Below, piece after piece: positions 1 through 20,000 of a DNA stretch of 20,000 nt. Under the pieces are notes generated by a model. That model was not told the origin of the DNA. It worked only from the letters and a program-made list of their open reading frames with translations, and ran no database searches. The position numbers and the translations under genes are program-made. How positions within the stretch are numbered: the stretch's first letter is position 1; each line of letters starts with the position of its first letter. This DNA comes from an uncultured virus (IMG/VR IMGVR_UViG_3300023105_000021) (lineage: Duplodnaviria > Heunggongvirae > Uroviricota > Caudoviricetes), in the IMG/VR virus record IMGVR_UViG_3300023105_000021; one strand, written 5' to 3'.

Positions 1-2
1 GT

Positions 3-3000
3 AGTACCTGAAGGAATTTTTAATGCACCAGTAGTATTAAATTTTGTTCTGCCGCGGCTTGTATTTTTAATAGTTAATACATTTCCTGATGTGTTTTGTA
101 TCAATTCTCCGGACAAAGTAATATCGTCAATAACAAGATTTCCTGTTCCGTTAGCACGTAGTTCTAGATCTGCATTTGAATTTATTGTTGTAACTATATT
201 GCTATCTATAAAAACATCGTCAACAGTTAATCCACTAATGGTTATATTATCATTATTTACAGTTGCACGAAGATTCCCTCCAGTTACTAATGTAATTGTA
301 TTGTCCGTAGGATGAGCTGTAACGCGAGTACCTCTATTATCAGAATAAATACCACCAAATGAAATATTATTTTGATTATATCCTTCAAAACTTGATGTTA
401 TACTATTATAACGAATGCTATAATCTATATTTGGTCTTTCAGTAGACAAGCCAAAAGGTAGTTGTATTGCTGATGTACTAATTATATTAATATTATCTGT
501 TGCCAAAGTTATATCAGTTAAGCTAGTTGTCAAGGTATCAGAATTAAACAATAATTCTTGTAATTCTATATTACTGTTATCAAAAGTTCTTAACTCTAAA
601 TTAGAGTTGCTTTCAGTAGTTCTAATAACATTGTCAAAAATTTCAATATTAGAACTTATCAAAGCATTATTAAACTCAAAATTAGATCCTATAACTATAT
701 TACTAGAAGTTAAATCAGTTGCTTGTAAATTATTAGTAACTTCTAAGTTATTTGTTACTATATTACCAACACCATTTGCTGATAGTTCTAAATCACTGTT
801 TGAGTCTGTAGTTTCAATAAAATTATCGTTAAACAAAATGTTATCAAATTGTATTTCACTTTCTATATTTGTTGAACTTACAGTAACATTACCTATAACA
901 TTTAAATTACCTTGTTGAGTTGTATTTCCTGTTAGTGTTATATCTCCAACAATGTTTGTATTTTTTAAATTTGTTATTCCATTAACAGTTAAATTGTTTT
1001 CAATAACTACATTTTCTGGCAGTCGAACTATTTGGTTTTCCGAAGCACGTAATTCTAAATTTGCATTTGATATTGTAGTAGAAATAAAATTATCGTCAAT
1101 TTCTATAATGCTGTCAGTAATTACAATTTCATTAAGATTTAAATCTTGTTGTACTGTAATGTTGTTAGAAATAATACTAGCTGCAAATAAATCTTGTTTT
1201 GCTCGCATATTATTATTAGGTACTAAAATGTTTGCTGTTGAGTTTGCACGTAATTCAAGATTTGGACTATCATAATCGCCAAAGAATAAAACTGGATTAA
1301 AATATCCAGGAGTAGCATTTTCTAACGAAAGAATTTCTTCAGTAATAGGTTGTATAAAAGCATTATATTCAGGATCAGGAGTCTGACCATTTACAACATA
1401 CTGCAACCAAGCAATATAATCTGTAGTAGTTAATGTTCCGCTTTGGTTAACATCTACATAATTATTGTTTATAAAAAAGTTTACAAGATTTTTGTCTTGT
1501 TGATCTGTATAATCTGCTGCTGTTGCTCCGTTAACTATTGATTGTATAATTTTAGGAATAGAAGAATTATCTGAAGATTCTGTTGATAATCTTAGGCCTT
1601 CTGCTGTATTTTGTAGTATATTATTATCAATAGTTACTACAGGACCGATAAAATCACCTGTAGCTGTAAGTCCTCCAGCAACAACAGTATTTCCAGTTTG
1701 CGTTATATCTCCTGTTTGAGTTATATTGCCCGTTAAGTTAACATCAGTATAGTTAACATCAACAGGAGTAAAGGCAGTAACAAATCCGATATCTTCAAAT
1801 GCAGAAATATTGTCCCATTCAACAATAGTATCAACAGCACGGAAAATAATATCAATAGATGTAGTTTGTGGAACAAATGATGCTGTTAGCAATTGATCTG
1901 CAACTAGACCAGTAGTTTCATTCCATTCAAATAATGTACCAACACCAGATTCGAATATTCTTAAATAAAATGCATTTGCATTTGAAACACTTCTAAACTG
2001 TGCTTCAAAGTCATATGTTTTTCCAGGTTCGACTACAATCTCTTGTGATACGTTACGTGCAGCACCTGTAGCATCAATTCTTAAGTTTCCGTTAACAGAT
2101 GAAGCAGTGCCGCCACCTGCTTGAGCCCAACCATTTACATTTGTATTAAATGTTCCATTAATTACAAGCTCTGGGCCGTACTCATATGTTGTTGCACCAT
2201 TTTGTAAAAAGGTGTTTTTATTAACTACTAAATTATTTTCTAAATAAGCAGGACTTTCGATGTTTATAAATCCAGTTCCGCTTGCTCTTAGTTCTAAGTC
2301 TGCATTAGAAATATTTGTAGTAATATAATTTTGTGTAATGGTTATATCGGTTAGATCTGCATAATTAAATGCTGTTTGTAATGAAACATTTATATTATTG
2401 CTAGTAATATCATTAACTAATAAATTATTATTAACTTCCACATCATTAGGTATTAATACTTTGCCAGTACCGCTTGCACGTAATTCTAAATCTGCGTTTG
2501 AAGTAGTTGTAGTAATTACATTGCCATCAAATAATATTTCTTCAAATTGTACTGCACCAGTAATGTCTAAATCTCCATCAACATAAAAGTTTGTTGCAGT
2601 TCTATTACCGGTTTGATTAAATGTTCCTGCAGAATTAAAAATTCCTTGAAAATTTGTTGACTGTAAAGTAGTAAGACCATTAACATTTAAGTTATTATCA
2701 ATTTGTACATCGTTACTAGGAACATAAATTTCTCCAATTCCACTTGCACGTAATTCTAAATTTGCGTTTGATGTATCAGTTGTGATAACATTTCCATCTA
2801 TACTAATGTCTCCAACTTCTGTTTTGTTTAACCAAGCATTTAGCCAAGGACGCTGTACTTCTCCTAAACTATGTACAGTATGTTGATGAGGATTAAAATC
2901 TTGTTCAAATTCCACATTGAACACTAACCTGTCAGCAGCAGTATCTCTACCAGGTTGATCACCTGCAATATTTAATGTGCCGCCAAAACTAAAATTATTA

Positions 3001-4865
3001 ATAATATTTAAATTGCCGTTAACATTAGTATTATCGTTAAAATTAATAGTGTTTGTTCCGGCATCTAAATTTAATTCGTCAACTACACTTACAATTTCGT
3101 TATCTGATATTCTTATATTTCCGGTTGTTATATATGCGCCATCAATAACACTTGTTCCGCCGGGTGTATTAACAACTAACCCAGACAACGTTTCAATATC
3201 ACCTGTATTAATGTTTAAACTTGTATTACCTGTTTCAAAATTTACAAAGAAATTATCGCCAACTCTAAAGTTACCAACTTGGTCTGTGCTTACATAATGA
3301 ATTTGTCCTGAGTTTAATTCTACTACTTCATTTGCTTGTACAACTAAATCTAAATCGTTTGTTCTATCAGATCCTGCACCTATATACGCAAAGTTATGCT
3401 GTATCAGATACATTAGAGTATCAGCACCGTCTGCTACTGCACCGTATGTGCCGTAAACGTTTGCTGACCCAATTGAGCGCAATTCTGCACCATATATTAC
3501 TGTGCTGCCATCTTCACTTGTTCTGCCAGTTGCACCATTAAATGCATACAATCCTCTGTTTGCGAAATATGTAAAACTGTTTAGCCATTCTACTCTAACA
3601 CCGTTTGTCATATTAATAACATCAGCATTAGGTGAAATAAATGTACAACTATGAAATAGCATAGTAGCATTAGGACTTGCAGCATTTAATTCTGCACCGT
3701 CTATCCAAGCCCCTCTACCTGCATCTCCGTCTCCTGGATTTGTTTCTTGTGTTAGTACCGTTACATTTTGAATATAAGGACTGCGTTCGCTCATTACAGC
3801 ATTAGGTGCAAATCTAAATGCATATCCTTTATTGTTTACATTGTCATAGTAATGATTTTGAATAGTTAAATTAGCAATATTAGTTTTATCATTTAAATGA
3901 AAAACATCTTCACTCTGACTACTGGTATCTGGGGTGATAATAACATTACGTATGTCAGCACCAATAACAGATACATTAGATGGAACAACCAAAGGTAATG
4001 CTTCTTGATACTCTCCTGGTGATACTATAATTGTAAATGGCTGATCTCCACTAGCTTCTGCTTTAGAAAGTGCAGCCGAAATAGTTGCCATCGGATCAAG
4101 ATGATGATCACCACTATTATCGTCATTCCCTTCAACTGCAACAAATATTATGCCTCCGTGTTTTGTAAGAAGATTAACTCCGTTTAGGAAATATGCTTGT
4201 GTTCCTACTAATTGTCCGTTTAATAAATTTGTATATATAGAATTCCATATTTTTTGATCAGCACCTAAATTGTAAGTATCTGTAATATCAGGAATAATAT
4301 CAGAGTTAATGTCAGAATTAAATGTTACATCATCTGATGCTTGATCACCTAGTGTAATAGTTCCTTCAAAGGTAATATTACCCGGAGTATGCATATTACC
4401 AAAAACTTGTAAGTCTGCTTTTGTATCTGTAGTTGAATCATCATTTAAAAATCCATTACCGACTCTAACAGTTCCTGTTCCGTTAGGAGTAATATCTATG
4501 TCAGCATTTGATTCTACAGTTCTAATTGCATTATCATTAATTCTTATAGTACCATTATCTAATGTACTAAAAACAACAGCATCAGCTGCGTTTAAATAAA
4601 GATTACCTATTGTACTAAGTGTATTGTTATCAATAGTATATCCTGCTATATTAGAGAAATCGCTAATTAAATTTGTTGTTTGAAAAGTTTGAGATATTTC
4701 TAAATCAGTAGTTGGTGTAGAAGTATCAATACCAATCTTACTATTGTTAACATCTAGATATAAGAGCTGATTAGTATTAAGATCGTTGCGAAACGCAAGA
4801 TCAATGCCATCACGCAATAAGTTATCTTTTAAAAGAGGACCGGATATTCTACCTACTTGTGCCAC
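3..4865 (-). CDS. Very large virion fibre/spike-like structural protein (>=1621 aa, 3' end outside window) with beta-helix region, CBM-like domain and SNADLELRAxGTG repeats
   Basis: GTG at 4863-4865 with AAGGAG 7 nt upstream and a late promoter motif at 4886-4893. Translates as MAQVGRISGPLLKDNLLRDGIDLAF... and stays in the same frame to ...GALKIPSGT at the window edge. Its absence from the ORF track is consistent with having no stop inside the window. Contains a beta-helix cap motif (IFVAVEGNDDNSG...PMATISAAL...VSPGEYQE...VIGADIRNV) and LPFGLSTERP...IRYNSITSSFEGY, typical of fibre proteins of large aquatic myophages. Confidence 0.9.
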   Translation of the reverse strand, partial: MAQVGRISGPLLKDNLLRDGIDLAFRNDLNTNQLLYLDVNNSKIGIDTSTPTTDLEISQTFQTTNLISDFSNIAGYTIDNNTLSTIGNLYLNAADAVVFSTLDNGTIRINDNAIRTVESNADIDITPNGTGTVRVGNGFLNDDSTTDTKADLQVFGNMHTPGNITFEGTITLGDQASDDVTFNSDINSDIIPDITDTYNLGADQKIWNSIYTNLLNGQLVGTQAYFLNGVNLLTKHGGIIFVAVEGNDDNSGDHHLDPMATISAALSKAEASGDQPFTIIVSPGEYQEALPLVVPSNVSVIGADIRNVIITPDTSSQSEDVFHLNDKTNIANLTIQNHYYDNVNNKGYAFRFAPNAVMSERSPYIQNVTVLTQETNPGDGDAGRGAWIDGAELNAASPNATMLFHSCTFISPNADVINMTNGVRVEWLNSFTYFANRGLYAFNGATGRTSEDGSTVIYGAELRSIGSANVYGTYGAVADGADTLMYLIQHNFAYIGAGSDRTNDLDLVVQANEVVELNSGQIHYVSTDQVGNFRVGDNFFVNFETGNTSLNINTGDIETLSGLVVNTPGGTSVIDGAYITTGNIRISDNEIVSVVDELNLDAGTNTINFNDNTNVNGNLNIINNFSFGGTLNIAGDQPGRDTAADRLVFNVEFEQDFNPHQHTVHSLGEVQRPWLNAWLNKTEVGDISIDGNVITTDTSNANLELRASGIGEIYVPSNDVQIDNNLNVNGLTTLQSTNFQGIFNSAGTFNQTGNRTATNFYVDGDLDITGAVQFEEILFDGNVITTTTSNADLELRASGTGKVLIPNDVEVNNNLLVNDITSNNINVSLQTAFNYADLTDITITQNYITTNISNADLELRASGTGFINIESPAYLENNLVVNKNTFLQNGATTYEYGPELVINGTFNTNVNGWAQAGGGTASSVNGNLRIDATGAARNVSQEIVVEPGKTYDFEAQFRSVSNANAFYLRIFESGVGTLFEWNETTGLVADQLLTASFVPQTTSIDIIFRAVDTIVEWDNISAFEDIGFVTAFTPVDVNYTDVNLTGNITQTGDITQTGNTVVAGGLTATGDFIGPVVTIDNNILQNTAEGLRLSTESSDNSSIPKIIQSIVNGATAADYTDQQDKNLVNFFINNNYVDVNQSGTLTTTDYIAWLQYVVNGQTPDPEYNAFIQPITEEILSLENATPGYFNPVLFFGDYDSPNLELRANSTANILVPNNNMRAKQDLFAASIISNNITVQQDLNLNEIVITDSIIEIDDNFISTTISNANLELRASENQIVRLPENVVIENNLTVNGITNLKNTNIVGDITLTGNTTQQGNLNVIGNVTVSSTNIESEIQFDNILFNDNFIETTDSNSDLELSANGVGNIVTNNLEVTNNLQATDLTSSNIVIGSNFEFNNALISSNIEIFDNVIRTTESNSNLELRTFDNSNIELQELLFNSDTLTTSLTDITLATDNINIISTSAIQLPFGLSTERPNIDYSIRYNSITSSFEGYNQNNISFGGIYSDNRGTRVTAHPTDNTITLVTGGNLRATVNNDNITISGLTVDDVFIDSNIVTTINSNADLELRANGTGNLVIDDITLSGELIQNTSGNVLTIKNTSRGRTKFNTTGALKIPSGT
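141..4511 (-). repeat. Dispersed protein-level repeat (I/V)xTxxSN(A/S)(D/N)LELRAxG(T/I/V)G, about 9 copies
   Basis: Copies near 141-180, 588-611, 770-803, 1041-1070, 1241-1266, 2271-2309, 2463-2501, 2733-2771 and a degenerate one (SNADIDITPNGTG) at 4472-4511. The DNA core gcacgtaattc recurs in four of them. Confidence 0.85.
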
Positions 4866-4885
4866 TCATATTCTCCTTGACACAG

Positions 4886-4893
4886 TATTTATT
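4886..4893 (-). promoter_or_regulatory. T4-type late promoter (AATAAATA)
   Basis: Variant of T4 gp55-dependent TATAAATA directly upstream of the RBS of the giant fibre gene. The same motif precedes six other genes in the window. Confidence 0.7.
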
Positions 4894-4897
4894 GAAT

Positions 4898-5584
4898 TTA
4901 CTTGTCGAAATTATGTAGTACTGTTACAGGTTTGTTTAAGTCTACTGCTGAAGTAAATTCTAAATAGTAGCCTGTGAGTCTTGCTAAACCTGTTGCATCA
5001 GCAGTTCCGGCAGATGCTGCTGTAAATGTTGTTCCAGGATTATTATCTGCTGCACCGTGTTCTGAAACATAGTCTGTTACACCTGTTGCAGTAATAATAT
5101 ATTCTTCACCTATAACAAAGTTTCCTGACTCAACTTCTTGTCCAGTTCCTGTTGAACTTGGATTTTGAATTAATGTATAGTTAGTAGTTGATATTTGAAA
5201 AACGTTTTCAACAAATACTAAAACGTTTTGTGCTGCTGCTGGTGCAGTATATATTGTATTAGGGTCTTGACTATCTAGTGGACCAAATAGTGTAATAGTA
5301 GCATCACCATTACCTAAGTTTTGTTGTACAATACCAGGATCGTTATTTGGCTCTTTGTATCTTACACTGCGCCATTCGCCTTCTGAACGTATTTCTAATT
5401 CATTTAAGTCAGTGTTATATCTCATGTGTCCGTCTACTGGAGTAGATATAAATTCCGCAGATGTGCCTTTTGGTACAAGCATAACGTTTGTAGTATCCAT
5501 TATAACTTGTCCATTTATATCGTACTTTACGCCTTTACCGTAGATGTTACGTAAATTTGTGTTCTGCGCTTTTAATAATCTCAT
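4898..5584 (-). CDS. Virion structural protein (fibre/baseplate-associated), 228 aa
   Basis: ORF track. Motif LVPKGTSAE...GHMRYNTDLNELE resembles the PxGT...IRYN...FE motif in the giant neighbouring gene. Its start overlaps the upstream stop (TAATG), implying translational coupling. Confidence 0.75.
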   Translation of the reverse strand: MRLLKAQNTNLRNIYGKGVKYDINGQVIMDTTNVMLVPKGTSAEFISTPVDGHMRYNTDLNELEIRSEGEWRSVRYKEPNNDPGIVQQNLGNGDATITLFGPLDSQDPNTIYTAPAAAQNVLVFVENVFQISTTNYTLIQNPSSTGTGQEVESGNFVIGEEYIITATGVTDYVSEHGAADNNPGTTFTAASAGTADATGLARLTGYYLEFTSAVDLNKPVTVLHNFDK

Positions 5585-5931
5585 TATACTTCCAAGTAAC
5601 TAACTGACACTGCTAAGTTTGCTGCGTTTGTTGCATCTCCTACAAACGATAATTTTTCACCACTTTCTAATACAACTTTTTCACTATCAAAAGTAAATGT
5701 TTCGCCTGCTGGCAAACTAAGTTCTCTAATAACACATGTTAATGCATTATTTAAAGGTTGATTATCTTTTAAGAAATGCATATCAAATGTAGCTGTTTCG
5801 TTTTCAGGTGATGCGCCGCTTGGTGAATATGTATTGCAAACCATTATACTTGTTATAGCATATATTTTATTCGCTGGTACAACAAGCACATCTGTTTGTG
5901 TATTTGTTAATGTTGCGTTTTCTAAAGCCAT
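5584..5931 (-). CDS. Small beta-rich hypothetical virion protein, 115 aa
   Basis: ORF track. GGA upstream of the ATG, tightly packed in a structural operon, alternating hydrophobic beta-strand pattern. Confidence 0.75.
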   Translation of the reverse strand: MALENATLTNTQTDVLVVPANKIYAITSIMVCNTYSPSGASPENETATFDMHFLKDNQPLNNALTCVIRELSLPAGETFTFDSEKVVLESGEKLSFVGDATNAANLAVSVSYLEV

Positions 5932-5940
5932 TATATTTCC

Positions 5941-7227
5941 TTAAAATAACATGCTATAAAGCAATGCTCTACTTTTACTTATTACTTCGTCTTGATAGTT
6001 ATTTTCATTAACGAAGTATAACCCTGTTTTACCTGTTCCTTGTGCTTTCGAATATAATTTGATACCTTCTAACGGAGGATTAGGATCTAATAAAATATCA
6101 TCATCACCAGGTGTTTTAGTTATTTCTAATGTATCTTTAATTTTTACAGAACCGATACCAGAACTTGATAAAACTAAATCATCATTACTTGACGATGTAA
6201 ATATTTCAGTTCCTTTAATTTCAATATCTGCAAGATTTATTCTATTATTATAGAAATTAGTAATATTGTTGCCTTCAACGGTAATAGATATTTCTGATTC
6301 AGCAGAAACAGTTCTTCCTGAATTACTTACATAAAAACTTTTATCTGCACCAATTGAATTTGCATCAAATTCAAAAGATGTTGACGAAGGAACATCGGTA
6401 ACTGTCCAGCTTCCTATTAACGATTGAAGAATTGCGTCATTAGGACTTGATTGCACTCCAGTTATAGTTACTGTATCGTTAATAGCAAAACCGTGACTGT
6501 TTTGAGTTGTTACTAGTGTTCTAGGTCCAACTCCGATAATATTTAAAATTACGTTGTTTTTATCAACAACTTCAATTGATGAATTATCTTCTTGGATTTT
6601 ATCAATAACAACAGTTGCTAGACTATAATCAACAATATCTCTAACTGCTTTTGCATTAGGAATGTTATCATCGTCTTGTGTAATTTCATTAGTAATAGGA
6701 TCTGGTGTAATAACACCGTTATCGTAATTCCAAATTTTTAGTTCATAATTGTTTGTGCCTGAAACACTTATAACTCCGTCATTAGTGTCAACATATAAAT
6801 TATGATCTGATACTATACCCGAAGTCTTAATAGGAAGTATTTGTTCTGCACCAATATCTCCTTGGGTGCCTATCCAAGCACCTATTCCTGTAACTCCGCC
6901 TAAGTCCCAACCAATGCCATCGTCATACACCCATCTTGAATTTGCTAGAGATCCTCTTTCAATTTCTATTCCTGAGCTTCTAGGTCTATCTAACGATACA
7001 GGTAATCCTGAAGATGTATTTCCTGCACTTAAAAGAAGAATGTTATCGTCTATAGTAGCTATAATCGATTCAATTGTAGTTGTACCACCGTTTACTTCTA
7101 AATCACCTTTAACAACAACAGTTCCGCTCAAATTTCCTGTTGCGTTAGTTGTATCAAGAGTGATGGTTCCGCCGTCACCTGTTATTATTCGATAATCTGT
7201 ATCTGTGGTTCTTATAATCTTTGGCAT
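5941..7227 (-). CDS. Virion structural/fibre protein, 428 aa
   Basis: ORF track. AGGA RBS, G/T/D/N-rich, carries a degenerate copy of the fibre repeat (TSSSNDDLVLSSSGIGSVKI) and a TTQNSHGFAINDTVTITGV motif common in phage structural proteins (E1 FCCH-like repeat). Confidence 0.75.
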   Translation of the reverse strand: MPKIIRTTDTDYRIITGDGGTITLDTTNATGNLSGTVVVKGDLEVNGGTTTIESIIATIDDNILLLSAGNTSSGLPVSLDRPRSSGIEIERGSLANSRWVYDDGIGWDLGGVTGIGAWIGTQGDIGAEQILPIKTSGIVSDHNLYVDTNDGVISVSGTNNYELKIWNYDNGVITPDPITNEITQDDDNIPNAKAVRDIVDYSLATVVIDKIQEDNSSIEVVDKNNVILNIIGVGPRTLVTTQNSHGFAINDTVTITGVQSSPNDAILQSLIGSWTVTDVPSSTSFEFDANSIGADKSFYVSNSGRTVSAESEISITVEGNNITNFYNNRINLADIEIKGTEIFTSSSNDDLVLSSSGIGSVKIKDTLEITKTPGDDDILLDPNPPLEGIKLYSKAQGTGKTGLYFVNENNYQDEVISKSRALLYSMLF

Positions 7228-7238
7228 TCGAAATTCCT

Positions 7239-7260
7239 AAAAAGGGGCATTAAGCCCCTT
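7239..7260 (-). terminator. Intrinsic terminator after the 129-aa gene
   Basis: Minus strand AAGGGGC-TTAAT-GCCCC-TTTTT directly after the stop codon. The short U-tract suggests partial read-through. Confidence 0.7.
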
Positions 7261-7263
7261 AGA

Positions 7264-7653
7264 TTAGATTGCAGTTAATACTAGTACGTTTGCTGTTGAA
7301 TCGTCAGTAACAGTCCATGTATAACGATTGTTATTAAAATCAAACATTGTACGGTTGTGTACTTTACGAATGTTTACAGCACTTTCTCCGGCTACAAAAC
7401 CTTGTAGAACCATTTCGTTAGCTGCTAGTGATCCAATTGCTTTGTCAACTAGTGTACATACACCTGTGTTACCTGATGTTCCATCTGGATCATCGTGACA
7501 GTTAAATTTTGTTTCTGAGCGTTGTGATAAAATTACACCGTTGCCAACTGCTGCGTTAGCACCAATTTTACACATTACTGTTAGGTTATTACCTTCAGTA
7601 CCTGCTGAACCTTCAGTAGCACCAAAGTATCTTTTGTTTAATGGGCGTCCCAT
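7264..7653 (-). CDS. Hypothetical protein (MGRPLNKRYFG...), probably an abundant virion component, 129 aa
   Basis: ORF track. Strong AAAGGAG RBS, own late promoter, structured leader and terminator (monocistronic unit), next to the capsid gene. Confidence 0.8.
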   Translation of the reverse strand: MGRPLNKRYFGATEGSAGTEGNNLTVMCKIGANAAVGNGVILSQRSETKFNCHDDPDGTSGNTGVCTLVDKAIGSLAANEMVLQGFVAGESAVNIRKVHNRTMFDFNNNRYTWTVTDDSTANVLVLTAI

Positions 7654-7674
7654 AATTATCTCCTTTGTTTAATC

Positions 7675-7742
7675 ATTGCCGTTCTAGGGTCTACGCGGTG
7701 AGTTTCCGCATAAGTCCTCAATAGAGGCTCCTATATGACAAT
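7675..7742 (-). promoter_or_regulatory. Structured 5' leader (three-way junction) of the 129-aa gene
   Basis: Minus strand: AUUGUC/GGCAAU and UAGG/CCUA enclose hairpins CCUC-UAUU-GAGG and UAUGCGG-AAACUCA-CCGCGUA. The G-U pairs work only on the minus strand. Confidence 0.6.
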
Positions 7743-7744
7743 AG

Positions 7745-7752
7745 TATTTATC
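7745..7752 (-). promoter_or_regulatory. T4-type late promoter (GATAAATA)
   Basis: Lies immediately upstream of the structured leader and downstream of a terminator. Confidence 0.7.
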
Positions 7753-7759
7753 CAAAGAG

Positions 7760-7784
7760 AAAAAAGCCCGCACAGTGGCGGGCT
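7760..7784 (-). terminator. Intrinsic terminator of the upstream ncRNA
   Basis: Minus strand AGCCCG-CCACTGTG-CGGGCT followed by a T run (TTTTTCTCTTT). Confidence 0.85.
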
Positions 7785-7790
7785 CTAAGA

Positions 7791-8007
7791 ATAAGCAAAA
7801 TAGGTAGGACTCGGTTACACCTACAAGCCGCGGACCAAATACCATTTCATCTCCGCAACAACCTGCTTCCGCTCGGTAGAGCGATGTGACACTGCCTGTT
7901 TCCAGTACAACGCCTGGGTACCACCCCTAAGCAGTCAAGTTCGACGCTCTGGTAAACGCCTCTTCCTTGCACTATAAACATTGACTAGCTAAGTCTTTGT
8001 TGCTTAT
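7791..8007 (-). ncRNA. Stand-alone ~220-nt structured RNA, family unassigned (manA-motif-like candidate)
   Basis: GC-rich and ORF-free, flanked by a sigma70-type promoter and a terminator. 5' AUAAGCAA pairs with 3' UUGCUUAU. Internal helices include CUGCUU/AAGCAG, CGCUC-UACC-GAGCG, GUUGCGGA/UCCGCGGC, GUAGG/CCUAC and CUG-GAAA-CAG. Confidence 0.75.
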
Positions 8008-8013
8008 GTTATT

Positions 8014-8041
8014 AATATAACATCTTTATAGTAAAAGTCAA
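8014..8041 (-). promoter_or_regulatory. Sigma70-type (early/host RNAP) promoter driving the ncRNA
   Basis: TTGACT, 16-nt spacer ending in TGn, then TATATT (extended -10). The predicted start near 8007 coincides with the 5' strand of the RNA closing stem. Confidence 0.7.
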
Positions 8042-8095
8042 CCACTTTTTATAGAAAATTAATGATTTTCTGCAAGATTTTTTTTAAAAAGTGTG

Positions 8096-8103
8096 TTTAA
8101 ATA
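8096..8103 (+). promoter_or_regulatory. Late-type promoter (TTTAAATA) upstream of pqqA
   Basis: TAAATA core as in the other late promoters, 7 nt upstream of the AAAGGAG RBS at 8111-8117. Confidence 0.55.
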
Positions 8104-8123
8104 ATAGTTGAAAGGAGAGCATT

Positions 8124-8195
8124 ATGTGGACAAAACCTAGCTATACTGAAATGCGTTTTGGCTTTGAAGTTACAATGTATGTAATGAACAAGTAA
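8124..8195 (+). CDS. pqqA: Pyrroloquinoline quinone precursor peptide PqqA, 23 aa (MWTKPSYTEMRFGFEVTMYVMNK)
   Basis: Read directly: ATG 8124 to TAA 8195, with AAAGGAG 6 nt upstream. Matches the PqqA pattern MWxxP....RxGFEVTxY including the E15-x-x-x-Y19 pair from which PQQ is made. Too short for the ORF track. Confidence 0.93.
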   Translation: MWTKPSYTEMRFGFEVTMYVMNK

Positions 8196-8205
8196 AAATG
8201 TAGTC

Positions 8206-8233
8206 AAAAAAATAGGCCCCGTAGGGCCTATTT
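8206..8233. terminator. Terminator between convergent gp23 and pqqA, probably bidirectional
   Basis: Perfect 10-bp stem AAATAGGCCC/GGGCCTATTT. On the minus strand it has a cUACGg tetraloop and a 7-T run. On the plus strand it ends in TTT followed by CTAGTTTTT. Confidence 0.85.
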
Positions 8234-8254
8234 CTAGTTTTTTACAACTATAAC

Positions 8255-9430
8255 TTAGCTAAATGTTACGCCTGCGGCGATATCAACTTTACCTAAGTAG
8301 TCAGCTGCGTTACCTAGTGATGACGCAGTGTTTGTAAGCTCAACATAACCATAACGTGTCATAAATGATACTGTTGGTTCGAATGTTGATGGATCTAGTA
8401 CAACACCTGAGCTCATTAGTGGGATATATGGGCAGTAGAACGCTGCTGCGTCTGACTCGCTTGATCCTTTATAACCAATAAGAACTGGTGCAGTATCTGA
8501 TGCATATGTGTTAACATATACTTTCATTGCGTTGTTCAATGTACCAACCATTTTTGTGTTAGTTGGTGCTTCGAATGTACCTTCTGTTGTACGAGCGAAC
8601 GCTGAAGTAGTTGCTGACTGTAGGATTGTTAGCGCGAATGGGCTAACAACTGCCCAGTTACCAGCACCACGTCTTGTACGCTGTGCAATCAAGTTTGATA
8701 CTCTGTTGATTTGAACTGCTAGTGCAGCATGTTCGTCACCAACAAAAGTAGCTGTACCTGAAACGGCTGTTTGATCATAAGTTTCAGTAGCAGCGCCTGC
8801 TAGTGAACTTAGTGAGCCTAGTACTTCTTGGTCGATTTCAGCAGTAATCTCTTGAGCAAGTGCTGCCATGATTTCTGCTTCAACGTCAATACCGTGCTGT
8901 GATTGAGCATCTTGTGCCGCTTCGAATGTCCAGCGAGCTGATAGCTTTCTGGTTTTCGCTTCGACAGTTTGTTTCAAGATTTGGATTGACATTCTGTTAC
9001 CAGCCTGTCCTTCAAGTGCTGCTGTTGCCGCTGCGCGGTCAGTTGCTGCATCACCTGAATATCCTTCTGCAATCTTGAACGGTGATAGTGCTTCTTCACC
9101 AGCAGTAGCTGAAGTGCCACCTGTGCTAGTAAAGTCGTCGCTATAACGTACTCTTAGTGTGTGGATTTGACCCACTGGACCTGTCATTGGCTGAACACCA
9201 ACCAACTCGTTTGCAATAACGGTTGGCATAACACGTCTGATAACTGGTAGGATAACTCTGTTTAGAGTTGCTACATTACCGGCAGAAGTTGCACCAGCTG
9301 TTGCTGATTCTGAAAGATACTTACGAGTATTTTCTAGAGTCGCTTCCATAACAGCTTTCTTGTTGCCTTTTAGGCCTTCAACAAGTGCAGTCTTAGTGTC
9401 CTGCCAGCGACTTTCTAATAGTTCTGACAT
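8255..9430 (-). CDS. gp23: Major capsid protein, T4 gp23-like, 391 aa
   Basis: Hallmark motifs VIRRVMPTVIANELVGVQPMTGPVGQI, VEAKTRKLSARWTFEAAQD, EITAEIDQE, GYKGSSESDAAAFYCPYIPL, DPSTFEPTVSFMTRYG. AGGAG RBS, downstream of protease and scaffold. Confidence 0.97.
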   Translation of the reverse strand: MSELLESRWQDTKTALVEGLKGNKKAVMEATLENTRKYLSESATAGATSAGNVATLNRVILPVIRRVMPTVIANELVGVQPMTGPVGQIHTLRVRYSDDFTSTGGTSATAGEEALSPFKIAEGYSGDAATDRAAATAALEGQAGNRMSIQILKQTVEAKTRKLSARWTFEAAQDAQSQHGIDVEAEIMAALAQEITAEIDQEVLGSLSSLAGAATETYDQTAVSGTATFVGDEHAALAVQINRVSNLIAQRTRRGAGNWAVVSPFALTILQSATTSAFARTTEGTFEAPTNTKMVGTLNNAMKVYVNTYASDTAPVLIGYKGSSESDAAAFYCPYIPLMSSGVVLDPSTFEPTVSFMTRYGYVELTNTASSLGNAADYLGKVDIAAGVTFS

Positions 9431-9446
9431 TTTGATTTCTCCTATA

Positions 9447-10547
9447 TTATAATCCAGCTAGACGCTTAATGTCAATGACATTACCGTCTGCGCCTGCTTG
9501 TGAACTAACGTTAGTTTGCGAATATTCGCGGTTGCCTGTAACTTCTTTGCCTTCTGCTAAAACTGCCTTCTTCTTAGCCGGAGTATTACCGTCGATTACC
9601 GCCGGTAGGTATTTGTCAAACGCAGACTGAAGTCTGTCTGTTTGTACTGATTCCAGTAAGTCTGTCATAATTTCACGTTGAGCTTTGCCTAATGGCGCAA
9701 CTAAATCGTTCAATTTCTTTTCTCTCTTTGCAGATTCAATTAATACAGCTTTTTCTTTTACTGCTGACTCTGCAAGCACTTTTGCTTTGACAGCTAACGC
9801 TTTATTTTCATTGATCTGTTTATCTTTAGTTTCAATAACTTTCAATAATTTTGCAGTCTCTGATTTTTCGTTTAAGTAGCTGTTTGCATATTCTGAAGCA
9901 AAAGCTTCGAATACTTTACGACCGAAGTCGTTTTTACGTGCTGCTTCAATGTCATCTTTAAGTTGACTAATTTCTTTATTAAGATTTTTACCAACTGTTT
10001 CTGACACCAAGTTTGCACTTTTAGCAACAAATTCTTTTTGAACTGCTGCAAATTTTTCTTTGGCTTCGCGTACAAGACGTACTTTAGTTTCAGCCAAGTC
10101 TTTTTTATCTTCGTAAAACTCTGCAATTTCTTTTGCAAGTGCTTCTACCACAAATTCTTCAAGTTGTGTGAACTTTTGTGCTACTGCTTTTTGATCTTCG
10201 TGAAGTTCGCTAACTTCTTTCTTTAGCGATTCTAATACAAAGTTTTTAAGTAGAGTTGCATTTTCACGTTGTGCAACAGCATATTTTGCTTTTGCTTCAG
10301 CTAGACCTTTACGATCTTCTGCAAACTCTGCAAGCTCTGAACTAAGACGCTCTTCTAATAGCTTGTCAATTGACTCTACCATAGTTTGTTTGTCATGTTC
10401 ATATTTCTTTGCAAATTCTTCACGAAGTTCAGCTGTAGCTGCACGACGGTTTTCTTTAACCTTCGCGTTCCACGCTTCTTCGATTTCGTGACGCACTTCT
10501 TCTGAAACTACATCGTTTTCGAAAAGTGTTTTTAGTGCATCCAACAT
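9447..10547 (-). CDS. gp22: Prohead core scaffolding protein, T4 gp22-like, 366 aa
   Basis: E/K/A/L-rich coiled-coil protein between protease and MCP, with many LxE potential cleavage sites and an AAGGAG RBS. Confidence 0.8.
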   Translation of the reverse strand: MLDALKTLFENDVVSEEVRHEIEEAWNAKVKENRRAATAELREEFAKKYEHDKQTMVESIDKLLEERLSSELAEFAEDRKGLAEAKAKYAVAQRENATLLKNFVLESLKKEVSELHEDQKAVAQKFTQLEEFVVEALAKEIAEFYEDKKDLAETKVRLVREAKEKFAAVQKEFVAKSANLVSETVGKNLNKEISQLKDDIEAARKNDFGRKVFEAFASEYANSYLNEKSETAKLLKVIETKDKQINENKALAVKAKVLAESAVKEKAVLIESAKREKKLNDLVAPLGKAQREIMTDLLESVQTDRLQSAFDKYLPAVIDGNTPAKKKAVLAEGKEVTGNREYSQTNVSSQAGADGNVIDIKRLAGL

Positions 10548-10562
10548 AATTAGTTTCTCCTT

Positions 10563-11195
10563 TTATTGGAGTCGGTTGATTATATTAACCAACGATTCTT
10601 TTAAATATTTTTGTGCCTTATCGTCATGTTTTGTTGCCTGAGCTAATTCGTATGCCTTATACCCTCCACGGGCATTCATTAGATGCTCATAGATTGGTGT
10701 TGGGTATGCACCAGGGGCGCTTGGCTGTGCTACTGCGTCCACGGTGATTATTTCAAAATCAGAAACTTGGTTTTGACCGTCTTCTGATACATTACCTGAT
10801 CCTCTTGATGAAACACCTAGTTTCACACCAGCTTCAAGCATAGTGCGAACTAGGTTTCCCATCGGTGTTGGTAAAATTTTAAGTTTACCGTAACCGTTTG
10901 GTCCATCCATCCACATTTCTGTGATCATATGGCTTACACGGTCTAGGTTGATGTTAAGGCCTTCTGGATGATCGACTTCACCGAGAACACTATATCCTCC
11001 TGCTATTTGATCATTGAGAGTTTTGACAGCCCTACCAATTTCATTTACAGGATATACACGTTGGTTTGCATTACGCACACCGCCTTGTATGCAGATGCCT
11101 TTCATATAAAGGTCTTTTCCGCCTGTAGCGTTATCAGTAGACTCAACAACCATTCCTGCCTGGTCGAATGTCAAATGCTCTCGTAAGTTTTTCAT
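10563..11195 (-). CDS. gp21: Prohead core protease, T4 gp21-like, 210 aa
   Basis: Motifs GICIQGGVRNANQRVYP, LGEVDHP (catalytic His), LDRVSH, GVSSRGSG (catalytic Ser), DAVAQPSAPGA. Confidence 0.95.
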   Translation of the reverse strand: MKNLREHLTFDQAGMVVESTDNATGGKDLYMKGICIQGGVRNANQRVYPVNEIGRAVKTLNDQIAGGYSVLGEVDHPEGLNINLDRVSHMITEMWMDGPNGYGKLKILPTPMGNLVRTMLEAGVKLGVSSRGSGNVSEDGQNQVSDFEIITVDAVAQPSAPGAYPTPIYEHLMNARGGYKAYELAQATKHDDKAQKYLKESLVNIINRLQ

Positions 11196-11219
11196 TCAAA
11201 CTTCCTTATATTATACTGC

Positions 11220-12230
11220 TTATTTTGCTCTTGTGCTTACGCCGTTAAGTGTGCTTTGAGCTGATTTGTCAGCAGTCTCAGGCTTTCCTTTTTTCTCTGC
11301 GCCATGACCTGGTTGTGTTTTACCAGCTTTTGCAGCTTTTCCGCCTGGAACATTGACGTTACCAGCATTATCTTCTTTTGCAGTTTGCTGATTTAGTGCA
11401 TTACCTTTTACACTTGAACCTGCGCCTGCTTCTGCTACATCGCCTGTGTCGCTTTGTGCAATATTGCCTGCTGTTCCGCCCATGTCGTTTTTACCAGCAA
11501 CTGCTGACTTAGTACCGTTAGTACCTGTGTCACCCATTGTTGCGGTTACCTTTTCAACATACTCACGCATTGTTTCACCTGCGCTTTTGTCTTCGTCTTT
11601 CTTTTCTTCGACTTCTTCGTCTGATGCTTCGTCGACTTCTTCGTCTGCTGCTTCGTCTACTTCTTCATCATCTGATTCAAAAGCAAATGACTCTTCTTCA
11701 GCTTCGTCATCGTCGCCCATGTCCATGTCCATGTCCATTTCTGGCTCTTCGTCGCCTGGCTCTTCGCCGTCCATCATTGCATCAAATTCTGCTTTTAGAT
11801 CTTCTAGTGCATCTTCTAGATCCATTACACGATCTTCTAAATCTTCGTCGCCTTCGCCTTCGCCTTCGTCGCCTTCGTCGTCAGCTGGCATTTCAAGATC
11901 ACCCATCATGTCATCGCCTGCGTCTCCGCCCATGTCCATTGGGTCAGCTTCAACTTCAAATTCATCAAGGTCGAAGTTTTCATCTAAATCTTCTTCGTCT
12001 GACTCATCTACTTCTTCATCAGTAGCTTCATCTACTTCTTCGTCTGACTCATCTACTTCTTCATCAGTAGCTTCATCTACTTCTTCGTCTTCTAGCTCTG
12101 CTTCAAGTAGGTTTTCATATATTTCACGTGATTTTTCTACCACGATTTCGTGGAAAAGCTCTTCCGCACCTGCTTTGTCTTCATTGACTAGGCGCTCAAG
12201 CATTTCTTCAAATTTCTTGTGATCTGCCAT
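11220..12230 (-). CDS. Highly acidic prohead core/internal scaffold-like protein, 336 aa
   Basis: D/E-rich low-complexity protein directly upstream of gp21, the position of T4 gp67/gp68. AGGAG RBS and its own late promoter. Confidence 0.75.
   Translation of the reverse strand: MADHKKFEEMLERLVNEDKAGAEELFHEIVVEKSREIYENLLEAELEDEEVDEATDEEVDESDEEVDEATDEEVDESDEEDLDENFDLDEFEVEADPMDMGGDAGDDMMGDLEMPADDEGDEGEGEGDEDLEDRVMDLEDALEDLKAEFDAMMDGEEPGDEEPEMDMDMDMGDDDEAEEESFAFESDDEEVDEAADEEVDEASDEEVEEKKDEDKSAGETMREYVEKVTATMGDTGTNGTKSAVAGKNDMGGTAGNIAQSDTGDVAEAGAGSSVKGNALNQQTAKEDNAGNVNVPGGKAAKAGKTQPGHGAEKKGKPETADKSAQSTLNGVSTRAK
11991..12090. repeat. Exact 45-bp tandem repeat (2.2 copies) encoding EEVDEATDEEVDESD
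   Basis: Unit ttcttcgtctgactcatctacttcttcatcagtagcttcatctac at 11991-12035 and 12036-12080, plus a 10-bp partial copy. Related degenerate units occur at about 11600-11675. Confidence 0.9.
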
Positions 12231-12274
12231 TTTTTTCTCCTATAAAGTTTTACCTATGGTAAGGCTGTCATTAT

Positions 12275-12282
12275 TATTTAAC
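12275..12282 (-). promoter_or_regulatory. T4-type late promoter (GTTAAATA) for the core-protease-scaffold-capsid operon
   Basis: TAAATA core 45 nt upstream of the ATG. The leader contains a small TTACC-ATA-GGTAA hairpin before the RBS. Confidence 0.6.
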
Positions 12283-12309
12283 AAGAAAGAGAAAATATGC
12301 GTAGAAATA

Positions 12310-12324
12310 GGCTCAAAACGAGCC
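12310..12324 (-). terminator. Possible weak terminator hairpin after the transferase gene
   Basis: GGCTC-GTTTT-GAGCC followed by TATTTCT on the minus strand. The stem is short. Confidence 0.4.
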
Positions 12325-12338
12325 ATTTTATTAAAATG

Positions 12339-13058
12339 TTAGGAAATGTTGAACATTTTTTTGAAATCTTCAACAATAATTGTTTTAAAATTACTAATAT
12401 TATTTAGTTCTGGTGGTTGAAAGTTTTCTTGTGTTATAACTCTAAAATAGTTAATATGAGGAAATTCTTTTATTACTTTTGTAGTTTGTTTAAGCCAGTT
12501 TCCATAATATGTTGCTGTGTCTGTTGTTTTTTTGTAGTTAGGTGTCCCTGCATACATATTATTAATTAGTTTACCGTTGTCTAATCCTTTATAGTCAAAG
12601 CCTAAAATAAAAATATTCTTATGTGCATGTTGACTTGCTAACAACAATGCCGTTGGACCGCTACTCCAACCTCTGCTAGGTTTAAAAAAATTTAAACCTT
12701 TTATATTTTTGTAGGCTCTATTAGGATTAGTCCAAACATTAGGATTTTGCTCTATGTATTTTTTATTTTCAAGTTCTAAAATCATTTTTACATCAACAGC
12801 AATTAGATAGTCAGGATCAAACTGTCTATATAAGGCATTGCATCCGTATACTTTTCCGTACTGTTGAATTTGTTTTGGATCTATGTATTTTCGAGAAGTT
12901 CCGTTGCCTAAAACAAAAGCATAACTTTTTCCAGTATGTTCGTTAGGATAAATTTTTGGTTTAGGTTTTAACTGAGCTAGAGCTTTCTGCGTTCTACGCT
13001 CGGATAATATTTTTTGTATTTCTTTTTTAGTGTACTTAGACTTGTCTAACTTTGGCAT
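12339..13058 (-). CDS. MptE-like/DUF115 (Maf, sialyltransferase-like Rossmann fold) putative transferase, 239 aa
   Basis: Motifs AFVLGNGTSR, VYGCNALY, PDYLIAVD, GWSSGPTALLLA, IFILGFD, characteristic of this superfamily. Basic N-terminal extension. Confidence 0.65.
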   Translation of the reverse strand: MPKLDKSKYTKKEIQKILSERRTQKALAQLKPKPKIYPNEHTGKSYAFVLGNGTSRKYIDPKQIQQYGKVYGCNALYRQFDPDYLIAVDVKMILELENKKYIEQNPNVWTNPNRAYKNIKGLNFFKPSRGWSSGPTALLLASQHAHKNIFILGFDYKGLDNGKLINNMYAGTPNYKKTTDTATYYGNWLKQTTKVIKEFPHINYFRVITQENFQPPELNNISNFKTIIVEDFKKMFNIS

Positions 13059-13069
13059 TGTACACCATA

Positions 13070-13321
13070 TTAAATTCCGCCTGCTGCTGCTTGTTGTGCA
13101 GCAAGTCCGTACATTTGTCTAACAAACTCTAGTTCTTTAGACTGTTCTAAGGTGTGTACATCAGATGCTTTTCTAGCTCTGTTAATTTGTCTTAATGTAA
13201 GTCTTGTTTTTCTTGTATCAGAACTTTTTACAATAGAGTCGTCATACTGAGGCTCATAAGCCATATCTTCTGTTGGCTCAAGTGTTTCTTTGTCGTAATA
13301 AAAAAGTTCTCTTAGTATCAT
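13070..13321 (-). CDS. Hypothetical head-module protein, 83 aa
   Basis: ORF track. Directly after portal, motif DTRKTRLTLRQINRARK...VRQMYG, preceded by a late promoter motif. Confidence 0.75.
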   Translation of the reverse strand: MILRELFYYDKETLEPTEDMAYEPQYDDSIVKSSDTRKTRLTLRQINRARKASDVHTLEQSKELEFVRQMYGLAAQQAAAGGI

Positions 13322-13326
13322 GTTAT

Positions 13327-13334
13327 TATTTATG
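13327..13334 (-). promoter_or_regulatory. T4-type late promoter (CATAAATA), likely giving a leaderless mRNA
   Basis: Only 5 nt (ATAAC) separate the motif from the ATG at 13321. No Shine-Dalgarno sequence. Confidence 0.6.
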
Positions 13335-13336
13335 CT

Positions 13337-15097
13337 TTATATTGTCTGATCATTTGCCGGCGCTGCTGCTGCGCCACCTATATCTTGTCCTGTTGCTGTT
13401 TCTGGTGGTGCTCCTTCTCCACCGTCTTCAGGTGCTGGTCCTCCAGCTGCAACATCTTCTGCACCGTCTAAATCGGAACTAATGCCTGCGCTGCTAATGC
13501 CTGCTGTTCTCATTTCACCTGCGCCATCTGTATCAGGTGTTCCTAGATTTTCGTCATTTTCTTCACGCCATAGTCTTTCATTCTCTGCAATCTCTTCAGC
13601 ACTCATTCCTAAGAAGCGTTTCATTGCAAATCTGTTTGAAACATAAGGAATTGCACTCATTTGTGTAAACGTTGGAACTCTTGCATTGTCTAGTTCTGAC
13701 TGTCTATATGCTGCAAAGTTTTGCGGTGCTTGGAACTCAAGATCAAACATGTTAGTGTCAATGTTTACACCTTGTTCTAACAAATAACGCTTAAAGTCTT
13801 GATTAAATTCTTCTGTAATTAAGCCTTGCAGACGTTCACAGTAGTTATTGAAGCGAAGTTCTTGAATGTATGCAGTGCCAACTCGTCCATCTTGAAATGA
13901 AGTGGCACCATCGTCAGCTCCAGTAGGTAAGTACGAAGATGGGATACGTAAGCCGCGTACCAACTTATTAGTAAAGTATCTAAGGTCATCAATTTCTCCT
14001 AGGTTAGTGCCACCTGGAAGCGTTTCAACTTTAGAGCCTCTACCTTCTGCGGTCTGTGGGAAGAAGTAGTCTTCGTTGATTGATAGAGGATTGTATGATG
14101 AGTCTATGACATTCTGACCGCCCCCTGTTGACGATGGGATCCTTCTCTGATGGATTTCCGTCTTAACACGTTCCACAAACTGCATTGCCAAGTGACTTGG
14201 CATGTTACCCACATCAACGTAGAATACTCTGCGCTCCGGCGCACGTTGGACACGATAGATGATGATCGCATCCTCAAGCAGTTCTTTCTGCTTGTAAACT
14301 TTAAAAATGCTTTCAAGCAAACTGTTACCAAATGGATAGTTTTGATCAAGTCCTTCACTTAAACTTAAATGAACAACATGTTCTGCATTAATAGCAACTT
14401 CTCCGTCTTCGACATTAAATCTAGAACCTTGAAGTCCTTGCTGAGGTTGTCCAACCATTCCTCTACCACTTCCAGTAAAGTACCCGGTATTAGGATTGCC
14501 GCCGCCTGTTATGTTGCCTGTAGTTTGAAAAGGTGTTGTTGCTACTAATTCTTTAAAGTTTAAATTAAAATCTTTAATTATATATTGTTCAGGAGTTTTT
14601 CCTTCTGACTCGTTAACAATAATTCTTGTAAGTTTAGCAGGATCAACATGATACCATTTTTTAGTTTCTGGGTCTCTTACAAATATTGCATCTCCGTATT
14701 TAAATACATTACGGAAGATACGAAACATACGTGTTTCAAATTTTTGAACTTTGCACCATTGTTTTAAGTATTGCCCTAGAATTGTAATTTCTGAATTAGT
14801 TGCATTTTTAAAAAAATTAAATTTAAAATTAGTTCCGTTTTCGTCATTGATTTGTGTACAAAACTCTGCAAGAATATCTAATGCAGCGTTTACTTCACTG
14901 TCATTGTCCATGGTGTTGTATTGACCATAACGCTCAACACGATTAGGTGATCCAACATATACATCAGGAAGATATGATGAATAATTGGAACGTGCAGGGC
15001 CTGGGCGGGCACCAGATGCTGTTCCGCTTAAAGGACTGTAAGTTCCGTTAATTGAGTTATCTGAACTCACAGGTGTAAAATATTTTTTCCAACTCAA
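13337..15097 (-). CDS. gp20: Portal vertex protein, T4 gp20-like, 586 aa
   Basis: Motifs LLEDAIIIYRVQRAPERRVFYVDVGNMP, EDYFFPQTAEGRGSKVETLPGGTNLGEIDDLRYF, LRIPSSYL. TTG start with GAGGAG RBS inside the upstream gene end. Confidence 0.96.
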   Translation of the reverse strand: MSWKKYFTPVSSDNSINGTYSPLSGTASGARPGPARSNYSSYLPDVYVGSPNRVERYGQYNTMDNDSEVNAALDILAEFCTQINDENGTNFKFNFFKNATNSEITILGQYLKQWCKVQKFETRMFRIFRNVFKYGDAIFVRDPETKKWYHVDPAKLTRIIVNESEGKTPEQYIIKDFNLNFKELVATTPFQTTGNITGGGNPNTGYFTGSGRGMVGQPQQGLQGSRFNVEDGEVAINAEHVVHLSLSEGLDQNYPFGNSLLESIFKVYKQKELLEDAIIIYRVQRAPERRVFYVDVGNMPSHLAMQFVERVKTEIHQRRIPSSTGGGQNVIDSSYNPLSINEDYFFPQTAEGRGSKVETLPGGTNLGEIDDLRYFTNKLVRGLRIPSSYLPTGADDGATSFQDGRVGTAYIQELRFNNYCERLQGLITEEFNQDFKRYLLEQGVNIDTNMFDLEFQAPQNFAAYRQSELDNARVPTFTQMSAIPYVSNRFAMKRFLGMSAEEIAENERLWREENDENLGTPDTDGAGEMRTAGISSAGISSDLDGAEDVAAGGPAPEDGGEGAPPETATGQDIGGAAAAPANDQTI

Positions 15098-15098
15098 T

Positions 15099-17291
15099 TT
15101 ATACGCTCCTCAACATATCTGTTCCTAAATTTCCAATGCCTCTTCTAATTTTATCTGAAGATTGTGCTGATCTTTGATTTACAGCAACTAGTTCTTCTAA
15201 TTTTGGTACTAATGTATTATTCATTGCTTCTTCTAAAGGACCTCGTAACCTCATAGCCATATCTTGCATTGTTCTTTCAACTGTATTAGTTTCTGTCGAA
15301 CTTGGCTGTATACTTGCCATTTCAGTAGGTAAAGTCCTTATAGTATTTAACATTCCGTCAAGCATTCCGGTTGTATTTGTGGTAGTATCTGATAGACTAG
15401 CTGATAGTGATCTAATTGCACCTAGTGCAGAACTTTCAACAATGCTTGCCATTTGATCAGGAGTAACAACAGCTTCAAGCCCGTGCAAGTTTACTGCTGT
15501 ACTTTTACCAAAGTTTTCGAATAATCTTCCAACAGTTCCTAAAGATCCAAAGTTTCTGTTTGGATTCATTTCTGACATCATATTTCTTATTTCTTCTAAT
15601 TGTTCTGGACTTAACGAATTAGGATTTGGTGCAGAAGGATTTAAAGTAGAATTATCCATTATAGTTCTTAAGGCTGCTGTTAGTGTATCTATTTCTGATT
15701 TTAATGCAGTATTACTTGTGTCTCTTGCGTACTCTTGTGTTTTATTTGAAAGGTCATCGATTATGTTTGTCATTTGGTCAACATCAGTGGGGTTAAAACC
15801 TAATGTGTTCATTCTATCAACAAACAAAGAAGCATCTCTTTGAAGTTGAGTAGACGCTGCTACGGTTGCCATAACTTGACTGTTTGTATCGTGAAATGCT
15901 CTAGCTGCATCACCAATCGGACCTTCGATTGTAGCTAAAATATCTCCTAACACATCTCGGCCTTCAATAAATTGTACAAATCTATCAGCCGCAGCAGTTA
16001 AAGTATTAAATATTCCGTTAACAACAGCTTCTTGCGCACTCATAGCTACTGACTGAAGTTGTCGTATGCCGCTTAAATATTGATCTAATAATTGTTGAGA
16101 CTGAGAAGTTCTTGATGTTTGATTTCTTCTTTCTTCTGTGATAATTGCATCCATTGCTTGAGCAATCTGATCACCTGACAGATCTTCAGGTGCAGTTTCA
16201 GGAAACATTTCAAGTGCTTTTGCTCTAATTACATCTCCGCTTAGTGCTAGGCCACTACTAAGCTCAGTCATAATATTCATCGAACCTTGAGAAATTTCAG
16301 TTGCACTACCTAGCATTGCTTGTCTAATCAAGAACTGATTGTTTCTAAGTTGTGTTGCTTCACCTAATGCAGCGTCCATTAACATTTGTGCTCTTGTTTC
16401 ATCGCCGTCTAAAAATGCTTGGCGAGCTTCCATTAGTGCATCTCTTAGTCCAGGTGCTGCTGCGTTTAATGCTCTCATTTCAGGATCATCCATATTTGGA
16501 AATCCTCTTGTAAGAATATCAACTGCAAAATCTTTAACACTAGGTGCAACTTGTCTAAGTGCTAGTAATCCGTTATCAAGTTCGTCTCTTACATCTTGGT
16601 CAAGCATTTGTCCAAATGCAAATACATTACCTTGTCTAGATATTTCAGCTTGTTCTTCAGCAAGAGCATCTGTTTGTTTGCCTGTAAGTCTTGCCAATTC
16701 GTCAAGTGTTTTTGCATATTCAGCTGCTGCTAGATTACGTTCTCTTTCATTCATTCTAGACCTAATGCCTTGAATGGTTGCTAGTGAATCAAATGATGCA
16801 AACGTTTCGCTCAATGTTTGCGAAGTATAACCGAGACGTTCAAGTTCAATTCGTTGTTCATTGAACAACCCATTAGATTCGGCCATAAACGCTGCTTGGG
16901 CTGATAAAAATGCTTGAGCACCTGCATTAGCAGTTCCTCCCATTGCAGCAAATTCTATATTATTTTGTTGAACAATTTTTGCAAAGTCTTCGATTCGAAG
17001 ATTAGCACGACCGACCCCTAGGATCATTTGGTCTATTTCATTATTAAAATGTATACCAGAACGTGTAAGTCCTTGCCATATACTAATGTATCCTTCAGCA
17101 AATGCCATTGAATCGGCAAACATCTTCATGCCAGGTGCTGCGGCCATAATAGGAGCCATAGCTTGAGGAGCACCGCGAACAATGCTACCGACCATGCTGC
17201 CTAAACCGTCAATGGCTTGATTTAATCTGTTAAAGGCACCAGTATTTCTGTTTACTGACTCAGTATTTTCATTTCTGGTTTCTTCTGCCAA
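15099..17291 (-). CDS. Tape-measure/baseplate hub-like protein (T4 gp29 analogue), 730 aa
   Basis: Long A/M/Q/L-rich helical protein with C-terminal FGSLG...LHGLEAVVTP motif typical of tape-measure C-termini. TTG start with GGAG RBS, divergent from the gp26-like chaperone gene. Confidence 0.65.
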   Translation of the reverse strand: MAEETRNENTESVNRNTGAFNRLNQAIDGLGSMVGSIVRGAPQAMAPIMAAAPGMKMFADSMAFAEGYISIWQGLTRSGIHFNNEIDQMILGVGRANLRIEDFAKIVQQNNIEFAAMGGTANAGAQAFLSAQAAFMAESNGLFNEQRIELERLGYTSQTLSETFASFDSLATIQGIRSRMNERERNLAAAEYAKTLDELARLTGKQTDALAEEQAEISRQGNVFAFGQMLDQDVRDELDNGLLALRQVAPSVKDFAVDILTRGFPNMDDPEMRALNAAAPGLRDALMEARQAFLDGDETRAQMLMDAALGEATQLRNNQFLIRQAMLGSATEISQGSMNIMTELSSGLALSGDVIRAKALEMFPETAPEDLSGDQIAQAMDAIITEERRNQTSRTSQSQQLLDQYLSGIRQLQSVAMSAQEAVVNGIFNTLTAAADRFVQFIEGRDVLGDILATIEGPIGDAARAFHDTNSQVMATVAASTQLQRDASLFVDRMNTLGFNPTDVDQMTNIIDDLSNKTQEYARDTSNTALKSEIDTLTAALRTIMDNSTLNPSAPNPNSLSPEQLEEIRNMMSEMNPNRNFGSLGTVGRLFENFGKSTAVNLHGLEAVVTPDQMASIVESSALGAIRSLSASLSDTTTNTTGMLDGMLNTIRTLPTEMASIQPSSTETNTVERTMQDMAMRLRGPLEEAMNNTLVPKLEELVAVNQRSAQSSDKIRRGIGNLGTDMLRSV

Positions 17292-17317
17292 ATCTATTCT
17301 CCAGGTAAAACGTCAAT

Positions 17318-17325
17318 TATAAATA
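17318..17325 (+). promoter_or_regulatory. T4 late promoter, perfect consensus TATAAATA
   Basis: Exact match 36 nt upstream of the gp26-like ATG. Confidence 0.8.
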
Positions 17326-17338
17326 ATAACGTATAATA

Positions 17339-17346
17339 TATTTATC
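17339..17346 (-). promoter_or_regulatory. T4-type late promoter (GATAAATA) for the tape measure-portal operon
   Basis: Same variant as at 7745-7752, 47 nt upstream of the TTG start. Confidence 0.7.
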
Positions 17347-17361
17347 CTAAGGATTATATGC

Positions 17362-18201
17362 ATGGAAAATACACAAAGCCCTCTTCAAAAATATAAGAGA
17401 CAGCCTAAGTTATATATAGACTTACCAAGCCAAGGTGCTTGGTATAATAATGATATAGCTGAAAAATATGAAGAATTAGAAGTTTTTAGCATGACTGCTA
17501 ACGACGAGATTCTAGCTAAAACACCTGACGCATTGATTTCAGGAAACGCAACAGTAAAAATTATACAAAGTTGTATTCCTTCTATAAAAAATGCTTGGTT
17601 ACTAACTAATGCTGATTTTGATTATGTAATGGCTGCAATTAGATTAGCTTCGTTTGGTGAAGCAATAACTTTAAGTTCGAAGTGTACTAGTTGCGGCAAT
17701 GACGATGCATATAGTTTATCAGTTCAGTCTTTATTAGATCACGCTGCTGCGTTTAAAGGTACATTTGAAACACGTATTGAAGATTTTACTTTTAGACTTA
17801 GACCGTTAACATACAAAGAAATGGTTGAAAATCAGCAAGTTTCAATGAGAGTTAGACGAGAACTTGCACAGATTATATCAAGAACTGACATTGACCAAGA
17901 TAAAAAAGATGAATTAATGAATTCACTTTACGAACAAATTAATACTCAAACTGAAAATATTATTTGTAATGTAATTGTTGATGTTGTTACTCCTGACGGC
18001 GATGTTGAATCAAACATGGAGTTTATTAAAGATTTTGTAATTAATAATGATAGTGTATTCTTTAACGGAATACAAACAATATACTCAACAAACAATCAAG
18101 AACTAGAGATGCCGGCTACTGAAGTTGAATGTAGCGAATGTCAACACAAACAAAACATTAAGCCAAACTTGGACTATTCGAGTTTTTTCTTGAAAGTTTA
18201 G
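17362..18201 (+). CDS. T4 gp26-like baseplate hub assembly protein/tail assembly chaperone, 279 aa
   Basis: Motifs YIDLPSQG, VFSMTANDEIL, AAIRLASFGE, two CxxC pairs (CTSC, CSEC), RLRPLTY and terminal SSFF. AAGGA RBS. Confidence 0.8.
   Translation: MENTQSPLQKYKRQPKLYIDLPSQGAWYNNDIAEKYEELEVFSMTANDEILAKTPDALISGNATVKIIQSCIPSIKNAWLLTNADFDYVMAAIRLASFGEAITLSSKCTSCGNDDAYSLSVQSLLDHAAAFKGTFETRIEDFTFRLRPLTYKEMVENQQVSMRVRRELAQIISRTDIDQDKKDELMNSLYEQINTQTENIICNVIVDVVTPDGDVESNMEFIKDFVINNDSVFFNGIQTIYSTNNQELEMPATEVECSECQHKQNIKPNLDYSSFFLKV
18183..18189 (+). other. Candidate -1 programmed ribosomal frameshift heptamer T TTT TTC
   Basis: Correctly phased X XXY YYZ site four codons before the TAG. The -1 frame is open from 18162 to TAA 18422. 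Confidence 0.6.
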
Positions 18202-18242
18202 TCTCACTCTCGGATTCTGAAATTTTAGAATTATCAAAAAGT

Positions 18243-18422
18243 ATGGAGAACGAAGTAAAGCAAATCAAACACGAAGTTTATAAACTTTCTTGGTATATGC
18301 GAGGAGGAGTAAACTCAAAAGATTTGCTTACTGACACTGACATAGAGGATATCGAAATTTTAGGAAAAATTGTTAAAGAAAATATTGACGCTACTAAAAG
18401 TTCTAAAATGCCGATGATTTAA
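18243..18422 (+). CDS. gp51-like small baseplate/tail assembly protein (59 aa from ATG, or C-terminal extension of the upstream gene via frameshift)
   Basis: MENEVKQIKHEVYKLSWYMRGGVNSKDLLTDTDIEDIEILGKIVKENIDATKSSKMPMI. Fills the gap exactly and its stop overlaps the convergent gene's stop (TTAA 18419-18422). No RBS before the ATG. Not in the ORF track. Confidence 0.75.
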   Translation: MENEVKQIKHEVYKLSWYMRGGVNSKDLLTDTDIEDIEILGKIVKENIDATKSSKMPMI

Positions 18423-19723
18423 AAATCATTAAGATTAAATTTTCGACGCTCTGTATTATTATTTTGAGGATTTATTTGTATAGGTTGCGCCGGGCCGCCG
18501 GCTTCTATTTCATCACCTGATGCAGATGTAGCTTTTCCAAACTCTTTTTCAAATTCAAGCCCTAGTCTTTCAATTGCATCTACTCTTTCCATTTCGCTTA
18601 CAGTATCTCCAAATTGAGGTACTACTTTTGAATTCCATTGTTCAGTAATAAGATTGTCAACAAACTCTGCTCCTGTATAACCCCACAATGCTAGTTGATT
18701 AACATAATCTTTTGCAATGAATCCCATAATTACTTTTTGTACATCTGGATTGCTTGTAGCTGCTCTAATAGCAAAATATATAGCTGCTTCAACAGCTATG
18801 AACTGTAACAAATTTTTAAAAGCCATCAGTGCTTGACCTGGCAGGCCGCCAACAAATGCAGCAATTTGACTTGCTGTCATGTTTGCCATATTTGCAGCTC
18901 TAAATATTTTAACTATAGAAGAAAGCAAAAGTCTAGTGCCTGCTCTTAGAGCACCTATTAAATCAGGAACTGCAAAAGTAATAAACCAAGCGCCAAATAG
19001 TTGTCTCGAAGATACTGCAAAATTTTCTGCTGATGTTTGATCATTAACAGAAGCATACATATTAATTAACATATCTTTTAAAGTATCATATGCTGCCATA
19101 CTAACACCTGGACGGAAGGTAAATGGAAATAGACTCCTCATAGTAGATGAAGTAGCTTGTCTTAAGAAAGAAATGTTGTTACGTGCCCATCTTCTTGGAT
19201 TCTTCTTAGCTTCTTCGTCCATGGTTAAAAGTTTTCCACGTTGTGCTTCAACATCTCGTGCTATTTGGGCTCGACGAGCGTTAGCTTGTTGTGTAAACGC
19301 TTCTATTTCTTGTCTTGTGTATCTATGGCCACCATGTTCAATGAATCCGTCGCGACGTAATTGAGCTTGAATGCTTCTAGGTAGTTTTCCGTTACGGTCT
19401 TTGAGATCATCCCATTCTAAAGGAGGTTTGTTTGTTGTAGTAGGAATTGCATTGTTTGGTGCCGGCGACCCCGAAGCTCTAGGATCAAAACTAGAATTTC
19501 TTCGTATTTCTAAATTAATAGTGTTGTTGTAGTTTTGTGCTGCCTGTGCATTATCAAAAGTTCTTACAATATAATTTGGATCAGTAGGTCTTAATCTTGT
19601 ATCAACTACATTATATCCCAAAGAGGTATTTCCGGTACTCATAATAGTACCACTTTCAACTTCAAAAACTGATTCAACAAGAAGTTTTGCTGATTCTACA
19701 AATATCTCATTAATAGCAACCAT
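18419..19723 (-). CDS. Hypothetical protein with hydrophobic helical C-terminal half, possible internal virion/ejected protein, 434 aa
   Basis: ORF track. AAGGA RBS and late promoter. Hydrophobic stretches such as LFGAWFITFAVP and LLQFIAVEAAIYFAI. Confidence 0.75.
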   Translation of the reverse strand: MVAINEIFVESAKLLVESVFEVESGTIMSTGNTSLGYNVVDTRLRPTDPNYIVRTFDNAQAAQNYNNTINLEIRRNSSFDPRASGSPAPNNAIPTTTNKPPLEWDDLKDRNGKLPRSIQAQLRRDGFIEHGGHRYTRQEIEAFTQQANARRAQIARDVEAQRGKLLTMDEEAKKNPRRWARNNISFLRQATSSTMRSLFPFTFRPGVSMAAYDTLKDMLINMYASVNDQTSAENFAVSSRQLFGAWFITFAVPDLIGALRAGTRLLLSSIVKIFRAANMANMTASQIAAFVGGLPGQALMAFKNLLQFIAVEAAIYFAIRAATSNPDVQKVIMGFIAKDYVNQLALWGYTGAEFVDNLITEQWNSKVVPQFGDTVSEMERVDAIERLGLEFEKEFGKATSASGDEIEAGGPAQPIQINPQNNNTERRKFNLNDF

Positions 19724-19744
19724 GATTATTCCTTAATTACAAAG

Positions 19745-19752
19745 TATTTATT
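19745..19752 (-). promoter_or_regulatory. T4-type late promoter (AATAAATA)
   Basis: 21 nt upstream of the 434-aa ATG, with the same AATAAATACT context as at 4884-4893. Confidence 0.7.
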
Positions 19753-19758
19753 CATTTT

Positions 19759-19868
19759 TAATATCTACTTCGTAGATATTAGTTTTCGCTATCGCTCAAA
19801 CTATGCACTTCGTTTGTTGATAGAAGTAAATGATATAAAGATCAAATCGTTATTACGAAGTAATAACG
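19759..19868. repeat. Cluster of inverted repeats with GAA/GATA loops
   Basis: TAATATCTAC-TTC-GTAGATATTA (19759-19781), TAGTTT...AAACTA (19780-19803) and CGTTATTAC-GAA-GTAATAACG (19848-19868). Confidence 0.85.
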
Positions 19869-19874
19869 TTTAAG

Positions 19875-20000
19875 CTTCATGTAGATTGTTTCAGTCAGAC
19901 GGAACCTGTTACGGTTCCATCTAATCTCAAAACTTCATGTGAGTTCGTCACAGCCGAGACTTGGAAGTAGGTGTTTTCTGCTGTACAATGGGCTCTGACC
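19875..20000 (-). ncRNA. Probable 3' portion of a structured RNA extending beyond the window
   Basis: Raised GC. Hairpin AGAUGGAACC-GUAACA-GGUUCCGUCU (19897-19922) pairs fully only on the minus strand (U-G pair). ACAUGAAG occurs twice (19875-19882, 19933-19940). Confidence 0.4.

Follow-up and report, generated by a model that had tools for sequence, protein, structure and literature searches.

The most likely reading of positions 8007 to 7792 on the minus strand of the analysed stretch of DNA (the window; 20,000 nucleotides from an uncultured virus) is that they represent a small RNA gene and not a leader, and that the product is a self-assembling RNA-only particle made early in infection; as a whole, this reading is held with moderate confidence. 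The RNA belongs to the manA family (RF01745), has a conserved fold and defined ends, and lies in a promoter-RNA-terminator layout that is itself conserved among homologous loci. That it is a stand-alone molecule, terminated and trimmed, is considered probable with good confidence, and self-assembly through the loop pairs L5-L7 and L3-L8 is proposed somewhat less firmly, by analogy with relatives. The promoter, the terminator, the two UGGUA loops, the UACCA and UACC loops, the GAAA tetraloop and the 8-bp end stem that an earlier note had read from the sequence alone were all found where it had placed them, on the minus strand. The features of the window that are relevant to this analysis are:

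13337-15097, minus strand: portal protein gene gp20.
10563-11195, minus strand: prohead protease gene gp21.
8255-9430, minus strand: major capsid protein gene gp23.
Minus strand of the window: gene for a baseplate-wedge or fibre-like protein of more than 1621 aa.
8014-8041, minus strand: sigma-70-type promoter (10 of 12 consensus matches, extended -10 TG).
7792-8007, minus strand: manA-class RNA of 216 nt (RF01745 match, covariation, metatranscriptome contig).
8000-8007, minus strand: 5' strand of the terminal stem P0, AUAAGCAA, pairing with UUGCUUAU at 7798-7791 over 8 bp.
7950-7954, minus strand: loop L3, UACCA, complementary to L8.
7919-7923, minus strand: loop L5, UGGUA within GGG-GUGGUA-CCC, complementary to L7.
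7899-7902, minus strand: loop L6, the tetraloop GAAA (GNRA type) that caps the long helix P6 and is shared by 77 of 79 distinct sequences among the matches listed.
7875-7878, minus strand: loop L7, UACC within CGCUC-UACC-GAGCG, complementary to L5.
7840-7844, minus strand: loop L8, UGGUA, complementary to L3.
7755-7786, minus strand: intrinsic terminator (stem 7786-7778 / 7771-7763, loop CACUGU, U-run).
7744-7751, minus strand: T4-type late-promoter-like box ATAAATAC (word match).
7651-7728, minus strand: freshwater-2-like leader (RF02980; 45.3 bits versus a cut-off of 49.9, E 1.2e-5, model positions 1-84).
7264-7653, minus strand: ORF of 129 aa (MGRPLNKRYFG...), the gene behind the freshwater-2-like leader.

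The window covers the final 20 kb of an uncultured-virus contig of 98.5 kb (CheckV completeness 28%). A T4-type module for head and tail is encoded on the minus strand of the window; the gp23 capsid protein of this module is at most 71% identical to that of any phage in the reference collection. The RNA unit is located in a gap of 600 nt that separates gp23 from the 129-aa ORF. A search of the window for tRNA and tmRNA genes detected none. The 129-aa protein yielded no match in Pfam, PHROG or Atlas, and its N-terminus is also encoded behind a freshwater-2 leader in 24 other loci among the matches listed.

At the Rfam gathering thresholds nothing was detected in the whole window, whereas a permissive scan of positions 7600-8300 (701 bases) returned RF01745 at 7794-7994 (model positions 1-192, 49.8 bits, E 1e-11). 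The match is full length, although its score is below the family cut-off of 55.2, and for this reason the RNA is missed by standard annotation. The Rfam search that the earlier note had suggested thus gave a result in its permissive form only, and the note's tentative recall of the manA motif proved to be correct, given the full-length match and the homology to members above the cut-off. One isolate phage carrying the same RNA, Pelagibacter phage Mosig, was identified by blastn (77.1% identity over 225 nt), and this copy scores 64.0 bits against RF01745. Additional homologues were collected by means of a 19-letter pattern from the shared core, which retrieved at least 119 IMG/VR contig stretches that comprise 118 homologues and one chance match in a coding sequence; the subfamily accordingly comprises 118 or more loci in IMG/VR, the majority of which stem from aquatic samples. 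When 20 of these homologues were sampled and scored against RF01745, 17 reached 55.7-76.2 bits and three 48.1-52.8 bits. To judge from these scores, the window RNA almost certainly belongs to a manA subfamily whose scores extend without a break from below to above the Rfam cut-off. A scan of bacterial genomes with the subfamily pattern gave 13 matches, including four genuine copies; these are located on contigs of metagenome bins assigned to unrelated phyla and consequently provide no clue to the host.

The secondary structure was examined by covariation in a MAFFT alignment (A2) of 80 sequences, 79 of them distinct, onto which the Rfam helices and P0 were written. Two-sided changes were observed at 50 of the 79 proposed pairs, a number that none of 500 shuffles reached and that compares with 20-27 in controls with slid registers, and 89.8% of the cells were paired versus 77.2% in shuffles and 34-45% in slid registers. 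Helices 4-6, 8-11 and 13-15 of the alignment contributed one to eight pairs each with two-sided changes, and the manA consensus structure was recovered with covariation in the P1 hairpin, the closing helix, P3, the P4 domain (P5-P7), P8 and P9. Four conserved G-U wobble pairs in P6 are kept in 73-78 of 79 sequences without change to Watson-Crick pairs. P0 shows changes on both sides at all eight of its pairs, with 77.9% of cells paired; it is missing from the tmRNA-linked class of homologues and from canonical cyanophage copies, and is specific to the promoter-bearing classes. The 5' end of the RNA (8007) is the seventh base after the -10 box, and its 3' end (7792/7791) is the last base of P0. 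Folding of the window sequence alone gave a z-score of -1.35 for the minimum free energy, with 16 of 200 shuffles folding as well or better. Since such single-sequence statistics are weak, the case for the fold rests on the comparison of homologues, which bears out the earlier description of the region as a non-coding structured RNA.

The loops of the manA fold can be related to a recent cryo-EM study (Ren et al. 2026, preprint 10.64898/2026.07.01.735769), according to which manA RNAs assemble without protein into decamers, octamers and an icosahedral cage of 60 molecules, all built of pentamers that are held together by intermolecular kissing loops. In the RNA manA_pho34_A767 the contacts are L5-L7', L3-L8' and the docking of the L6 GNRA loop on P6', and the pentamers close into decamers, whereas manA_A0F1 uses L5-L7' and L8-L9' (10.64898/2026.07.01.735769). 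Our helix numbering was matched to that of the preprint by means of the GNRA loop L6 and the covariation of L8-L9 in canonical copies. In 75 distinct copies of the canonical cyanophage type, L8 and L9 are complementary and covary, with CUGUA/UACAG (C-G) in 65, AUGUA/UACAU (A-U) in eight, a U-U combination in one and one copy that was not parsed. The canonical cyanophage copies therefore appear to match the A0F1 scheme, and the window subfamily appears to match the pho34_A767 scheme, an assignment that for the window subfamily is based solely on loop complementarity and numbering.

Conservation of the loops in the window subfamily is pronounced. ACCA is present in L3 of all 82 distinct subfamily sequences among the matches listed versus none of 80 canonical manA sequences. 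L7 contains UCUACCGA in 68 and UCUCCCGA in nine of the 82 distinct subfamily sequences, and ACC in 73 of them, likewise among the matches listed. Within L8 the GG and the A are invariant, and the position between them is occupied by U or C. The sequence of L5 (GUGGUA, 7924-7919) was fixed by the search pattern, so that its invariance in A2 is uninformative; the Rfam consensus at this loop is GUGGUG, and canonical copies have UGGUG in 76 of 80 cases and ACCA at L7. In the window subfamily L5 is complementary to L7 (UGGUA/UACC) and L3 to L8 (UACCA/UGGUA), and 85-95% of the cells can pair. Among the 79 distinct sequences no covariation of the loop pairs was observed in either register; departures simply break pairs, in 21 and 27 of 79 cells at single positions and in 16-21 of 79 in the L3-L8 register. 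Without compensatory change, the conservation is equally compatible with another role of the loops, and the pairing is neither proved nor disproved by it. The covariation analysis that the earlier note had called for thus supports the nested helices and not the loop-loop pairs.

The two pairs of complementary loops that the earlier note had pointed out are present and conserved, whereas its double kissing-loop pseudoknot within one molecule found no support, as covariation is lacking and the cryo-EM structures pair these loops between protomers. Its choice of partners (UGGUA at 7919 with UACCA at 7950, and UGGUA at 7840 with UACC at 7875) is also at variance with the published scheme, in which the partners are swapped to L5-L7 and L3-L8. 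In its general form, the idea of a monomeric trans-acting RNA holds that all four loops kiss in cis and thereby build a compact double pseudoknot, which would have a protein or a small molecule as its binding partner. The complementarity and high conservation of the loops, the independent transcription of the unit and the label 'pseudoknot?' at manA in a figure legend of Weinberg 2010 (PMC2864571) speak for such a molecule, which we nevertheless regard as rather unlikely. Neither pairing register covaries, the equivalent loops pair between protomers in the solved members (10.64898/2026.07.01.735769), and the arrangement of P5 and P7 on one short junction, with P3 and P8 on opposite sides, suggests that a cis fold is not obviously possible. 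By analogy with the solved members, the loops most likely kiss between molecules, L5 with L7 and L3 with L8, instead of forming an internal pseudoknot.

The promoter preceding the RNA consists of a -35 hexamer TTGACT (8041-8036), a 16-nt spacer, the TG dinucleotide at 8022-8021 and a -10 hexamer TATATT (8019-8014), with an A-rich tract directly upstream, and it aligns with the promoter of the Mosig copy. Promoter-like sites as such are not in excess over chance in the region (6 versus 4.5 +/- 2.3 expected). Across the homologues, the pattern TTGAC-N17-19-TAnnnT occurs at constant distance in 93 of the 115 loci with enough upstream sequence among the matches listed. The earlier note is supported in that the unit, although placed within a late structural module, is equipped with a host-type promoter and a terminator of its own.

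The terminator hairpin (7786-7763) comprises nine pairs, six of which are G-C. Of the 99 loci whose downstream sequence is long enough, 69 show a terminator behind the motif, or 64 after subtraction of five false hits in coding sequences (among the matches listed); the false hits lie inside class II genes, as defined below, at 280-286 nt from the start site. The homologous terminators represent 36 different hairpin sequences (among the matches listed), which fall into roughly a dozen unrelated families and are all positioned behind a nearly invariant RNA 3' end. In 45 of the 50 distinct sequences the start site and the base of the terminator are 210-227 nt apart; the remaining five are the false coding-region hits. 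A terminator that is free in sequence and retained in function fits a plain terminator.

Behind the terminator, a separate late transcription unit begins. The word ATAAATAC has three matches on the minus strand of the window, each located 20-98 nt upstream of the start of a minus-strand ORF, and the count of late-box words in the window is not enriched (4 versus 1.76 expected). A late box NATAAATA was detected behind the motif in 60 of 99 loci, and promoter, terminator and late box occur together in 52 of 95 loci, which is the commonest form (both counts among the matches listed). The freshwater-2-like leader takes in the Shine-Dalgarno sequence and the ATG of the 129-aa gene, and the freshwater-2 leaders of homologous loci score 63-74.7 bits; a full-text literature search on 'freshwater-2' returned unrelated papers only. 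This leader is part of the neighbouring late transcription unit and not of the manA RNA. With its own late-promoter box and its own leader, the 129-aa gene is separately served, and the RNA unit is most likely no gate for it.

According to their flanking sequences, the homologues can be divided into three classes. Class I, which includes the window, is composed of the A-rich tract, a near-consensus sigma-70 promoter, the RNA from ACAUAAGC to UUGCUUAU and the terminator, followed by the T4-type late-promoter word GATAAATAC, the freshwater-2 leader and a gene starting with MGRPLNKRYFG. Class II (Mosig-like) has the same promoter and RNA and is devoid of the terminator, with a start codon 5-14 nt behind the RNA; the downstream genes encode rubrerythrin or peroxiredoxin. 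The placement directly before a start codon fits a leader role in this class. In class III the RNA is located directly behind a phage-borne permuted tmRNA and ahead of small genes. Across the manA family, the genes behind the motif are highly diverse.

Evidence for the RNA itself was obtained from metatranscriptomes. In total, 22 runs from many studies contain 11-29% of the sampled words of positions 7600-8260. Four runs were examined as contigs; the runs were chosen by the window sequence itself, and the contigs give no expression levels. Gaps in cover (for example 8038-8119 in all four runs and 7751-7791 in run X2), the low values next to the manA contig and contig depths were not counted as evidence. 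The very high figure at 8120-8201 is due to pqqA messages from other organisms that are at least 90% alike.

In run X2, a contig of 246 letters lies on positions 7794-8007 with two differences and contains a joint at which the sequence returns from 8007 to 7792 ('goes back 216'). We read this contig as a 216-nt cycle with a 30-letter overlap, in which some reads join 7792 to 8007. The base 8007 at the joint is exactly the predicted +1 and 7792 is six bases before the terminator stem; the joint marks the 5' and the 3' end of one molecule, in agreement with the prediction. The size of 216 nt given by this contig agrees with the roughly 220 nt that had been estimated from the sequence. The joint stems from a single contig of a single run; template switching, or ligation while the library was being prepared, could also have produced it at the ends of an abundant small RNA. 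A contig of run X3 has Illumina adapter sequence directly next to 7791, and run X6, which belongs to a separate study, covers 7806-7976 with one difference. X1 and X3 also contain contigs of RNAs closely related to that of the window. Run X1 also contains a 621-letter contig that extends from 7300 to 7911 across the terminator; it represents either read-through RNA, some molecules continuing past the terminator, or DNA in the library.

In the light of these data, manA as a riboswitch has to be considered, with the manA fold as the aptamer, the hairpin 7786-7763 as the expression platform and a ligand setting the read-through into the 129-aa gene and the tail genes. The family was originally proposed as a riboswitch candidate (Weinberg 2010, PMC2864571), the order of aptamer, terminator and gene corresponds to the classic layout, the X1 contig crosses the terminator, and Mosig-like loci have the RNA directly ahead of rubrerythrin or peroxiredoxin genes. 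A riboswitch of this type needs an alternative pairing, and the search for an antiterminator was negative, so that an expression platform was not recognized: the complementarity of the terminator arms to the RNA did not exceed that of shuffled arms (mean z-scores of -0.12 and -0.54 in 50 distinct sequences, with one outlier, L085, at -6.9), and in the minimum free energy folds the terminator is fully formed in 45 of 50 and coexists with P0 in 32 of 50. Further points against this explanation are the 36 unrelated hairpins behind an almost unchanging RNA, the late-promoter box and leader of the 129-aa gene, the RNA 3' end in the runs, which precedes the terminator hairpin, and the diversity of the downstream genes. 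No ligand has been reported in the parts of the manA literature that were searched. Taken together, a riboswitch is unlikely at this locus.

The joint in the X2 contig also allows a more speculative view, which we consider improbable, namely that the 216-nt RNA is covalently closed. P0 would place the two ends next to each other, as at a nick in a helix, a ligase would seal them in the infected cell, and the closed RNAs would assemble early through L5-L7' and L3-L8' into RNA-only shells that enclose or sequester a host or phage component. Searches with the RNA ligase families PF09414 and PF09511 found no match in the 98.5-kb contig; as this contig is estimated to represent 28% of the genome and PF09511 failed to match the control genomes as well, the negative result carries no weight. 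If true, this would be a natural circular, cage-forming phage RNA with a role in infection.

A further explanation regards the RNA as a 5'-end module that protects or organizes the RNA following it, the window copy being a relic that was cut off by an acquired terminator. Subfamily members are indeed located at the 5' end of rubrerythrin, peroxiredoxin and DUF1360-like mRNAs and directly behind a phage tmRNA. The relic scenario is very unlikely nonetheless, as the terminated form with all three signals is the commonest one (52 of 95 loci among the matches listed) and the length of the RNA and the promoter were kept through many terminator replacements, which indicates selection and not decay. 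That a small protein accounts for the conservation can practically be dismissed: the ORFs of 44 aa (7981-7847) and 53 aa (7845-7684) both exist in the window, and a stop-free sense-strand stretch of at least 44 codons is present in 64 of 80 sequences, yet just 15 of 79 distinct homologues retain a start codon and 40 or more open codons in the frame aligned with the former, none of 79 does so in that of the latter, one-base indels are found within the region and the substitutions represent compensating pairs, so that the small-ORF check proposed in the earlier note rejects this explanation.

The favoured reading, a small RNA gene with a self-assembling product, can be formulated as a sequence of steps. 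Host RNA polymerase with sigma-70 would start at 8007 from the promoter at 8041-8014, presumably early in infection, and transcription would be halted by the intrinsic terminator at 7786-7763. Trimming of the terminator hairpin would then leave the 216-nt RNA, with its first and last bases paired in P0. In the predicted manA core, P2 would close a junction that bears P3, the P4 domain (P5, P6 and P7), P8 and P9. Molecules would contact each other through L5 GUGGUA and L7' UACC, through L3 UACCA and L8' UGGUA, and through docking of the L6 GAAA loop in a receptor in P6'. The downstream late gene would not be gated by the unit and would be served by its own late promoter and freshwater-2 leader. 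It is plausible that the RNA acts in trans.

Since 2010 manA has been an orphan riboswitch candidate, and the cages that were described in vitro in 2026 came without a link to biology. The family as such was already known; a published account of manA as an independent RNA gene does not seem to exist. The present data add a large and abundant subfamily, with 118 or more loci from uncultured T4-like phages, that appears to use the manA fold as an independent gene. In this gene a strong promoter of the host type precedes an RNA of conserved length whose ends are paired, and the terminator behind it was replaced many times. An RNA of the predicted extent is found in environmental transcriptomes, the loops of the published contacts are conserved, and L8-L9 covaries in canonical copies. 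The RNA cage known from in vitro work is thereby linked to a phage RNA of 216 nt that is well defined and apparently expressed, and the question of whether and why cells make manA cages is now directly testable on this molecule. The findings also argue against a hunt for a metabolite ligand of manA. The subfamily, which was found mostly at or below the Rfam cut-off, is missed by routine annotation.

Comparison with the family description shows that the window RNA shares with manA (RF01745) all helices of the model, the AGUG junction, the GGUGGU loop, the ACC loop and the phage setting. It differs by its score below the cut-off and by the additional terminal stem P0, which is not part of the Rfam model. 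It has L3-L8 as the second complementary loop pair, whereas cyanophage copies have L8-L9 instead, and the subfamily occurs in phages other than cyanophages. Rfam types manA as 'cis-reg' (5' UTR), in contrast to the window RNA with its own promoter and terminator; a 5'-UTR position was not found here, since the terminator and a separate late-promoter box precede the next ORF, and this difference bears on the use of the family and not on membership. In the literature covered by our searches, no description of manA as an independent gene or in pelagiphage-type phages was encountered, and term searches of two papers on Pelagimyophage and Melnitz (PMC9004378, PMC7029224) retrieved glutamine riboswitches and tmRNA and not manA.

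Among the solved structures, pho34_A767 has a contact set with counterparts in the window RNA, namely the complementary loops of L5-L7' and L3-L8' and, as a candidate for docking on P6', the GNRA loop L6. Both pho34_A767 and A0F1 are refolded in vitro transcripts, whereas the window RNA is known from genomic and metatranscriptomic data alone. Assembly was observed in vitro only, after refolding in 10 mM Mg2+ at 50 C, and the preprint, in its accessible part, treats manA as a putative cis-regulatory 5' UTR element without genomic or expression context (10.64898/2026.07.01.735769). The GOLLD, ROOL and OLE RNAs (Kretsch et al. 2025, PMC12286853), compared here on the basis of the abstract only, are large RNA-only homo-oligomers. 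They resemble manA in being structured RNAs of phages or bacteria that need no protein for assembly and have no assigned function; with lengths of several hundred nucleotides, they show no relationship to the window RNA in sequence or fold.

Relatives of the window RNA adjoin phage tmRNA and tRNA genes. Species 1 and 2 RNAs of phage T4, encoded in the tRNA cluster, are stand-alone, processed and stable RNAs of unknown function, and they are not known to form oligomers. By description, they are comparable to the window RNA in that they are stand-alone phage RNAs in a T4-type genome.

The freshwater-2 motif (RF02980) is located on the minus strand of the window at positions 7651-7728, with a T4-type late-promoter word directly upstream, and is followed by a gene that is conserved in phages and specifies a protein starting with MGRPLNKRYFG. 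Of 68 loci, 43 carried the core of the motif on the downstream side of manA, and in homologous manA loci on IMG/VR contigs (designated by L-numbers; the motif was noted in L005, L006 and L059) it scored 63 to 74.7 bits. In Rfam, freshwater-2 is not known from sources other than metagenomes. The adjacency to a T4-type late-promoter word and a phage gene, along with the recurrence downstream of manA, thereby assigns the orphan motif both an organism, the T4-like phages, and a transcription class, that of late transcription.

On the other side of the manA RNA, the region between the terminator of the capsid gene and the manA promoter comprises an ORF on the strand opposite to both, adjacent to a palindromic hairpin:

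8124-8195, plus strand: pqqA ORF of 23 codons with its own Shine-Dalgarno sequence (PF08042)
8204-8233, potentially serving either strand: perfect hairpin of 10 bp, with an A-run on one side and a T-run on the other

The hairpin can be used as terminator by the capsid gene gp23 on the minus strand and by pqqA on the plus strand alike. The deduced peptide, PqqA, from which the cofactor PQQ is made, matched PF08042 with 46 bits versus a cut-off of 21.1. The 80 nt at this site showed 82-91% identity to unannotated stretches in five Methylophilales/Methylophilaceae phages; one uncultured Caudoviricetes record matched in the same range, with sequence labelled there as a hypothetical protein. The ORF and its matches in the former phages hint at a methylotrophic host of the window phage, and pqqA may represent an auxiliary gene left unannotated in these phages.

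Structured RNAs appear to be clustered in the phages that carry these manA loci: glutamine riboswitch aptamers (RF01739, 47-53.5 bits) precede the manA copy by about 145-240 nt in five loci of class I, the class of the window (L005, L010, L025, L053 and L059), and tRNA genes are located upstream of manA in L024 and L053. In another class of homologous loci (L004, L014, L027, L063, L114 and L116), the manA RNA starts about 10 nt past a phage-encoded permuted tmRNA of the two-piece, alphaproteobacterial type, and in two of them a gp33-like late-transcription coactivator gene is next. A tmRNA and a glutamine riboswitch were reported at a comparable site in the Melnitz paper, in which a term search yielded no mention of manA.

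Leader-placed RNAs of the subfamily related to the window RNA are followed by genes encoding peroxide-defence enzymes, either rubrerythrin (L008, L026 and L057) or a peroxiredoxin of the Redoxin/AhpC-TSA type (L042, L055 and L117). In many canonical, cyanophage-type manA copies, including L131, L140, L142 and L153, visual inspection revealed a -10-like box (TATACT, TATAAT or TATATT) ending a few bases upstream of the first hairpin; by virtue of this spacing, a sigma-70 transcript also seems to begin with the RNA in these canonical copies.

Follow-up and report, generated by a model that had tools for sequence, protein, structure and literature searches.

What does a phage gain from a gene for PqqA, the peptide from which the cofactor PQQ is made, when that gene stands by itself beside the gene for the major capsid protein, and is the gene what it appears to be? 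The DNA considered here (the window, 20,000 nucleotides) is the final 20 kb of a 98,563-base IMG/VR virus record, which has a GC content of 35.9% and a CheckV completeness of 28%. A preliminary description of the window had pointed to a phage-encoded 23-codon pqqA with a strong ribosome-binding site (RBS), a late-type promoter motif and a terminator, convergent with gp23. Apart from the promoter, these features were found as described. On the plus strand, pqqA runs from 8124 to 8195 (ATG, the 23 codons MWTKPSYTEMRFGFEVTMYVMNK and TAA) and is preceded, six bases 5′ of the ATG, by the Shine-Dalgarno sequence AAGGAG (8112..8117, +). Facing it on the minus strand is gp23 (8255..9430). Between the two genes, positions 8210..8233 form a hairpin of 10 pairs, flanked on the plus strand by an A-run on its 5′ side and a T-run on its 3′ side, which should make it a bidirectional intrinsic terminator common to pqqA and gp23. 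The predicted folding energy is −15.2 kcal/mol on the plus strand and −21.7 kcal/mol on the minus strand (z −4.0 and −4.8, respectively), and none of 200 shuffled sequences folds as stably.

The identity of the peptide is equally clear. It far exceeds the cut-offs of both curated PqqA profiles, scoring 46 bits against Pfam PqqA (PF08042; cut-off 21.1, E 4.5e-12), with all 19 profile positions matched, and 47 bits against the NCBIfam equivalog TIGR02107 (cut-off 20, E 1.5e-12), so that family membership is well beyond chance, as the preliminary description had supposed. It is also the one PqqA match in the 98.5-kb record. PqqA peptides are short (~20–40 residues) and carry an N-terminal leader (W-x-K-P) that serves PqqD, together with the Glu and the Tyr that are cross-linked in PQQ biogenesis. 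In the 23-residue window peptide, these last two are Glu15 and Tyr19, within E15-V-T-M-Y19, and the E-x-x-x-Y pair that had been recognized earlier is invariant both in nine aligned copies and in all 67 distinct viral sequences. Also invariant across the nine aligned copies are W2, T3, P5, R11, and the whole of G13–Y19; in the leader, K4 is nearly so. No PHROGs family was assigned to the gene. Rfam gave no match in the window at gathering thresholds, and the best matches below threshold that overlap the pqqA unit have E > 4 and do not explain it. The window thus contains a genuine pqqA, confirmed as intact and conserved.

That the gene is phage encoded, as first proposed, is borne out by its surroundings. 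On one side of pqqA are gp23 (Pfam Gp23, E 2.9e-99), a prohead protease, a T4-type portal and baseplate genes, and on the other are phage ORFs and tail genes, beginning with a conserved 129-aa ORF (orf129; 7264..7653, −) that has no Pfam or PHROG match. Farther upstream in the record are genes for terminase, tail sheath, gp32, a UvsX/RecA-like protein, and many sugar/LPS-pathway functions. The capsid DNA is ~69% identical to that of 340–380-kb enterobacterial jumbo phages and a 287-kb Pseudomonas phage. Judged by gene content and capsid sequence, the record is a fragment of a T4-like jumbo phage. With phage genes on both flanks, pqqA is a host-derived metabolic gene within a bona fide phage genome, which is what defines an auxiliary metabolic gene (AMG).

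Is the rest of the PQQ pathway encoded nearby? Six-frame searches of the whole 98,563-base record (~28% complete) found no pqqB, C, D, or E, extending to the entire record the earlier statement that the window holds no other pqq gene, and likewise yielded neither a PQQ-dependent alcohol dehydrogenase nor a methanol dehydrogenase. Neither pqqB–E nor methanol dehydrogenase was detected in five other viral records; all of these records, the present one included, are fragments (13–84% complete). Because the records searched are fragments, these results do not imply that the genes are absent from the complete phages. Nor does the lack of an operon with pqqB–E disqualify the window pqqA, as 64 of the 79 closest bacterial copies are also orphans, located away from pqqBCDE, and so are the majority of pqqA copies in Methylophilaceae. 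Pfam was run on 60 of the 63 called ORFs of at least 60 aa outside the window, with giant ORFs of 3740, 2616, and 1577 aa omitted, and on 14 further ORFs within the window, with a 1679-aa ORF that straddles the window start left out; the six-frame searches for pqq families and methanol dehydrogenase also covered the giant ORFs omitted from the Pfam scan. These four very long ORFs lie in a row on the minus strand (G000:C1 53669–64891, 64924–72774, and 73527–78260, and window 3–4865). Two regions outside the window (G000:C1 2454–19804 and 42906–48308) hold envelope sugar genes, which encode CMP-KDO-synthetase-like and KDO-8-phosphate-synthase-like proteins, two sulfotransferases, a heptose kinase/adenylyltransferase, an epimerase, a carbamoyltransferase, a GT25 glycosyltransferase, and several 2OG-Fe(II) oxygenases.

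The place of pqqA beside the capsid gene is a stable feature of related phages. Among the best 80 of at least 592 IMG/VR loci, a gp23 homologue with between 100% and 33% capsid identity adjoins pqqA in nine. All nine loci agree with the window in having pqqA between gp23 and the gene that follows, which in L015–L019 is a homologue of orf129. What differs is orientation: pqqA has the same direction as gp23 in L016, L018, L019, L035, L045, L047, and L023 and is reversed relative to gp23 in the window, L015, and L017. When intergenic regions were compared by BLAST with the relatives oriented on gp23, window positions ~8055–8211 aligned in inverted orientation to L016, L018, L019, L035, L045, and L023, and the flanks, which comprise the terminator of the capsid gene and the next unit's promoter, remained collinear. 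Several relatives have a hairpin of their own downstream of pqqA; the window copy uses the capsid terminator. We delimit the inverted segment as a cassette of ~140 nt (8058..8199, +; boundaries approximate) containing the upstream region, the RBS, and the ORF. From these alignments, the slot beside gp23 is fixed in the T4-like lineage, and the cassette's orientation is flipped in the sub-lineage of the window. The idea of a self-contained unit therefore proves right, since a segment of this size inverts between close relatives while its position is kept. Two ORFs of 184 and 202 aa take the place of an unbroken gp23 homologue in L018 (2246–3412), which may reflect a sequencing error or a genuine break. 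The pqqA of L083 (3938–5069), an unrelated 53-kb type of phage that has a GroES-like gene, immediately follows the major head gene and shares its strand.

The proposed late promoter fared less well. The site at 8096–8103 reads TTTAAATA, which has one mismatch to TATAAATA, the T4 late promoter consensus. As no exact TATAAATA occurs near the gene, an exact T4 late promoter for pqqA was ruled out; moreover, TTTAAATA is found 25 times in the 98.5-kb record, mostly within ORFs. What does stand is a conserved near match: the longer promoter-like motif TTTAAATAATA (8096..8106, +) is present 28–51 nt 5′ of the pqqA ATG in nine of ten loci of the window's T4-like lineage and upstream of pqqA in none of the 78 other viral copies and none of the 93 bacterial copies examined. 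The exact consensus occurs five times in the record, four of these being intergenic and 13–61 nt before a start codon; the four gene starts concerned are preceded by the sites at window 17318–17325 (+) and G000:C1 313, 22672, and 49312. By this measure, the phage appears to use the exact late consensus elsewhere, and the motif upstream of pqqA is only a near match.

How widespread is pqqA in phages? The preliminary description had suggested a tblastn search, and when the peptide was compared with 50,697 phage records, 12 matched. Nine are Methylophilales/Methylophilaceae phages (Venkman, P19250A, MEP301, MEP401, MEP402, and four Melnitz records), among them sipho-, podo-, and myophages; one is an uncultured podophage from spring water (freshwater); and two, wrongly labelled as phage, are contigs of bacteria and contain pqqBCDE. 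The latter, both named "Acinetobacter phage MD-2021a" (L013, CAKLQF020000010.1, and CAKLQH020000055.1), are bacterial; L013 carries polyphosphate kinase and pqqA-B-C-D-E. Presence of the gene in all cultured methylophages refers to the nine of nine records returned by our searches; named phages outside these returns are HIM624-A (a partial genome), MEP431–434, Venkman EXVC038S, MG-MTP1, and RSA-MFP1. Each of the seven GenBank phage records inspected has an intact pqqA with an RBS, and none annotates it on its own strand, in keeping with the earlier remark that it is too short for standard gene callers. Because both these gene callers and PHROGs miss pqqA, inventories of AMGs in methylotroph phages are incomplete. 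Apart from pqqA, the methylophages that carry it have no DNA sequence in common. In IMG/VR, at least 592 stretches encode a PqqA relative, and the best 80 of these, with seven GenBank phage loci and the window added, form 17 context groups. PHROGs found phage genes in all 13 of the group representatives scanned, and none of the best 80 of the at least 592 viral loci has pqqB–E near pqqA.

Viral PqqA in T4-like Methylophilaceae phages is not new, as it has been in print since the study of Coutinho et al. (2020; Microbiome 8:163, PMC7678222), who describe PqqA and methanol dehydrogenase in T4-like viral populations of 35% GC with predicted Methylophilaceae hosts and propose PqqA as an AMG for methanol oxidation, the same role as here. 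Like the window, the Lake Baikal population VP_266 of that study is T4-like, has ~35% GC and a predicted Methylophilaceae host, and carries PqqA as an AMG. The Baikal populations also encode methanol dehydrogenase and radical-SAM genes, none of which was found in the window's ~28%-complete 98.5-kb fragment. Their account, with which we compare by description only, does not deal with the anatomy of the cassette, its position at gp23, or its inversion; what is added here, modestly, is the constant location next to the capsid gene, the cassette's change of direction, and an upstream motif confined to the lineage. The same authors say of P19250A that it encodes none of the methylotrophy AMGs considered (Coutinho et al., 2020). 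This statement is contradicted by an intact, unannotated pqqA in P19250A (L008 2501–2569, corresponding to 28085–28153 of the record, −) and needs correcting. Viral pqqA, pqqE, and pqqD are among the AMGs listed in a study of sediment from 2026 (PMC13188868). Our literature search, which covered articles outside subscription journals and their text outside supplements, returned reports of viral pqqA only in PMC7678222 and PMC13188868, and it yielded no paper noting pqqA in cultured methylophages. The string "pqq" is absent from the MEP301 and MEP401/402 papers and the mBio 2026 paper on MG-MTP1 and RSA-MFP1, and in the Melnitz paper PQQ appears solely as a supplement to the growth medium.

Comparison with other pqqA genes places the window copy more precisely. 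Cultured Methylophilales phages (Venkman, P19250A, MEP301, MEP401, MEP402, and Melnitz) resemble it in having an intact orphan pqqA of 23–24 codons with an RBS, and their peptides are 74–96% identical to the window peptide. However, they represent unrelated genome types with unshared flanks, and their pqqA is located in the replication module, at the genome end, or beside tRNA-Leu. The orphan pqqA genes of Methylophilaceae chromosomes also stand alone, encode the same 23-residue family with up to 91% peptide identity, and have a leader bearing a Shine-Dalgarno sequence, but they are chromosomal, lack TTTAAATAATA (0 of 93), and reach a nucleotide identity of 61/69 at best. The PqqA of a canonical pqqABCDE operon, as on the Acinetobacter-type contig L013, belongs to the same Pfam/TIGRFAM family and has the W-x-K-P leader and E-V-T-M-Y core; unlike the window gene, it is encoded directly upstream of pqqB–E, and it is 61% identical to the window peptide.

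A further claim of the preliminary description, a Methylophilaceae link, is supported by the bacterial sequences. A search pattern built from the phage alignment was applied to one genome per species, and the 79 best bacterial loci were examined. By a tally of titles, 57 of the 79 are of Methylophilaceae type (Methylophilus, Methylotenera, Methylobacillus, Ca. Methylopumilus, Methylophilaceae, or Methylophilales), and the remaining 22 have broader or other names. Nineteen viral copies are identical to the commonest Methylophilaceae peptide. The variant found in the window, with Ser6 and Tyr7, occurs in six viral loci and in none of the 79. Based on peptide similarity, the host of the window phage is most likely a member of the Methylophilaceae. 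Four host genomes have 2–6 pqqA matches each, and PqqC scores above the cut-off in 78 of 81 Methylophilaceae-family genomes, including those of 1.3 Mb, indicating that the PqqC model works. According to Beck et al. (2014; PMC4109929), Methylophilaceae carry 3–12 copies of pqqA and a single pqqBCDE set. The host family is thus equipped with the enzymes to use the peptide.

What, then, might the phage copy do? We consider it likely that the pqqA of this lytic T4-like jumbo phage, which probably infects Methylophilaceae, is a substrate-only AMG that feeds the PqqD, PqqE, PqqB, and PqqC of the host. Its arrangement suggests that the cassette would be transcribed from its own upstream region, that transcripts would end at the hairpin shared with gp23, and that the 23-residue peptide would be translated from the strong RBS during infection. 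The route from PqqA to PQQ by way of PqqD, PqqE, peptidases, PqqB, and PqqC is an established pathway. Applied to the phage peptide, host PqqD would bind it, host PqqE would cross-link Glu15 to Tyr19, and host peptidases, PqqB, and PqqC would then complete PQQ, one peptide being spent for each PQQ. The phage copy could in this way keep up or raise the supply of peptide, and hence of PQQ for the periplasmic methanol dehydrogenase, while host expression declines, and the sustained PQQ would provide energy and carbon flow for phage replication. Since PqqA is used stoichiometrically and the hosts multiply only pqqA, supply of the precursor is a plausible control point. There is an analogy with cyanophage psbA, where the phage supplies a rapidly consumed part of the host energy system (D1) and not the whole machinery, but D1 is a 39-kDa structural subunit, whereas PqqA has 23 residues and, as the precursor of a small-molecule cofactor, is destroyed in the process. 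Two points count against the precursor-supply model: PQQ is a stable, reusable cofactor, and neither the 98.5-kb fragment nor the five other viral records, all incomplete, were found to carry a methanol dehydrogenase that would need new cofactor.

Public RNA libraries were compared with the region. About half of the words of positions 7600–9500 are contained in 11 RNA-library runs. Among contigs on the region from three RNA runs and one DNA run, summed depth peaked in the bin containing pqqA (8124–8200) for two of the three RNA runs; this depth mixes in pqqA genes from other organisms, as loose ends at 8145 mark other 5′ flanks. The phage-specific bins on either side (8047–8123 and 8201–8277) are almost empty in the RNA-library contigs, and 8047–8123 is so even in the DNA run. 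RNA-library contigs match gp23 with 0 mismatches, and DNA carry-over is possible.

Three other explanations of the locus were weighed. One is that the pqqA segment is host DNA joined to the phage by mis-assembly, or host contamination of a viral bin; PqqA is otherwise bacterial, and the two public "phage" records with pqqABCDE did prove to be bacterial contigs. However, the same gp23-pqqA-orf129 junctions recur in nine other IMG/VR contigs, two of them with a 100% identical capsid gene, so the chimera that the preliminary description had named as a danger is not seen. Similarity to bacteria is confined to the RBS and ORF (8100–8210 at most, 82–88% identity), the flanks of pqqA are phage-specific and conserved among relatives, and no bacterial gene adjoins pqqA anywhere in the 98.5-kb record; this explanation is effectively refuted. 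Could it instead be the DNA or RNA that is conserved, as a homology patch for recombination or integration or as a small RNA mimicking the host pqqA transcript? With 2–12 dispersed pqqA copies, hosts do offer many recombination targets, and some carriers (MEP301-like loci) encode recombinase- or integrase-like proteins. Yet among the 67 distinct viral nucleotide sequences, a set picked by amino-acid similarity and thus biased towards conservation, synonymous sites are nearly saturated (pS 0.54) and the peptide is kept (pN 0.047; pN/pS 0.087). ATG and stop are intact in all 88 viral loci, which were likewise picked by similarity, leaving no sign of the frame disruption in related phages that would have spoken against the gene, and an SD-like core lies at −16..−4 in 87 of the 88. 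A peptide that stays fixed while synonymous change nears saturation speaks for translation, not for a role of the DNA or RNA only. Moreover, the 61 of 69 nucleotides that the best bacterial copy shares with the window gene would make it a poor partner for homologous recombination, and the carriers include T4-like lytic phages. We therefore regard a role of the nucleic acid itself as very improbable.

It is harder to set aside a peptide that is made without raising PQQ, whether a decoy or regulator that ties up host PqqD, PqqE, or another partner, or a neutral "moron" passenger, although this too seems unlikely to us. No experiment ties any viral pqqA to PQQ levels, leader positions 4 and 6–8 vary between phages, and the window peptide with its Ser6 and Tyr7 has no counterpart in the best bacterial loci. 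But a viral copy that matches the commonest host peptide residue for residue can be no different from the natural substrate, and bacterial copies vary at the same leader positions: in viruses as in bacteria, residues 9–19 are almost invariant and change is concentrated at positions 4 and 6–8. A pN/pS of 0.109 for 78 bacterial sequences, in a set selected in the same way, can be placed beside the viral value, and a neutral passenger would neither give that viral value nor recur in 17 context groups. For this set, which was pre-selected on similarity, the substitution pattern is that of a viral gene under strong purifying selection.

Provision of substrate to the host pathway, the reading that we prefer, has consequences beyond this phage. 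With 69 coding bases, pqqA is probably among the smallest AMGs, and if the reading holds, it would show plainly how a phage can contribute to a host pathway nothing but the substrate that the pathway consumes. More tentatively, and with slightly less than even confidence, we suggest that pqqA, as a portable mini-cassette of 23 codons with an RBS and a promoter-like motif, has been captured or exchanged again and again by unrelated Methylophilaceae phages, making it a near-universal hallmark of "methylophages," and that the precursor peptide, rather than the enzymes, limits PQQ in infected methylotrophs. In that event, methanol oxidation during infection would be limited through the supply of PQQ precursor, and pqqA would be a practical marker for predicting the hosts of uncultured viral contigs. 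In OM43, LD28, and other Methylophilaceae, which abound in coastal seas and lakes, methanol enters metabolism through PQQ-dependent (XoxF/Mxa) methanol dehydrogenase. If phages sustain PQQ synthesis with a 69-base gene, infection would directly modulate methanol turnover.

Finally, we note two RNA-like elements between orf129 and the cassette, both with scores below the Rfam gathering score. A match to freshwater-2 RNA (RF02980) at 7651–7728 (−; 45.3 bits, gathering score 49.9, E 1.2e-5) ends in the RBS and ATG of the 129-aa ORF and is probably the leader of that gene. A full-length match to manA RNA (RF01745) at 7794–7994 (−; 49.8 bits, gathering score 55.2, E 1e-11) has its own sigma-70-like promoter (TTGACT-16-TATATT, 8041–8014) and terminator (7786–7763). 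This manA-like stretch shows 93% identity to the corresponding sequence of the relative L019 and 77% to a region of Pelagibacter phage Mosig that bears no annotation, and it is covered by RNA-library contigs.
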